Shown: positions 1 through 64,000 of the stretch, piece after piece
Position numbering within the stretch: position 1 is the stretch's first letter
Layout: each line of letters begins with the position of its first letter
Assembly (NCBI GenBank): GCA_963674705.1
Contig: OY771506.1
Location: 1,472,001-1,536,000, forward strand
DNA from: Phycisphaeraceae bacterium
GTDB lineage: Bacteria > Planctomycetota > Phycisphaerae > Phycisphaerales > Phycisphaeraceae
Direction: 5' to 3'
Length of the DNA stretch: 64,000 nucleotides
Translations under genes and position numbers: made by a program
The notes under the pieces: generated by a model
Told to the model about the DNA's origin: nothing
Databases searched by the model: none
Seen by the model: only the letters and a program-made list of their open reading frames with translations

Positions 1-1
1 T

Positions 2-799
2 GAGGTTGATGAGGTATATAACCTGGCGTGTCCCGCGTCGCCGGTGCATTATCAGTACAACCCGATCAAGACAACGAAGGTCTCGGTCATGGGAGCGATC
101 AACGTGCTTGGTATCGGCAAGCGGTGCAAAGCCAAGGTGTTCCAGGCCTCGACCAGCGAAGTCTACGGCGACCCGGACATCCACCCCCAACCCGAGAGCT
201 ATCGCGGCAACGTGAATCCGATCGGCGTCCGCGCCTGTTACGACGAAGGCAAGCGCGTGGCGGAGACATTGTTCTTCGATTACCACCGATCCAACGGCGT
301 AAACATCCGCGTCGTACGTATTTTCAACACGTATGGGCCGAGGATGCACCCGTATGACGGGCGCGTGGTGTCGAACTTTATCCTCCAGGCGCTGCGTGAT
401 GAGGACATCACGCTGTATGGCGATGGGTCTCAGACACGTTCCTTCTGTTATGTGGATGATCTGGTTGAAGGCTTTATCCGGATGATGAACGGGCCGGACG
501 ATTTTATTGGCCCGGTGAATCTGGGGAACCCGGATGAATTTACGATCAAGGAACTGGCGGAGATCGTGATCGAACTGACTGGCTCGAAGAGCAAGCTTAC
601 GTATATGCCTTTACCCGCAGACGATCCGACGCAGCGTCAGCCTGACATCAGCCTGGCGAAAAAGAAGCTGGATTGGGAGCCGACGATCAAGCTGCGTGAC
701 GGGCTCGCCAAGACGATCGAGTACTTCAGGTCCATCGACCTGAACAGCTTCCGTCAGCCGACGGATCACACGGCACATAAATCGTCGCAGACCGGTTAA
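2..799 (+). CDS. UDP-glucuronic acid decarboxylase (UXS family extended SDR), 5'-truncated by window edge
   Basis: Frame is open from base 2 ([18 protein letters not shown]). Motifs [16 protein letters not shown] and [10 protein letters not shown] are typical of UXS enzymes. Confidence 0.92.
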
Positions 800-909
800 T
801 TTCCGCATTTTGGTTTGAGTTGGCGACTCTGGTTCGCATGCCGCGTGCCGGAGCGGTTATCATGCCTGTTCTGCACATTCAGGTATTTATATAACAAGGC
901 AGGTAGATA

Positions 910-1725
910 ATGGCTGTGAAAACTGAAATGTTCGATCTGACAGGCAAGGTCGCCTTGATCACCGGTGGCGCGAGCGGGCTTGGTAAACACATCGCTGCTG
1001 CGATGATTCAACACGGCGCGAAGGTGCTGGTAGGTTCGCGTACGCAAGCCAAGGTCGATGAAGCCGCGGAAGAACTCGACGCGATCGGCGATGCGACGGG
1101 CGAAGATGCTGTGGCGGCGGGGATCGCGCTGGATGTGACAAGCGATGCTTCGGTCGAACGTGCGGTGCGTAAAGCGGTTGACCTGTTTGGTGGATTGCAC
1201 ATCGTCGTGAACTCGGCCGGGCATCAGTTGAAGAAGCCGACGTTTGATCTGACGCCCGATGAATTCAACACCATGTTCGATACGCATGTGACCGGCAGTT
1301 TGCGCGTTGCACAGGCGGCGGGACATATCTTCCGTGAACAGCACGAGGGCTGCATCATCAACATCGCGTCGATCAGTAGCTACGTCGACCTGATCGAAGT
1401 TGCTGCTTATGCATCTGCCAAGAACGCGGTGCTTGGTCTGACACGTTCGCTTGCCAACGAGTGGGCGAAGTACGGTATCCGAACCAACGCGATCGCGCCG
1501 GGCTTCTTCCCGACGGACCTGAACCGCAAGATGATCGAAGGCACGGACCGTGGTCGGCGGATCATCGAGCATACACCCTTCGGCCGATTTGGTGACGGGC
1601 CGGAGCTTGCCGGCGCAGCGGTGTATCTGGCCTCTCCAGCCGGGCGATTCGTTAACGGGCATACCATCCTGGTGGATGGCGGTTACCTCGCCTGCGGGAT
1701 CGGGGACAGCAACGCCGATTGGTAA
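910..1725 (+). CDS. Classical SDR oxidoreductase (KduD/gluconate 5-dehydrogenase-like)
   Basis: TGGASGLG Rossmann motif, NSAG, YASAK catalytic motif, NAIAPG; aggt/ag RBS-like sequence upstream. Confidence 0.85.
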   Translation: MAVKTEMFDLTGKVALITGGASGLGKHIAAAMIQHGAKVLVGSRTQAKVDEAAEELDAIGDATGEDAVAAGIALDVTSDASVERAVRKAVDLFGGLHIVVNSAGHQLKKPTFDLTPDEFNTMFDTHVTGSLRVAQAAGHIFREQHEGCIINIASISSYVDLIEVAAYASAKNAVLGLTRSLANEWAKYGIRTNAIAPGFFPTDLNRKMIEGTDRGRRIIEHTPFGRFGDGPELAGAAVYLASPAGRFVNGHTILVDGGYLACGIGDSNADW

Positions 1726-1908
1726 TCATCGGACACGGGTAGTTTTTTGGGGGGTATTTTGAGGCTGTTTTTACATAGCCAACCAAAAAATGCTTGCAGA
1801 CGGGCAAACAATCTCCTAACCTCAGGATTCTATTCTGGGCTCATAGGGTATATGGATATCGGCGCGCGTCGATTCAGGTCTGTGCCCTACTAATGAGGAG
1901 GCGATGAT

Positions 1909-3102
1909 ATGCGTCTAGCGACTTTGGCATTGATCGGCGGGATGGGTGTTCTGGGTTTTGCCGGCGGAGCACGGGCGATCGATATCGTGATCGACTACAC
2001 CTACGACACCAGTAACTTCTTTGGCTCTGGAAACCCGGATGGTGCGGCAGCCGGGCAGATGGCCAAAGATTCGCTTGAAGCCGCGGCAGATTATTTTTCC
2101 GAGATCCTGACGGATTCTTTTGATGCGATCAGCACGCCCAGCCCGTATCAGAGCCAATACTTTAATGGGCAAGTTATCTGGCAGTGGCAGGCAAACTTCT
2201 CGAATCCTTCTACCGGGTCGACGGTAACGCTTACCGACCCGACCATTGCGGAAGATCTGTACATCATTTACGCGGGCGCTCGCAGCATCGGCGGATCGAC
2301 ATTAGGCATCGGCGGGCCCGGCGGGTGGGCCTACAGCAGCAATCCCAGCGGCGGGTTTACGCAGGAAGAAATCAACGAGATCAACGACATCAGCGACGCT
2401 TTTTTCAGCTCGGTTGAAGATCGAGGGGAGGCGACCGGCTTCGCCAACTGGGGCGGGGCGATCACGTTTGATAACGATAGCAGCACGGATTGGTGGTATG
2501 ACCGGTCTGCTTCGCCGACCTACGGGACCAATGACTTCTACTCGGTCGCGGTCCACGAACTGGCACACGCACTTGGATTTGGTGCCAGTGATGATTGGGA
2601 CGATCTTGTCAGCGGCAGCACTTTCTACGGCTCGGTTTCTTTGGCTGAAAATGGCTCGTACCCCTTGCTATCAAGTGACCGCGCTCACTGGGCGGAAGAC
2701 ACGATGAGTACCGTTTTTGGCGGCAGCGATTCCCAGGAAGCGGCGATGGACCCCAATCTAACGCAAGGCGCACGCAAATTTTTTACTGCATTAGATGCCG
2801 CGGGTTTAGAGGATATCGGCTGGACGGTGGTCGAACCGGTTGTTCAGTTGGACGGCGACCTGAACAACGACGGCTTCGTAGGCCTGGACGATCTTGATAT
2901 CGTCCTCGGTGCGTGGAACCAGACTGTTCCGCCGGCGAATAGCGCAGCCGATCCATCAGGGGACGGTTTTGTCGGGCTCGATGACCTTGATATCGTTTTG
3001 AACAACTGGAACGCCGGGACGCCCCCGACAGTTGTTGTCCCCGAGCCTGCGACGATCGGTTTGCTCAGCCTGGCTTTGATGGCCGCGATGCGCCGTCGAT
3101 AA
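1909..3102 (+). CDS. Secreted zinc metalloprotease (HExxH) with dockerin-like module and PEP-CTERM anchor
   Basis: Signal peptide, HELAHALGF, distal AHW and AMDP, twin GDxxxDGFVGLDDLD repeats, VPEP-TM-RRR; gaggag RBS. Confidence 0.85.
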   Translation: MRLATLALIGGMGVLGFAGGARAIDIVIDYTYDTSNFFGSGNPDGAAAGQMAKDSLEAAADYFSEILTDSFDAISTPSPYQSQYFNGQVIWQWQANFSNPSTGSTVTLTDPTIAEDLYIIYAGARSIGGSTLGIGGPGGWAYSSNPSGGFTQEEINEINDISDAFFSSVEDRGEATGFANWGGAITFDNDSSTDWWYDRSASPTYGTNDFYSVAVHELAHALGFGASDDWDDLVSGSTFYGSVSLAENGSYPLLSSDRAHWAEDTMSTVFGGSDSQEAAMDPNLTQGARKFFTALDAAGLEDIGWTVVEPVVQLDGDLNNDGFVGLDDLDIVLGAWNQTVPPANSAADPSGDGFVGLDDLDIVLNNWNAGTPPTVVVPEPATIGLLSLALMAAMRRR

Positions 3103-3392
3103 GTACTCGGTTGTCTGAATATCACAACTTTGCCTATACCATGGGCAGCATAGTCGCGGATCCTGTCCGCGCGATTCCTACAGCCTGAATAATCATCAGA
3201 ATCCGCATGTACACCCGCGACGTCTGGTGCGGTAGGAATCACGCTATTTCGTTTGAAACACAGTAAAAACACTTGTATTTAGGGTCTCACGGGCCTAACT
3301 TCAAGGCATAAACTTAGACACAGACTGCGGCTTGTTCCCACCGAGACGTTTCCCGGCCGGGAAGTGCTGTTCGTAATGGTCGTGATCGAGAG

Positions 3393-4538
3393 ATGAATAT
3401 GAAACGGATTAGAAAAAGCCTGATCAGTATGCTGGTATTACTCGTCGTTGCCGGGCAGGTCTCGGCGATCGATATCGTGTTTGATTACTCGTTGGATACG
3501 AACAGCTTTTTCGATACGCAGGCCAAACGCGATGTCTTGGATGCGGCAGCGTCAGTCTTTGAGATATTTACGGATAACCTTGAAGCGATCGAGCCCGGTA
3601 CGGTCTACAACGCGGGAACACAGAACGAATTTTCAGATACCTGGGAAATGAAGTTCACGCATCCGTCCACGGGCGACAGCTACTCGGTAATAGACCTGAC
3701 GATCCCCGAAGATACGATCGTCGTCTATGTAGGAGCGCGTGACCTGGGAGGTTTGACGCTGGGCGAAGGCGGTCCGGGCGGTTATGACGTAAACGGCATC
3801 CAGTCGTTTGTGGATTCCGTTGAATCGCGTGGGCAGTCAGGCGCCCTATCAGCTTTACCTGATGATTTTGGGCCTTGGGGCGGTGCGATTGCATTCGATA
3901 TTGATAGTGAATGGCACTTCGGGACGGACACTACGCCCGGCTCCTCACAGACCGATTTTTACTCGGTGGCGGTGCATGAACTGGCGCACCTGTTGGGCTT
4001 CGGCACAGCGACGTCATTCGATTTGTTGGTCTCGGTAACGACCTTTATCGGCGCAGAAGCGACCGAAGTGTTTGGATCGAATCCGCCACTTAATTACGAT
4101 CAGGCCCACTGGCAGACCGGGACGACAAGCTTCGTGCCGGACGGCGGGCCGCAAGAGACATCGATGGACCCGGATATCGCGGACGGAGAGGTGAAGCTGT
4201 TCACGCTGCTGGATTATGCCGCGATGGCCGACATCGGCTGGGAAGTACCGCCTATGTCGGCTGAGGGTATTGAAGGTGATCTGAATTCTGACGGCTACGT
4301 AGGGCTGGACGATCTGGACCTGGTTCTGGGTAATTGGAACCAAAACGTCGCGCCGGGTGACCCGCTGTTGGGCGATCCGAGCGGTGACGGCTTCGTCGGC
4401 CTGGACGATCTGGACCTGATTCTGGGCAACTGGAATCAAGGCACGCCCCCCACCGCTTTGGTACCCGAACCCGGAACGCTCATATTCCTGGGATTAGGCG
4501 GCTGGGCGCTGCTGGTCCGGCGTCAATCGGCTGTGTGA
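3393..4538 (+). CDS. Paralogous secreted zinc metalloprotease with dockerin-like module and PEP-CTERM anchor
   Basis: AIDIVFDY start of mature part, WGGAI, DFYSVAVHELAHLLGF, AHW, SMDP, dockerin repeats, VPEP-TM-RR; colinear with 1909-3102. Confidence 0.85.
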   Translation: MNMKRIRKSLISMLVLLVVAGQVSAIDIVFDYSLDTNSFFDTQAKRDVLDAAASVFEIFTDNLEAIEPGTVYNAGTQNEFSDTWEMKFTHPSTGDSYSVIDLTIPEDTIVVYVGARDLGGLTLGEGGPGGYDVNGIQSFVDSVESRGQSGALSALPDDFGPWGGAIAFDIDSEWHFGTDTTPGSSQTDFYSVAVHELAHLLGFGTATSFDLLVSVTTFIGAEATEVFGSNPPLNYDQAHWQTGTTSFVPDGGPQETSMDPDIADGEVKLFTLLDYAAMADIGWEVPPMSAEGIEGDLNSDGYVGLDDLDLVLGNWNQNVAPGDPLLGDPSGDGFVGLDDLDLILGNWNQGTPPTALVPEPGTLIFLGLGGWALLVRRQSAV

Positions 4539-4547
4539 AAGTGGGAT

Positions 4548-4570
4548 GAGCCCTGTTCATTGGGGCTTTT
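4548..4570 (+). terminator. Probable intrinsic terminator
   Basis: AGCCC...GGGCT stem followed by TTT, 10 nt after the 4538 stop. Confidence 0.5.
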
Positions 4571-4777
4571 CCGGCTTGATCGGCATGCTATAATTCATGC
4601 CGATTAAGCGGTTTGTGCCGACTGTGGGGGGAATACGGGTGTGGGGCCCGGTTACGTTGAGATAATCGCTGGATCGATATGGCCCGACCGGTGGGGTCGG
4701 GTAGGCTTTCAATGTCACCGAGCCGTATCGGTGCGGGAGAACCCCGGAACGACCCGGGAATGCACCCGGAGGAATCC

Positions 4778-5818
4778 ATGTATCGCATCAATCAGTGCCT
4801 TGCCGTCGCTACCGCGGCGACGTTGTGTGTCTTTACCGCCAGCCAGGCCTCGGCCAGCACGATCGTGAAGATGCAGTTCAACCTGTCGCTGTCCTCTGAG
4901 CCGTACGACACGATCTACCTTGAGCTGTTCGACGACACGCCTGTGACCCAGGCGAACTTCCTGAACTACGTCAATGATGGCGATTACGACGGCGTGATCA
5001 TGCACAGACTCGTCGCCGGATTTGTTCTCCAAGGTGGTGGATTTGATCTGGACCTGAACGCGATCGAAAACGATGGCACGATTGTCAACGAATTCAACCG
5101 TTCAAACGTGCGCGGTACCCTGGCGATGGCAAAAGTCGGGAATGATCCAGACAGCGCTACCAACCAGTTCTTCTTTAACCTGGCGGACAATTCCGGAACC
5201 CCTCCACTTGGTCTTGATTATCAGAACGGCGGTTTTACCGTGTTCGCACGGGTGCTGGGCAACGGCATGACGCTGATCGATGCATTGGCGGGATTGCCAA
5301 CGATCAATCTGGGTTCACCATTCGATGAAATCCCGGTTTACCCCGGCACCAGCGGGAATATCCCGCTCTACATGGAGAGTGTGACGGTCACTGAATTGAA
5401 AATCGGCGACACCGACCTGAACGGCAGCGTGGATGGGGCCGATGCGGACTTGCTTGCTTCAACACTCACCGGCGGGACCGATGAACCGCAGTTTGATGTC
5501 GATCAAAACGGCACAATCAATCAAGCCGACCTCGACCTGCTCAATGCCCTGCTGATGGGTGATATCGATGGCGACGGTTTTGTGGGATTGTCTGACCTGG
5601 ACATCGTACTTGGGGCATGGAACCAGACCGTACCCGTTGCCGACGGGGACGGCGATGTGAACAACGATGGTTTTGTCGGCCTGGACGACCTCGACGCGGT
5701 GCTCAACGCCTGGAACGCCGGCACACAGCCCCCCCCGGCCGCAGGCACACCTGAGCCGGCCAGCGCGGCGCTGCTGGGTCTGCTGACGGCGGTCGCCGCC
5801 CTGCGTCGTCGCGGATAA
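4778..5818 (+). CDS. Cyclophilin-type peptidyl-prolyl isomerase with dockerin-like modules and PEP-CTERM anchor
   Basis: NFLNYV, HRLVAGFVLQGG, RGTLAMAK, SATNQFFFN, TVFARV; C-terminal dockerin repeats and TPEP-TM-RRR; ATG 4778 preceded by GGAGG. Confidence 0.88.
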   Translation: MYRINQCLAVATAATLCVFTASQASASTIVKMQFNLSLSSEPYDTIYLELFDDTPVTQANFLNYVNDGDYDGVIMHRLVAGFVLQGGGFDLDLNAIENDGTIVNEFNRSNVRGTLAMAKVGNDPDSATNQFFFNLADNSGTPPLGLDYQNGGFTVFARVLGNGMTLIDALAGLPTINLGSPFDEIPVYPGTSGNIPLYMESVTVTELKIGDTDLNGSVDGADADLLASTLTGGTDEPQFDVDQNGTINQADLDLLNALLMGDIDGDGFVGLSDLDIVLGAWNQTVPVADGDGDVNNDGFVGLDDLDAVLNAWNAGTQPPPAAGTPEPASAALLGLLTAVAALRRRG

Positions 5819-5892
5819 CCGACATCTTGATTCAAACTGAAGATCGGCATGAATCGGCTGCCTAGAATGGGTTTTCCATTCAGGAGCCTGTT

Positions 5893-6177
5893 ATGCCCGA
5901 TCCCCTGAACAACGAGCAGATCCAGAACGCCCTTGAGAAGCTGGCCGGCTGGACGCACGAGGATGATTCACTGGTGCGCGCTTATCAATTTGCCGACTTC
6001 AATGAAGCGCTTGGTTTCATCGTCCGTATCGGCTTGCTGGCGGAGCAGCACGGGCATCATCCCGAGCTTTTCAACGTCTACAACAAGGTCCGTATCGCGC
6101 TGAATACGCACGACGCCAGCGCCAAGGTGACACAGAAAGACATCGAACTCGCCAAGGCGATCCAGGGGTTGGATTAA
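5893..6177 (+). CDS. phhB: Pterin-4-alpha-carbinolamine dehydratase
   Basis: AEQHGHHPEL, THD, T..DIELA motifs; 94 aa; AGGAG RBS. Confidence 0.9.
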   Translation: MPDPLNNEQIQNALEKLAGWTHEDDSLVRAYQFADFNEALGFIVRIGLLAEQHGHHPELFNVYNKVRIALNTHDASAKVTQKDIELAKAIQGLD

Positions 6178-6250
6178 TCCCCGGTAAGTTTGGGGGGTTT
6201 AAGACCCCATGCATTCGCTTTAGCCACCGCCCCACCGTTATACTCCCGCC

Positions 6251-7315
6251 ATGAAACTACTCGAACAACTGGTCCTGACCCCCGGCGTCCCCGGCCGGGA
6301 ACACCGCGTCCGCATGCTGATCGAATCGCAGATCAAAGGACTCTTTGATGAAGTCCGTACCGATGTACTCGGCTCGCTGATCTGTGTGCGTAAACCAAGA
6401 CCCAAGCAGGGCGCGAAAGCAAAGAAAAATCCCGCGAAGATCATGATCGCGGCCCATATGGACCAGATCGGGTTCCTTGTCAGCCACATCGATGACAAGG
6501 GATTCCTTCGCATCAACCCCGTAGGCGGATTCGATCCTCGTAACTTGTTTGCCAGGCTCGTGACGGTTTGTCCGGACATCAAAGATGCGAAGAAAGACAT
6601 ACCCGGCGTCATGAACCCTGGCGGTAAACCCGTACACATCGCGACGCCGGAAGACCGCAAGAAAGTGCCGGAGCTGGACGAAATCACGATCGATCTGGGC
6701 ATGCCTGTTGATGAAGTGAAGAAGAAGGTCAAACTCGGCGACATGGTCGTGCTCAAAGCGCCGATCGAAAAGGTCGGCAACACGTACGTGTCCCAGTGCA
6801 TGGATAACCGCATCGCCTGCTGGATCGCGATCGAAGCGATGAAGAAGCTGGATAAAGCCAAGCACCACGATTGTGAAGTCTATTGCGTCTTCACCGTGCA
6901 GGAAGAGGTCGGCTTGCGCGGGGCCGGCACAGCAGCGTTCGGCATCACGCCCGACATCGGCATCGCCATCGATACCACGCTCTGCTGCGACACGCCCGGT
7001 GTGCCAAGCGAACTGCGCGTCAGTGAACAAGGCAAAGGCGCAGCGCTGAGTATCATGGACAGTGCTTCGATCGCCGACCTGGACTTACTCGAAGAGATGG
7101 AATCGGTCGCGAAGAAGAACAAGATCCCGCATCAGCGTTCGATCCTGCCGCGCGGCGGCACCGACGCCGGCACGATCCAGCGTTCAGCAGCGGGTGTCAG
7201 AACTTTCACGCTTTCGTGTCCGACCCGGTACATCCACACGATCACCGAAATGGTCCACGAAACCGAGATGAATGCCTGCCGCGACCTGTTAGCGGCCTAT
7301 CTGCAGCAAGCGTAA
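6251..7315 (+). CDS. M42 family metallo-aminopeptidase
   Basis: AAHMDQIG, MDNR, TVQEEVGLRGA, GGTDAG, RYIHT motifs. Confidence 0.92.
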   Translation: MKLLEQLVLTPGVPGREHRVRMLIESQIKGLFDEVRTDVLGSLICVRKPRPKQGAKAKKNPAKIMIAAHMDQIGFLVSHIDDKGFLRINPVGGFDPRNLFARLVTVCPDIKDAKKDIPGVMNPGGKPVHIATPEDRKKVPELDEITIDLGMPVDEVKKKVKLGDMVVLKAPIEKVGNTYVSQCMDNRIACWIAIEAMKKLDKAKHHDCEVYCVFTVQEEVGLRGAGTAAFGITPDIGIAIDTTLCCDTPGVPSELRVSEQGKGAALSIMDSASIADLDLLEEMESVAKKNKIPHQRSILPRGGTDAGTIQRSAAGVRTFTLSCPTRYIHTITEMVHETEMNACRDLLAAYLQQA

Positions 7316-7381
7316 GGCCTGTAGGTGACTATTGTTAGGTTTTTATGGTGAAACCGCCCATTTGCCGTATACTGTTGCGGC

Positions 7382-7458
<77 letters not shown>

Positions 7459-7599
7459 TTAACTCATCCGTCCTCATCCGGTGTCATTTCCACCACTTGA
7501 GTTGTATCACGACCGCTATTGATTAGTCAAGGCTTTTCTCTGTTTATCATCTGTCTTCAGCCTATCCGTTACCCAGCCGTTACCGAACTGCAACACAGC

Positions 7600-8103
7600 C
7601 TAATTCACTTCACCATTCGTTTTAATGCCCATATCCATTTTTACATGCTGTTCTAATTCTTCGAGAGCATCTACGACAACTCTAACAATGGGTAGCAGTT
7701 GAAGAATGTTAATGGTCGCTCCGTTGATCTGAATTGTCTGTAATTCAGACAGCGATTCATCTTTCTTTGATTTCGGTTTTCCCAAATGCACACCACCAAG
7801 CACATGGGCACAGTGCCTGATCAGTTCTAATATGCTTACATACTCACCCTGATAATATATTACCTTGAATTGTAGGAATTCAGTTTTGTTCAGCTTGTCA
7901 ATCAGTTCATCCGGTTGTTTTGGGTCTGGGCATATACCCTCTAGCATACAGGCCATCGTGGATGGAGGAATATTTGCTTTCTCCAGACGCCGATTGACAA
8001 CTTCAACGCTATCATTACCAATTGAGAACGCTATTTTTAAACGATGTTTACGATTAACCACATCCACAAGACACTGACCATCAATTAATAGTTGTCGTAG
8101 TAA
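7600..8103 (-). pseudogene. AT-rich hypothetical gene, 5'-truncated by the IS3-family element
   Basis: The ORF runs into the IS inverted repeat and its listed start lies inside the IR. No continuation exists beyond the other IS end. Composition is visibly more AT-rich than the flanks. Confidence 0.7.
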
Positions 8104-8161
8104 AGAGCTGGTCCCCAAATCTTGGACAGCCGGTTGGCCTGAATAAGGTGGGCCAACGGGT

Positions 8162-9048
8162 TTATGCCGCGGCCAGCGGCGGTCCGGTTATAGGTTTTCC
8201 ATCATACGCTTCGTCCGGCGTCCGTCCAGCGAGTGTCGAGTGCGGACGCTCGGTGTTGTAGAACCGCAGCCATTCATTGATCCCGGCGCGAGCTTCGCTG
8301 CCTCTGTCCCACGCGTGCAGGTACACGCATTCATACTTCAGGCTCCGCCACAGACGTTCGATGAACACGTTGTCCATCCATCGGCCTTTGCCGTCCATCG
8401 ATACCTTCGCGCCCGCGTTCTTCACCGCTTCGGTCCATTCCAGGCCGGTGAACTGGCTGCCCTGATCGGTGTTGATGATCTGCGGCGGGCCGTGCTTGCT
8501 CAGCGCTTCTTCCAACGCCTCGACGCAGAATGACGCTTCCATCGTGTTGCTCAATCGCCAGGCCAGCACCTTCCTGCTGTGCCAGTCCATGACCGCAACG
8601 AGGTACAAAAAGCCGCGTCGCATCGGGATGTATGTGATGTCGGCGCACCACACATGACCCGGCTGATCAATCTTCAGATTCCGCAGCAGGTACGGATACA
8701 CCTTGTTTTCAAGGCATTTGACGCTGGTCTTCGGGGCCTGGTAGATCGGCGTCAAACCCATCTGACGCATCAATCGACGCACACGCTTGCGGCCGACGTT
8801 GTAGCCAAGCCGACGCAACCAACGCATCATCTGCCGGCTGCCGTAGAACGGCGTGCACAGGAACTGTCGGTCGATCAGACGCATCAGCTTCAGGTTCAAC
8901 GGGCTCTCGCCTTTGCCTGAAAAGTAAAACGACGATCGGCTGATCGACACCAGCCCACACTGACGCACGATGCTCAGCTCGGGGTGCTTGGGTTCGACCA
9001 TGTCGCAGCGGCGGCCGTGGCTCAAAGCCCCAACCCTTTTTTTAAAAA
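8162..9048 (-). CDS. IS3 transposase OrfB (DDE/rve), expressed via -1 frameshift
   Basis: WCADITY, NTDQGSQF, DNVFIERLWRSLKYE, YNTERPHS; slippery run TTTTTAAAAAAAG on the minus strand at 9036-9048. Confidence 0.9.
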
Positions 9049-9306
9049 GTCCTTCTCGATGGTCAGCTCGCCGATCTTCGCGTGCAGCTCTTTGATCTGC
9101 TCGTCGGATGCCTGCGGGTCCTTGCCGCCGCCACGGGCAAAAAGCTGGGCCGCCTCCTGTGCCAGCAGCTTCTTCCACCCGCCGATCATGTTCGGATGCA
9201 CGTCGTACTTCTTGGCGATCTCCGCCACCGTCAACTCGCCACGCAGCGCCTCCAGCGCCACCTTCGCCTTGAATTCAGCCGTAAATCGTCGTCGCTTGCT
9301 CATCAA
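9022..9306 (-). CDS. IS3 transposase OrfA (HTH)
   Basis: KRRRFTAEFKAKVALEAL...KKYDVHPNMIGGWKK...LHAKIGELTIEKDFL. Confidence 0.9.
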   Translation of the reverse strand: MMSKRRRFTAEFKAKVALEALRGELTVAEIAKKYDVHPNMIGGWKKLLAQEAAQLFARGGGKDPQASDEQIKELHAKIGELTIEKDFLKKGLGL

Positions 9307-9405
9307 GTAAGTCCTTTCAAATCTGCAGACCAGCCCACTTTAACCGGCTGTCCAAGATTTGGGGACCAGCTCTACATGCTTACATCGATGGTTTGAACAC
9401 GACAT

Positions 9406-9442
9406 AAAAAACCCGGCCGAAGCCCTTGGGGGCATGACCGGG
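9406..9442 (-). terminator. Intrinsic terminator of the ABC ATPase gene
   Basis: Minus strand CCCGGTC...GGCCGGG stem followed by T6. Confidence 0.75.
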
Positions 9443-9464
9443 CTGTGAAAGTTAATGGGTGTGA

Positions 9465-10592
9465 TCACACCACCGCGGCTTCCTTGAGCGTCAGGTTCGC
9501 GCCGTAGGTGCCGGGCTCGAAGACGTGGACCTTGTTCATGTCCACGTACATCTTGACCTGTGATTCTTCATTAAGCGGCTCGGCCTTGAGTCGGGCGACG
9601 AGGCGTTGGTCCTGGCTGGTCGTGGCGTAGACGTCCATCGTGCTGCCGAGGGGTTCGACCACGCCGATACTCACATTGACGGTCTGATCATCGCGATTCG
9701 CGCCATCCGTCGGACGAAGGAACAGGCCCTCCGGGCGGATGCCGATGGCGGCTTCCTGGCCGACGCGACCCTGACAGAGTTGGGCCTGGTCATCGTCGAG
9801 TTTGATCCTGATGCCGCCGCCTTCGAAGACCACGCCGCCGTCGGCGCTAACCAGCGAACCTTCAAGGAAGTTCATCGGCGGGGTGCCGACGAAGCTGGCG
9901 ACGAAGCGGTTGACCGGATAGTTGTAGACGTTCAGCGGGGTGTCGCACTGCTGGATCAGGCCATCACTCATCACCACGACGCGGTCGCCGAGTGTCATGG
10001 CTTCTTCCTGATCGTGTGTGACGTAGATCGTCGTAGTCTGCAGGCGATGGTGCAGACGTTTCAGTTCGGCGCGGGTTTCGACACGCAGCTTGGCGTCGAG
10101 GTTGGACAGCGGTTCGTCGAAGAGGAAGCACGCTGGGTCGCGAACGATGGCACGCCCTACCGCGACGCGCTGACGTTGACCGCCGGATAACGCCTTTGGC
10201 TTACGGTCGAGCAGCTTGGTGATGCCGAGGATCTCCGCGGCATGGCGGACCTTCTGGTCAATCTCAGCCTTCGGCACTTTGCGAAGCTTCAAACCGAACG
10301 CCATGTTCTTGTACACGGTCATGTGCGGGTACAAAGCGTAGTTCTGGAAAACCATCGCGATGTCGCGATCCTTGGGCGGGACATCGTTGACGACGCGGTC
10401 ACCGATTCGGATCGTGCCTTCGGAGATTTCTTCCAGGCCGGCGACCATGCGCAGCGTGGTGCTCTTGCCGCAACCGGACGGGCCGACGAGGACGATGAAT
10501 TCCTTGTCCTGAATATGCAGGGTGATGTTGTCGACGGCACGGACGTCGCCGGGATAAATCTTCACCACGTTATCGATCAGGACTTCGGCCAT
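9465..10592 (-). CDS. Sugar ABC transporter ATP-binding protein (MalK/UgpC/MsmX family)
   Basis: [41 protein letters not shown]-terminal TOBE; GAGG RBS before ATG 10592. Confidence 0.93.
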
Positions 10593-10783
10593 GAATGACA
10601 CCTCGCAAGGGGTTGCAAACTACACACACGATCTTGTCGTGCGCACCAAGTGTTCGGCAGCATGAAGCCACCAATAGGGCTAGTCGGACTATTCTACCGG
10701 AAAATGCCCGTAATGTGGAGGGTAAACCCGCCTGATTGTGTTGTAACAGCGATACACGGTTAAGACGGGCGGTCTGGGTAAGG

Positions 10784-11596
10784 TTATCCACGACGTCTTA
10801 ACAGCCAGCCCACCATACTGGAAGCCATTATGCATGTGGTCGGCTCAGGGATCACCACGGGAGCCGTCAAGTCGGCCTGCTTGTTCCAGTCATCGAGCAC
10901 GGCGTCAAGATCACCCAGCCCGATGTGCCCGTCAGCATTGACGTCGGGGCCCATGAAGGGAACGCATGTTTGGTCGAATGATCCCAGCACCATATCCAAG
11001 TCTGCCAGGCCAACGTAACCATCGCCGTTGATGTCTCCCATCAAAGGGATGTCCGCGTAGGCATCGAGCTGGAAGTTGAACATGTCACAACAACCGGGAT
11101 TGTTTTCACCAAGCAGATGCAGTTGTTTGTTTTCGACCGTAACACTGACCTGCATCGGCTGACCTCCGCCGTCCACGCCTGTAAAGAGCAGGCCCGGGTG
11201 CTCATCCGGCGGGAACACGAACGAACCCTCAAGTCCGGTCAGGTTCAACAGGCTGTCCAGGTCGGCACCTGCCATCCAATTCGGGGGCCCCAGCAATCCA
11301 GGAGGGCTTGTCAGGATGGCATCGACTTCTGCGAACTGGACGAACGGCACCAAGGCAAAACCATGCTCGGGATCATCGACTTGTTCCATGCCCAGCGCGA
11401 TGCCGAAGTTTCCATCAATGCTATAGGTATCATGAATCCCGGCGATACCTCCGGTGACAGTGAATGTGCTGGTATCCGTATCGAAGGTGAACGTACGCAG
11501 GATAATCGGTGGGATGGCGATTGCTTGTGAAGCGGCAGTAAAGAACAGCGTGCAGACGACAAGCCACCGTAAGCAATGTGAAGGGGTAATTGACAT
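10784..11596 (-). CDS. Secreted PEP-CTERM protein with dockerin-like module
   Basis: Signal peptide, GDINGDGYVGLADLD / DVNADGHIGLGDLD, IPEP-TM-RRR; AGGAGGAG RBS. Confidence 0.8.
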   Translation of the reverse strand: MSITPSHCLRWLVVCTLFFTAASQAIAIPPIILRTFTFDTDTSTFTVTGGIAGIHDTYSIDGNFGIALGMEQVDDPEHGFALVPFVQFAEVDAILTSPPGLLGPPNWMAGADLDSLLNLTGLEGSFVFPPDEHPGLLFTGVDGGGQPMQVSVTVENKQLHLLGENNPGCCDMFNFQLDAYADIPLMGDINGDGYVGLADLDMVLGSFDQTCVPFMGPDVNADGHIGLGDLDAVLDDWNKQADLTAPVVIPEPTTCIMASSMVGWLLRRRG

Positions 11597-11718
11597 CGGG
11601 GGCTCCTCCTGAGAATTGGTTTGCGGAGAAGAACACCTAAAAGATAGTCGATTGAAGGGATCGGTCTCAAGAAAAACAGCAAGAAAAGTTGTTTTTCAAC
11701 CGGTTGAAAGCTGAAATG

Positions 11719-11751
11719 AAAACGGCCGCTCACCTTGAGGCAAGCGGCCGT
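11719..11751 (-). terminator. Intrinsic terminator after the 11783-13648 gene
   Basis: ACGGCCGCT/AGCGGCCGT stem with a T run on the minus strand. Confidence 0.7.
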
Positions 11752-11782
11752 GTGTAGTTGTATTTAGTGCTGACGCGGTAAC

Positions 11783-13648
11783 TTAGCGACGACGGATCAT
11801 CGCCAGGCCACCGAGACCGAGCAGCGCCATGGTGGCGGGTTCGGGCACGACGGAAGCGGGCGGGGTGCCTTCGTTCCAGTGGTTCAGCACGGTGTCAAGG
11901 TCTTCCAGGCCGACGTAGCCGTCGCCGGACGGATCGCCCTGAAGCTTATCGCCCGCGGTTACGTTCTGGTTCCAGTTCTGCAGAACGATATCCAGGTCAT
12001 CGAGGCCGACGAAGCCGTCACCATTGAGGTCGCCTTCGAGGACGGTTGTGCCACCGACGTTGGGATAGAACACGCCGTTGATGGTGAAGCCATCAGACGA
12101 GGTGACCGCGACGCTGTCGCCACCTGGGCTGAAGACGTAAGCGAGTTCAGCGGTGTTGCTGGTGACGTAGACGTTACCAGCCAGGTCCATCGCGACCGGG
12201 ACACGCAGGCCGGCGCCGGTGTCGCCGACAGCAATTGCACCGAGCATGATGTCCTGCGGGGTGTAGTCGCCGTTGAATGCCAGACCGGCATCGGTCAGGT
12301 CAAGGACCGGAACGCCGCTGGCATCGAGTTCGATGGCGATCACTTCAGCCGGGCCAAAGAAGTCATTGACACCGCTGGTCGTCGTGGTGCCGGCAAAGCT
12401 GCGGCTCAGGACGATGAAGCTGCCGTCGGGCGAGACGACCGCGTCGGTGGTGGCACGGAAGATGTCCTGGATGCCGTCGAAGTTTTCGACCAGCAGGTCG
12501 TCTTCGGCGCCGTCGAGGTTGTTATCCAGTGAGAACTGGCGTGAGTTGAAGAGGATGGTGCTGAAGTCGCCATCGAAGATCAACAGGCCGGTCTCGTTAC
12601 CGTCGTTACGACGCTGTGTGACGATCCAATTGTCATGCACTTCGTCGTAAGTGAGGTCACTGTCGACGCCCGGGACGTCCGGGAAGAGGATACGGCTGCC
12701 GTCGGAGTTGGTGCCGTTGCCGTTGGGGCCGATCAGGCTGATATCAACTTCGAGCACAGCGCTGCCGCTGTAGCCAGTGGCGCCGGGGTCCGAACCGATG
12801 TCGTAGCGCCAGATGTGCTGGACACTGCCGGCGGCGGTGTTCGGGTCGGTGGATTCCAGGTCTTCATCGATGGTCCAGAGGGTCAGGTCGCCGCCACCGA
12901 GTGAGCCGGTGATGACGGGTGTGCTGACGATGGAGCCGTGGTTCTGGCCGACGATCGGCGGGGTGCCGCCGGGGCTGGCCAGCAGGACGTTACCGGTGGT
13001 GACGGAGGCGTCGGTGATGTACATGCCGCCGTTGGCGTCGGACCAGTCGCTGATGTACAGGGCGTCATCAACACCAACCTGGATGCGGAACGGCGAACTG
13101 CTGGTGCCGGCGAAGTAGCTGCCGAGACCGGCTTGCCGTGCGGCGGAGGTATCGTTGGGGTCGGTGATGCCGTTGATGTCGGTGCCGTCGGCGTTGAAGA
13201 CATAGATGCCGTCACCGAGGGTGCGGCCGGCAGCCGTGCTGATTTCAGCCCGGTGCGAGACGTAGTACTGGCCGAAGCTGGCGCTGCCGGGGTTCATGTT
13301 CACAGCGATGCCGTTGGCACGCTCGAATCCCATCATCGCGTTACCGAGGCTGACGCTGGTTTCATAATAACCGGCGGCTTCGCTGTTGGTGACTTCGATG
13401 CTGTAGGTGCTGAAGCCGGTCATATCGAATGACTTGGCGCCGGCGGCTTCATTGTTGAGGGTGATCGTGTTGCCACCGTCACGGGTGATGACGACCGAGT
13501 CGGCCTCTTCGTTGAGAACCCAACTGACGGTGTTGCCGGACTGCGAAACCTGCGCCGCGTAGGGCACAGCCAGAGCAGTACTGCTCACCGTCACGATAGC
13601 CGCCGAAGCGACACACGCGAGCAGAGCCTTAGTGGAATAGCGAATCAT
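11783..13648 (-). CDS. Large acidic secreted PEP-CTERM protein (probable beta-propeller) with dockerin-like module
   Basis: Signal peptide, blade-like strands (LYISDWS, DLAGNVYVT), dockerin repeats, VPEP-TM-RRR; strongly biased codon usage; AGGAGAAGGA RBS. Confidence 0.82.
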   Translation of the reverse strand: MIRYSTKALLACVASAAIVTVSSTALAVPYAAQVSQSGNTVSWVLNEEADSVVITRDGGNTITLNNEAAGAKSFDMTGFSTYSIEVTNSEAAGYYETSVSLGNAMMGFERANGIAVNMNPGSASFGQYYVSHRAEISTAAGRTLGDGIYVFNADGTDINGITDPNDTSAARQAGLGSYFAGTSSSPFRIQVGVDDALYISDWSDANGGMYITDASVTTGNVLLASPGGTPPIVGQNHGSIVSTPVITGSLGGGDLTLWTIDEDLESTDPNTAAGSVQHIWRYDIGSDPGATGYSGSAVLEVDISLIGPNGNGTNSDGSRILFPDVPGVDSDLTYDEVHDNWIVTQRRNDGNETGLLIFDGDFSTILFNSRQFSLDNNLDGAEDDLLVENFDGIQDIFRATTDAVVSPDGSFIVLSRSFAGTTTTSGVNDFFGPAEVIAIELDASGVPVLDLTDAGLAFNGDYTPQDIMLGAIAVGDTGAGLRVPVAMDLAGNVYVTSNTAELAYVFSPGGDSVAVTSSDGFTINGVFYPNVGGTTVLEGDLNGDGFVGLDDLDIVLQNWNQNVTAGDKLQGDPSGDGYVGLEDLDTVLNHWNEGTPPASVVPEPATMALLGLGGLAMIRRR

Positions 13649-14050
13649 GTTTTCCTTCTCCTAATTGAGGAATAAAAAAACGGTTGTAGTCGAACGCTTG
13701 TCCCCCCGATCGTCCCGGACAACCCAAACACAGCTTGTCCTGGTATATCTAAAACGGTCATAGGTACGGCCATAGTAAAGCACTCTGTTACCGTGCCACG
13801 CCGTAGAGCATTTAAAATACTTACTGCCTCATCCTTCCCGTCGCCCGTCCTGGTTGAGATGATCTCTCATCCTAAACTTCTTTGCATCGCTCTAGACAGG
13901 TACCACCAGCGATGCAGACACAAGCCAAACCAATAATATTCTACCTCCATCCTTCACTTATTCACAGCCTAATTATGCAAGATTCCAGCATATCAATCAT
14001 TTTCTAACTTACCCAACCCGATTTACTTAATCAATGTGAAATTGGGGGGT

Positions 14051-14947
14051 TTATTGTTCCCCAGCGATGATTGGAGCTTGGCCGGCCGGGTCCCAGATGC
14101 GGCCGTATTCAAAGACACGAGTGGGTTTGACCCGGAAGCCAGCATCAAAGCGATAAATCTCTTCCTCGGACTTTTTACGTACTTCAGCGTGGCCGTCGCC
14201 AAACCCGAAGGTTGCTCCATCGCTGTGATACCACTTGGTTTTGTCCGCACCACCCGCACTATTGTTTCCGCCAGGAAGATCGCTGAAGAGATTTTCAAAA
14301 AAACCATCATTCACACCAATATTCGATAATCCACCAGGCAAGTTAGCGTCTTCTGCTGGACCACCCTCATCGACAATGAAAATAAAGTTAGAGGGCCGTA
14401 CGATTTTATCTGATTGTGGATATCTGGCAGTACCAACAGTGGTTGCGCCGTCTTTGATGGTTACTTGTTCAGACGGCTCCATGGATGTTATGGCTGCCCA
14501 TGATGGTTGATTTGGATTACGCCGAACATAGCGATAAAGATGGTTGCTTATGGTGTAACTCAAGCCGCTACTAAGATGTGAATACTCGTCCTCTGGACAA
14601 CTAAAGACGCCATAGTCCGGCGTATAATCCCAAATGCTGCCATCCGCCAGATCCACGGTCCCTTCGGGTAATTGAAGACTGTTGCATGGGATCCAGGCCC
14701 CCATGTGTTCATTTTTTATGTCGCTGTAAGCTAACGTAGCCCATCCGGGCCACCATCCCTGGTGATCCGTACCATATGCAACGAATGCAGTTGTTAAGTT
14801 CTTCATGTTGGCTTGGCACACGATCGCACGAGCCGACCGGCGCGCGGCACCAAGCGCCGGCAGCAAAATGCCGACCAGCAGTGCGATGATCGAAATCACC
14901 ACCAGTAGTTCGATCAGGGTAAACGCTTTCTTTTTACTAGCAATCAT
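14051..14947 (-). CDS. Prepilin-type N-terminal cleavage/methylation, H-X9-DG (DUF1559-like) protein
   Basis: [42 protein letters not shown]. Confidence 0.88.
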   Translation of the reverse strand: MIASKKKAFTLIELLVVISIIALLVGILLPALGAARRSARAIVCQANMKNLTTAFVAYGTDHQGWWPGWATLAYSDIKNEHMGAWIPCNSLQLPEGTVDLADGSIWDYTPDYGVFSCPEDEYSHLSSGLSYTISNHLYRYVRRNPNQPSWAAITSMEPSEQVTIKDGATTVGTARYPQSDKIVRPSNFIFIVDEGGPAEDANLPGGLSNIGVNDGFFENLFSDLPGGNNSAGGADKTKWYHSDGATFGFGDGHAEVRKKSEEEIYRFDAGFRVKPTRVFEYGRIWDPAGQAPIIAGEQ

Positions 14948-15012
14948 CGTTCTCATCCTGGTGTTACTTTGTTTTTTAATACAAGCCCGCCAATGTTTAT
15001 ATAGCGATGTGA

Positions 15013-15942
15013 TTATCTGAGGTCCCATTTGTTATTGTCTGGATCAGCATCATAGTCCGTCAACTCGTCCTGCCCATAGGGATTTTCGGGATCGGCGATT
15101 GCGAAGCTATCACCGTGGCCATCGGCCCAGGCGACGTTGATCGAAGAGTTGTGTCGCGGATCGGGGAAGCCCGTGTGGTTGGTCTTGGTTGGGTAGATGT
15201 AGCCCGGGTAGACGTAGCTCATGCCGATCTTGATGTCGATGCCCCTGCCGGCAAGCGTCGTCTCGACTTTGTAGTTGCGTGAATCGGTCAGGGCGATGGT
15301 TTCGGAGGGATTGTCGACGTCGGCGGTGTTCGCGGTTGAACTGAAGACATGCCAATCGGGATGTGCGCTGTTCATGGTTGCGATCAGCGTGCGACTGCTT
15401 TGCGCCCGTGCCGCCGCATCGTTTTTCATCCCCCTGCCGTAACCGGAGCCGAGGTAGTAGACGTTGTAGCCGTACTCGCCAAAGTTCCAGCCTCGCCATG
15501 CGGTGTCACCGGGCGTTTGGCCGGCGGTCATCTGGGTGAAGTCGGAATGGGCGCGGACGCTCTCGGGAACGGGGATCGAATCGAGCGACGGGCAGTCAAA
15601 ACCGAGCGGCCCGGGCAGGTAGCCATCATCGACAAACTTGGCGGTCCACCATGCGCCCGGTTCGCCATTGGAGCCCACCGGTGCTTCCAAAAGACTCTGG
15701 GCATAGTTCACCGGCGCCAGGCTCCATCCGCCGCCGAAGATATAAATCGGGTAGTAGTCCTTGTTATCCGCGGTGTAGGCAATGATCGCGACGCCGGTTT
15801 GCCGGACGTTACTGAGGCAGACTGCTTTCTGGGCACTTTTGCGTGCGGCCCCCAAGGCCGGAAGCAGGATGCCAACGAGCAAAGCGATGATCGAAATCAC
15901 CACCAACAACTCGATCAATGTAAACGCTTTGGTTTTATGCAC
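15013..15942 (-). CDS. DUF1559-like prepilin-type protein
   Basis: [10 protein letters not shown]..., [21 protein letters not shown] start inferred from the upstream AGGA. Confidence 0.88.
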
Positions 15943-16014
15943 GGCTAAGTCCTGGTTTTCAGTTGCCTGACTGTTGCCTACCACAAGCCTGCCTAATATC
16001 AATCCAACCCCTGC

Positions 16015-16911
16015 TTATCGCAGGTCCCACTTATTATCAAGAGGATACCTCAGCGAGTCGGTCAGTTCGTCCGGACCGTAAGGGTCTTCTTCGTCTGCCA
16101 CAGCGAAGCTGTCGCCGTGGCCGTCGGACCAGTACACATTGACCGATGAGTTGTGCCGCGGATCGGCGAAGCCCCATTGCTTCGTTTTGTTCGGCGGATC
16201 GGATGCGGGGAACAGGTAACTCACACCGATCTGAATTTCAGCGCGGCCTTCCATCGATGTCTGCAACGCATAGTTGCGAGAATCTGACAAGCCGATGGTC
16301 TGCGACGCATTGTTCAGGTCCGACGAGCGAGCGGAACGTTTGTAGTCCTCGGTAATAAATGCCGTGATGGTTGGGGTGTCCTTTTTACGTAATCCCAGAC
16401 CCGAGCCGAGGAAGTACGCGTTGTAGCCATATTCTGCGAACTGCCAGCCCTCCCATGCGGTGTCGCCATCGACTTCACCAGCGGTGCATTCAGCAAAGTC
16501 GCGATGCATGTTTGCATTGGTGTTTGGGATTGGGATGGTATCCATGGTTGGGCAGTCAAACGCCAGCGGACCGGGCAGATAGTCGCTTTCCACAAGCTTG
16601 GCGGTCCACCAGGCGCCCGGGCCACTTGCATCGCTTGGGGCCTGCATCGCCCTTTGCGCATATCGATATGGCGCCATATCCCAATTATCGCTGAAGATGT
16701 ACAGCGGGAAGAAGTCATCGTTGTCGGTGCTGTATGAAACCAGTGCGATGCCTGTTTGTCGGACGTTACTCAGGCACACAGCCTTCTGGGCGCTCTGTCG
16801 TGCGGCGCTCAGCGCGGGCAGGAGGATGCCGACGAGCAGCGCGATGATGGAGATCACCACGAGCAGTTCGATCAGGGTGAAGCCGGGAACGCCGACCTTG
16901 GAACGTTTCAT
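16015..16911 (-). CDS. DUF1559-like prepilin-type protein (close paralog of 15013-15942)
   Basis: [10 protein letters not shown]..., [32 protein letters not shown]; same NKWDLR ending as its neighbour. Confidence 0.88.
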
Positions 16912-17259
16912 CAAATTACCTTTCACGCACTTCAAAAACATAAAAAAGATTCAACGCGAATACGAGAGCCGTAAGGCTCCAGGCTGGCTGATCGTGATAG
17001 CTGCCCTGCCGGCGTGGCGTGTGCCGAAGCGGTTTTTGCTCTCAGCATGCCCATGCCCGGGCCAAAATGAACTCGCCCTTCCAGGTAGTTCGGCCCTCTC
17101 ATCCAAAATGACCCACCATACGCTTTACGACCGACACACAAGCCAAAAGAAAAGAACAAAAGCTAAACGGCCGTTGATAATAATATAATATCCCTTTGCG
17201 CTCTCAATGCAACCCCCGACCGGGCGCTTTGTGCCGGAGAATACAGGAATAAAATCACA

Positions 17260-17844
17260 TCATTTACGCATCAAAAGAGCGAGATATTCCATATTTCCGC
17301 CCTTGCCGCCACGGATAGGCGACGAGATGTGGTGGGTCGACATAAAACCCATGTCTTCCAGCTTTTGAAGAATCTGCTCTGTCACGTGTAAAGCCTGATC
17401 GTCGTTCAGCTTCCCCTTACGCCTGCCGCCCATGGCATCGGCGGTCGCTTCGTAGTGAGGCTTGATCAGGCTGATGATCCTGGCATTTGGCGAATCACTC
17501 AGCCAGCGTGCTGCGGCCGGGATGGCGCGGTGTTGCGGGGTCCAGCCAAGGTCCACCGTGACCAGCTCGCAAGGGGCTAAGGGCTCTGTGTGCAAGGCGT
17601 TAGACCGCTCCAGAACGGTGACCCGCTCGTCCTGACGCAGCTTCCAGGCCAGTTCCCCATAAGCGGTGTCCACCGCGTAGACGTGCTTGGCGCCGTGTTG
17701 AAGCAGGCAATCTGTAAAGCCACCCGTCGAACAGCCCAAATCCGCACAGATCAGGCCCGTGGGATCGATCTGGAAAGCCTCCAAAGCGGTGTGGAGCTTT
17801 AAGCCGGCCCTGGATACGTACTTAGGAGTGTCTTGGTCGGGCAT
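17260..17844 (-). CDS. tlyA: TlyA-family RNA methyltransferase lacking the S4 domain
   Basis: YVSRAGLKL, DLGCSTGGFTDCLLQHGA, LIKPHYE, SPIRGGKGGNMEYL. Confidence 0.85.
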   Translation of the reverse strand: MPDQDTPKYVSRAGLKLHTALEAFQIDPTGLICADLGCSTGGFTDCLLQHGAKHVYAVDTAYGELAWKLRQDERVTVLERSNALHTEPLAPCELVTVDLGWTPQHRAIPAAARWLSDSPNARIISLIKPHYEATADAMGGRRKGKLNDDQALHVTEQILQKLEDMGFMSTHHISSPIRGGKGGNMEYLALLMRK

Positions 17845-17931
17845 GATTCGGGTAATACATGGTAACGTTTTGTGGGAGGAAATATTCTTGCGGAAATTGT
17901 CGGATTATGCAGGCTATATTCATATTAACGC

Positions 17932-17959
17932 TTGATTTTTCGGGTTTAAGTTTTATTAT
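17932..17959 (+). promoter_or_regulatory. Putative sigma70 promoter for an orphan plus-strand transcript
   Basis: TTGATT-N16-TATTAT in an AT-rich stretch. Confidence 0.4.
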
Positions 17960-17965
17960 GAATAT

Positions 17966-18217
17966 GCAGTAAGTCCCGAACAGGGACGAGGTGCGTTCGC
18001 CTTAAGTAGCCGTATAGGGCTCTGGCGGGCCATCAACATCGTGAGGAGGAGAACCCGAAATCTCCCTCCTTGCAATTTGCATGGGTGTTCGTTGTAATAC
18101 CCTGCGGATGTTGTGGTTAAAGCATCTCAGGTATATTTGATCCCAAGACATCCTACGGAGGGATGCTTGAACGCTGAGACGACCCGTTCCCGCTAAGGGG
18201 GCGGGTCGTGTTTTTTT
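17966..18217 (+). ncRNA. Candidate structured non-coding RNA (family unassigned)
   Basis: Nested stems (see findings), an upstream promoter-like element and a plus-strand terminator, lying between two minus-strand genes. Confidence 0.55.
18179..18217 (+). terminator. Plus-strand intrinsic terminator
   Basis: 13-bp stem ACGACCCGTTCCC/GGGGGCGGGTCGT with two G-U pairs valid only on the plus strand, followed by T7. Confidence 0.8.
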
Positions 18218-18248
18218 GCACATGATCTTTTGTATTGATTGATAAGAA

Positions 18249-18277
18249 GAAGCCCACGTTTTGAAAACGTGGGCTTC
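18249..18277. repeat. REP-like palindrome, copy 1 (after iscA)
   Basis: GAAGCCCACGTTT-TGA-AAACGTGGGCTTC perfect 13-bp stem. Confidence 0.7.
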
Positions 18278-18305
18278 GGTGTATTTTGAATGTTTATTGT
18301 CTGGA

Positions 18306-18638
18306 TCAGGCCTGGAAGCTGCTGCCGCAGCCGCAGGTGGTGGTAGCGTTGGGGTTGTTAAACACAAAGCCCCGTCCCATGATCTCGTCTTTGAAGTCGA
18401 TCGTCGTGCCGTTGAGGTACAGGTAGCTCTTGGGGTCGCAGACGATCTTGATTTCGTGCTGATCAAAGGTCTCGTCGGTATCGCGGTGCTGTTCGGTGAG
18501 GTCCAGCAGGTAGCTGAAGCCTGAGCAGCCCCCGCCCTTGACGCCGACGCGCAGGCGGACGTTTTCCGCATCGAGTTCCTGCTGCTGGATGATGGTCTTG
18601 ATCTCACGAGCAGCGGTTTCGGTGAGGGTGATTGCCAT
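18306..18638 (-). CDS. iscA: A-type Fe-S carrier IscA/HesB
   Basis: GGGCSGFSY and TCGCGSSF; GGAG RBS before ATG 18638. Confidence 0.93.
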   Translation of the reverse strand: MAITLTETAAREIKTIIQQQELDAENVRLRVGVKGGGCSGFSYLLDLTEQHRDTDETFDQHEIKIVCDPKSYLYLNGTTIDFKDEIMGRGFVFNNPNATTTCGCGSSFQA

Positions 18639-18732
18639 GGTGTGGTACTCCAAAAATCGTGCCGGGCGATGCCGCCGGGTTGCTGTTGATAAGCGGTGTA
18701 TTGTAGGCAACAAATCCAAAGAATGTTCGGAC

Positions 18733-19137
18733 TTAATGGTCGTGATCGTGGTCCAGTCCGTTCTTTTCCTGGTAGTCATGGATCGCGCTTTTAATCGCGT
18801 CCTCAGCCAGGACCGAGCAGTGGATCTTCACCGGCGGCAGGCTCAGTTCCTGCACGATCTCGGTGTTCTTGATCGCCAGGGCTTCCGCAATCGTTCTGCC
18901 CTTCACCCACTCGGTGGCAAGGCTCGAGCTGGCGATCGCCGAGCCACAGCCGAAGGTCTTGAACTTGGCGTCGGTGATTTTGCCGGTTTTTTCATCGACC
19001 TGGATCTGCAGCTTCATCACGTCGCCGCACTCGGGCGCGCCGACGATACCGGTGCCGACATTTTTGGCGTTCTTGTCGAGACTGCCGACGTTGCGTGGCT
19101 GTTCGTAGTGGCTTAGGACTTTGTCACTGTAGGCCAT
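18733..19137 (-). CDS. iscU: Fe-S scaffold IscU
   Basis: GAPECGDVM, FGCGSAIAS, LPPVKIHCS. Confidence 0.96.
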   Translation of the reverse strand: MAYSDKVLSHYEQPRNVGSLDKNAKNVGTGIVGAPECGDVMKLQIQVDEKTGKITDAKFKTFGCGSAIASSSLATEWVKGRTIAEALAIKNTEIVQELSLPPVKIHCSVLAEDAIKSAIHDYQEKNGLDHDHDH

Positions 19138-19186
19138 GGGGTACTCCGTTTAGTTTTATACTGTGTGTGATTATTTGTTTTCAGGC

Positions 19187-19215
19187 AAGCCCCACGTTCG
19201 ACGAACGTGGGCTTC
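19187..19215. repeat. REP-like palindrome, copy 2 (between iscS and iscU)
   Basis: CCCACGTTC-GAC-GAACGTGGG-CTTC; same arms as 18249-18277. Confidence 0.7.
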
Positions 19216-19247
19216 GGGGTTTGTATTGTTCGAGACTCCACACTAAC

Positions 19248-20468
19248 TCAGTGTGCGCCCCATTCGATCTTGCTGATGTCGATGCCTTCGAGCACCATCT
19301 CGTAGAGCGGGCTGAGCTCCAATAGCTTCTTCACTGCGGTGACGACCTTGTCGACGGTGTAGTCGACTTCTTCTTCGGTCGTGAATCGTCCCAGGCCGAA
19401 GCGGATCGAGCTGTGTGCGATTTCATCACCGAGCCCAAGCGCCTTGAGCACGTAGCTGGGTTCAAGCGATGCGCTGGTGCAGGCCGAACCGGAGCTGACC
19501 GCGATCTCTTTGATCGCCATCATCATGCTTTCACCTTCGACATAGGGGAAGCTGATGTTCGTTGTGTGCGGCAGTCGGCGCTGCTTGTTGCCATTGACGA
19601 CTGCATGTTCGAGCTGACTGACGATTCCGTTTTCAAGGCGGTCGCGCAGCGAGGACAGCCGCTTGGTTTCTGCTTCCATTTCCTGGTTGCAGATTTCGCA
19701 GGCTTTACCCAGGCCGACGATGCCTGTGACGTTGAGCGTGCCGGACCGCATGCCGCGTTCATGCCCCCCACCGTCGATGATGGGCGTCAGGCGGACGCGT
19801 GGCTTACGGCGGCGGACGTAGAGGAAACCCGCGCCCTTGGGCCCGTAGATTTTATGAGCCGAACCCGAAAGCAGATCGACGCCGGCGGCATTGACATCCA
19901 CAGGGATCTTGCCGACCGCTTGCGTCCCGTCGGTGTGCAGCAGCACGCCTTTTTCCTTGCAGATTTTGCCGATCTCCGGCAGTTCATTGATCGTGCCAAG
20001 CTCGTTGTTGGCCCACATGATCGAGACAAGGATCGTGTCGTCACGGATCGCTTCCGCAACCTGCTCAGCATAAATGATGCCGTCCGACTTCGGCTCAAGC
20101 CAGGTCACGTCATAACCCAGCTTCGCAAGGCGCTTGCAAGGATCGAGCGTGGCTTTGTGCTCGTGCACAGCAGTAATGATGTGCTTGCCCTTATCCTTAT
20201 ACATGTCAGCGGCGCCCTTGATCGCCAGGTTGTTGGATTCGGTGCTGCCGCTGGTCCAGATGATCTCTTTCGGGTCGGCGCCGATCAGGTCGGCGACCTG
20301 TTTGCGTGCAAGCTTTACGCCGTCTTCTGCTTCCCAGCCGAACTGGTGGTTACGGCTGGCGGCGTTGCCGAACTTCTCGGTGAAGTAAGGCAGCATCGCT
20401 TCAAGAACGCGCGGGTCCATCGGAGTGGTCGCGTTGTGGTCCATGTAGATTGGCAACTTCAGTGCCAT
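19248..20468 (-). CDS. iscS: Cysteine desulfurase IscS
   Basis: [28 protein letters not shown]-terminal IEWGAH. Confidence 0.96.
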
Positions 20469-20488
20469 GTGTTCGACTCCTTAGAGAA

Positions 20489-21019
20489 TCAGGCCGTTTG
20501 TCTCGGCTCGGTGTAGGGTGATTCAATTTTGTTGCGGCAGGCACAACCTCTGCCAGCAACCTTGTCTGATGAACCTGTAACCCCGGCCGGCTCCATCTTG
20601 TCTTCGTACAGGTCCTGCAGTGTCATGTCCGCCAGGAACTGATTGATCCTTTGGTGCAGCGATCGGACGGTGCCTCGGATCGGGCAGTTGGCGGACAACT
20701 CGCATCCTTGGCCCAGGACCGGCAAACGATCGGCACATTGTGTTAACCGGATCGGCCCTTCCAGTGCGGTGATTACCTCCAACAATGACAACTGGGCCGG
20801 TTCGGTCGCCAAACTATACCCACCTCGCGGTCCGCGTGTGGAAGCCAGTATCTTCGCCTGAACCAGTTCCTTCAGGATGTTCATCAACAATGGCAACGGC
20901 AACCCAAAAGTTTCGGCGATCCGTTTGGCGCTGACAGGATTGTCGCCTTGGGTTTGTTGCTCAACCAGGTACGACAGTGCTATCAGGGCGTAATCGGTTT
21001 TTCGAGTCAGTGCTAGCAT
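20489..21019 (-). CDS. Rrf2-family Fe-S regulator (IscR/SUF-regulator-like)
   Basis: TRKTDYAL, STRGPRGGY, three Cys (C-x10-C-x5-C); first gene of the isc operon. Confidence 0.88.
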   Translation of the reverse strand: MLALTRKTDYALIALSYLVEQQTQGDNPVSAKRIAETFGLPLPLLMNILKELVQAKILASTRGPRGGYSLATEPAQLSLLEVITALEGPIRLTQCADRLPVLGQGCELSANCPIRGTVRSLHQRINQFLADMTLQDLYEDKMEPAGVTGSSDKVAGRGCACRNKIESPYTEPRQTA

Positions 21020-21056
21020 AAGGTATTCCTGACAAGCCGCCTTGTGTGTATTCATG

Positions 21057-21115
21057 TATCCGAAATTGATAACGGATATCAATTAGGGCTAATGTTGCCC
21101 GAATATTAGTATCGG
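21057..21115. promoter_or_regulatory. Two putative Rrf2 operator palindromes
   Basis: TATCCG-N10-CGGATA (21057-21078) and CCGA-N9-TCGG (21099-21115) with AT-rich spacers. Confidence 0.5.
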
Positions 21116-21459
21116 ATTGGTGCTGAATCAAATCTAATTAGAACTGTTCAAATGTCTGGGTAAAAATTACCCAATTAAATATGATAAAATATTTATATAA
21201 GTTGCCCATTAACCTGAACTTGGGTAAGGCTGGATCGAGAAAGTCACAGCAATCAAATTTTCAGATCGAGAGTTCAATCGATGAGATAATGTCTGGGCTG
21301 ATTTCGCTTATGCTGCCCAACTTCCAAGAGTCTTGGTACAGAGGTGCGAAACAGCCTTTTTTACCTTATAAAGGTCTGTCCAGTAAGGATTCGGCCTCTA
21401 CTGGGCCTGGGTCATAAGGCCCCGGCAATACCTTCAACCACTGGATCGGGAAGCAATCC

Positions 21460-22077
21460 ATGGATCGTTACAAGTGTGTTCTGTTGTTTGGCGCTCCGGG
21501 CTCGGGTAAAGGAACCCAAGGCAAAATCCTGGGCATGATACCGGGCTTTTACCACTGTGCCTGCGGGGATGTGTTCCGTAACCTCGATATCCATAGTGAA
21601 CTGGGCAAGGTCTTTTATGATTACAGCTCACGTGGCGAACTGGTCCCCGATGAGGTGACCGTCAAGATGTGGGCAGAAAACATCCACGCCCATGCGACGA
21701 TCGGGCAATACAAACCGCACGACGATCTATTAGTGTTGGACGGCATCCCGCGAACACTCGAACAGGCCAAGATCATGGAAGAGCACATCGAGGTGCTGAA
21801 GGTGATCCACCTGTCTTGTAGCGATGAGGCAAAGATGACCGAACGGCTCCGACGCCGTGCGCTCAAGTCCAACCGCCACGACGATGCGGACGTCAAAGTG
21901 ATCCGCAACCGCTGGGAAGTTTACGAACGCGAAACCGCTCCGGTCCTGCAGTATTACGCGAAAGACATCATTGCAGATGTCGACGCGATCGGCTCCCCCG
22001 CCCAGGTGCTGCACGATGTGCTGGACGTGGTCGTCCCGGCCCAGGAAGCCCACTTTGCGGCTTTCGCCGGTGGATGA
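21460..22077 (+). CDS. Adenylate kinase family protein (short, no LID)
   Basis: GAPGSGKGTQ, GELVPD, LDGIPRT, RHDD. Confidence 0.88.
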   Translation: MDRYKCVLLFGAPGSGKGTQGKILGMIPGFYHCACGDVFRNLDIHSELGKVFYDYSSRGELVPDEVTVKMWAENIHAHATIGQYKPHDDLLVLDGIPRTLEQAKIMEEHIEVLKVIHLSCSDEAKMTERLRRRALKSNRHDDADVKVIRNRWEVYERETAPVLQYYAKDIIADVDAIGSPAQVLHDVLDVVVPAQEAHFAAFAGG

Positions 22078-22185
22078 TTTGTATCTGAATATTAGCGTAT
22101 CGGGTATTGTGGTATAAGGCATCGATCAAGTGAACGATGCTTCGCGCAGGTGTTCTGCGCGTGCAGGGCAAGCAGAAGTAGCACG

Positions 22186-23073
22186 ATGCAAACACACCTG
22201 AAACTGGAACAACTCAACGAGAAGCATGGCATTGTCGGCGCCCTACGATTTGATACCGGCCGGGGAGGCTTGGTACGGGCGGAGGTCGATACCGACTTAT
22301 GCAAAGCTGCCATCTATCTGCACGGCGCGCACGTCAGTGAGTTTGCCCCGGTAGGGACTCAACCCGTTCTGTTTATGAGTGCGTCTTCCAACTTCGAATC
22401 GGGCAAGCCGATCAGGGGCGGCGTTCCTGTCTGCTTCCCGTGGTTCGGGCCATACGCAAGCGATCCATCCAAACCGTCGCACGGCCCAGTCCGTCTGACG
22501 GAATGGCAAGTGTTACGCACAGCTGTAGACGAAGGCGCCGTGGCGATTGAGTTGGAGGCGCAAGTCGAATCCCTCGTCATCCGGCACACAGTCAGCTTCG
22601 GGCAGGATCTGACGATGAAACTGTCTGTCCACAATACATTGCAAACCTATGCGTCGTTCGAGTCGGCATTGCATACATACCTGGCCGTTTCGGATGTCCG
22701 GCACATCCGGATCGAAGGGTTGGAAGGCGCAGCCTACCTTGACTCGATCGATGAGGATCGACTGAAGCACCAGGACGGCAACCCGATTACATTCAGTACC
22801 GAGACGGATCGGCTCTATGTCGATACCGATGCGACCTGCGTTTTATTTGATCCGGGGTTGGGGAGGAGGATTAAGGTCAGCAAGAGCGGATCGCGATCTA
22901 CGGTTGTGTGGAATCCGTGGATCGACAAAGCCGCACGGCTCGAGGACATGGGTGATGATGAATGGCCGGGGATGGTCTGTATCGAAACGGCTAACGCCGG
23001 CCCGAACGCCGTCAAACTCGCGACAGGAAAAACTCACCAGATGACTGCGACCATCAGCGTTACAGAACTGTGA
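22186..23073 (+). CDS. D-hexose-6-phosphate mutarotase (YeaD-like)
   Basis: IRGGVPVCFPWFG, HG, ALHTY, VVWNPW, MVCIE. Confidence 0.9.
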   Translation: MQTHLKLEQLNEKHGIVGALRFDTGRGGLVRAEVDTDLCKAAIYLHGAHVSEFAPVGTQPVLFMSASSNFESGKPIRGGVPVCFPWFGPYASDPSKPSHGPVRLTEWQVLRTAVDEGAVAIELEAQVESLVIRHTVSFGQDLTMKLSVHNTLQTYASFESALHTYLAVSDVRHIRIEGLEGAAYLDSIDEDRLKHQDGNPITFSTETDRLYVDTDATCVLFDPGLGRRIKVSKSGSRSTVVWNPWIDKAARLEDMGDDEWPGMVCIETANAGPNAVKLATGKTHQMTATISVTEL

Positions 23074-23101
23074 TGTAACACCGCGGCAAAAAACGACGGT
23101 G

Positions 23102-25081
23102 TTATTGACGTTCCAGTGTTTTTTGGCCTTCCTTGTCTTCGACTACACCGGGGGCTTCGGTTTCCGCCTGTTCGTCTGCTAAGCCTTCCGGCATCGGGAA
23201 GAGTTCGTCAACCACTTCACCGTACCCACGATTCATTTCACGCTCCTGGTCTTTGACCGCTTGAATGAATCGGGGGTAACTGTCACGTCGGAAGTTGGGA
23301 TAGGAGTTGCGATATACCTGCGCCCGTTCGATCAAGTCGAAGTTGGGTGAACGCATGTACTTGACGTACGTGTCCATGAATAACTGTTCGAAGTTGTCCC
23401 AATCGATCAGCCGGCCGGAGCCACTTGGCGCGATCGGGTTGGCGTACTTGCGGTCTTTCATCAGTTCATCATTGATCTTGTTGGCGATCTCGATCTGCCG
23501 GCTGAATGTACGATAATCCGCCCGCGCCAGGCCTTCCCGCAACGACTTGATAATCAACGATTCCAAGAGCGGACGTGCGACCTGATCGGTCATCTGCCAA
23601 TCGGCCTTGATCTCCGTGACAATCAGGTCACGCAGCGGGACGCTGTATTTACTCTGGTTTGTAAACGGACTGATGTTGTACGGTTTTTGGCCGTAGAGGT
23701 CTCGCAGTTGTTTGTAATACGCCTGTGCTTTATCCAGGTCCCCATATAGATAAGAATAGAGCACCGCACGCAGCAGGAAGTTCTCATGACCCTGTTCGAA
23801 GCTCTGCGTGTTACCCGTGCCGGCCCAGTCGATGTTCATCTGCCGTTCGTTGGCTTCGGTCATGGCCTTGCCATAGGCGTCGATGAATCGCGGGTCAGGC
23901 ACGGTGTCCTGACGCATCGTCATAGGATTGAAGTTGATGGTCCCGGAGTTCATCAGCATCTGAAGCCCGTGGATCACTTGCCTGTCGGTGTTCAGCACAT
24001 CGATCTTGGTCTTGTCGCGTAGCTCACCGGCCTTCTCGACACCGGTCGCGCCCCAGTAGATCGCATGGCTGGCGGCATGACGCCAATCCATCGGCCCGAA
24101 CTTCTCCATCAGGGCGTACATCCGCTGCGGCTCCATGTGATAGTCCTCTATGAGGACACGCGCCCGCATGAACGCCACCACCTGACGCAACCCTTCCTGG
24201 TATTTAGGATCGCCCATCATGTCATACAGCTTCCGACCTCGTTCATCCAGCAACGGACCGTCCGGCCCAACCAACTCGCGTGGATCGGCGTACGGGCTGT
24301 ACATCAGGATCCGCCCGAACGTACGCAGGCATTGCTGGTCGATGTTAAACCCGAACTCACGGAGCTTCGCGACAACTTCACGTGTCCCAGGATGATCCTT
24401 GTACAGCAGGGTAAAGGGGTCTTGAGGCGTGGTGCCTTCGACCTCTTTGGGGAAGTACTTTTCTGCGGCCTCAGCGATGGGTTTGAAACGCTCTAACGCA
24501 ACCTCTGTTGTCGCACCTTCGGTTGGGTTACCCAGCAGTTCCTGCCACTCCTGCGCGAGTTTGGCTTTGTAGTACTGGTTCATATCGTCGGCGCGTTGGC
24601 CGATCTTGTGGAAGAACGTCCAGCCAAGCTGACGGTAGATCGCGATATTGTTCGGGTTATAGACGATCCCCTCATCGCGCAGCAGCTTGATGCCTTTATT
24701 GACCCAGTCCCAGCGTTCCTCAGGCGTGTGCGTGATGACGGAGATGTTGTAGGCCATGTTCCAGCTTTGGAAGACCCAGACCTGGCCGAAACGGGGCTGC
24801 AGTGTGGTGATCCATCCCGCGGTGGTGTTGGCTTCGAAGAGTTTGCCTTCGTTCTTGAGTTTTTCCGCGCGGTACCAGAGGAAGTCCACAATGATCCCGC
24901 GGAAGGTGCCCATGGCCGCAGCGAGGATGACGTACTTGGGTGCATCGGTGTAGCGTGTTTCCTGCACGATATCCAGGTCAACACGTTGCTGGTTGATCGG
25001 TTTGACCATTAACGATGAGCCAACCACGCACAACAGGGTGATACCAATTGCAACAAGTTGTACCCAGCGTCCGGGTTTCAT
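23102..25081 (-). CDS. Membrane-anchored helical hypothetical protein
   Basis: N-terminal TM; LQPRFGQVWVFQSWNMAYNIS and WDWVNKGIKLLRDEG segments; ATGA overlap with the upstream permease. Confidence 0.75.
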   Translation of the reverse strand: MKPGRWVQLVAIGITLLCVVGSSLMVKPINQQRVDLDIVQETRYTDAPKYVILAAAMGTFRGIIVDFLWYRAEKLKNEGKLFEANTTAGWITTLQPRFGQVWVFQSWNMAYNISVITHTPEERWDWVNKGIKLLRDEGIVYNPNNIAIYRQLGWTFFHKIGQRADDMNQYYKAKLAQEWQELLGNPTEGATTEVALERFKPIAEAAEKYFPKEVEGTTPQDPFTLLYKDHPGTREVVAKLREFGFNIDQQCLRTFGRILMYSPYADPRELVGPDGPLLDERGRKLYDMMGDPKYQEGLRQVVAFMRARVLIEDYHMEPQRMYALMEKFGPMDWRHAASHAIYWGATGVEKAGELRDKTKIDVLNTDRQVIHGLQMLMNSGTINFNPMTMRQDTVPDPRFIDAYGKAMTEANERQMNIDWAGTGNTQSFEQGHENFLLRAVLYSYLYGDLDKAQAYYKQLRDLYGQKPYNISPFTNQSKYSVPLRDLIVTEIKADWQMTDQVARPLLESLIIKSLREGLARADYRTFSRQIEIANKINDELMKDRKYANPIAPSGSGRLIDWDNFEQLFMDTYVKYMRSPNFDLIERAQVYRNSYPNFRRDSYPRFIQAVKDQEREMNRGYGEVVDELFPMPEGLADEQAETEAPGVVEDKEGQKTLERQ

Positions 25082-26916
25082 ACGGTGACCCTCGCCAATT
25101 CCTTGCCGCGGAAGATGATCCAACCGATAAAGCCCGTCAGACCCGTCCAGACCAGGCCCGCCCACGTGATGGCTCGGATGAGCATCTCGGTCGGGACAAT
25201 CCGCCCGTCAGAAACTAATGGCGCTGCGTTCAGTTCACCAAACGACGGCGCTACAAGCAGGAATCCGGAACCGATCAGCTTGATGATCATCTTGAACAGG
25301 TCGTAGTACTCGCCTTCGCTAATCAGGCTCAATGCCTTATCAATGATCCACATGATCTTGGCCCACAACGGCAGAGCATCGCTGGGGAAGGCCGCGTAAT
25401 ACTTCAAGGATTCGGCGATGTATGCGTTGCCTGCTGCCGTACAGTAGATCAACAGGCAAACCAGCGACGCCACGGGGAAACCCAGGTACGAACCCGCAGC
25501 CAATCCGAGCATCGCCAGGAACATCAGCCGCAACCAGATGATGCCGAACGACCGGATCAGGTTCGCCTCGAAGTCGCCCACACGATAGAGCACTTCAAGG
25601 CCGTCCTTGGGATTGAAGCTGAGCGCCGGTTGTTGCATGTTGCCGATCGCCGGGTTGGATATCTCAACATCCATCGTGCCGTTTTCATCGATCACCGCGG
25701 GATTGATGTCCAGCACGTGGAAGTTGTTCTCCGCCAGTTTCAAAAGACCGGCATCGGTGGTGATGCCCGGTTGGTAGAACGGTCGGCCGTTGATTCGCAG
25801 ACCAAGGAAACAGAAGCCTTCAAACGATTGCCCGGCAAGTTTGGGCTTAAAGCGTAATTGAAGCGGCTGCGAGTATTTTTTTGCGTCATTGAGCCCGGTG
25901 AACCGGTAGACCATGCTGGAACGATTGGGGATCGTAAACCAGCGCAGCATGACCTTTTGCTGGATGTCTGCGCGATCCATTGGGAGAACGACATCCGATG
26001 GGTCACCCGGGTTGCCGTATCGCTCAGGATCTTCATCGCGTAAACGTTCGAGCATGTCGTTGTACATGCTCTGAAGTGCGGCGGGCTCCGGTGGGATGGG
26101 CTCCAGGGCCTTGCGTGCGACAAGCACCTGGCTCTGAACCGCCAGCCGATCCGCATCGTCACGTGCCGGTTGCGCTTCGAGCAGCTTGGTGAACGCGTAA
26201 ATACCGGCACAGGCCACCGACAGCAGCAGCAGGTTCAACAGCGTGATCCCCAGCCACTTGCCCAGCAGGTACTCGCCTCGATGCAAAGGCTTGGTCAGCG
26301 TGATGTATATCTGCTTCTGCTTCTGCTCGCGTGTAATGGTCGCGATCGCCAGGAAGATCGTCATCAAACTCAGCAGGCCTGATGTCGCCATGAGCGACCA
26401 TGTCAGGAACGAGGTGATGCGGTACTTCAGGAAGTCTTCCTGGTCGATGGCGAATGGAAAGATCGCGATCAGCAGCGCCACCCCGATGATGAAGACGAGC
26501 GCGATCTTCATGCGGATGGCTTCATCGATGAGTGTACGTGCCACGCCGAAGATACCGATACTCGGCGAAAGCAACAGGCGTATCAGCCAGAGGCCCGCGT
26601 AAAAGATCATCGCCATCGCATATACGCCGGCAAGCGCGATGACCATATCTGTCGAGCCAAATGCCCAGCAGATCAGCATGAGGATTTGCATCGCGGCGGT
26701 AGCGATCAGGATCAATCCAAACCGGCGTACCCAGGGGACCGAACGCCAGACAATCAGGCCGTAGATAATCCACGCGTTGGCAAGAATGCCACCGATACGA
26801 CCAACCGTATTGCCGGCGATCCACGAGCCCTGTAATCGCAGCAAGATCGTAAGCCCCGTGCTCAAACCGAGCAGGGCCAGCAACACGATCAGCCACATCT
26901 TCCAGCTTTTGCGCAT
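25078..26916 (-). CDS. ABC-2-type permease with large extracytoplasmic domain
   Basis: Multiple TMs; LTKPLHRGEYLLGKWLG motif; ends FRGKELA. Confidence 0.82.
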   Translation of the reverse strand: MRKSWKMWLIVLLALLGLSTGLTILLRLQGSWIAGNTVGRIGGILANAWIIYGLIVWRSVPWVRRFGLILIATAAMQILMLICWAFGSTDMVIALAGVYAMAMIFYAGLWLIRLLLSPSIGIFGVARTLIDEAIRMKIALVFIIGVALLIAIFPFAIDQEDFLKYRITSFLTWSLMATSGLLSLMTIFLAIATITREQKQKQIYITLTKPLHRGEYLLGKWLGITLLNLLLLSVACAGIYAFTKLLEAQPARDDADRLAVQSQVLVARKALEPIPPEPAALQSMYNDMLERLRDEDPERYGNPGDPSDVVLPMDRADIQQKVMLRWFTIPNRSSMVYRFTGLNDAKKYSQPLQLRFKPKLAGQSFEGFCFLGLRINGRPFYQPGITTDAGLLKLAENNFHVLDINPAVIDENGTMDVEISNPAIGNMQQPALSFNPKDGLEVLYRVGDFEANLIRSFGIIWLRLMFLAMLGLAAGSYLGFPVASLVCLLIYCTAAGNAYIAESLKYYAAFPSDALPLWAKIMWIIDKALSLISEGEYYDLFKMIIKLIGSGFLLVAPSFGELNAAPLVSDGRIVPTEMLIRAITWAGLVWTGLTGFIGWIIFRGKELARVTV

Positions 26917-26939
26917 GGTTCTCGCGTTGGGGGCAGGCG

Positions 26940-28178
26940 TTAGCCTTTGGTTTTGTTGTCCCCGTCCTTCTTTTGGATCAATGAATCAATCAGGCTCGTG
27001 TCGGCCTGCTGTTGGGGTTCCGGTTCTGGTTGCGCGGTTTTGCTTCCACTGGCAGGCTGACCACTGGTGGTGAGTGAGTCGATGACCTGCTCGGAGTGGT
27101 GGCGCGTTTCGTTCGCGGCGTGCTCCGCATCGGATGGGTGCTGTGGGCTCGCCGGGGCAGATCCTTTGCGCACCAGTTGATCGATAACAGCCTCGCCTTC
27201 GGTTTGTGAGGCATCGTCCTCACCGGAGAGGAACGAAGCGATCTTGCCGCCGGATTGTGCGCCGCTGGTTGCGATACCCGCTGCCTGTGCTTCTGCGACG
27301 ATGTTCAGGAAGAAAGTTTCCAGTTTCTGGCGCGGCCGACTCACGCTTGTGTCACAGATACCCTGCTGCTCGAGCATCGCGATGATACGCTCTTCAACTT
27401 CAGGCGTCATCGTAGGCGTGCTGATCAGTGTGCGGTCGTGTTCTTCCAGCAGTTCGTCGATCTGACCGTACCGGCGGACCTTCCCGCCATACATGATCGC
27501 AACACGGTCGGTGACATCTTCCACATCTGCCAGTAGGTGCGAGCAGAGCAGGATCGTCTTGCCGCGCTCGGCCAGGCTCTTGATCACGCGCTTCACGTCC
27601 GCGGTGGCGATCGGGTCCATGCCCGATGTCGGTTCATCGAGGATCAGCAGGTCCGGGTCGTTAATCAGCGCCTGGGCCAGGCCGACCTTCCGCTGCATAC
27701 CCTTGGAGTACTCCCCCACCGGTCGTCGGGCGACGTGCTGCAAGCCGACCATTTCCAAGAGCGTATCGATGCGCCCTTTGCGGATGGTGCGCTTCTGGTG
27801 AAACAGCTTGCCGTAGTATTCGAGTGTCTCGTAGGCATTGAGGAACGGGTAGAGGTACGATTCTTCGGGCAGGTATCCGATGCGTTGTTTGTTTTTAACA
27901 TCGCGTGGGTGTCGCCCGAAGACAGCGATACGCCCCGCCGTCGGATGCAGCAGGCCGAGGATGAGTTTGATGGTCGTGCTCTTACCCGAGCCGTTGGGAC
28001 CGAGCAGGCCGAACACTTCACCGCCGTAGATATCGAGATCGATTTCGTTGACCGCCTTAACGCGGTTGCGCAGCCAGAAGTCCTTGAAGACCTTGGTCAA
28101 GCCGACACACTTGACGATCGTGTTTCCAAGCGACTTATCGATGCTGTCGGCGGCAGGTTGTGCGGGTGCTTGCGTCAT
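26940..28178 (-). CDS. ABC transporter ATP-binding protein with low-complexity C-terminal tail
   Basis: GPNGSGKST, YSKGM signature, LDEPTSGMD, SH switch. Confidence 0.9.
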   Translation of the reverse strand: MTQAPAQPAADSIDKSLGNTIVKCVGLTKVFKDFWLRNRVKAVNEIDLDIYGGEVFGLLGPNGSGKSTTIKLILGLLHPTAGRIAVFGRHPRDVKNKQRIGYLPEESYLYPFLNAYETLEYYGKLFHQKRTIRKGRIDTLLEMVGLQHVARRPVGEYSKGMQRKVGLAQALINDPDLLILDEPTSGMDPIATADVKRVIKSLAERGKTILLCSHLLADVEDVTDRVAIMYGGKVRRYGQIDELLEEHDRTLISTPTMTPEVEERIIAMLEQQGICDTSVSRPRQKLETFFLNIVAEAQAAGIATSGAQSGGKIASFLSGEDDASQTEGEAVIDQLVRKGSAPASPQHPSDAEHAANETRHHSEQVIDSLTTSGQPASGSKTAQPEPEPQQQADTSLIDSLIQKKDGDNKTKG

Positions 28179-28217
28179 GGTGATCTCGGATGAACTTATC
28201 TACAACTCATCTTAGGC

Positions 28218-29534
28218 CTACAGACCAGATTTTTCCTGGAGCTTCTGAATGCGTTCCTGTTCACGCTTACGAGATATCTCAGGATCGGTGTTGATTTCGA
28301 GGTAGAGTTGGCCGCCGTTGTTGTACATGGTTTCGACGTCGGCGGAGAAAATCTCCTCGCGTGCCTGCTCGCTTTCGCGGCTGATGAAAAGCTTGGGAGC
28401 TTCACGATACTTGCTGAGCAATTGCACGAAGCTGTTGGCCTCGCTCTTGATGCGTTCTACGGTTTCGGTGCGGTAGGTGTTGGCTTCGCTGATCAGCCGT
28501 GCCGCTTCGCCGCCGATCTGTGCCCCACCGTACTCAGCGGGCAGGCGCAGTTCATCAAACGCGGTGTCGATGACCTGCGCGAGCTGCTCTGCCTTATCAG
28601 TTTGGCCGGCGGACTGGGCCAGTTCGTATTCCTGCACCAGCTTGAACAACGCTTCGTGCGCCTCGCCCGCGGTCTCGTTCAGCAGGCTTGTCCGTTCCTG
28701 ACGCGCGGCGCTGATCTTCTGACCACGTTCACTCTCGGCATTGGTGACCAGGGCGTATGCCGGCTTCACGACCAGCGGCGCTTCGTTACCCTTGATATTC
28801 ACCTTCGTGATTTTGATGCCGGAGTCCATACTGTCGAGGACTTCCTGCATCCGATTTGCGATCTTCGCCCGGCTCAATTGCGACTTAATAAAATCATCGG
28901 CGCTGATCTGAGCTGTCGCGTAGACGACCCCCTGCTCCGCGACGCTTTCAACCAGTTTGTTGGCCTGTGAGAAGTCGTTGGGTTTGGGCATGCCAACGTT
29001 TTCGATGAACGCGATCACGTCGTGGATTTCGTAATACACCTCAAAACGACCGTGCACGATGTTGGCGTCACTGGTGATTAGCGAACCGTCTTTTTCCGGA
29101 TTCAATGGCCCGCCACGCGGGTTACCGGCGCTGTCGGTTGCATTGGTCTCATACCAGAAGGCTTTGTAGATACGGATGTCCTGCTCGGTGGTCGGGACCG
29201 CGATCTTTTCTTCGACCGGGTAGGGCCAACCCAGGTGCCAGCCTTGTTCGTAAACCTTGCCTTCGCCTGCGCCCACTATCTCACCGAACCGAAGCCGGAC
29301 CACTTTCTGCTGAGGTTCAACGATGAAGATGCCCGTGCACAGATACGCGATAAGCATCAGGAACATGATCGTTTTAAGGATCATGAAGCTGACGCGCATG
29401 GCGTCGGCCAGCGACTTCTGCGCGGGGTCCGAAGGCTCGAACGGCTCATGGTCATGATGGTGGTGGTGGTGGTGGCCGTGCTCACAGCCATCATCATGCG
29501 AGTGGATGAACGGGTTTTTTATTTTCTCAGCCAT
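28218..29534 (-). CDS. HflK-like SPFH protein with His-rich N-terminus
   Basis: HSHDDGCEHGHHHHHHHDH, one TM, LRFG..., ITSDANIV, coiled-coil, YREAP. Confidence 0.8.
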   Translation of the reverse strand: MAEKIKNPFIHSHDDGCEHGHHHHHHHDHEPFEPSDPAQKSLADAMRVSFMILKTIMFLMLIAYLCTGIFIVEPQQKVVRLRFGEIVGAGEGKVYEQGWHLGWPYPVEEKIAVPTTEQDIRIYKAFWYETNATDSAGNPRGGPLNPEKDGSLITSDANIVHGRFEVYYEIHDVIAFIENVGMPKPNDFSQANKLVESVAEQGVVYATAQISADDFIKSQLSRAKIANRMQEVLDSMDSGIKITKVNIKGNEAPLVVKPAYALVTNAESERGQKISAARQERTSLLNETAGEAHEALFKLVQEYELAQSAGQTDKAEQLAQVIDTAFDELRLPAEYGGAQIGGEAARLISEANTYRTETVERIKSEANSFVQLLSKYREAPKLFISRESEQAREEIFSADVETMYNNGGQLYLEINTDPEISRKREQERIQKLQEKSGL

Positions 29535-29580
29535 AGGTGATGTCTAAGGTCTGGTGTGTCGGGGCTTGTCTGTCTGCACA

Positions 29581-29613
29581 CAACGCCGGTCCTGAGCGAA
29601 GCGAAGGGCCGGG
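29581..29613 (+). repeat. Dispersed REP-like element, copy A
   Basis: CAACGCCGGTCCTGAGCGAAGCGAAGGGCCGGG; near-identical inverted copy at 36495-36527. Confidence 0.75.
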
Positions 29614-29630
29614 TGGTCTGGGGTTTATCT

Positions 29631-30581
29631 TTACTCTCGATTCAAGTCGGTGCTTTCACCGTTAAGCGGGCTCAGGAACCAGAGCTTGTTGGCGTCGAGG
29701 ATGAACGTCGTGTTGTTGGATAGCATTTCCTTGAGCGCATCGATCTGACGCTGGAAGATGGCAAAGTCCTGATCTTCACGGAAGGCGCTGAAGTACTGCG
29801 CGGCTTCGCGGTTACCTTCATCACGGATCGCCTGGGCACGACGCTCGGCAAAGGCGAGGATTCGCTTCTTCGCAGCTTCGGCCTGGGCCTTGATCTTGTT
29901 CGCTTCAGCGTTACCTTCCGAACGCGCCTTCTCGGCAAGCTGCTCACGGGTCTTGGTCATGCGGTCGAAGACCTTCTGCGTTGTCGCTTCAGGCAGAATG
30001 ATCCGGCGGATGCCGACCTGCTCCAGCTTGATGCCGTAGCCCGGCTGGATCGCACTGAGCTTGCCGCGCAGGAAGTCCAGACCCTCTTGCTCTATGTTCT
30101 CAAGCTTGACCTGATCGGGATTGGGATTCACCAACTGATCGAAGCGGTACTTCGAGACCACTTCGTTCAATTCACCCATCATGGAGATCAGTTGATCTTC
30201 CGCTTCCTTCTCGGTTTCAAGCCGCAGGAAGAACGCGTACGGGTCTTCGATACGCCACGCCAGGTACATCTTGACGGTGACCGAATACCCGTCGGCGGTC
30301 TGGATCTCGGTTAGCTGATCTTCCAGCAACTGGATCTTCTTGGAGTAAACGCGGACTTTCTGGATCGGCGTAGGCCATTTGAAGCCGTAACCGGGTTCCA
30401 GGATCAGGCTGCCGGGGTTGTCCGGATCGATGTTGCCGTCGGCGTCACGCTGCGGCTCCACGACCTTGTCCCAAGTGGTTCGGACCGCGACCTGGTCGTA
30501 ACGGACCTGGAACATGACCATGTAGACCAGCAGCACGGTGGCAACAGCCAGAGCTACGAGGAAGATGAGTTTGTTTTTCAT
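29631..30581 (-). CDS. HflC-like SPFH protein
   Basis: N-terminal TM, EPGYGFKWPTPIQ, WRIEDP, GIRRIILPE, VFDRM, RSEG. Confidence 0.85.
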   Translation of the reverse strand: MKNKLIFLVALAVATVLLVYMVMFQVRYDQVAVRTTWDKVVEPQRDADGNIDPDNPGSLILEPGYGFKWPTPIQKVRVYSKKIQLLEDQLTEIQTADGYSVTVKMYLAWRIEDPYAFFLRLETEKEAEDQLISMMGELNEVVSKYRFDQLVNPNPDQVKLENIEQEGLDFLRGKLSAIQPGYGIKLEQVGIRRIILPEATTQKVFDRMTKTREQLAEKARSEGNAEANKIKAQAEAAKKRILAFAERRAQAIRDEGNREAAQYFSAFREDQDFAIFQRQIDALKEMLSNNTTFILDANKLWFLSPLNGESTDLNRE

Positions 30582-30623
30582 TGCAGATGCGTCTCCAACA
30601 ATCGTTGGTGTGTTCTATGGATG

Positions 30624-32792
30624 CTACTTTTGCTGTGCTTCGATCCCCAGGCCCTCGAGGCCGGAGGTGGTGGTTTGAGCATTGATACGGATGATTGGCG
30701 GCAGTTCCTGCTCGCCGACGATGACGAATTTACGACGATCCTTAAGCGTTTCTTTGAGCGTGTTGAGGTATTCCCGGGCCATGTAGTATTTGGGTGCTTG
30801 CTGATACGCGTCATAGCGTGAAGCGGTCCTCATCGCACGAGCTCGTTCGCCCAGAGCGTATTCCCAACGATAAGCGCGGGCCTCATAAATCAACTTCGCC
30901 GCCTCACCACCCGCCTCGTCCAGCAAACGTTCGATCTCGGTCTTTTTCACCAGAACCTGATCCGCGATCTTGTCGGCCTCGGCCTGATCGTAGTTGTCGC
31001 CCAGTCGCATCGCCTCGAGTGATTGCTGCAACGTAACAACCCCCTGGATGGCTTCATCGATCAGTAGCGCCTTTTCCTTGGAGCCCGCGATTTCCGCAAG
31101 CTCCGAGACCGCTACACGCTGCGCCTCCTGGATCATGGTCTGTTTTTCCTGGCGGGCATCGATCTGCTCGTGGAACTTCGCCGCCACATCACCTTCACGC
31201 GGCGGGTGCACCGCGTTCAGACCCACGTAAACGACTTCGATACCGAGATTGAGTCCGTCGGCATCCGCCTGGATCTGCCCCTGCAGCACTTCAGATGCAT
31301 CGATGCGCGCCGTCGTGAGCAACTCATCAATATCATGCGTGGCAAAGTACTGGTTGAATCGGCGTTCAGACAAGGATTCAAGCAACCGAACCGGATGCTT
31401 CGGATCGTCCAACGCCATCTTGCTGTAGTCCAGCAGACCATCTTCCGCGATGCGGTACTTGACGATGCCCAGCCCGCCGGCCAGTTCACCGGCAACGGTT
31501 TCGGTTTGTTGCTGAGCGTTCTGATCGGTCGCGTTGTCGACCAGTTGCGTCGGCGCGGTCACCATGTACTGCTCTTGTTCGCCGGTGTGTTGCGTGGTCC
31601 AGAGGATCGGGACATCTCGGTTGAAGCTATCGGCTGACGAGCCGACATTGATCTCGTGGACGCGAGAGGCGTCGAACTTATATGCCAGACCCAACGGCCA
31701 AGGCATCTTCCAGTGCAGGCCCGGACCGACAACGCTGCTGTCTGTCAGATGCCCCCAGCGTGTGATGACGGCTTTCTGGTGTGGCTCCACCAGCACCGCC
31801 GAACTGAGCAGGAACAGCACGATAATGCCGACAACGATCAACGGCGTGACGGCCTTGGCCAGCAGGCGGTAGAACCAGCTATCCGACACCTCGAAGCCGA
31901 ACTGGTAGTTGATCGCTTCGCCGATGATCTTGCCGAGAGATTCGTAGTGGGTCAGCCAGCCAAGGATGCGGCTGTCGAACGCCGCACGCGGGCGCTGGCC
32001 GGGCCGACGCGGCTGATAGAACCCGAAGATGACCGACAGCAGCATCTCCGTGCCCAGCAGGATCATGATGGTTGGGATCACGATCGCCAGCGCCGGGAAA
32101 AATTCAGCCGCGTTCAGTGCTTGCAGCGATGCGGTGATGATCAGAAGCAGCGTGCCGACAAAGTTACCCATCAGGTAGCTGGCGCCGCCGCGAAGCTGTT
32201 GCCATTCGGTAACCTTGGTCATGCCCGCGACGTAGCGGGAGATCAGGAACGCGGGGAACCCGATGATGACGGCAATGATCGCCACCGCTCCGACGCTGTT
32301 GCCGGTGAACCCGCCACCGGACATCATCATCTTGCCGATGTCCTGGAAGTACCCCCCCGCTTCGATGTCCTGTGCCGTGCGGAAAGCACCCAGGGCTTTG
32401 TTCAGCATGACAAAGCCCATCGCCAGCAGGTAGATACTGACCAATAGGCTGACGATGCTGATGCCGTACTTATAAAGGCGGTCCAGCCGTTTCTGAGCGA
32501 TGTGCAACTGTTGGCCGGCTTCATCGAAGAAGGCCGTTGTCTTGGCGTCCTGGGCAGCGAGCTGCTCGGTTTCCAGGGCCTCGACACGCTCCAGGCGGTG
32601 CTGGTTGTAGACCAGCCAAAGGATGATCCAGATCGGCAGGCCGCCCAGGTAGTACCAGAACAGGGCGTTGATGCCTTCGGCCCCGGCGTACAACCCCGTC
32701 AGCGCAGTCAGGATAGACAGCACCAACTGGGTGATCAGGCCCAGCAACACCGCGTTGCATGCTCTGCGGTAGGTTTCTTGATCGTGACTCAT
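30624..32792 (-). CDS. Polytopic membrane domain fused to an HflK-like SPFH domain
   Basis: Several N-terminal TMs, then VGPGLHWKMPWP, VHPP and YQQAP. Confidence 0.8.
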   Translation of the reverse strand: MSHDQETYRRACNAVLLGLITQLVLSILTALTGLYAGAEGINALFWYYLGGLPIWIILWLVYNQHRLERVEALETEQLAAQDAKTTAFFDEAGQQLHIAQKRLDRLYKYGISIVSLLVSIYLLAMGFVMLNKALGAFRTAQDIEAGGYFQDIGKMMMSGGGFTGNSVGAVAIIAVIIGFPAFLISRYVAGMTKVTEWQQLRGGASYLMGNFVGTLLLIITASLQALNAAEFFPALAIVIPTIMILLGTEMLLSVIFGFYQPRRPGQRPRAAFDSRILGWLTHYESLGKIIGEAINYQFGFEVSDSWFYRLLAKAVTPLIVVGIIVLFLLSSAVLVEPHQKAVITRWGHLTDSSVVGPGLHWKMPWPLGLAYKFDASRVHEINVGSSADSFNRDVPILWTTQHTGEQEQYMVTAPTQLVDNATDQNAQQQTETVAGELAGGLGIVKYRIAEDGLLDYSKMALDDPKHPVRLLESLSERRFNQYFATHDIDELLTTARIDASEVLQGQIQADADGLNLGIEVVYVGLNAVHPPREGDVAAKFHEQIDARQEKQTMIQEAQRVAVSELAEIAGSKEKALLIDEAIQGVVTLQQSLEAMRLGDNYDQAEADKIADQVLVKKTEIERLLDEAGGEAAKLIYEARAYRWEYALGERARAMRTASRYDAYQQAPKYYMAREYLNTLKETLKDRRKFVIVGEQELPPIIRINAQTTTSGLEGLGIEAQQK

Positions 32793-32958
32793 CTCAAATC
32801 CTCTAGTGGCGGGTCGGGTTGATCCGACGACCACACGTGGGTTAGCGTACAGTACTCACAGTATCATTTGTGCCGATATCAAACCCCCGAGGCCTAACGG
32901 CCGTATGATAAGGACCGTTAGCCCGGCCCGTTTCAAACCCCCGGATACGACGACTGTT

Positions 32959-34026
32959 ATGTTTCAACAACTCGTGAACATCGCACACAACACGTTCACC
33001 GAATCGATCCGTCAGCCGATCTTCGTGGTCCTGGTCCTGCTCGGTTCGCTGGCGCTCGTCCTGAACCCGCAGCTTGCCGCCTACACCATGGAGGACGACA
33101 ACAAGCTGCTGATCGACATGGGCCTGAGCATGATCGCCTGCACGTGCCTGTTTCTGGCGGCGTTCACAGCCACGGGCGTGTTTTCCAATGAAATCGAAAA
33201 CAAGACCGTCCTGACCGTGATCAGTAAACCGGTCAGCCGCCCGCTTTTTGTCGTCGGTAAATATCTGGGGATCGCAACGGCGATCGCCGTGGCGTTCTTC
33301 CTGCTCAGCATCGTATTCGCGTTGACGATCCGGCATCGTGTGATGTCGACCGCCAGCGACCACTTCGATATACCCGTACTCGTGTTCGGGATCGGTGGCG
33401 CAGTGATCGCGATTATCTTCGCTACTTCCGCCAACTACCTCTATAACAAAGTTTTCAGTTCGACACTGACGGTCGCGCTGCTTCTGACGCAGACCATCGC
33501 GTTCTGCCTGGTGCTGGTGATCAATAAGAAGTGGGGTATCCAGTCGCCATTGACCGAGTTCACCTCGCATGACGGGGAACTGACGCAGGTCGTGATCGGG
33601 CTGGGGCTGGTCTTCCAGGCGATGCTGGTCCTGACCGGCATTGCCGTAGCAGCTTCCACCCGTCTGGGACAGGTGATGACGCTGCTGATCTGCATCGGCA
33701 TTTCTTTCTTGGGACTCGGCAGTAACTCCCTGAGTCAGTCGGTCAACGCCCAATTGTCCATACCGGTCGAAACCGGTTACTACCAGAGCCTGATGGCGAT
33801 CTTCCAGGCGGACTTGGCCTTCTACCAGAAGCTGGTGTACGCGTTCGCCAAGTTGCTCTACATGCTCGTGCCGAACCTTCAGTTCTTCTGGCCCGCCGAC
33901 GCCATCACGCAGGACACACCGATCACGCTTGGGCTGTTCGGCCTGGTCTCGGCCTACGCCGGGCTTCAGATCGTAGCCATCCTCTCCATCGCTGTGGCTC
34001 TGTTCCAGAACCGCGAGGTTGGTTAA
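32959..34026 (+). CDS. ABC-2-type permease
   Basis: NTFTESIRQP, EIENKTVLTVISKPVSR...VGKYLG, LVPNLQFFW, FQNREVG. Confidence 0.85.
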   Translation: MFQQLVNIAHNTFTESIRQPIFVVLVLLGSLALVLNPQLAAYTMEDDNKLLIDMGLSMIACTCLFLAAFTATGVFSNEIENKTVLTVISKPVSRPLFVVGKYLGIATAIAVAFFLLSIVFALTIRHRVMSTASDHFDIPVLVFGIGGAVIAIIFATSANYLYNKVFSSTLTVALLLTQTIAFCLVLVINKKWGIQSPLTEFTSHDGELTQVVIGLGLVFQAMLVLTGIAVAASTRLGQVMTLLICIGISFLGLGSNSLSQSVNAQLSIPVETGYYQSLMAIFQADLAFYQKLVYAFAKLLYMLVPNLQFFWPADAITQDTPITLGLFGLVSAYAGLQIVAILSIAVALFQNREVG

Positions 34027-34159
34027 TTCACTCGACCTCTGTCGAGTCGTCGTGATGGATGGGCGGATCAATGACACGGCTGATACGGTTATGGGTTTCG
34101 TTTCGTAGAGGGTGAGTTTTCGGGGTTGATTCAAACATCTCGGCAGCGAGTGCATGAGC

Positions 34160-36172
34160 TTAGGCCATGGCAGGCGTTGCCTGCCCGGATTCTGTGTCCT
34201 GCTCCTGCTGAGGTTTGGCTTGCGAGGCTTGCAGGGCCTGGTGTTCCTGCTGCTCGATTTCCTCGCCGCTGCGGACCAGACGCGCCGAGTTAAACACCAC
34301 GATCAGCGAACTGACCACGTGCAGCAAGGCCGCGACCACCGGCGGAATGTGACCCGTGCCGGCGACGATGAGGAACAGCAGGATGAAGCCGCCGCCGATC
34401 GCCATATTCTGCTTGATCACCGCGCTGGTCTGACGCGAGAGCCGGACCAGGAACGGGATACGGTTCAGGTTGTTGTTCATCAGGGCGATGCTCGCCGAGT
34501 GGATCGCCACGTCACTGCCGGCAGCACCCATCGCGATCGAGATGTCGCCGGCCTTCAGCGCCGGAGCATCGTTCACGCCGTCGCCGATCACCGCAACACG
34601 GTGGCCCGCACTCTTCAAGCCATCCACCATCTCCAGCTTCTGGTGCGGCAGCACCTCGGCCTGGTATTCGGTGTGCATCTGGCCTGCTACTCGCTTGGCA
34701 ACCGATTCGCGGTCACCCGTGACAATGATCAAACGCTTCAGGCCCATCTCACGCAGGTCGTCCATCGCGCCTGCTGCCTGCGGACGGGTATTGTCCGCCA
34801 GACCTAACCAGCCCAGGAATTGGCCGTTACGTATCACGAACAGGGTCGAGAGCCCCTCGGCCTCCGGATCGTTGATGGCCTGCTCGATCTGACCTCGAAT
34901 CTGATCGTCATGTACTTCCTGCGTAATCCAGTTACCCCGGCCGACCAGGATGGTCTGGTTGTCGAACGATGCACGGACACCCTTGCCGGCCTCTTCGTGG
35001 AATTCGTTCGGATCACTGAGGTTCAGCCTCGCTTTACGGGCGACTTCAAACACGGCCCGCGCCACCGGGTGACGTGAACGCTGCTCAGCCGACGCAGCCG
35101 CCAGCAGCAGGTCCGCACCCTCGACGCCCTCGGCCGGGCTCAGACGCGTCACTTCCAACTGCCCCGTCGTCAGCGTGCCGGTCTTATCGAAGACCATCGC
35201 GGTCAGGTTACGTGCGCCTTCCAAATCAGTGACGGACTTGACCAGCACGCCTAATCGAGCGGCAGCGGAGATCGCCGCGACCATCGCGGTCGGCGTGGCA
35301 AGGATCAGCGGGCAAGGACAGGCAATCACCAGCATGGAGATCGCCGCGACCGCAGCCGCTTCCGGATTGGTCTGCGAGGTGTAGAACCAGACGATGAACA
35401 CGATCATCACGACGGTTGGCGTGTACCAGCCGGCATAACGGTCGATCATTCGCATCAAGGGAATCTTGGTCCGCTCGGCCTCGATGATCATGTCTTTGAC
35501 CCGGCCCAGCGTTGTGTCTTCGCCGGCCTTGGTGACCTTGATATCCATCGCACCGGTCAGGTTGATCGTGCCGCCGAAGACCTCATCGCCTTCGATCTTG
35601 TCAGCAGGGAGCGATTCACCGGTGATGTTCGCCTGGTTGACGGTGGAATGGCCCGATTCGACAAGGCCGTCAGCGGGGATGTTGTCGCCCGGCCGGACGC
35701 GGACGATATCGCCGGGGATCAGGTCCTTGGCTTCGACCTCGGTCTCCTGGCCGTTTTCCAGCTTGTGGGCTTTGGTTGGGGTGATGCGGACGAGGGCCTC
35801 GATATCACGCTCAGCACCCAGGGCTGTGCGGTTTTCGATCAGCACTGAAATGATCATGAAGAACGCAATGAAGCCGGCTTCGATGTACCAGCCCTTGGCG
35901 AACGCGGCGAGCACCGCCAGTGCCACCAACTCGTTCATGTGCATGTGTCCCTGCCAAAGGTCCTTCAAGGCCACCCAGACAAGCGGGGTGCCCAGCAGGA
36001 CCGTAGCGATACCGGCAAGCAGGTCCGAGGGGTCGTTGACATCAAAGGTAAGTTTGGCGATCAGCGCGCACATCAGCAACGTGCCGCCAAGCAGCGTCGC
36101 GATGATCTCCAGGCTTACCCGCCCGGTTTTGGATTTCAGGGCAAGGTCTTCTGCCAGATAGTCGTGGGCCAT
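34160..36172 (-). CDS. Heavy-metal P1B-type ATPase without N-terminal metal-binding domain
   Basis: TGES, IACPC, DKTGTLT, SRHP, GDGVNDAP. Confidence 0.93.
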   Translation of the reverse strand: MAHDYLAEDLALKSKTGRVSLEIIATLLGGTLLMCALIAKLTFDVNDPSDLLAGIATVLLGTPLVWVALKDLWQGHMHMNELVALAVLAAFAKGWYIEAGFIAFFMIISVLIENRTALGAERDIEALVRITPTKAHKLENGQETEVEAKDLIPGDIVRVRPGDNIPADGLVESGHSTVNQANITGESLPADKIEGDEVFGGTINLTGAMDIKVTKAGEDTTLGRVKDMIIEAERTKIPLMRMIDRYAGWYTPTVVMIVFIVWFYTSQTNPEAAAVAAISMLVIACPCPLILATPTAMVAAISAAARLGVLVKSVTDLEGARNLTAMVFDKTGTLTTGQLEVTRLSPAEGVEGADLLLAAASAEQRSRHPVARAVFEVARKARLNLSDPNEFHEEAGKGVRASFDNQTILVGRGNWITQEVHDDQIRGQIEQAINDPEAEGLSTLFVIRNGQFLGWLGLADNTRPQAAGAMDDLREMGLKRLIIVTGDRESVAKRVAGQMHTEYQAEVLPHQKLEMVDGLKSAGHRVAVIGDGVNDAPALKAGDISIAMGAAGSDVAIHSASIALMNNNLNRIPFLVRLSRQTSAVIKQNMAIGGGFILLFLIVAGTGHIPPVVAALLHVVSSLIVVFNSARLVRSGEEIEQQEHQALQASQAKPQQEQDTESGQATPAMA

Positions 36173-36494
36173 GGGTCGGTTGTTCCTTGGAAGTCCGATA
36201 ACCCAAGTTCGTTTAAAACAGGCGAACAGCGGGTGTTAAACAATACGTCGGGTATGCTAGAAAGTTCGCGCCAAACGTTCCAATCCTCAAATCCAGACCG
36301 ATGCAACGCGACTCATTCTCGGGACAACAGATAATTACATAACTCTAGGTAGATCAAGAGACAAAAGCGTTCAGGCCGGGAATCAGCCTATTACTTTCAG
36401 GTGATTGATATTAAAAATGATTGAAGAAATACCACGGCGGTCAGATCCTGCCACTCTCCTGCTCTCCTGTTCTACCTTCGCCTGCTCTGAACGG

Positions 36495-36527
36495 CCCGTC
36501 CCTTCGCTGCGCTCAGGACCGGCGTTG
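36495..36527 (-). repeat. Dispersed REP-like element, copy B
   Basis: Reverse complement CAACGCCGGTCCTGAGCGCAGCGAAGGGACGGG matches 29581-29613 with two mismatches. Confidence 0.75.
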
Positions 36528-36538
36528 GGGGGAAGGAA

Positions 36539-36570
36539 AGCCATTAGCCTTTAGCGATTAGCCATTAGCA
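36539..36570 (+). repeat. Short heptamer tandem repeat (AGC-N2-TT)
   Basis: AGCCATT-AGCCTTT-AGCGATT-AGCCATT-AGC. Confidence 0.7.
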
Positions 36571-36597
36571 TCGCTACACCCCACCCACCCCGCGCGT

Positions 36598-36647
36598 AAA
36601 AATCCCGCAGCCAGATCCGCTATAGATATGCCGGTCTGACTGCGGGA
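36598..36647 (-). terminator. Strong minus-strand intrinsic terminator
   Basis: TCCCGCAGTCAGA/TCTGGCTGCGGGA 13-bp stem (its G-U pair works only on minus) followed by T5. Confidence 0.85.
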
Positions 36648-36652
36648 CCACT

Positions 36653-37198
36653 TGGAGGACTGTTGTGGAATGCGTCGGCTTCTGGTTTTTCAGGTGACGC
36701 TTCCCTCGGAATGGGGTGGGGCTTACATCTTACCCTATTATTGTCGCAGTGGTTGGCGTTTCTGCCGTTTCCCACAAGTTTTTAACTTGTTTCTGCTTGT
36801 TTCTTAATCTCAACCATCCACGTTGCACCGTTTTTTGGCTGATGTACGGGGTGGTTTGTCTGGTTCCTTGTCGCTTGCGTCGACTTCTTCTTCGGCAAGC
36901 CATATATCCGAGTGCGGTGCTCAGCGTTACGCCATACTTCGCATTCGATCTGGCGTCTGCCTTGCCTTCTTCACCGAACCTGTACTGAGCCACGTATGCC
37001 CGCATCACATCACTCGCGGTCTACTAGGCCCTACTACGCCAGGCCACGGTTCCGGTGTTCGCGCTGACACGCCGAGAAACGCAGTTTCCTGGCCCGCCCG
37101 TCGGAGTACGCCTCTGACGCCCTTCTTATATGCAAGCGCTGTGCCAATATCCAAAACAGCCCTCTGGACCAAATATCCCGTATCCAACCGCTTCTCCA
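36653..37198 (-). ncRNA. Candidate large structured non-coding RNA (~550 nt, family unassigned)
   Basis: At least eight consecutive stem-loops with minus-strand G-U bias, A-rich linkers, partial 5'/3' end pairing, an adjacent terminator and no credible ORF. Confidence 0.65.
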
Positions 37199-37407
37199 TG
37201 CTTATGTAATAATCAGTGGCCACTTGCTCGCGCATTTAATAGGCGGATTGGCTAACTGCGTTAAGATCTCATGAGTTAGGATTGGGCAAGACAGGCAAAA
37301 TACGAACCCACTTCGCGGTAGCATGGTAAGAGAACAACACGCGCGATGACTCATTCACATTCATACGTTTAACAAACCTGTAGCGACCCTTCATGGAGAC
37401 TACTGTC

Positions 37408-38079
37408 ATGTCACTGACCATTACCTACCTCGGCCATTCCGGCTTCCTCTTCGATGATGGCAAACACAAACTCGTCGTCGATCCGTTCCTGACAGGCAAT
37501 CCCCTCGCTGTACACAAACCAAACGACATCGCCTGCGATTACCTCGCACTCACGCACGGCCACGCCGACCACTTTGGCGACACGCTCCCCATCGCCAAGC
37601 AAAACAACGCCACCATCATCGCCGCCTTCGAAATCTGTGAGTACTGCGCCGAGCAAGGCATCCAGAAGTGCGACCCCGGCAACCCAGGCGGCCGTGTCTA
37701 CACCGACTTCGGCTACGTCGCCTTCACCCCCGCGTTCCACTCCTCCTCTTATAAGGGGCGATACATGGGCCAACCCTGCGGCCTGGTGATCTCCATGGGC
37801 GGCCACAAGGTCTACCACGCCGGCGACACCGCACTCTTCAGCGACATGAAACTCATCGGCGAAATAGGCCAACCCGACATCGCCATGATCCCCGTCGGCG
37901 ACCGCTTCACCATGGGCCCCAAACTCGCCACCTACGCCGCCGAATGGGTCAAAGCCAAAACCGTTATCCCCGTCCACTACAAAACCTTCCCCCTGCTCAC
38001 CGACGACATCAGCGAATTCAAACCCAAGGGTGTCGAAGTTAAAGAAATGCAACCGGGCGAGACGTGGGTATTTGATTGA
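37408..38079 (+). CDS. Metal-dependent hydrolase, metallo-beta-lactamase fold (UPF0173-like)
   Basis: YLGHSGF, VDPF, THGHADH, YHAGDT, PVGDRFTMG, IPVHY. The start could also be 37393. Confidence 0.9.
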   Translation: MSLTITYLGHSGFLFDDGKHKLVVDPFLTGNPLAVHKPNDIACDYLALTHGHADHFGDTLPIAKQNNATIIAAFEICEYCAEQGIQKCDPGNPGGRVYTDFGYVAFTPAFHSSSYKGRYMGQPCGLVISMGGHKVYHAGDTALFSDMKLIGEIGQPDIAMIPVGDRFTMGPKLATYAAEWVKAKTVIPVHYKTFPLLTDDISEFKPKGVEVKEMQPGETWVFD

Positions 38080-38146
38080 TTATTCAAACAACACTCATTA
38101 CACAGCCGCCGTGTCACACGCAGCGGACCTTGACTGGAGGACATCT

Positions 38147-38596
38147 TTGAAGAAGAGCCACTTTCTGCTCTTGTTTTTTCTGGGTCTGCTACTTACCGGA
38201 TGCGGGCATAGAGGCCCCACTTCGGGCAACACACCACAGGAGATGTTTGAATACACGATCCAGAAGCCGATCCCAGCCAGCGTTACCAATCTGCAAGGGG
38301 TCGGTGATACATGGCAGGGCTACAACCTCTACATCCGCTTTCAGGCTTCAGATGCAGATATCGATGCGCTGATTGCTCTGGGCTTTGAGCCAGATACATG
38401 GCAATCAATATCGAATCGCTTTGACATTCCAAATGGATATGACAGTTTCAAACCTGGTTGGAGCCCGGCATCCATAGCAATAAAGGAATGCTATTCTTTC
38501 GATGACGTTAGCAATAGTTGGACAGGTTCTGGTTCGCACTATCTCGTGATCGATCGGAGTACAGGCACCGTGTACTTTTATGGGATCGGTATCTAG
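38147..38596 (+). CDS. Hypothetical lipoprotein
   Basis: TTG start after GGAGG; lipobox LLTGC; more AT-rich than its neighbours. Confidence 0.7.
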   Translation: MKKSHFLLLFFLGLLLTGCGHRGPTSGNTPQEMFEYTIQKPIPASVTNLQGVGDTWQGYNLYIRFQASDADIDALIALGFEPDTWQSISNRFDIPNGYDSFKPGWSPASIAIKECYSFDDVSNSWTGSGSHYLVIDRSTGTVYFYGIGI

Positions 38597-38918
38597 CGGT
38601 GCATCTGCACATTCGATGCCGGAGGGCTTCACTTTTCACTCCGCGCCAAGCACATCACTCGGCTTATCAAGAATCTGCGTCATCTGCGGATAGCTTCTTC
38701 TCTGCGACCTCCGCGCCCTCTGCGGTGAACTCCCACCGTACAACTTCACATGTAACAGTCTCTTGTTGGAGTCATGTTCATCAATACATACCTTTAGCAC
38801 CGATTGACCCCTCCCCCCTCACCCGCTAGGGTGTCGCCCTTCCATCGTCCTTATATGAAGCTGGCTTGGCTTCTAGCGGCGGACTACCTACTCACCACAG
38901 ATTCCCTGGATCACCACG

Positions 38919-40793
38919 ATGAATTCCACCGCGGCCCGTGTGGCCCAAGTTGTATCGGAACGCAAACCCTGGGTCGCGATCAAACCGATGGTCCCCGCAT
39001 CACCCAAAGCGGACATCCTCTCCGGACTCACCGTCGCGCTCGCGCTGGTGCCGGAAGCGGTGGCGTTTGCGTTTGTGGCAGGTGTCGACCCGATGATCGG
39101 GCTGTGGTCGGCGTGCATCATCGGCTTAGTCACCGCGATCCTTGGCGGCAGGCCCGGGATGATCAGCGGCGCGACCGGGGCGATGGCTGTCGTCGCTGTC
39201 GGCTTAGTTGCGATGCACGGCGTGGCGTACCTGTTCCCCGCGGTCATCCTCTGCGGCATCCTCCAGATCACCGTGGGCCTGCTGCGCTTGGGCAAACTCA
39301 TCCGAATGGTGCCCCACTCCGTCATGCTCGGGTTCGTCAACGGCCTTGCCATCGTCATCGGCCTGGCGCAACTCGGCAGTTTCAAAACGCTCAGTAGCGA
39401 TGGGATGATGCATTACCTGAGCGGCTCGCGCCTTTGGGTCATGCTCTTTCTCGTGCTATTAACGATGGCGATCATCTTTGTCCTGCCCAAGTTCACCAAG
39501 GCGGTGCCTTCGACACTGGTCGCGATCATCACGGTTTCTTTGATCGGGATCGGCCTGAACAGTTCACTCGCCGACCGGCAGACGGGCGAGAAGCCGGTGC
39601 TTACGGTCAAGGACATGCTCGTTGATGGCAGCCGGCACGCCGCAGTTACGCAGGCGGCGCGGCAGCAAGCCACCGAACGATCTGCCGCCGCGGTGAACCT
39701 GATAATGGATGCCGGCTTGGAAGGCCCGGGTGTCAACGTCGCGAGCGCATCGACACTCACCGGCGCCGCGTTGGGTAACGCGATCAAGCAGATGCCCGAA
39801 GCGCAAGTCGCCGGTGCGATTAATAGTGTCGATCCTGACAAGGTTGAACTCAAAGGCGACCTGCCCCTGCCCTACTTCTGGGAGAAGTCGTACAAAGACC
39901 TGCAAACCGCCGGCCTCGCGCCGCAGCTTAACCTGCAAACGCTGTGGATCATCTTCCCGTTCGCCCTCGTTATGTGCGGCGTGGGGCTGATCGAATCATT
40001 GATGACGTTAAGTCTGATCGATGAAGTGACCGAAACGCGCGGCCGAGGCAATCGCGAATGCGTTGGGCAAGGCACAGCCAATATCCTCTGCGGCATGTTC
40101 GGCGGGATGGGCGGTTGCGCGATGATCGGCCAATCGCTGATTAATGTGAAGTCCGGCGGCAAGGGCCGGCTCTCGGGGATCACCGCGGCGCTTTGTTTGC
40201 TCGCGTTTATCCTCGTGCTCGGGCCTTGGATCGAGATGATCCCAATGGCGGCGCTGGTCGGCGTCATGTTCATGGTCGTCATCGGCACGTTCGAGTGGAC
40301 CACGCTCAATACCTGGCACAAAGTCCCGTTGTCTGATGTGTTCGTGATGATCTTTGTCGCCGGTTACACCGTCATCATGCACGACCTGGCGAGCGCGGTG
40401 ATCCTAGGCGTCGTCATTGCCGCGCTGGTGTTCGCCTGGACCAAATCCACTCACCTCTTTGCCGACACCAAGTACAACGAGTTCGGCAGCCGGATCTATC
40501 AACTGCACGGCCCGCTGTTCTTCGCGTCCGTCGAATCCTTCAAGAAACTGTTCGACCCGGCCAACGATCCGGATGATGTGGTCATCGACTTCTATTACAC
40601 CCGCGTGTACGACCAGTCGGGCCTGGAAGCGATCAACTTCATCGCTGAACGATACCTCGCGCAGGGTAAACGCCTGCACCTGACGCACCTCAGCGAGGAA
40701 TGCCAGCAACTGCTGGGTAAGGCGGGCAGCCTGGTTGAGGCGAATATTTCAGACGACCCGCACTACCACGTCGCGACCGACCGTTTGGATTAA
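38919..40793 (+). CDS. SulP family anion permease with STAS domain and loop insertion
   Basis: [45 protein letters not shown]. Confidence 0.92.
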
Positions 40794-40914
40794 CGTTGTG
40801 CTAATACAGTGATTTAAACCGGCGCGCGGTGGTTCGGCTTACGGTTTCTAGAAATGCATCTGTGGCCGATCTACAATCAGGCGTCTGATTCGAGATAGCA
40901 ATGCAGGAGTTGAT

Positions 40915-41358
40915 ATGAAGCGCGTGCGTATGCCCATACGAGTCGTTTGTCTTTGCTTGTTGTTGAACTTTACTGCCGGCTGCGGCGTGGAGCTAGCCAT
41001 GTTGGGGATGGCGACTTCGGCGGCATCGACCGGGGCGGCGGTTTATAAACGTGGCAAACTCGACGCGTCATGGATGGCCTCATTCGAGCTGGTTGCGGCG
41101 GCCGGCGAAGAGGCGTTCGAGGAATTGGGGATGCAGATCACCAAGTCAAAGGGCGATCAAGAGGAAGGCGAGTGGCAGATCGTCGCCGTCGACGACGAGG
41201 GACGGAAGATCAAACTGTATGTTGAACGCCGGACACCGCACCTTACCGAGTTTCAGATCGATGTCAGTATTTTCGGAAAAGAAGCAACCGCCCGCCTGAT
41301 ACTTAAGCGCATGGCGAACGTGATCGACCTTGGTGCCACACGCGACGGCACCAATTGA
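40915..41358 (+). CDS. Lipoprotein, DUF3568-like
   Basis: Lipobox TAGC, Ala/Gly-rich segment, Y..G.L, I.V.IFG.E..A.LIL pattern. Confidence 0.65.
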   Translation: MKRVRMPIRVVCLCLLLNFTAGCGVELAMLGMATSAASTGAAVYKRGKLDASWMASFELVAAAGEEAFEELGMQITKSKGDQEEGEWQIVAVDDEGRKIKLYVERRTPHLTEFQIDVSIFGKEATARLILKRMANVIDLGATRDGTN

Positions 41359-41493
41359 ATGGTCTCGATCTCATTGTTTTCAAAGCATCCAGATTACGGA
41401 AGCTCACAGATTGCATCTGTGCACCACCCAGCCATGCAATGGCTGGGCTTTAATGCAATCTATATACATTGTGACCCATTACTGAGACGGTGC

Positions 41494-42303
41494 CTATCGG
41501 TACACAACACTCGCAGCGCTCTTCGGCTTAACATCATGCAATGCCGAAGCGACGTGTGTGAAGTACTCGCCTAGCCCGACCACATCGGCGCCCAGACTCA
41601 GGAATTGATAGCCCAGCTCTACCAGACGCGCGCCGGTTGTGGGCGTTCCTACGGTACCCGCAAACTTGCCGTGCTTGGCCGCCGCCTCAGCAACACGTAT
41701 GCGTGCATCCTCGATCCGTGGATCGTCGAACTTCCCGGGTCGGCCGATGCTTTGGCTGAAGTCGCCCGGGCCGAAGAAAATCATGTCGATGCCTTCAACC
41801 GATGCGATCTGGTCGAGCTCATCCAGCGCTTCGACATCTTCGATCTGTACGATGATGAGTTTTTGTGAATTGGCGTGCTGCATGTATTCGTTGATGTCAA
41901 CCTGGCCGAACGCGCCGTCAGCGTTGCCGCCGTCGAGTGGACGTTGTCCGAGCGGGTGGAAGCGTGTTGTTTTCACGACCTCCTGCGCATCCTTCGCCGA
42001 CATCACGTGCGGGACCATGATCCCCGCAGCATCCATCTCCAGCGGGCGGATCATGTCGGAGTAGCCGCCGCGCATCACACGCACGATCGCGTCGGTGCCG
42101 TGTGCATAAGCAGCGCGTACACAGTTCTCAACATCACGGATCGAGTTCGGCACATGCTCGGTGTCGATCCACACACAATCGATGCCACAGATCGCAGCAA
42201 TCTGCGCAACGCGCGGATCGGCCAGATTCATCTTGATGCAACTGGCTGTGCTGCCGTTTCGAAGTTTGTCCAGAACACGGTTGGGACGTAACAGGTCGGC
42301 CAT
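41494..42303 (-). CDS. HpcH/HpaI family class II aldolase
   Basis: WIDTEH, GIMVPHV, RFHPLGQR, VQIE, FFGPGDFS. Confidence 0.9.
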   Translation of the reverse strand: MADLLRPNRVLDKLRNGSTASCIKMNLADPRVAQIAAICGIDCVWIDTEHVPNSIRDVENCVRAAYAHGTDAIVRVMRGGYSDMIRPLEMDAAGIMVPHVMSAKDAQEVVKTTRFHPLGQRPLDGGNADGAFGQVDINEYMQHANSQKLIIVQIEDVEALDELDQIASVEGIDMIFFGPGDFSQSIGRPGKFDDPRIEDARIRVAEAAAKHGKFAGTVGTPTTGARLVELGYQFLSLGADVVGLGEYFTHVASALHDVKPKSAASVVYR

Positions 42304-42436
42304 AGCCTAACTCCTTCATATGACCGGCTTGTTGTGCCGGCTTACGGGTTTTACCCGCTTAATTAGTCGTTCTTATCAATCGGTCACAATTAATTATTGA
42401 TCTCGTACTTCACATCTTCGATCAATCAGTTGCACT

Positions 42437-43339
42437 TCAGCGTTCTTTTTCCAGCAAAATCAAACCCTGGGCCGCCCGTATACGCACGTCCGCAACGGAA
42501 TCATCCAACAGTTCGATCAGTTTCGGTTTCAGGTTTTGCAGGCCCGCCTCCCCTGCCACCAGCGCCGCATTCGCCCGGGTCCCAGGTGACTGGCCGGCAA
42601 GTTGATCTTCGATCAGCGTGCGTGCATGCGCATCCCCTATCCGCGCCAGGGCCTGTATGCACGAAAGACGTTCAATCTCTTCGGTATCTTGCCGGTCAAT
42701 GATTTGGTGGAGTTGATCAACCGAAGCTGTGTCGGCTAACAGTCCCGCCGCAAATATCGCATATCGACGGGGTCGATTTTCTTTCAGCTTCAATGATTCG
42801 TGAAGCGCGTTAAGTGCAACTTCATGATCTTCTTCTGAACGCAATAGCGCTGCCGCGGCAAACACGCGGAGGTTTAAATCATCCTCCTGTGTCATAGCCT
42901 CCAGCAGCGCTTGACGTTCACCGATCTCGCCCAGTTTCAATAGTGTCTCCGCTGCGTGCACACGGGCGTTCGATTGTTCATCTTTAAGAGCATCAATAAT
43001 CAACGTGAGTTTGCCGGTATCGCCTGCCCGTACCAATTCGCGCGCCACCCCCACGCGGTGTTGTGGATCCGTTGTTTCCGGCAGTTGTTGTTCAAGACGA
43101 TCACGTACAAGCTCTTCACGTCCAAGTAGGGTCAAAGCCTCGGCGGCATGCATGCTCGGCCAGAACTCGTCGCCGTGCAGTCCTTCAATCAATACGCTTT
43201 CACATCGCTGCATTAATGGATCGGTTACGGGCTTATTGTCTGCCTGCATGCCGGCGCAGCCAGCACACAAGATCACAACCACCACCAGCAGCAGTGATTG
43301 AGCGATATGAACACCGGCATTTTTTGTCATCTGCATCAC
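42437..43339 (-). CDS. HEAT-repeat exported protein (possible lipoprotein)
   Basis: Hydrophobic N-terminus with LCAGC; repeated R..AA..L helical units; stop/start overlap with the symporter gene. Confidence 0.78.
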   Translation of the reverse strand: MMQMTKNAGVHIAQSLLLVVVVILCAGCAGMQADNKPVTDPLMQRCESVLIEGLHGDEFWPSMHAAEALTLLGREELVRDRLEQQLPETTDPQHRVGVARELVRAGDTGKLTLIIDALKDEQSNARVHAAETLLKLGEIGERQALLEAMTQEDDLNLRVFAAAALLRSEEDHEVALNALHESLKLKENRPRRYAIFAAGLLADTASVDQLHQIIDRQDTEEIERLSCIQALARIGDAHARTLIEDQLAGQSPGTRANAALVAGEAGLQNLKPKLIELLDDSVADVRIRAAQGLILLEKER

Positions 43340-44811
43340 GTCGCACTCTGCTCTGAAGTTGCCCTTGCTTCCACCGGTTTAACCAGCGATCCCAATCCCA
43401 CAATCAGCATGCTGACAGCGAACGCCGACGGCGCAACCCACAAGCTTTGCCACGGGCTGAAAGCAATCACCCAGGCAACCACGCTTCCCACCAGCATGCC
43501 CACGATCATAGCTAACGGCTGCACGCGCATCCGCAACAGCGAACACACGATGCATGCCAATAGCGGCCCGAGGAACGCGCCCAACAATGTCTGTGCGATA
43601 TCAAAAATATCCCCCAGATAGCTGACCAGCCCCGCAAGCACTGTCGCCAGCAGGCCAATCAATAAACTGGTGTTGCGGGCATATCTGAGTTTTTGTTTTT
43701 CCGTCATCGGGCTGCCGAACCTTGCGCGGAAGTCCAGCGTGATGTTGGCTGAGAGCGTGTTGATCCCGCTGGTCATGCTACTCATCGTCGCCGCAAGAAT
43801 GGCTGCAAGAACCAGGCCGGTGATGCCCGTTGGCAATTGCGTCGCGATGAAGTACGGGAAAACCTGGTCCGCATCCGCAGGCAGGTCGCTCGCCGGTACG
43901 CTGATGTACCAGGCCGCCAGCCCCAGACCGACCAGGCATAACAGAACGACTACGAGAATCACACCAATCGTATTAATCCCAAACGATCGGCTGGCTGCTT
44001 TCTCACTGCCGCAGGTGATGTAGCGTTGAAGCGACATCTGGTCGGACACGTAACTACTCAAGTTCGCCACCGTGAAGCCGGCAAGCATCGCCCAGATCGT
44101 GAACGGAACGGTAGGATTCAGCGAGAAGTTGGCGACTTTGAGTTTGCCGTTATCCGCCAGGCTTTGAGCCGCTTGCGACCAAGATATCGGCATCTTGGTC
44201 AGGATGATGATAAGTGCCAGCACCAGGCTGCCCGCGATCACGACGAACTGCATCGCGTCCGTCGCAATCACGCCGCGTATACCACCGAGCGAAGCATAGA
44301 CCGTGCTGCTGACACCGATGGTAATCGCGATCGCCCAGAACCAGCCATCCTCTAAACCGATCGCACCCATCAGTGCAACCGTCGGTGCATAGATCAGCGC
44401 CGCCATCCAGCCAACGCGCAATAGCAAAAACATCCCGGCCGCGAGCGTACGCACCTGTATCCCGAAGTGCTGCTCAATCACCTGGTACGGCTCACGCGGC
44501 GGGTTCTTCATATACCTCGGCAGGAACCAATACTTCAAGACAAACCACGACACGATGAAACTGACGAGCACGAAGAAAACAGTAACGCCGTTCTTATACA
44601 CAATGCTCGGGAAAGCGATGAAGCTGATCCCGCTGAATAGCGTCGCGGCGATACTCAAGCCGACGAGTATGTTTTGAAAGGTGCTGGTCATCCGCCCGCC
44701 GCCGGTGAAGTAGTCGTCGGCATCGCGTTGATGCCCGCCGTACCACAAGCCGGTCGCGATTGTCAGCAAGAGGTAAAGAACAATCACAATCCAATCGAGC
44801 GTTGTCAGCAT
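43336..44811 (-). CDS. Sodium:solute symporter (SSS family)
   Basis: DYFTGG, GGIRGVIATDAMQ, DQMSLQRY, AATMSSMTSGINT. Confidence 0.92.
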   Translation of the reverse strand: MLTTLDWIVIVLYLLLTIATGLWYGGHQRDADDYFTGGGRMTSTFQNILVGLSIAATLFSGISFIAFPSIVYKNGVTVFFVLVSFIVSWFVLKYWFLPRYMKNPPREPYQVIEQHFGIQVRTLAAGMFLLLRVGWMAALIYAPTVALMGAIGLEDGWFWAIAITIGVSSTVYASLGGIRGVIATDAMQFVVIAGSLVLALIIILTKMPISWSQAAQSLADNGKLKVANFSLNPTVPFTIWAMLAGFTVANLSSYVSDQMSLQRYITCGSEKAASRSFGINTIGVILVVVLLCLVGLGLAAWYISVPASDLPADADQVFPYFIATQLPTGITGLVLAAILAATMSSMTSGINTLSANITLDFRARFGSPMTEKQKLRYARNTSLLIGLLATVLAGLVSYLGDIFDIAQTLLGAFLGPLLACIVCSLLRMRVQPLAMIVGMLVGSVVAWVIAFSPWQSLWVAPSAFAVSMLIVGLGSLVKPVEARATSEQSAT

Positions 44812-44920
44812 GTGTCAGTTTCACTTCAACGGGTTAAAACCAAAGCGTCAATACACGATCGGGCACCCGTCGAATCGATCCCCGCTGACAGATAACGTTT
44901 GTCATCTGCGAGCGATCCTG

Positions 44921-46063
44921 TCAGGTCAGGTCCTGCAGGCTCGTAGCCGGGTCGAAGCCCGTCTGGATCTTGTATGACACGGGGCTATTCAGCGGGAGGT
45001 GCCCGTCGATCATCTGCCCAAGCAGTTCGACCGATTTACTGCCCGTGTACGATTCATCAACGATCACGGTCGCCAGCTCGCTTGCGATCACACCGTCGCG
45101 TTGCTGGCCCCCGACCGTCACGATGGATAAATCTTCCGGCACGCGGATGCCCAGGCGCGATGCGATCACATACACCCATTCACCGACCGGCATGAAACTG
45201 GTGAACACGGCCGTCGGCCGATCCTTACTTTTAAGTAGCTTCTCCAGCCACTCGGTAAGTTTGGGTGCAAAACGTTTGGGCACATCCGTAGCCGAAGCGA
45301 TGTCGCCGATGTATGACCAATCCTCATTCCAGGCCACATCCACGTCCCCCATGGCCGCGCGGAGGCCGCGCGCATAACCCATAGTGGCCGCGGATTGCTG
45401 GAAGGAAATAAATCCGATCTTCTCGTGACCGCGCTGAAGCATCGCCCTGCCCGCCGCTTCGCCGATCTCCCTTGCCGGATAGATCAGCAATGGCGCTTCC
45501 ACGCCTTCAACACCACGGTGCAGCAGCACGACGGGCACACCCTGGTTATGCAGCATCTCGATCTGATGGCGCGGCGGCGGCCCGCTCGTGGTCGGCAATA
45601 ACGCGACACCGCTGATCCCCTCGGTCATGATCTGGACCATGATGTCGCCCTGCTTGTGCACATCATTATTACTCGCACAGGCGATCATGCGCCGGCCGAC
45701 CTTCCCGGCCGAGGTCTCGAAAGAGGTCACAAGATTGGGGTAGAAACCGATGTTCAATTCCGGGATGACCAATGCATAAGCGTTGAGCCTGGCCGATCCG
45801 CTTGGCCGGGCCGGCTTCTGTGGTGCGACGACGTGCGTACCGCCACGCTTCTTGGAGACCAGCTTGCCTTCGGAGGCAAGGGCGCTGATCGCCCGGTTGA
45901 TCGTGCTGTACGGCAGGCCCGCCTCCGCCATGATCTGACGGATAGTCGGCAGTTTGTCGCCGTGCTTCAGCCGTCCCTCATCGATGGCCTGCCGCAACTG
46001 GTCGGTCACCTCGCGGGTGGTCTTCGGTGGACGCTGAAAGATCGTTTGGTAAAGGACAGTCAT
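44921..46063 (-). CDS. GntR-wHTH / LacI-type sensor transcriptional regulator (AraR-like)
   Basis: GDKLPTIRQI...TINRAISALASEG...GGTHV; C-terminal RPTAVF, GIRVPEDLSIV. Confidence 0.88.
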   Translation of the reverse strand: MTVLYQTIFQRPPKTTREVTDQLRQAIDEGRLKHGDKLPTIRQIMAEAGLPYSTINRAISALASEGKLVSKKRGGTHVVAPQKPARPSGSARLNAYALVIPELNIGFYPNLVTSFETSAGKVGRRMIACASNNDVHKQGDIMVQIMTEGISGVALLPTTSGPPPRHQIEMLHNQGVPVVLLHRGVEGVEAPLLIYPAREIGEAAGRAMLQRGHEKIGFISFQQSAATMGYARGLRAAMGDVDVAWNEDWSYIGDIASATDVPKRFAPKLTEWLEKLLKSKDRPTAVFTSFMPVGEWVYVIASRLGIRVPEDLSIVTVGGQQRDGVIASELATVIVDESYTGSKSVELLGQMIDGHLPLNSPVSYKIQTGFDPATSLQDLT

Positions 46064-46116
46064 GGCTTCACTTCCGGTGCTGAATCAATAAGGATCATTG
46101 ACCAGCCAGTATGGTA

Positions 46117-46165
46117 ACTTTAATCGAATTCCACTAGCCAGTCAATATATTATTCAACATATTGA
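46117..46165 (-). promoter_or_regulatory. Sigma70 promoter of the regulator with overlapping operator
   Basis: Minus strand TTGACT-N17-TAAAGT (46145-46117); palindrome TCAATAT-N10-ATATTGA at 46142-46165. Confidence 0.65.
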
Positions 46166-46372
46166 TAATAATATTCATAATTCTACCTGTCATTAACAAC
46201 CCAGGCCCCTTCGCGACCACATCTTATCCTCACACGGGCCGTTCGATCCATATTGAGTTGTAAATAATTTATTAAAAGTAATTTAAGTAAATTTTGCAGA
46301 CGGTTTGGCTTTCTTGGCCGGCACAGTCGCGACGATACGGCCAACTTTGGCTCGAAGTTTTGGATAAATCTA

Positions 46373-46402
46373 TTGACATGAATATTAAACGTGATATATT
46401 GA
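46373..46402 (+). promoter_or_regulatory. Sigma70 promoter of the divergent operon with overlapping operator
   Basis: TTGACA-N16-TATATT with extended TG; TGAATAT-N10-ATATTGA at 46379-46402. Confidence 0.7.
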
Positions 46403-46637
46403 TTATTAATAAATGTATGATTTGTTCTGATTGTGTTTTTTGTTGCGGCATTTATTCGGCGGGCTGACTGGCTTCCCAGTGTTCTCAAGCAGTCCGCTCT
46501 TGGCCAGAAAGGTGATCGTGAAAGCTTGTACTCGGCCAACCCGCGAAGCAGCACTTGTGCCCGGGTTGGCGTGCGGATTGTCTGCGGAGCGGTTCCGCAA
46601 TACACGCACTTATCTATATAGAGAGGATGGAGAGAGA

Positions 46638-47561
46638 ATGATGAAGCATGAATCGAGAATCAAGCGGTGGGTGATGCCTGGCGCCGTTGCCGGTTTTGCA
46701 TTGGCTTGTTTCGCGGGGTCGGCATCTGCAGGTTATGTCGATACCGTCACCTCGCAATCTCCCGAGTTCTACTGGCGGCTGAACGACACCGCCAAGGGAA
46801 CCATCGCCGTTGAAGTCGACAATAGTGCCACCGCCGACAGCTCCGCTTCCGTGCTGGAAACCAATGACATGACGGTCGGCGACACATCCGGTGTTTCGCT
46901 TTCACCAACCGGCGGTTTTGCTGGCTTCGAGGCGGGTAACTCCTGGTTTACCCTCCCCGGTACAAACTCCAGCGACCTGATCTTCAACCTGACCGATCCT
47001 AAAGGTGTCATGAGCAGCACACTGGGTTCGGTAACGAACTGGATCAAGACCACGACAGGACCGACGCCGACCTATACCTACGGCACCCTGCTGCGCGTCG
47101 ACCAGGGCGGGACCGGCTCGCTTTACACCTTCATCGACAACGAAGGCAAGTTCGGGATCCGTATCACCAACGGCTCCGGTGAAACGATCGTGCTGGCAGA
47201 TGTCCGAACAGTGAACTCATATAACGATGACCAATGGCATCATGTGGCTGCGACTTGGGATGAATCGGCAGGACAGGCGATTATCTATGTGGATGGCGGC
47301 AGCCTGCTCGGCGGCGAGACCGTGATCGGTACCTTCACGGATGGTGTTGATTTTATTTCCAGCGGTCGACATCAGTTCGGCAAGGGCCACAGTAATTCCC
47401 TCCGTTACGTGGGCAGTGCCGATGAATTGGCCATCTGGACTGGTGCTCTCTCTGACCAGCAGATCGCAGCACAGTATCAATCGGCGATCCCTGAGCCGAC
47501 CAGCTCGGCACTGATCGGGTTGGGTGCCTTGGCGCTCTGTCGGCGTTCGGTTCGAGATTGA
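46638..47561 (+). CDS. LamG/concanavalin-like PEP-CTERM protein (no dockerin)
   Basis: Signal peptide, YWRLND, DDQWHHVAATWD, IYVDG, DELAIW, IPEP-TM-RR. Confidence 0.85.
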   Translation: MMKHESRIKRWVMPGAVAGFALACFAGSASAGYVDTVTSQSPEFYWRLNDTAKGTIAVEVDNSATADSSASVLETNDMTVGDTSGVSLSPTGGFAGFEAGNSWFTLPGTNSSDLIFNLTDPKGVMSSTLGSVTNWIKTTTGPTPTYTYGTLLRVDQGGTGSLYTFIDNEGKFGIRITNGSGETIVLADVRTVNSYNDDQWHHVAATWDESAGQAIIYVDGGSLLGGETVIGTFTDGVDFISSGRHQFGKGHSNSLRYVGSADELAIWTGALSDQQIAAQYQSAIPEPTSSALIGLGALALCRRSVRD

Positions 47562-47669
47562 TCTGACGCACCTTCCTCCAAGAGCGGTGGTCACTTGACG
47601 GTGGCCCCCGCCATTAAAAACCAAGGCCGGACTACAAGACCGGCTTAATCAGGTAAGGAAACGCTCAAC

Positions 47670-48824
47670 ATGGCGATACGTGAAGGATTTACCAAAACGC
47701 TGGCAACCGTCCTCCTGTCAACCGCGATGGCTGCATGCACCGCGGTAGCGCAGCAGTCACCTGCGACAGGCAAGAGCGGTATGCCCGCCCGAACTTCGTC
47801 GGGAGAATTAGCCAAACCGACCTTTGCCATCGAAAACGTCTGCGCCTGGCCGAACCTTACGATGCTGGATGATGGAACGATCCTCGCCACAATCTACAAC
47901 AAACCGAGTCACGGCCTGATGCTCGGGGACATCGAAGTCTGGGGTTCTACCGATCAAGGTAAAACCTGGAACAAGCAAGGCGCACCAACCGTACACGAGC
48001 CCGGCGAACCCAACACACGCATGAATCACGCGGTGGGCCTGGCAGGCAACGGCGACTTGATCGTCATTGGTGGCGGGTGGTCTTTGGCGTACAAAGACCC
48101 TGACAATAAAGACAAGGGGTTCAACCGCGTTGCGCGTTTGCGCCCTTGGGTTTCACGCTCAAGCGACAACGGCCGAACATGGCAGGTCGATAAAGAAGGC
48201 TTCCCCGCCAACGCGCCGGACGGCGGCATCCTCCACGGCTTCGGTGACATCGTCTGCGGGCAGGATGGCGATCTGCGCGTCGCGGCTTATACCTACCACT
48301 ACGAACTGAAGAAGGCGATGGGCACTTACGTCCTTCGCAGTAAAGATGATGGCCGCACGTGGGGCGATCCGGTCTTGATCGATCCAGACAAAGAAACTGA
48401 TGAGACTTTCCTGATCCATCTTGGTGAAGGCCGTTGGCTGGCCGCGGTGCGGTCCGGTCGGTTGTTCCTGTATCGCTCGGATGATGATGCCAAACATTGG
48501 GAGCTGGTCGGCCCGCTTACGGAAGACAAGGAAGTCCCCGCTGATCTTCTGAAACTCAAAGACGGCCGGTTGCTTTTCTGTTACGGCCGACGCGTCGAGA
48601 GTGATGAATATGTCGCGGCGCGCATCAGTGAAGATGACGGCCAGACCTGGTCAAACCCCGTGCGTCTCGCGGAATTCATCGGATGGGACGGCGGCTACCC
48701 AAGCACGGTGCAACTGGCGGATGGCTCGCTGCTCACCGCTTTCTACGCACGAAAAACAACGTACCAGAACGGCCATCACATGGGTGTGGTTCGTTGGGAT
48801 GCTGATATGAGCTTTGAACATTAA
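47670..48824 (+). CDS. BNR/Asp-box sialidase-fold protein
   Basis: Five Asp-boxes (STDQGKTW, SSDNGRTW, SKDDGRTW, SDDDAKHW, SEDDGQTW), GGYPS; signal peptide. Confidence 0.85.
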   Translation: MAIREGFTKTLATVLLSTAMAACTAVAQQSPATGKSGMPARTSSGELAKPTFAIENVCAWPNLTMLDDGTILATIYNKPSHGLMLGDIEVWGSTDQGKTWNKQGAPTVHEPGEPNTRMNHAVGLAGNGDLIVIGGGWSLAYKDPDNKDKGFNRVARLRPWVSRSSDNGRTWQVDKEGFPANAPDGGILHGFGDIVCGQDGDLRVAAYTYHYELKKAMGTYVLRSKDDGRTWGDPVLIDPDKETDETFLIHLGEGRWLAAVRSGRLFLYRSDDDAKHWELVGPLTEDKEVPADLLKLKDGRLLFCYGRRVESDEYVAARISEDDGQTWSNPVRLAEFIGWDGGYPSTVQLADGSLLTAFYARKTTYQNGHHMGVVRWDADMSFEH

Positions 48825-48970
48825 CTGATTAATCAATATGTAACGTCAACGTTCTTTAACTCAATCGAATCGTCTTGTTCATTTTAAGTGGTGTTTCAAT
48901 CCTGAACACCCCGGTCAAAACCAGTCTCGCTGATAAGTGGGATCAACAAAAGAACTCTTAGGAGGTTCAC

Positions 48971-50170
48971 ATGTTCGGAGAAGTGAAAGGTCTGACAAAA
49001 AGTGGATGGATTGCGGCACTGCCGTGCAGCGTGTTGGCGTTCGCGTTGGCTACGCAGTCGGCGCAGGCGGGCAACTACTACGACGTCCTTGCCGGCCAAA
49101 CCCCACTGCTGCATTTCGGCTTTAATGAATCAACCAATCCCGGTGACACCTCGACTATCGCAACCGAGGTCGACAACCTCGATCTGCTGCTGGGTGCAGG
49201 CAACTTTGTCGCCGACGCCAACCTGGGTATCGACACGGTTGTAGGCGTTGCGAGCCTCGAACCGTCAAGCGGTTTTGATGGTTTCGATGCCGGCAACACC
49301 GGTTTTAACTTCAATACACTTTCAGGCAACTGCCTCGTTATGAGCCTCACCAACCCCTTGAATTCCATGGGTATGGCCGCCGGCAGCTTCAGCACATGGG
49401 TACGCGCGACCGATCCGAGCCCGGATGGCTTGGGTACCGCCGGCATGTTGTATCTCGGTGACGAAGGCGGCGGCGAGGTCATGAATGTGCGCTTCGCCAA
49501 TCTGCCCGACGGCAGCGGGGTTTTCACCATTGAACTGAGCACGGATGACGTGCCGACGATCTATGCTGAAACCGATGGAACTACCGACTACTCCGATGGC
49601 CAGTGGCACCATGTCGTGGCGACCTGGGGATACGACGGGGTCCTGGATAGCGGATTCCTGAATATCTACGTGGATGGCGGTGACCTGGCGGGCGGCGAAC
49701 AGGATACCGCCACGTTCGATTCCATCTCGTTCCCGAACATCTGGATCGGTGACCAGATCATGGACTTTGACTACCGCCAGCGTATAGGTAAGGGGCGCGC
49801 CAACGCGATGCGCTACAACGGAGACATGGACGAACCGGCGTTGTGGAACCGCGTTCTCACGGCCGAGGAAGTCAAGGCACAATTTGATGCCGCGTTCGCC
49901 GTCGGTGGATTGGATGGCGATCTGAATGGCGACGGCTTCGTCGGCCTGGATGACCTTGACATCATCCTCAGCAACTGGAACCTGAATGTTCCGCCCGGCG
50001 ATGCGGCCGCTGATCCGACAGGTGACGGCTACGTCGGCCTGGAAGACCTGGACATCGTGCTGAACCACTGGAACGAAGGCACCCCGCCTGCTGCGGTCGT
50101 GCCCGAACCGGCGGCCCTGTCTCTGCTTGGCCTGGGTGGCCTGGCACTGATCCGCCGCAACAAGCGCTGA
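48971..50170 (+). CDS. LamG-like PEP-CTERM protein with dockerin-like module
   Basis: DGQWHHVVATW, IYVDGG, DEPALW, dockerin repeats, VPEP-TM-RR; AGGAGG RBS. Confidence 0.87.
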   Translation: MFGEVKGLTKSGWIAALPCSVLAFALATQSAQAGNYYDVLAGQTPLLHFGFNESTNPGDTSTIATEVDNLDLLLGAGNFVADANLGIDTVVGVASLEPSSGFDGFDAGNTGFNFNTLSGNCLVMSLTNPLNSMGMAAGSFSTWVRATDPSPDGLGTAGMLYLGDEGGGEVMNVRFANLPDGSGVFTIELSTDDVPTIYAETDGTTDYSDGQWHHVVATWGYDGVLDSGFLNIYVDGGDLAGGEQDTATFDSISFPNIWIGDQIMDFDYRQRIGKGRANAMRYNGDMDEPALWNRVLTAEEVKAQFDAAFAVGGLDGDLNGDGFVGLDDLDIILSNWNLNVPPGDAAADPTGDGYVGLEDLDIVLNHWNEGTPPAAVVPEPAALSLLGLGGLALIRRNKR

Positions 50171-50292
50171 ACATCACCGATACACCACCCGTGCCGGTTA
50201 ACGCCGACACGGGTGATTCACAAAACAGTTAGTAGTCAAAAGGGATGACGTGTCCCTCGCGCTATCCGTACGCACTCATGAAGGACTCAATC

Positions 50293-51084
50293 ATGATCCG
50301 GTCGAAAGGTTTCACACTCATCGAACTGCTCGTTGTTATCTCAATCATTGCGCTGCTGGTCGGCATCCTCCTGCCGGCGCTCGGGGCGGCTCGCCGGACC
50401 GCGATCAGTGTCAAGTGCCTGTCCAACCACCGCCAGATCGCGATCGGTATCGTCAGCTATCAGAATGACTATGAGGATCACTTCCCGAACAAGGTTATCT
50501 ATGAAGAACCCGCCAGCCTGCATGGTGCGGCCCCGATGGTTGCGACGCAGTCCTGGCTGGGTACCGCCGGGAGTGCCGGCGGATACGCCAGGTACGGCGC
50601 TGATGTTCGTTATCTGAATCCTTACGTTGGTGGCCCGTATGCTGATCCCGAAGACTCCGTGCCTGTCGCTGTTTGCCCGGCGGATGAACAGCAGGATGAC
50701 AACTCACTGTTTTATTCCTGGGGCACCTCCTACCGTGCCAATACAGCCCACAAACGCAGCCTGACCCGTAACGATCATGGGCTGAAGTATCAGAACGGCC
50801 GGCTGGCGACCGAAGTGGTCAATCCGTCCAAGACCGTTGCGATGTTTGAGTCCAAGGCTCTTGAGGTTTGTTACCCCGCGAGCAACTTCAACGTGGAAAC
50901 AAACATGACGGCCCGTGACTTCTGGCATACGAATAAGGGCGATTACCGGTTTAATACATCCCTGTGCGACGGGCACGCTGAGATGATCAGCTATGAGCCC
51001 ACGAAGTGGGCCACGGATGCCTATACGTTTAATGTCGATCAATATCAGGAGTATCCGGATCAAGCAAACGAAATCCTCCCCTGA
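50293..51084 (+). CDS. DUF1559-like prepilin-type protein
   Basis: [10 protein letters not shown]..., VCPAD, WH...NTSLCDGH. Confidence 0.87.
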   Translation: MIRSKGFTLIELLVVISIIALLVGILLPALGAARRTAISVKCLSNHRQIAIGIVSYQNDYEDHFPNKVIYEEPASLHGAAPMVATQSWLGTAGSAGGYARYGADVRYLNPYVGGPYADPEDSVPVAVCPADEQQDDNSLFYSWGTSYRANTAHKRSLTRNDHGLKYQNGRLATEVVNPSKTVAMFESKALEVCYPASNFNVETNMTARDFWHTNKGDYRFNTSLCDGHAEMISYEPTKWATDAYTFNVDQYQEYPDQANEILP

Positions 51085-51351
51085 CCAAACTTCTCAACCC
51101 TCCAACCTTGATGCCATGCAAACAAAGCGTTTGTGAGGCATCAAGGTTTTTTCATTTCGGCTGGGGCGAAGCGCTACCCGACTATGTTAAACGTGTTGGC
51201 GCGACAGTTCCTTACCGGTGTATACAAACTGTCTCACTACTCAGGAATCGAAAATCAAACAAAAAGCAAGGTCAATCAGCACTTCCTTGATAAACTACAT
51301 GTTCGCGTTCGTAGCCGGGCCGCGTCGTAGCATCATCCGGCGCACCCACGT

Positions 51352-52203
51352 GTGATGCACGAGCGATTGATGTCGCAAACATGTTCAAGGAATTCTGCGA
51401 TGTGCCGATTAGCCTCCTGTTTCCTGTTATCACTGGTATTACTTGTCATCGGTTGCGATCGCGATAGCGAATCCGGCGACCAGGCGCAGGCCGTCAACAT
51501 CTATGCCGCGGCAAGCACCGCCCACGTGCTCGAACCACTGGCCGCCCAATATGAAAAGCAAACGCACCAGACTGTTCGATGCAACGCCGCCGCCAGCTCC
51601 ACGCTTGCGCTACAGATCGAACAGGGCGCACCGGCCGACATCTATCTCTCCGCCAATCAGCGCTGGATGGATCATCTGCTTCAAGCCGGCCTGATCAACG
51701 AACAAACCAAGACCGACTTGCTCGCCAACCAGATTGTCCTGATCGGGTATGCAGGCGAAGAACTCGCAAATAATCCGCCGCAAGACGTCGATATCGTCAA
51801 ACAGTTATCCAGCTACGAAGGCAAACTCGCGATGGGGGATCCCGACCACGTCCCCGCCGGGATGTATGCCAAGTCCGCCTTGCAATCATTAGGCCTCTGG
51901 AGCGCGGTCGAATCAAAGATCATCCCCGCCAAGGATGTACGCTCAGCCTTATTGCTTGTTGAGCGCGGCGAAACACAATTAGGCATCGTCTACAAGACCG
52001 ACGCGGTATCCAGCGATCGTGTTGTCATCCTCGCAACCTTCCCCGATGAAAGTCACAAGCCGATCCGCTACCCCATCGCACTCACAACAACTGCTAACAG
52101 CCACGCTCAAGCGTTCATGGATTACTTGAAAACTGAAGCAAGCCGTAGCGCTTTCGAAGCCGCCGGCTTCAGATTCCTCGGCGGATCAGACGACGTCCAC
52201 TGA
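51352..52203 (+). CDS. modA: Molybdate ABC transporter substrate-binding protein
   Basis: YAAAS, SSTLALQIEQGAPADIYLSA, DPDHVPAGMYA, DVR, GIVYKTD, IRYP. Start uncertain. Confidence 0.9.
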   Translation: MMHERLMSQTCSRNSAMCRLASCFLLSLVLLVIGCDRDSESGDQAQAVNIYAAASTAHVLEPLAAQYEKQTHQTVRCNAAASSTLALQIEQGAPADIYLSANQRWMDHLLQAGLINEQTKTDLLANQIVLIGYAGEELANNPPQDVDIVKQLSSYEGKLAMGDPDHVPAGMYAKSALQSLGLWSAVESKIIPAKDVRSALLLVERGETQLGIVYKTDAVSSDRVVILATFPDESHKPIRYPIALTTTANSHAQAFMDYLKTEASRSAFEAAGFRFLGGSDDVH

Positions 52204-52490
52204 CACCCGACCGAAGCAAATCACTTTTGTTAACAGGTGTTCGGAGACATGGGTAACACTTTCTGAGGTTACCAGCCGCTTCGCATGCGGGGCGTGCAAT
52301 ACCACCCCGATGAGCGTGCAGCCCCTCCCAGTTCTCATCAAGATGTTCCACCCCAAGAGCATTTCCCCGCCAGTTATTTCAACGTACGAATAAAATATTA
52401 GGCGATTTGTGGCCCGATCTCCCCCATGTTGACATGCTATCGCAACGCAGCGGTCTCAGAGGTTGAGCGGTTGATCCCAAGCCACCGGCA

Positions 52491-54938
52491 CTAGTCTTCC
52501 GCGACGGCGGACCAGTCCATCTTGCCCATGAGTTTGAAGATCAGCACCGTCGCGAGGATGCCGTACAGGCCGTAGATCACGGTCCACAGGTAGTTGCCGA
52601 AGCAGGCATGGCCCAGGCTGAAGATCATCGCAAACAAACCCGTCACGCCCAGCAGCCACCCGGTCCATTCAAGCCCGCCGACACGCAGGTGGTTCGGGTG
52701 GCCCGCCTTATCCGCGATCCGCTTCCAGCCGCCCGGTGGCTGAACCCGCTGATAGAACTTAACGAGGTGTTCATCTGACTCCGGCGGCGTCAGGAACGTC
52801 ACCGTCACCCAGATCGTCGTCGAGATCACCAGGTTTAATGTGAACCGCACCGCGTACTCATCCAGCAGGTACTGATACTCGCCCAACTGAAGCAGCTCGA
52901 ATAACCCGTGGAACAACCGGGTGTAGTTCAACAGGACGAATACCATCAACGACGACGCCATAGCTGCGATCTCGCTCCACGCGCTGATACGCCACCAGTA
53001 CCAGCGCAACAGCACCGCGAAGCCCGCACCGGACATCAACTCGAAGAACGTGAACCAGCCCGTCGCGATGTTGTCCGAGTAGTACGCATACATCCCCGCC
53101 AGGATCGCCAGCACCACTGTCGTGATCTTGGAGACCATCACGTACGAGCGTTCGCTGCCCTCAGGGTTGATGAATCGCTTGTACAGGTCGTTCACGACAT
53201 AGGAGGCGCCGAAGTTCACGTGCGTTGAGATCGTGGACATGTACGCCGCCATCAAAGCCGCGACCATCAGCCCCTTGAGCCCGATCGGCAGGTACTTCAT
53301 CAGCATGATCACGTAGGCGTGTTCGGCGGTGTAGTGTTCGCCATACGCCGTCACATCGGGAATAAGGAACAGCGACCCGACGCCCACCACGATCCACGGC
53401 CAGGGCCGAAGCACGTACATCGCGAAGTTGTACCAGAGCATCGCCAGCATCGAGTGCTTCTCATCCTTGCACGAGAACAGCCGTTGCGCCAGGAATCCAC
53501 CGCCTTCACCCCCGCCCCACCACTGCAAACCGAGGAACACGATCAACGCCCAGATCGCGGTCAATCCGCCATTCTTCACATCGAACGGCGGGAGGAATCC
53601 GGTGATCTTCGACGGCGCAACCACCCGATCCTTGTGTACCGCCGCCAGCATCTCGCTCTTCCGCTCGATACCCACTTCGTCCATCTTCTCGATAAGCTCT
53701 GCTTCACTCAGCGATAGATCCGGGATGCGGTAGTAACCCAGCTTCCCGCCCTTCGCATCGCGGTCTTCTCTTAATAAACCGGCCGCGACAAGACGGTCCG
53801 CGATCCCCTTTTCCTCGAACAATTCACGCCCGACCGTGTAGGCCCCTTCCCACAAGCGCATCACCGCGCCTACGGCCTTGTCCGGCATCGTGCCTTCCAG
53901 CATCGCTCGCACCGCCGCGGCATCCAGGTCGGTTGCTGTCCAAACGTATTGCGTGTCGTTATCTGCGACCGGGCGGATCAGGTTCTGCTGAACCAGGTCG
54001 GCAACAACGGAATCTCCTGCCTTGTGCTGGGCTTCGGCCGTCGTGCCTTCTTTGGGCGGCTCCACCGCATCGAGGATGGCCTGCGCGCTGATCGATTGCC
54101 TGTCCGCCGGCGCGACGTTCCTGACTTCTCCGTTGTTCACCGCCGCGACTGCCTGGTCCACCAGTTGTGTCGGCCCGTTCGCCACCGCGAACACCACGAA
54201 CATCAGAATAATCGTACCCGTCATCGCTAGGCAGAACTGGAACACGTCCGTCGCCATCACGCCCCACAACCCGGATATCGCGCTGTAACCGGCCGCGACC
54301 GCGAAGCACACGATGATGCCCGTTGCCTTGGCGGAGATGATCGCCTCGCCATAACCGGGGATCGACAGGATCGACGCCGGGTCTATCCGTGACGCGATCT
54401 CAACACCCTTGGGGATAAACTCCGGCATCCACTGACCCGAAACGAAAACGATCGACGGGATATCCAGCGTCACTTCAAGGATCTTCACCATCGCCAGCGT
54501 TACCCAGCCCATCACCAGCGTGTTCTGGATGATCGACCGGTACGAGGCGTGGAACATACGCAAGCCCGCCGCCGGCGCACCGGCGTAACGAAGCTCCACA
54601 AACTCGACATCCGTCAATAGCTTCGCCCTTCGCCAAAGCCTCGCGAAAAAGAACGTGCACAGCATCATCCCCATGATGCCCCCCCACCAGAACCAGTTGC
54701 GCTCGAGCCCGACCGTTCGCATCCAGCCGGAGATCACCAACGGCGTATCCGCTGCGAAACTCGTCGCCACGATCGATGTGCCCGCCACCCACCACGTCAT
54801 CTTCCTGCCCGCGACGAAGTAATCATCCAAACTGGCCTTGGCGCGTTTGGAAAAGTACAGCCCGATCGCCAGCGTCGCAGCAAAAAACGCCGCGATGATC
54901 ATCCAGTCCAGCAACTCAAGCCCGGGGAGTGTCAGCAT
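52491..54938 (-). CDS. Sodium:solute symporter with large loop insertions
   Basis: DYFVAGR, ATSFAADTP, GLWGVMATDVFQ, AQRLFS, AAYMSTIST, LRWYWWR. Confidence 0.9.
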   Translation of the reverse strand: MLTLPGLELLDWMIIAAFFAATLAIGLYFSKRAKASLDDYFVAGRKMTWWVAGTSIVATSFAADTPLVISGWMRTVGLERNWFWWGGIMGMMLCTFFFARLWRRAKLLTDVEFVELRYAGAPAAGLRMFHASYRSIIQNTLVMGWVTLAMVKILEVTLDIPSIVFVSGQWMPEFIPKGVEIASRIDPASILSIPGYGEAIISAKATGIIVCFAVAAGYSAISGLWGVMATDVFQFCLAMTGTIILMFVVFAVANGPTQLVDQAVAAVNNGEVRNVAPADRQSISAQAILDAVEPPKEGTTAEAQHKAGDSVVADLVQQNLIRPVADNDTQYVWTATDLDAAAVRAMLEGTMPDKAVGAVMRLWEGAYTVGRELFEEKGIADRLVAAGLLREDRDAKGGKLGYYRIPDLSLSEAELIEKMDEVGIERKSEMLAAVHKDRVVAPSKITGFLPPFDVKNGGLTAIWALIVFLGLQWWGGGEGGGFLAQRLFSCKDEKHSMLAMLWYNFAMYVLRPWPWIVVGVGSLFLIPDVTAYGEHYTAEHAYVIMLMKYLPIGLKGLMVAALMAAYMSTISTHVNFGASYVVNDLYKRFINPEGSERSYVMVSKITTVVLAILAGMYAYYSDNIATGWFTFFELMSGAGFAVLLRWYWWRISAWSEIAAMASSLMVFVLLNYTRLFHGLFELLQLGEYQYLLDEYAVRFTLNLVISTTIWVTVTFLTPPESDEHLVKFYQRVQPPGGWKRIADKAGHPNHLRVGGLEWTGWLLGVTGLFAMIFSLGHACFGNYLWTVIYGLYGILATVLIFKLMGKMDWSAVAED

Positions 54939-54996
54939 CGGCAGAGTGTCTTTCGTTTTAAAAGCATTCGAGCGTATAAACCCTGAGCGTTGCGAT

Positions 54997-55080
54997 ATGG
55001 GTGCCACACTTTGACCCGCAGGGCAAAGTGTGCGTGCAACAGCAAACCTTGTCGCTGCGCGATCAAGATGTGCCACCCAT
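54997..55080. repeat. REPIN/MITE-like composite palindrome
   Basis: Terminal IR ATGGGTGCCACA/TGTGCCACCCAT (11/12) enclosing two hairpins. Confidence 0.55.
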
Positions 55081-55168
55081 CAAACGCTACAGTCGGATTC
55101 ATGTCACAAAAAGTGTTTGGGGTCGGTGAGTATGTTGGCACGGCCGATCGACGGCTTCACCACTACGC

Positions 55169-56353
55169 TCAGCTCTGCACGCTGACGGAATTCACGATGC
55201 CCGGCTGCTCATAATCGGCCGGCACCTGACCGACGCGCGGCTGCTCGCCTTCAACGATCTGGATCGCATCGATCGCGGCGAACGCGGCGCCCATGGAACT
55301 GCCGAAGTCGCTGTACGTGGAACATCGCGCCTCGACGTAGCGGTTGGGTAGCGAAACGATCGTCTGGTTGATCACCGATTCGATCGTCTTAAGTACTTGC
55401 TTATTCGTGATGATCACGTTGCCGCCCAGGATCACCGCTTCAGGATCAATCAGGTTCACCACACTCGCCATCGTGTGCCCAAGGTCCGTGCCGATGCGGA
55501 TCAGCTCCGGCGTCAACGGCCCGTCAGGCTCCGCCAGCAATTCAAGCTGGTCCGGCGTGACACATTCGGTCGGGTCCGGATCGAGGATCGCGTCAACTTC
55601 ACCCGCGCCGAAGTGGACGCCGCGATGAAGCTTGTGGTTGATGAAGTACGTCGAACCCAGGCCGTAGATCTGGATCACATCGTTGTGCTGCTGCGAACTT
55701 ACAAAGAAGTAGATGAACGTGCCAAGATCGCGGGCGCTGCCCTGGTGCGCCTCCGCTACAGCAGCGAAGTTCGCATCGTTATCAACAAGCACAGGCACGC
55801 CCAGTGCATCGCTGACCATCCGGCCCATCGGGTAGTTCTTCGTGTTCAACCACGTCGACGTTAGCAACACGCCACGCGTGTAATCCACCACGCCCGGCGT
55901 CGCGATCCCGACGCCCAGCAGCTTCTTCATCGATTCATCGTGCGCCGTCGCCCACGATCGGACATGGCTGGACAGTTGCCGGGGGATGTCGTCCACGCTG
56001 TGGCCCGTCGCCATGTGCTCCTGGCCCAGGACTTTGCCGGCCGCATCTAGGTAAGACAGCGTCATCGAATCACGGTCGATACTCAGCCCGACCACCCATC
56101 CCAGGTCCGGGTTGATCTCCAGCAGCAACTGCTTCTTGCCCACCGTCTTGGATTCCGCCTTGCCGACCGTTCGCACGACCTGGTTTTCCAATAGTTCGCG
56201 GACGATATAGGTCAGTGTCGAGTTACGCAGGCCCGTGATCTGGGCAAGCTGTTGGCGCGATAGCACCCCGTGGTGACGCAGCAACTGCACCGCCAGCCGA
56301 CGGTTATGAACCGCCGAAATGGTCTGAGTCGATTTTTTAACGGCACCACGCAT
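55169..56353 (-). CDS. ROK-family transcriptional regulator
   Basis: N-terminal HTH (LSRQQLAQITGL), GVGIATPG, VDNDANFAAVAE, GAGEV. Confidence 0.9.
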   Translation of the reverse strand: MRGAVKKSTQTISAVHNRRLAVQLLRHHGVLSRQQLAQITGLRNSTLTYIVRELLENQVVRTVGKAESKTVGKKQLLLEINPDLGWVVGLSIDRDSMTLSYLDAAGKVLGQEHMATGHSVDDIPRQLSSHVRSWATAHDESMKKLLGVGIATPGVVDYTRGVLLTSTWLNTKNYPMGRMVSDALGVPVLVDNDANFAAVAEAHQGSARDLGTFIYFFVSSQQHNDVIQIYGLGSTYFINHKLHRGVHFGAGEVDAILDPDPTECVTPDQLELLAEPDGPLTPELIRIGTDLGHTMASVVNLIDPEAVILGGNVIITNKQVLKTIESVINQTIVSLPNRYVEARCSTYSDFGSSMGAAFAAIDAIQIVEGEQPRVGQVPADYEQPGIVNSVSVQS

Positions 56354-56484
56354 GAGTTGTTATCCAGTCAACGAAAAGTTCAAGTCAATCGAGCGGATTT
56401 ATGTCCCATTTATACCTGAAAAAACCGACTATCTGCAACGTTAATCCTGATTTATAGAATCCCAACGCTGTTTTTCAGGCGTCG

Positions 56485-57294
56485 TTACGGCAGGTCAGGC
56501 CGGACGTGACGCTTCAGCACCGAGTCCATCGAGCGTTTTTCCACGTGGCCGTCGAAGAACGAGAAGGTCGCTGAATTATTACCCCCGTGCCGCCAACGGA
56601 TGTCAGCACTGCCAAAACCGGAGGTTTCTCTGTCCTCGTTTTGACCGGGATCGATCGCATCTTCGTTATCGTCAGCCTGCGGGTTGAACCAGCAGCCGGG
56701 CAGCGCCGGATTACGCCGTGCCATGAACACCGAGTTGTTATCAAGCCGCAATGCCGTGGCGTAGACGTTGTATTCCGTGATCTCGCCGGTATCCGGGTCC
56801 ACAAAGTTGCGATCCTTGAACTGGATACCGTCCATGATGTAAACCAATTCCGTCTGGCGCTTGATCATGTCCAGCGTGAAGTATGGCGGGACATTCTTGC
56901 CGCTGGCGATGGCGGCAGCCGTATCCAGCGGGTCGTATCCGATCACCGGGTGGATTGAGTAATGCAGGATGCCCTGGTCGATCGTGGCCGCGGGGCATTG
57001 GAACATCTCGCCGTGCTCTGTCTCACCGGTGCCTGTCTGCATCGTGTAATCGTTGATCAGAACCGACCAGTAAATCGGCGGGCTGCTGTTGGTGTACCCG
57101 ATCGGCAGGATCTCGCGGTTGTCCGTCGCATACCCAAATACCCCGATCATCTGCTGGCGGACGTTCGAGGAGCACTTCACATCCTGTGCCACGCGCCGTG
57201 CAGCGCCGAGGGCGGGAAGCAGGATCCCGACCAATAACGCGATGATCGAGATGACCACGAGAAGTTCAATAAGCGTAAAACCTTTGCGTTTCAT
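56485..57294 (-). CDS. DUF1559-like prepilin-type protein
   Basis: [11 protein letters not shown]..., [22 protein letters not shown]. Confidence 0.9.
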
Positions 57295-57425
57295 GATTTA
57301 TCCTTTTCATCACGGCACTTTTGGCCCGGAGAAACCTCTGGACCCGGGTTTTCCTTCACAACGAGATCAATTGTAAAAGGACAAGCTTGCCATGTCAATA
57401 AATTTTCATTGCGTGTATAAAATAA

Positions 57426-59420
57426 TTATGCGCCAGTCCACGCCTGCGACGCCGCCGCGTGACGGGTCGCCAGCTCGATGTTCCGATTGTTCCGCCGATA
57501 CAGCTTCGCCAGCCAGTGATGCGCCCCGCGGTGCGTCGGGTCCATCCCCAGGCTCGTTTGCAGCGCCAGGATCGCCTGATCGTCCATGCCCAGCTCCGCC
57601 AGCGCCTGGCCGAGTGTCCGGTGGGCCCGGGGGAACTGATGGAACAGCCCGACCGCCTGTAGCGCCAGCTCGACCGCGCGTGCGTGTTCGCCATTGGCGA
57701 TGCACACCTCTGCCAGGCTGTTCAGCGCTGTGGGATTGTCCGGATCGGCTTCAAGCACACGCCCGAGCACCGACTCAGCCTCATCCCAACGCTTCTGCAT
57801 GCAGTACACCTTGCCCAATCGCTGAAGCAATCCCGCAGCATCAGGCGTCGCTTTCTTCACTTCATCAAAACACTTCAGCGCACCGTCGATATCCCCCCGC
57901 GCCAGCATCGCATCACCCATGACAAGCTGGATCGTCGGGTGCGCGATCTGCTGCTCATCAAATGCTTCACGCAACACGCGCTCGCAATCGTCTGCATAGC
58001 CCTGCCCCAGGTACGCACGCGCAAGTTTCATCTGGAAGTAGCTGCGATGTTTTTCATCAGCAAGCTCGATCAGCTCCTGCCAGACCGGGATCGCCTCGGC
58101 CGCGCGCTTGCTGTCATCGAGCGCCCGCGCGAGGTTGTGTTTCATGTCCATGGTTGTGTTGTGGATCGCCTTCTCCGCATCGTCGCCCGGGTCTTCGATG
58201 TAACCGAGTTCGACGAGTTGCCTGATCGCCTCGGCTGCGGCGACGGGGTCTTCGCAGTGTTCGCCTTCATGCGTACCGCTGTCGCCTTCGATCTCATCCC
58301 AGCTCATCACACGCTCGATCTGCACCGGCGGGTCCATGATCTCAAGCCAAGGCCGACCATCCATGTCCGCACCGACCGGCAAACCCAACAACGTAAGAAT
58401 CGTCGGCGTCACATCCAATAGCGTCGCGCCGTACAAGCGCTCCTGCTTCTTGATGCCGGGCCCGCTTGCGACCGCGATACCGTACGGGCTGTGCCAACCC
58501 TCGGGATTGTCCATCCCGTTGGTGCTCGGCCGATCTTCTTCGTTATGAAAACCGTGATCGCTCACAACGATGACGGTTGTATCTTCACCCGCCATTTCGA
58601 GTGTCGCCTGCAGCATCAAATCCTGGAAGCGATACACGCCGTTCATCACATCACCGAAGATCTGCGCATCTTCATCGCTGATGCCCGGCATCTGCGGCGG
58701 GTGGTACGGCATGAACGCGTGGCCGAAGTGATCGATCGCATCGAAGTAGATCGCGGTAAAGTCCCAAGGCTCTTTGTACATCAGGTAATGCGCCGCCGCC
58801 TGTACGGTCGCCATGCGCGAAATCAACATCGCCAGTTGCATCAACCGGTTGTCTTTGGTTTGATCGATGCGCGCCGCTTGTGGCACGAAAGGTGTCAGTG
58901 CGTCGCTATCCAGCAGTGTTGGATCGACAACCAGCTCAAGCAGCTTCTCTGCTAACTCGGGCGGATGACACAAGCCCGGCTTGGCCTCGCGCATACTCGC
59001 GTGCACCTTGCACAGCGCCGGATAACGATCCGTCACGATCGCGCCGTTGATCGGCTCTGCCGGTTCGGAAGCAAACCAGCTCACGATGTTCGACCGCATG
59101 CCGTTCTGCGTGAGGATATTCCAAAGCGCTTTGCACTTTCGGCTCGTGCTGGTCACGGGGCGCACGCCCGTGCCGTCGGGATTTGGTTCCATGAAGCCGT
59201 GAATCCCGTGCTTGTCGGCACGTTTGCCGGTCGCGATCGAGTTCCAGAGCATCGGCGACAGGATCGGGCGGATGGTCGCCAGGTTGCCGCTTACGCCGTT
59301 GTCGATCAGGCGTTTAAGGTTGGGCATCCAGCCTTTTTCTATCAGCGGATTGATGATCTTCCAGTCGGCGGCGTCCCAGCCGATGAGTAACACTTTGCTT
59401 GCACTTCGTTGCCCGCTCAT
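57426..59420 (-). CDS. Alkaline-phosphatase-superfamily (type I phosphodiesterase/nucleotide pyrophosphatase) protein with C-terminal TPRs
   Basis: IGWDAADW, SPMLWNSIATG, DHFGH, VSDHGF, LDVTPT, LVELGYI, then TPRs; no signal peptide seen. Confidence 0.85.
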   Translation of the reverse strand: MSGQRSASKVLLIGWDAADWKIINPLIEKGWMPNLKRLIDNGVSGNLATIRPILSPMLWNSIATGKRADKHGIHGFMEPNPDGTGVRPVTSTSRKCKALWNILTQNGMRSNIVSWFASEPAEPINGAIVTDRYPALCKVHASMREAKPGLCHPPELAEKLLELVVDPTLLDSDALTPFVPQAARIDQTKDNRLMQLAMLISRMATVQAAAHYLMYKEPWDFTAIYFDAIDHFGHAFMPYHPPQMPGISDEDAQIFGDVMNGVYRFQDLMLQATLEMAGEDTTVIVVSDHGFHNEEDRPSTNGMDNPEGWHSPYGIAVASGPGIKKQERLYGATLLDVTPTILTLLGLPVGADMDGRPWLEIMDPPVQIERVMSWDEIEGDSGTHEGEHCEDPVAAAEAIRQLVELGYIEDPGDDAEKAIHNTTMDMKHNLARALDDSKRAAEAIPVWQELIELADEKHRSYFQMKLARAYLGQGYADDCERVLREAFDEQQIAHPTIQLVMGDAMLARGDIDGALKCFDEVKKATPDAAGLLQRLGKVYCMQKRWDEAESVLGRVLEADPDNPTALNSLAEVCIANGEHARAVELALQAVGLFHQFPRAHRTLGQALAELGMDDQAILALQTSLGMDPTHRGAHHWLAKLYRRNNRNIELATRHAAASQAWTGA

Positions 59421-59456
59421 GTTCGGTCCTGCTTGCATACGGTTTGTTCAAACAAC

Positions 59457-59486
59457 GTTGGGCGGAGACTTTCATCTCCGCCCAAC
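59457..59486. other. Intergenic 12-bp perfect stem-loop
   Basis: GTTGGGCGGAGA-N6-TCTCCGCCCAAC. Confidence 0.6.
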
Positions 59487-59519
59487 ACGCTGCATTCATA
59501 CATAACAACCGGAGGTTAC

Positions 59520-60239
59520 TTAAGACGCTCGACGGCGCAGGCCGATCGCACCGGCGCCCATCGCCAGCAGAGCAAGCGATGTCGGTTCGGGGATGACCAA
59601 ACCGGTGTCCGGCTGGTCTTCCCAGATCATCAAACCAAGCGTGACGCGCACCGGATCGGTCGAGAAGTCGCCGACGCCGTGCGGATCTCCGTCGCCGGTC
59701 TGATCCAGCGAACCGAGCCCGGCCAGTTCCTTGATCTGGATCGCACCGAAGTGTGTTTGACCCGCGATCTTGAACTTCACGCCGACCCAGTCGCCGTTTT
59801 GCGTGTGGAAGATCTGATAGCGATATCCGCCGTAAAGCGGAACGTACGGCGTGACGAACATGAAGTTCAAGCCGCCGCCGGCCATGTCGCTGCTGCTGTC
59901 GACGGTGTCACCTGTCTGGAAGCCGACGACGTAGTAGGCCAGCGAGCCCGTGGTGCTGTCTGACAGCACGGCATTGCCCGGGAAGCCGGTCATGCTGATC
60001 GCGTTCAGGAACACGCCCATACGTGTATCGTTCGCGCCGTCGCCGTTGATGTCGATATCGACGGTGTAGTCGTCGCCGTTGGACGCTAGGCCGGTGTGGG
60101 CGAACGTCGTGTTGAGCAGAGCCGTGCTTTCCTGCACCGCGGCCTGTGCGCCGGTGCCCATGGCAAATGCGCCCATACCCGCAGCAGCCGAGTAGGCCAT
60201 CAGCCTGCCGGTTGAACTCCGATCAAGAACCTGTTTCAT
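59520..60239 (-). CDS. PEP-CTERM protein (LMAYSAAAG leader, THFG motif; no dockerin)
   Basis: Signal peptide, DINGDG, YYVVGF, THFGAIQI, IPEP-TM-RRR; AAGGAG RBS. Confidence 0.85.
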   Translation of the reverse strand: MKQVLDRSSTGRLMAYSAAAGMGAFAMGTGAQAAVQESTALLNTTFAHTGLASNGDDYTVDIDINGDGANDTRMGVFLNAISMTGFPGNAVLSDSTTGSLAYYVVGFQTGDTVDSSSDMAGGGLNFMFVTPYVPLYGGYRYQIFHTQNGDWVGVKFKIAGQTHFGAIQIKELAGLGSLDQTGDGDPHGVGDFSTDPVRVTLGLMIWEDQPDTGLVIPEPTSLALLAMGAGAIGLRRRAS

Positions 60240-60474
60240 TTTTCTCTCCTTCCGTTAGGGACCGGCGGACGCCGACACGACGCCCCTCTCACCGCTCACC
60301 CGTTAACTGATATGACTTTCATGACAATCCGTGGATCACGCGTCCATCGGGTACTGGTAACTGCATCCTTATGTCGTTTAATTGGGTCGGTCGGTCTGCC
60401 GTTGACATACGCCGCCCCGGAAGACGGCGTGCTGCAAGCTGCACACCGTCCGACCCGGGCCGACATTTTTTGAT

Positions 60475-61563
60475 TTAGTTAGACCTGCGCCGACGCAGAC
60501 CCAACGCGCCGTAACCACCTGCCAGCAGGACCAGCGACGCCGGTTCGGGAACCGCGGCACTATTTGTCGGTGGGGTTCCGGCATTCCAGTTGCCTAGCAC
60601 AGCATCCAGGTCATCCAAGCCGACGAAGCCGTCGCCACCGCTCATCCCCGAGGCGCGACCGGAATCATCCGGCTGGATGTAGCCCGCGATATCACCACTT
60701 GCCCAGTCGCCGTGATCGACATTCTGATTCCAGTTGCTCAGCACGATGTCCAGATCGTCCAGCCCGACGAAACCGTCGAAGTTCAGATCACCCATCATCG
60801 GCGTAGAAATCGGTGTGTCCGGTTCGGTCTCGATCGCATAGCTGTGGAACTTCGCGGTGGTGAAAGTAGACGGGCCGGTTTGACGGCCGACCTGTACCCA
60901 ACCGTAGTGCGTGCCATCCGTGCCCTCGAAGCTGAAGGCCACGAACCCACCCTGCACGACATGTGTCGACGCGTCGTTATCGCCCACGCCGAAGCTGCCG
61001 AGCATGGTCAGGAAACCGGTGTAGTAGTCATAGTTGATGACGCCGACGGTTTTCTGCGTGCCGTCGATCGTAACTTCGGGACCGAAGCCAACGACGTAGT
61101 ACGTGTTGTTTGCCCACTCGGTGGTATAGAACGGGTCCGACGGATCGAGGTTCGCCGCGTTGTCCGGGTCCAGATCCACTTGGGATGAGAACACGAAGCT
61201 GGTCACGCCAGCAAAACCGGGCGTGTCACCCCGGCAACCGGGATAGTTGGCGCTGTCGCACCACGGGCTGACCTGCACGCCGAACTTGCCGGCGTTGATG
61301 AAGTGGTCGTAGCCGTTGGGATTGGCGCTGGTCTGCAGATCGAACGACAGACCTGCATCCCAGTTGATGTAATTGAAGTCGTCGCCGGCGGCGCCGTTCG
61401 GCGGGTTCGGGTTCGCGGCAACGCTCCATTCCAGGTCCAGGTTAAGGTCTTGAACGAAAACCAACGCCTGAGCATTCGGTGTGACCGCGTAAGCCCCCAA
61501 GCCTGCGGCGGCAGAATAGGCCATCAATTGCTGAAAACTGCTGCGACTGATCCGATCTGGCAT
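60475..61563 (-). CDS. PEP-CTERM protein (LMAYSAAAG leader, THYGW motif) with dockerin-like module
   Basis: YYVVGF, THYGWVQV, YAIETEPD, dockerin repeats, VPEP-TM-RRRR. Confidence 0.85.
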   Translation of the reverse strand: MPDRISRSSFQQLMAYSAAAGLGAYAVTPNAQALVFVQDLNLDLEWSVAANPNPPNGAAGDDFNYINWDAGLSFDLQTSANPNGYDHFINAGKFGVQVSPWCDSANYPGCRGDTPGFAGVTSFVFSSQVDLDPDNAANLDPSDPFYTTEWANNTYYVVGFGPEVTIDGTQKTVGVINYDYYTGFLTMLGSFGVGDNDASTHVVQGGFVAFSFEGTDGTHYGWVQVGRQTGPSTFTTAKFHSYAIETEPDTPISTPMMGDLNFDGFVGLDDLDIVLSNWNQNVDHGDWASGDIAGYIQPDDSGRASGMSGGDGFVGLDDLDAVLGNWNAGTPPTNSAAVPEPASLVLLAGGYGALGLRRRRSN

Positions 61564-62059
61564 CACCCCTTCTCCTTCATCTATTTGTTGTTTGAACACC
61601 TGTGAGACACAGTTTGGTTAAGTGGATTCCCAGTCAGCGCCACGCCATCTGTCGCAGAACCGACATTACCGATGCTCATATATAACACCGCACACTCTTT
61701 GAGTCAAGAATTTTATTTCGTTGACTGAAATTTATATTTCACCCCCCGAACATTCATTCCCGCTTCTACCGGTCGGCGTAAACCCATTGGGCGAGGGTTT
61801 AAATCGTTGTTTTGCAAATATATGAAACATTATTGCCGGATTCCTGGGTTGGCCCGCGCCGATACGCCATAAAAGCTGCTCACAGCAGCATCCAAAAATC
61901 ACACGGCCACAACAACCCATTTTGACTATCAATACCTTGACAATTGGTCAATAGTTCATATGATGAAGAAAAATATATACCCCATCTCTCTTCATGGCAA
62001 TTAACCAGACTGTGAGCAGATGAGGACGTTTTATGGTGTCAGGAGCACTCAGTAACAGC

Positions 62060-63112
62060 ATGAAATACCCCCATCTCCGCTTGTTCTGTCCCACACACCA
62101 CTTACGTGTGATCAGCCCGAACGCGATCGGGTTCGGCCGCTGGCGGACCATCGTTTTACTCACCGTGTGTCTGTTGACTTGCCTCTCCACCGCCAAGGCG
62201 GATCAGGGAGCTACCCCTGCCCAGGCTAACAACAGTCATATCAAAGGGATGTGGGTCTGGCACAGCCAGTTCATCTTCGACCCAGTGCAGCGCCAAGACA
62301 TGCTCGCGTTCTGTCAGCGCCAGGGCATCAACCTGCTGCTCGTGCAGGTCCACTACGACAAGCAGGCCGACCCGATCGTCATCAAGAACCCGCAGGCCTA
62401 CATCGACCTGGTCCAGGAGGCCCACGAACGTGGTATCCGCATCGAGGCGCTGGACGGCGAAAAGTCCATGGCCCAGTCGCACAACCAGCCCAAAACCTTG
62501 GCCGTGCTGCACGCTATCCTTGATCTGCATGCGCAAATGCCTAAAGGGAAGGGCTTTGCGGGCGTTCACTACGACATCGAGCCTTACATCCTCGACGAAT
62601 GGTCCGACCCCGCCCAACGCACCGTCATCCTCCGGGACCTGCTTACCTACTACGACAAAGCCAAGCAGGTGATCCGCGAGGCGGACCCCGACCTGACACT
62701 CGCCTGCGATATCCCCTTCTGGTTCGACACGCAGAAAACCGAGGACGGCCTGCCGATGGCGGTCGAATATGCCGGCACGACCAAGCCCGCGCAGCAGCAC
62801 ATCCAGGATATCTGTGATTACATCGGCATCATGTCCTACCGCCGCGACGCCGTCGGGCCGAACTCGATCAGCGGTGTGGTCCAGGACGAACTGGCTTACG
62901 CAAAACGTATCGGTAAAGGGATTTGCGCTTCGGTGGAAACCGTGCCCTACCCGGAAGTGCCGACGATCTCGTTCCACGGCCAGCCGGCGTCGCTGTTTAA
63001 CGAACGTTTCGCCCAGGCCTGGCAGACGCTCGAACCTGAGCCCGGTTTCGCGGGCATGCTGATCCATTGTTATCCAAATGTTCGCGAACTGATCGAGCCC
63101 GATGCCGACTAG
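62060..63112 (+). CDS. Secreted hypothetical protein, possible TIM-barrel glycoside hydrolase
   Basis: Signal-like segment, GMWVW, EALDG, GVHYDIEPY, DIPFW, IMSYR, SVET. Start uncertain (62033-62108). Confidence 0.6.
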   Translation: MKYPHLRLFCPTHHLRVISPNAIGFGRWRTIVLLTVCLLTCLSTAKADQGATPAQANNSHIKGMWVWHSQFIFDPVQRQDMLAFCQRQGINLLLVQVHYDKQADPIVIKNPQAYIDLVQEAHERGIRIEALDGEKSMAQSHNQPKTLAVLHAILDLHAQMPKGKGFAGVHYDIEPYILDEWSDPAQRTVILRDLLTYYDKAKQVIREADPDLTLACDIPFWFDTQKTEDGLPMAVEYAGTTKPAQQHIQDICDYIGIMSYRRDAVGPNSISGVVQDELAYAKRIGKGICASVETVPYPEVPTISFHGQPASLFNERFAQAWQTLEPEPGFAGMLIHCYPNVRELIEPDAD

Positions 63113-63175
63113 GAGCGTGTATATGATTGTGCACCCGGTCGGAGTGGGGCCGATTGGCAGGAGTATTGATTCAGT

Positions 63176-64000
63176 ATGACAACGTCAGCCATCACCCCCG
63201 ATTCCCAGCCCGCCGGCCTGCGCGGTGCTGTCGATTGGATCATCGAGTCTGCCCGGGCGCTGGATAAGTCGCGGCTGAAGATCGATGCAGACAACAAGAT
63301 GCCCGGCGGCGTCTACGTGCTCGATCGCAACCACCTGCTGGCCTATCCCAGAGACAACGGCGACAGCCGATTCCCCTACGGCCAGGGCGGTTTCAACTTC
63401 TGGGTCCACGCCTCGGGCTACATGCACAGCAACGAAGGCCTGTTCTCTCACTTCGTCCGCTCCGCGCACGGTCAGGAACCGAACATCGCGTTTTTCGCAG
63501 GCTTACCCCGTGGTGATTCGTTCCAGCCTGTTCCGTTGCTATCGGTTCCGGTGATGGATGAAGATTCGGATACACCTGTCACGCGCTACACCGTGCTTTC
63601 CTATGCGGCCGCTTACTTCATCACCGAAGTGGACGGCCTGCGTTTTGTCGTTCGTGCGTTTGCCAAACCCAACAATGATCTGTGCTTCACGCTTTACGCG
63701 GAGAACCGTTCACCCAGCGACCGGTCGGTCTATCTTTCCTCGTACTTCAATCCGTTCCTGCGCCACCAGCTATTTCAAAGCGATGAAGACCCGTGGTTCA
63801 AAGAGATTCAGGTAGTCAGCCGGTTCAAGAGTTCGCCGCGTACGCTTGAAAGCTTTATGGTCCGGGTGAACGAGGACCTGGACCGTACACGTTCGTTCTC
63901 GAACTGGGGTATCTTGCGTCGTGCGTTAACGCCCAGCAGTCAATGCACACTGACGCGCAAGGAAGCCACGACCGCGCGCGGGCAATACGTCGGAGGCTCG
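63176..64000 (+). CDS. Large protein, N-terminal part only (possibly a GH94-like glycoside phosphorylase); runs off the window
   Basis: AGGAG RBS; open frame MTTSAITP...SRFPYGQGGFNFWVHASGY...SSYFNPFL...QYVGGS; absent from the ORF track. The family assignment is tentative. Confidence 0.5.
   Translation, partial: MTTSAITPDSQPAGLRGAVDWIIESARALDKSRLKIDADNKMPGGVYVLDRNHLLAYPRDNGDSRFPYGQGGFNFWVHASGYMHSNEGLFSHFVRSAHGQEPNIAFFAGLPRGDSFQPVPLLSVPVMDEDSDTPVTRYTVLSYAAAYFITEVDGLRFVVRAFAKPNNDLCFTLYAENRSPSDRSVYLSSYFNPFLRHQLFQSDEDPWFKEIQVVSRFKSSPRTLESFMVRVNEDLDRTRSFSNWGILRRALTPSSQCTLTRKEATTARGQYVGGS

Follow-up and report, generated by a model that had tools for sequence, protein, structure and literature searches.

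The locus and its transcript

The window, i.e., the whole stretch of 64,000 nucleotides analyzed here, comes from a Phycisphaeraceae bacterium (genome G000) and contains an intergenic region between a tlyA-like rRNA methyltransferase gene and iscA, beyond which lie iscU, iscS and then an Rrf2 regulator gene (Table 1; the gene starts are those of a rough gene caller). An earlier note on this DNA had placed both flanking genes on the minus strand, which was confirmed, and had proposed an orphan plus-strand transcript between them, starting at a TTGATT-16-TATTAT promoter and ending at an intrinsic terminator. Both signals were recovered by the respective scans. As one promoter-like site is what shuffled sequences also yield (mean 0.9), the support for the promoter comes from its conservation: the TTG..-16-TA...T pattern was found by pattern search in 10 of 12 genomes (11 of the genus plus G096 of a sister genus), with the contig of G005 ending there and G010 unmatched. 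The sequence of the terminator varies among the 12 genomes with its pairing retained; two-sided changes occur at 6 of the 11 pairs, and none of 500 shuffles reached the covariation score. An own promoter, an intrinsic terminator and the lack of a conserved open reading frame, as expected of a small RNA, were thus all found. Overall, comparison of the sequences makes a plus-strand non-coding transcript, independent of its neighbors, well supported, and the predicted RNA is very probably real.

Table 1. Position of the features at the locus and of the predicted target (window coordinates unless a genome is named)
Feature	Position	Strand	Remarks
tlyA-like rRNA methyltransferase gene	17260..17844	-	TIGR00478, E 3e-40, below cut-off; divergent neighbor
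Sigma-70-type promoter	17932..17959	+	-35 box 17932-17937, -10 box 17954-17959
Strongly folded leader (multibranched domain)	17966..18148	+	start placed from the -10 box
Candidate relic of the pepX ribosome-binding site	18041..18053	+	matches GTGAGGAGAA-type pepX site; no start codon behind
Pyrimidine-rich strand pairing with the relic in a stem	18061..18073	+	pair probability 0.91
A/U-rich linker ahead of the core	18132..18141	+	A/U-rich spacers also precede the core in relatives
29-nt core	18149..18177	+	6-bp hairpin, open ACGGA loop (18155-18159), 12-nt tail
Intrinsic terminator of the RNA	18179..18217	+	terminator scan and covariation
Separate terminator of the convergent isc operon	18249..18277	-	terminator scan
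iscA, last gene of the isc operon	18306..18638	-	TIGR00049, E 3e-38; convergent neighbor
Predicted target, 190-aa PEP-CTERM gene	G000:C1:1181117-1181689		outside the window; paired site 1181071-1181100

The tlyA-like gene lies upstream of the element in 10 of the 12 genomes, the contig ending there in the other two, and iscA follows it in 9 of the 12 loci; the isc operon is located elsewhere in G009 and on separate contigs in G007 and G003. Neither neighbor has a part in the mechanism considered below. In the tlyA-iscA gap of one outgroup genome (L347), no promoter, terminator or core was found. Elsewhere in the window (14051-16941, minus strand), three tandem genes with prepilin-type N-terminal motifs differ in copy number between relatives.

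The 251 nt from 17967 to 18217 fold at -115 kcal/mol (z -6.5; 0 of 200 shuffles as good). Most of the multibranched architecture drawn in the earlier note reappeared in the minimum-energy structure at the same places: the first hairpin, P1, P2, P3, both hairpins inside P3, the CAAG-CAUCCU hairpin and the terminator, with mean pair probabilities of 0.93-1.00 (0.91 for the purine-rich inner hairpin). A proposed UCAGGU/AUUUGA hairpin, which needs a 2-nt loop and overlaps P1, was absent, and the suggested alternative GCGUUC/GAACGC pairing, with a probability of about 0.01, is altered in the nearest relative, G004. The 19-codon plus-strand frame that had been pointed out exists (18081). It is not kept in G004, and the other small frames are unshared as well; a conserved peptide was therefore rejected, the 4-codon frame within the core having only 1 nt between GGAGG and AUG.

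Comparison of the multibranched 5' domain with G004 revealed no two-sided compensatory change; seven pairs are broken, spread over P1, P2 and the last of the inner hairpins, while P3 and the first inner hairpin are almost identical (43 of 44 positions at 18028-18071). The leaders of the other relatives without a gene at this place are 61-184 nt long and have unrelated folds; that of G009, equal in length (183-184 nt), is also strongly folded, in another way. Hence, of the structured non-coding RNA claimed by the earlier note, the independent plus-strand transcript stands and the conserved multibranched architecture does not. The sequences suggest that the conserved, functional part is probably the small last hairpin with its tail and the terminator; this CAAG-CAUCCU hairpin is indeed present and had been listed only as a minor element.

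The earlier note had also doubted a 6S RNA and proposed an Rfam scan and a homolog search. Its doubt was justified, since the RNA forms no rod with a central bubble and does not match RF00013. Nothing near a gathering score was obtained at the element with Rfam 15 (SRP, raiA, riboswitches and others), the best match (23 bits, E 0.28) lying outside it, and the loci of five relatives gave no match. A probable 6S RNA of G000, a long rod with a central bubble and a terminator, was seen at C1:3994574-3994692 on the minus strand (L012; 36 bits vs. a cut-off of 46.4). The homolog search recovered the core with the terminator in relatives, mostly beside the tlyA-like gene or iscA.

The conserved core and its host gene pepX

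The core is identical in 11 of the 12 genomes and carries a single G-to-A change in G003, at a distance where four-fold degenerate sites of the neighboring genes are 42-54% identical to G000 (81% in G004). Core and covarying terminator are common to all 12 genomes, as is the promoter within the limits of its pattern search (10 of 12). A nucleotide search of 61 genomes found matches in all 10 other genomes of the genus and in none of the 50 others; outside the close relative G004 they are confined to the last third of the RNA. With a covariance model built from core and terminator, 12 of the 144 genomes of the family scored 85-104 bits; the next-best matches did not exceed 30 bits, and the 18 inspected were terminator-like and coreless where the match was in view. 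In a class-wide sample of 151 genomes, nothing above 28 bits appeared outside G000, and viral contigs gave no match. A 17-mer scan of genome contigs returned 29 loci, of which those outside Phycisphaeraceae were rejected: they share the hairpin at most, at chance level, and five are 5' ends of tRNA-Ser. In a metagenome scan with a 16-mer, which was too short, none of the 80 matches listed, out of at least 119 stretches, extends to the core, and a family pattern search with two mismatches gave mostly noise. A stretch of 14 nt that repeats the core tail in the same sense (G000:3360377), placed in a local hairpin, is within chance and was discarded. The A/U-rich linker ahead of the core might be a processing site.

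In six of the 12 genomes (G001, G003, G005, G006, G007, and G008), a 256-aa PEP-CTERM gene, pepX, is located between promoter and core. Its stop codon precedes the core by about 30 nt, and the core thus belongs to the pepX 3'UTR; in these six genomes it lies between stop codon and terminator and shares the parental promoter, as do type II 3'UTR-derived small RNAs. The gene is missing at the locus in G000, G004, G009, G010, G002, and G096, and no ortholog was found elsewhere in G000, G004, G009, G010 and G096 (the latter 86% complete), where the best pepX-like identity was up to 51% in G000 and at most 49% in the other four, vs. 64-71% for orthologs. A profile of the pepX promoter-to-start region matched G000 at -227..-91 from the core (E 2.9e-6), and judged by such comparison the promoter in Table 1 is homologous to the pepX promoter of the relatives. 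In G005, G006 and G003 (L019, L021, L022), a second pepX-like gene was seen 400-520 nt downstream of the terminator.

G010 still carries a decayed remnant of the 3' end of pepX (E 1e-7). G002 falls within a group of genomes that have pepX (98 for the clade enclosing it). Another clade (98) unites G000, G004 and G009, whose leaders share one geometry: the -35 box lies 217-218 nt upstream of the core, and a ribosome-binding motif of the pepX type 106-109 nt upstream (trees were built from up to six neighboring genes, with two to four genes for the outgroups). We therefore infer that pepX was lost at least twice, in G010 and G002, and probably a third time in the ancestor of G000, G004 and G009. 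In G096, the first genome to branch off, the leader is 61 nt long and there is neither pepX nor a relic, which is either a fourth loss or an older state; since this outermost genome is without both, pepX may alternatively have been gained inside an older RNA gene.

The candidate relic of the pepX ribosome-binding site in G000 lies at a distance from the promoter similar to that in pepX. Taken alone, the match is weak (UTR-only profile E 0.15 in G000 and 0.021 in G009; range 0.02-0.4), and it is probable that the motif is such a relic. The leaders lacking the gene fold strongly but differently (z -5.6 in G000, -2.9 in G004 and -4.8 in G009), with the relic motif buried in both folds, in G000 against the pyrimidine-rich strand and in G009 in a different long stem. 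Five pepX leaders tested showed no unusual folding (z +0.5 to -1.8). The leader of G000 (17966-18148) would accordingly be a remnant of the pepX 5'UTR plus a deletion scar, and its multibranched domain a re-folded remnant which may protect the RNA or keep ribosomes off. A decayed PEP-CTERM tail within this leader, suggested by eye, was rejected at E 0.5.

A predicted target among the PEP-CTERM genes

When duplexes of the core with 4309 start regions of G000 were predicted, the leader of a distant 190-aa PEP-CTERM gene came second by energy and first by the number of pairs in a compact duplex. In this duplex, 27 of the 29 core nucleotides pair with positions -46 to -17 of the target 5'UTR in two blocks of 13 and 14 bp, 9 of the 27 pairs being G-U. 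Energy alone is not significant genome-wide, as a partner of the same strength turned up for 6 of 13 shuffled cores; a partner with as many pairs was found for only 1 of the 13. Equally good pairing between core and target was reached by 1 of 28,094 core shuffles and by 0 of 13,894 target shuffles, and from the former rate about 0.15 such matches are expected among 4309 genes. Reciprocally, when 56,360 intergenic windows were compared, the core complemented the site best. The net binding energy after opening of both RNAs was -10.7 to -21.7 kcal/mol in all 12 genomes.

The target leader occurs in the same 12 of 144 genomes as the core and is covered in none of the other 132, a coincidence which in close kin is not independent evidence. 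Its paired site has a mean identity to G000 of 96% over ten genomes (G004, too close, was omitted). In comparison, the leaders of 15 control genes, including ribosomal-protein, HU and csrA genes, reached at most 82%; only this maximum is used because identities of diverged control leaders are understated, and one control had a single comparison. Conservation of the target leader starts at the first paired base, the hairpin immediately upstream being variable, and 11 paralogous or more distant leaders are without the site. Of the 324 core-target pair cells, 318 are kept, with breaks in G010 (two), G007, G001, G008, and G009. Pair-keeping one-sided changes occur at core positions 12, 13, 14 and 25, including the sole core variant (G-U to A-U), and position 30 is changed on both sides in G009 and broken in G003. 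Cognate core-target pairs were no better than swapped ones (p 0.12), and covariation is thin because both partners are nearly invariant. Overall, core and target show what is expected of a base-pairing small RNA, a conserved seed and, in the mRNA of a distant gene, a conserved site complementary to it. By sequence comparison and duplex prediction the target is a strong candidate, and we consider it likely that the core pairs with this mRNA.

Two other top-ranked predictions, the one with the best energy and a perfect 12-bp one, lacked conservation (2 of 11 and 0 of 5 genomes, respectively). A second target, the PEP-CTERM gene at 11783-13648 of the window, was not supported (z -2.0 to +0.3 in five genomes), and pairing of the core with the leader of pepX itself was no better than in shuffles in five of six genomes. 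PEP-CTERM genes make up 10 of the 50 top predictions vs. 1-7 for 13 shuffles, which is a weak hint. The gene at 11783-13648 (minus strand), encoding 621 aa, ranks 111 in codon bias and shares with its orthologs a conserved TTCCTCA which lies immediately ahead of the Shine-Dalgarno site and is able to pair with it.

The target ranks 185 of 4224 in codon bias and its protein is therefore probably abundant; its four cluster paralogs rank 1475-2814. Since the Shine-Dalgarno site, the spacer and the first codons are invariant too, the leader may be constrained in another way. Half of the paired site is predicted to pair with the start region of the same mRNA. Such a start-codon hairpin is the chief reservation, since it could account for part of the leader conservation with no partner RNA; it accounts neither for the invariance of the loop half of the site nor for the finding that the site is best complemented by an unlinked, invariant 29-mer.

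Several further features of the target and its relatives were observed. The gene opens a tandem cluster of five related PEP-CTERM genes of 190-194 aa (G000:C1:1181117-1184605), of which only the first combines the conserved site and a high codon bias; a loose pattern detects about 420 PEP-CTERM-like genes in G000. Its leader carries two copies of a conserved GTTACT motif, spaced by about 45 nt, one at the 5' end and the other within the paired site (L248:3040-3060, aligned leaders); the first copy is missing in G010, and the motif is possibly protein-binding. In G007 (L301, C89), the target reading frame ends after 46 codons behind an intact leader, by frameshift or assembly error.

Mode of action, alternatives and known systems

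A search for hfq found none in 11 genomes, eight of them at least 90% complete, and an Hfq-dependent small RNA was thus not recognized here. CsrA is encoded in all 11, with three copies in G000, which also has genes for RNases E, III and Y. The best reading of the sequence data is an Hfq-independent, 3'UTR-born base-pairing small RNA resembling s-SodF and OxyS. With a probability that we place a little short of an even chance, its 29-nt core would pair with the distant PEP-CTERM leader upstream of the ribosome-binding site and lower translation, its own leader being what was left of a deleted gene. The core would have arisen in the pepX 3'UTR, released by processing or acting from the mRNA, and the pepX deletions would have left promoter, core and terminator behind. 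Pairing might be initiated by the open ACGGA loop at a U-rich loop of the target leader and extend to the 13 and 14 bp without Hfq. The duplex would end at -17, beside the Shine-Dalgarno site (-13 to -8), cover a U-rich stretch and perhaps invite RNase III or E, and for these three reasons a lowered translation of the target mRNA would be expected. Repression from such leader positions has been described in the cited parts of the work on s-SodF and on GcvB with yifK (PMC3919588, PMC3879156). Moreover, the variable 5' flank of the RNA can extend the pairing over the Shine-Dalgarno site in all 12 duplex predictions, adding net energy, with the short form of the RNA, in only one of the 12. Provided that pairing takes place, repression appears somewhat more probable than activation.

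The same RNA and target might also work in the opposite sense, the core freeing the start codon by taking the 5' arm of the start-codon hairpin (anti-antisense), which we regard as possible but rather unlikely. The paired site coincides with the 5' arm and loop of this predicted hairpin, whose 3' arm is formed by the Shine-Dalgarno spacer and the AUG, and the duplex stops exactly where the 3' arm begins. Predicted access to spacer and AUG rises upon pairing from 0.01-0.26 to 0.42-0.51 in eight of the 12 genomes and slightly in the other four; a substitution in G010 makes the hairpin stronger (z -4.0) while sacrificing one of the pairs with the RNA. However, in 10 of the 12 genomes the stability of the hairpin does not exceed that of shuffles (z +0.8 to -1.7; -2.5 in G096), its outer pairs vary, access to the Shine-Dalgarno site drops in seven of 12, and the possible pairing of the 5' flank over that site would act against activation. 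An explanation without base pairing, in which the core binds a protein, most likely as a decoy for CsrA that presents the GGA in the hairpin loop, and the complementarity is incidental, appears improbable. It accords with the invariant open ACGGA loop, the presence of CsrA in every genome inspected and the retention of the GGA though its target pairs are G-U only; it would leave unexplained the invariant 12-nt tail and the matching conserved mRNA site. Only one GGA is looped, the others lying in stems, so the many motifs of a CsrB/RsmZ-type RNA are not found, and this pentaloop has a pyrimidine at N, while high-affinity binding, according to the part of PMC4005645 cited here, needs an ANGGAX hexaloop or a purine pentaloop. 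A helper role of CsrA alongside pairing is possible. As a separate observation, two csrA paralog leaders (G000:C1:2265420-2265495, L052, and 373145-373215, L053) and those of their orthologs are conserved with GGA in predicted hairpin loops, which suggests CsrA autoregulation in this genus.

Somewhat less probable again is a cis-acting role at the 3' end of the pepX mRNA, as a stability or termination aid, with the versions lacking the gene as decaying leftovers. The core always adjoins the terminator and is part of the 3'UTR in half of the genomes, as such an element would be, but it is unchanged in all six genomes without pepX despite leaders diverged beyond recognition, and it is absent from the three pepX paralogs of G000; its pairing with the leader of pepX itself, as mentioned, stays at shuffle level. 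Least probable, with only a very small chance of being correct, is the reading of the earlier note in which the whole 250-nt multibranched RNA is functional, e.g., as a 6S-like or scaffold RNA. The very stable fold, the near-identity of P3 and the first inner hairpin in G004 and the equally long, strongly folded leader of G009 speak for it. The broken and uncompensated pairs, the different folds and lengths in other relatives, the absence of the multibranched form as such where pepX is present, the lack of an Rfam match and the 6S-like rod elsewhere in the genome speak against it.

Viewed more broadly, the pairing RNA would be a genus-wide, chaperone-free riboregulator coupling two surface proteins, a strand-displacement switch on the most prominent PEP-CTERM message which was kept through three or four host-gene deletions, the orphaned leader being re-folded each time and the dead ribosome-binding site buried in two leader types; in this full form the idea is speculative and has perhaps one chance in three or fewer. 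A review of 2022 tabulated eight annotated small RNA families for the PVC group (PMC9029176), and our search of the open-access literature found no small RNA-target pair for Planctomycetota, no small RNA control of PEP-CTERM genes and no description of this RNA. A concrete predicted pair in an Hfq-less lineage is thus offered where regulatory RNAs are almost uncharted. It bears on the birth of small RNAs from mRNAs, with gene-bearing, relic-bearing and gene-less alleles at one locus around an unchanged core. If true, it would be the first small RNA-target pair for Planctomycetota and a living mRNA-to-small-RNA series within one genus.

Among known systems, 6S RNA (RF00013) shares only an independent, structured transcript of about 200-250 nt and differs in the features given above. 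The CsrB/RsmZ decoys (Duss et al., 2014; PMC4005645), as far as the account cited goes, resemble the core in a GGA within a hairpin loop and in the presence of CsrA, and differ in that the core has one motif only, in a sub-optimal loop. GcvB, in the cited part of the work on yifK, pairs just upstream of the Shine-Dalgarno site at a possible translation enhancer (Yang et al., 2014; PMC3879156); it is described as a multi-target enterobacterial RNA acting on ACA enhancers, whereas our site is U-rich and the predictions yielded a single conserved target. UhpU-like type II 3'UTR small RNAs (Chen et al., 2025; PMC12704781) have, in the sections cited, a conserved seed beside an intrinsic terminator, a shared parental promoter and an upstream A/U-rich region, all of which recur here; they are described as stabilized by Hfq or ProQ, with the parental gene retained, while in our genomes no Hfq was found and the host gene is lost in six of 12.

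The closest parallels are OxyS and s-SodF. According to the cited portion of Krieger et al. (bioRxiv 10.1101/2021.10.18.464853), OxyS derives from the 3' end of a peroxidase mRNA and replaces the gene with its promoter kept, which is the origin suggested here; OxyS is a 3' mRNA fragment whose change was traced across an order, in contrast to gene-bearing, relic-bearing and gene-less forms within one genus, with repeated losses around an unchanged core. In Streptomyces coelicolor, the excerpted report on s-SodF describes a 3'UTR RNA of about 90 nt with an antisense hairpin followed by a terminator, acting without Hfq through 18-19 nt of perfect pairing that destabilizes the sodN mRNA, and one sodF2 copy which retains the antisense sequence despite a large coding deletion (Kim et al., 2014; PMC3919588). 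The likeness extends to two stem-loops, the absence of Hfq and a long complementarity with a same-class gene's leader as far as the ribosome-binding site. The effect of s-SodF is demonstrated, while the 27 pairs here, including 9 G-U, are known from prediction; host and target both belong to the PEP-CTERM surface proteins, half of the genomes lack the host gene, and no sequence relation is claimed. Overall, we regard the RNA as a very probably real, previously undescribed small RNA family of a known kind, with s-SodF and OxyS as precedents for its proposed mechanism.

Follow-up and report, generated by a model that had tools for sequence, protein, structure and literature searches.

Introduction

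GlnZ, an sRNA made from the 3'UTR of glnA in enterobacteria, is described as belonging to a nitrogen-limitation transcript that combines a protein-coding part with a conserved 3'UTR seed (PMC9731577), and SgrS/SgrT as an RNA that varies in size and in its 5' coding part, is best conserved in its 3' pairing region and covers with its seed the ribosome-binding site in the mRNA of a transporter (PMC2760806). The locus that we discuss here resembles both in these respects. However, the published accounts make GlnZ Hfq-dependent, derived from a glutamine synthetase mRNA and a repressor of sucA that acts far upstream of the start (PMC9731577), and SgrS an Hfq-dependent RNA of ~200 nt that encodes the 43-aa SgrT and answers sugar-phosphate stress (PMC2760806), whereas in our case Hfq was not found, the host ORF is that of a variable small protein, the predicted target is the ribosome-binding site of amt, the promoter is of the sigma-54 type, the length is 466-621 nt, the ORFs are of three unalignable types and any contact between protein and transporter is conjecture. 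Given that neither Hfq nor any sequence relationship to these RNAs was found, the unit is a member of neither family.

Other systems share single aspects of the design. NfeR1 of Sinorhizobium meliloti is reported as nitrogen-responsive, Hfq-independent and equipped with anti-Shine-Dalgarno (anti-SD) seeds that feed back on nitrogen genes, but as far as these accounts go it has three loop seeds, is activated by LsrB and repressed by NtrC, has no sigma-54 promoter and is non-coding (PMC10746234; bioRxiv 10.1101/2025.11.14.688489); the main text of the preprint does not name amtB (bioRxiv 10.1101/2025.11.14.688489). CJnc230/FlmE of Campylobacter jejuni is processed from an RpoN-dependent mRNA, as the present RNA may be, and carries a single-stranded anti-SD motif, but it is described within the flagellar regulon, with RNase III/Y processing and a conserved host gene, flgE (PMC11187230). 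NrsZ of Pseudomonas aeruginosa is likewise an NtrC/RpoN-induced processed RNA, although it is reported to activate rhlA and to consist of repeated modules (PMC4253122), and s-SodF of Streptomyces is a fragment of a 3'UTR that pairs as far as a ribosome-binding site through a perfect 19-nt match (PMC3919588), compared with 8-10 nt for our seed. Finally, sP36 of Methanosarcina mazei is a nitrogen-response small protein acting on AmtB (PMC10714827), and by analogy with this precedent the ORF of our locus might act on AmtB as well.

Literature searches of openly readable papers and preprint main texts found no base-pairing sRNA reported in Planctomycetota including Phycisphaerae, no earlier report of the RNA described here and no sRNA shown to repress amtB. 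The unit is confined to a single genus and would fall into a known class of sRNA; on our best reading of the sequences it would yield an sRNA, either 3'UTR-derived or dual-function, by which amtB is damped. If this is true, Planctomycetota would have a regulator that works by base pairing, and ammonium uptake would be held back by an RNA under the control of the transporter's own activator. The result also supplies the nitrogen-regulon box of the genus, and an unchanging seed that follows differing ORFs offers a natural case in which the origin of 3'UTR and dual-function sRNAs becomes testable.

A sigma-54 transcription unit in one genus

The unit lies on the minus strand of the window (the whole 64,000-nucleotide stretch of Phycisphaeraceae DNA that was analysed), from ~37120 to 36596, and is carried by six of the 11 genomes of one Phycisphaeraceae genus. 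Its outline and upstream features are as follows.

36596..37120, minus strand: whole predicted transcript, ~525 nt; promoter-to-terminator distance 466-621 nt across the six homologues
37100..37118, minus strand: 5'-terminal hairpin of 6-8 bp, differing in sequence and predicted at the same place in 5/6 homologues
37131..37146, minus strand: sigma-54 (-24/-12) promoter TGGCAC-N5-TTGCA, hexamer and TTGCA invariant in 6/6
37201..37215, minus strand: second, AT-rich conserved box between activator box and promoter, at -68 to -70 in 4/6
37229..37245, minus strand: activator box (NtrC-like), 98-100 nt upstream of the sigma-54 site in 6/6

When the neighbouring metallo-hydrolase gene was traced through the genus, the same two flanking genes were found in 11/11 genomes, with a long insert between them in six and a short gap without the unit in five. 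Each of the six inserts holds a TGGCAC-N5-TTGCA sigma-54 site, an ORF starting with MRA or MKA, the 12-mer GTCCTCCAAGTG and a terminator, and the interior aligns only inside two close pairs, apart from short patches that L043 shares with L042 and L047. The homologue L039/L005 is 91% identical to the window unit, and the comparison counts no change in the 63 nt of seed and terminator, 20 in the 276 nt of the ORF and 14 in the 183 nt of the UTRs; L040 is the homologue whose predicted fold lacks the 5'-terminal hairpin. Beyond the genus the trail fades quickly: searched as DNA, the unit matched four of 201 genomes from the order, all in one genus, a profile of the two-transmembrane (2-TM) protein encoded by some homologues matched in 3/144 genomes of the family, and an RNA model of the unit matched in 13/144, strongly only in the six that bear it. 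Counts from a seed search allowing two mismatches were no higher than the control, metagenome scans for the unit gave no matches, ARAGORN reported nothing within it, and 31 of the 36 exact 18-mer matches in a contig collection lacked an upstream sigma-54 site. Four identical 18-mer-containing repeat copies (L068, L069, L072, L077) belong to one Bdellovibrionales MAG and have neither promoter nor terminator. Contigs from public runs confirmed the DNA of the locus; a dispersed repeat adjoining the terminator (window 36455-36584), whose two overlapping parts have 134 and 163 BLAST matches in the window genome, breaks assemblies in those runs.

The promoter was read against the -24/-12 consensus of sigma-54, and transcription would start near 37120. 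The initial annotation had placed the 5' end at 37198, closed by a UGGAG/CUCCA pairing, and had read an AT-rich stretch as a -10 element; that end lies upstream of the conserved sigma-54 promoter at 37146-37131, UGGAG is not conserved in the relatives, the stretch is instead the second box, and a sigma-70 scan found 0 sites. The window genome encodes RpoN, 13 strong sigma-54 activator-domain matches, RNase E/G and three CsrA genes, and Hfq (PF17209) was not found in this 96.6%-complete genome, the control being matched in 5/14. We regard the locus as very probably a sigma-54-driven transcription unit, judging from its sequence. A flagellar link was dropped, as flagellins occur in 5/5 unit-less and 5/5 unit-bearing genomes.

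The activator box is common to amtB, glutamine synthetase III (GSIII) and a Gcw_chp-family gene, and in the window it agrees at 15 of 17 bases with the box that precedes the amtB sigma-54 promoter in the same genome. The NtrC consensus is TGCAC-N7-GTGCA, for which our literature search found no paper, and we take the activator box to resemble it. With a matrix built from nine amtB boxes alone the window box scores 15.6 bits, a value reached by 15 sites genome-wide, and among the genome's 141 sigma-54-like sites only 3 are accompanied by such a box, namely those of amtB, the Gcw_chp gene and the present locus. After removal of the boxes of genomes G000 and G173 from the matrix the window box drops to 8.5 bits, a level reached by 8/141 sites, and the best site in each homologue is unchanged (6/6). 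The box stands upstream of GSIII in all four genomes with upstream DNA and upstream of amt2 in most, and a strict box-plus-promoter pattern matched one of 301 genomes, in front of GSIII in another genus. In Escherichia coli and Pseudomonas putida, glnA, glnB/K and amtB are described as members of the NtrC regulon (PMC12799797). None of the 7/13 activators scanned with TIGR01818 (NtrC) passes its cut-off of 558.6 bits, the best reaching 451. Membership of the unit in the nitrogen regulon thus seems quite probable; this link rests on sequence, from which we infer the activator and the signal. Another regulon member is the Gcw_chp-family gene L259 (G000 C1 3643256-3644377), with its sigma-54 promoter and nitrogen box.

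Several elements around the unit deserve mention in their own right. Parts of both boxes recur in inverted orientation downstream of the terminator (window 36327-36342 and 36381-36393), with no promoter seen beside them, and a strongly conserved element on the minus strand (36230-36274), present upstream of the P1B-ATPase gene in 11/11 genomes of the genus, could be either a promoter or an operator. The heavy-metal P1B-ATPase itself stands in line with a Band-7/SPFH gene, an ABC ATPase and two more genes that look HflK/HflC-like by eye (28218-36172, minus strand).

An invariant seed near the 3' end

The six homologues also share the end of the predicted transcript.

36661..36672, minus strand: A/U-containing linker 5' of the seed, A/U at 5-8 of 12 bases in the six homologues
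36649..36660, minus strand: seed GUCCUCCAAGUG, an anti-Shine-Dalgarno core plus an AAGUG tail, 12/12 bases identical in 6/6
36596..36648, minus strand: intrinsic terminator, a 13-bp conserved stem plus U-run; z -6.5, 96% of cells paired

In all six the seed follows the ORF stop by 52-113 nt and directly precedes the intrinsic terminator, whose stem shows one compensatory pair and 10 of 13 pairs that never vary. The AAGUG tail is absent from the 16S end of the window genome. Predicted folds leave the first nine seed bases more than 0.85 unpaired in a 3' fragment, compared with just 0.34-0.65 in the full-length RNA, and the linker is a possible cleavage region. We consider it probable that the seed acts in trans. 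Read on the plus strand, the seed gives a perfect GGAGGA before a 10-codon ORF (36665-36697, region 36633-36665); as a ribosome-binding site this was rejected, the ORF being kept in G000 and G173 only.

The ammonium-transporter match

The seed is complementary to the ribosome-binding sites of both ammonium-transporter paralogues, amt1 and amt2, the full seed-complementary site at amt being CACUUGGAG. A search of the seed complement before start codons pointed to an ammonium transporter prior to the discovery of the box. The screen of ribosome-binding sites gave 86 matches in five seed-bearing genomes and 34 in four seed-less ones, of which ~65 and ~32 were examined and 81 start-site ORFs kept (21 in G000, one in G173). 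Only one orthologue group, amt2, was matched in 5/5 of the seed-bearing genomes searched, and behind it came a large family of prepilin-like paralogues, amt1 and four groups found in two genomes each. Predicted duplex energies are -12.9 to -14.2 for amt1 in six seed-bearing genomes, against -8.9 to -12.4 in four seed-less ones, and -14.2 to -17.7 for amt2 in five seed-bearing genomes, against -10.8 and -13.1 in two seed-less ones. The four seed-less genomes form one clade with 100% support in a midpoint-rooted tree without outgroup, so the weaker pairing there counts as a single loss event, and in one of them, G251, amt1 still pairs at -12.4.

With the anti-SD core held fixed, the real tail ranked 1/1024 on amt1 sites, which had been chosen independently of any seed match, and 1/1024 on amt2 sites, a rank that is circular because amt2 was found by the seed; for seven sets of control genes the tail came out at ranks 159-964, and the seed-less genomes gave 22 and 69. 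The window genome has amt1 and lacks amt2, and its amt1 shows an 8-nt match at -13.5 kcal/mol, rank 89/960 among GGAG-containing sites, which 40 genes share. Envelope proteins are not enriched among such seed-matched sites (24/40 vs 446/920, p 0.20). No seed match was found at a credible ribosome-binding site of P-II (with a search pattern that left out the P-II paralogue adjoining amt1), of both glutamine synthetases, of the 13 activators or of the Gcw_chp gene. On balance we think it somewhat more likely than not that amt is a target of the seed.

Two further leads were set aside: a perfect 12-nt complement in the window genome (G000 84254) was taken as chance, lying by eye inside a signal-peptide coding stretch, and an isoform switch from amt2 to amt1 was ruled out, since amt2 has the box too. 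The amt1 of G253 (C26) appears in four pieces in different frames (L181-L184), through frameshifts or assembly errors.

The reading frame and its exchange

The initial annotation had stated that the interval contains no credible ORF, which proved wrong.

36730..37005, minus strand: 91-codon ORF, basic (20 K+R), no TM segment; pN/pS 0.24, p 0.009 against L039

The frame 37005-36730 is open, and its comparison with L039 shows 5, 2 and 13 changes at codon positions 1, 2 and 3 and a single indel of 3 nt. Its pS of 0.18 falls inside the 0.10-0.21 of neighbouring genes and its pN of 0.044 above their 0.001-0.017. The Shine-Dalgarno sequence is weak and the selection test rests on 20 substitutions in one genome pair; translation of the window ORF nevertheless strikes us as probable from the substitution pattern. 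An antisense frame sharing third positions does nearly as well (0.32, p 0.054), and the strand assignment therefore rests on promoter and terminator.

The slot that this ORF occupies is filled by a 55-aa ORF in L040 and by a 2-TM protein of 99-105 aa in L042, L043 and L047, with two hydrophobic segments and a pN/pS of 0.24 on 67 changes. The 2-TM family, with 10 close and five further relatives and at least 19 sequences in all, has invariant residues and no family name, and it is clearly coding in the relatives. The window protein has no homologue among ~5.8 billion proteins and no Pfam or NCBIfam match, a protein atlas gave 0.84 at best and no lead, and homology to the 2-TM family was not detected (E 0.1-0.16; shuffle p 0.13); its relation to the 55-aa ORF of L040 is not firm (p 0.04). 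All six ORFs start with MRA or MKA at 114-151 nt past the predicted transcription start, and the window ORF and L043 share VKNxW 13 residues before the stop, features that suggest decay from a common gene and are not significant. A complex prediction for Amt2 with the 2-TM protein scored 0.00, which speaks neither for nor against contact.

Proposed mechanism and rival explanations

We give slightly better than even odds to the following reading, in which a sigma-54 transcript of nitrogen limitation carries a small-protein ORF and a 3' end that covers amt ribosome-binding sites as a brake on ammonium uptake. Under nitrogen limitation an NtrC-type activator would bind the box at 37245-37229 and fire the sigma-54 promoter, as at amtB. 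The ~525-nt RNA would be translated into a small, fast-evolving protein, and its 3' end would expose GUCCUCCAAGUG, either in the whole RNA or as a released fragment of ~65-80 nt. Given the complementarity seen at amt and its conservation, the seed would pair over the ribosome-binding sites of amt mRNA and lower translation. With amtB and its brake both switched on, one activator would therefore have two outputs, and the resulting incoherent feed-forward loop would cap transporter synthesis, apparently without Hfq.

The main competitor, which we consider unlikely though worth keeping in mind, is an ordinary small-protein mRNA of the nitrogen regulon, in which the 12-mer is a cis signal for protein binding, stability or termination and the amt match arises by coincidence or is just one among numerous weak anti-SD contacts. 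It draws on the selection on the ORF in two pairs (pN/pS 0.24 each), on the at least 19 sequences of the 2-TM family with their invariant residues, on the 11-mer before terminators at hsp20 and a gene of G146 together with the C/U-rich stretches that precede other terminators, and on a terminator stem conserved in sequence, with 10/13 pairs invariant; however, it leaves unexplained the 1/1024 rank of the tail on amt1, as well as why promoter box and best target should both point to ammonium transport, and it is the seed that is conserved and not the protein. The ORF of the window lineage could be a decaying relic or an incidental frame and the RNA in effect the non-coding precursor of a 3' sRNA, as the lack of a TM segment and of homologues, the weak Shine-Dalgarno sequence, the mere 55 aa in L040 and a pN of 0.044 beside 0.001-0.017 in the neighbours would have it; this we think improbable, since 13 of 20 changes fall on third positions, the indel is in frame, pS is like that of the neighbours and the six ORFs share their start and its placing. 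Very improbable, too, is an mRNA resembling a type I toxin-antitoxin system, in which the 3' anti-SD would pair back onto the ribosome-binding site of the same transcript, or an RNA that titrates CsrA: a small hydrophobic protein in 3/6 homologues and the three CsrA genes speak for these ideas, but a UUGGAGG-type site lies upstream of the ORF in 0/6, GGA is below expectation in 6/6 (3-11 seen, 8-13 expected) and the window protein is hydrophilic.

The initial annotation had proposed a large structured non-coding RNA resembling OLE, ROOL or GOLLD. Its size, terminator and several possible hairpins fit, and all eight minus-strand stems and the terminator are indeed present where they had been placed; in L039 no pair is missing from the three stems that lie 5' of the ORF, and five of eight are fully paired overall. 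However, three of the five ORF-internal stems lose pairs at 91% identity (GCUUGC from 6 to 2, ACGCCA from 6 to 4, ACAAGUU from 7 to 6), and the region 36598-37198 folds no better than its shuffles (z -1.79 on the minus strand, -1.76 on the plus strand). The terminator alone has z -6.5 and the body without it -0.69, with 14/60 shuffles folding equally well, so that the structure signal of the 601-nt region is due to the terminator. The interior is unalignable inside one genus, and Rfam, against which the window unit and eight related loci were run, gave no match at gathering score, only two chance microRNA matches (E 0.11 and 1.7) and, elsewhere in the window, a tRNA-Pro, the TGG tRNA gene at 7385-7458. 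What the homologues conserve is a promoter, a reading frame and a 3' module of 63 nt rather than a chain of base pairs; this and the shuffle-like folding are two of the outcomes that the initial annotation had itself named as refuting its proposal. A large structured RNA has become the least credible of the readings, very improbable indeed. What holds from the earlier proposal is the idea of an independent RNA on the minus strand, ~520-550 nt in length, that has its own terminator and matches no Rfam family; its supposed nature does not, and the RNA function likely sits in the last ~65 nt of the unit.

Other copies of the seed element

The seed is not confined to the nitrogen unit. An 11-mer of it stands directly before the terminator at the hsp20 3' end in two of the six genomes (G107 and G253), where the hsp20 sigma-54 promoters have an upstream palindrome different from the box of the unit, and a secreted-protein gene of G146, the one unit-less genome retaining the full amt2 match, also ends in 11-mer and terminator. 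The chance expectation for such sites is ~0.01-0.04 in 11 genomes, and the copies may reflect either reuse of one module or convergence. At that position the remaining four copies of hsp20 carry another C/U-rich stretch. Origin of the unit by hsp20 duplication was rejected, as just the first 33 nt and a seed region of 16-19 nt align.

One could go further and picture seed plus terminator as a portable module placed on unrelated 3' ends within one genus (nitrogen unit, hsp20, secreted-protein gene), by which varied stresses would damp amt translation without Hfq, with the ORF as exchangeable cargo and the 2-TM protein shutting the transporter as SgrT does PtsG; we offer this as a doubtful speculation from the sequences.

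The sigma-54 hsp20 subfamily (L209-L214) occurs in exactly the six unit-bearing genomes and has a conserved CTGCC-N5-GGCAG-type palindrome upstream. In G000, the same 14-nt C/U-rich stretch precedes the terminators of hsp20 and of a gene that by eye looks HtpX-like (C1 5104650-5104664 and 234308-234322), possibly a second anti-SD 3' element, in heat-shock mRNAs.
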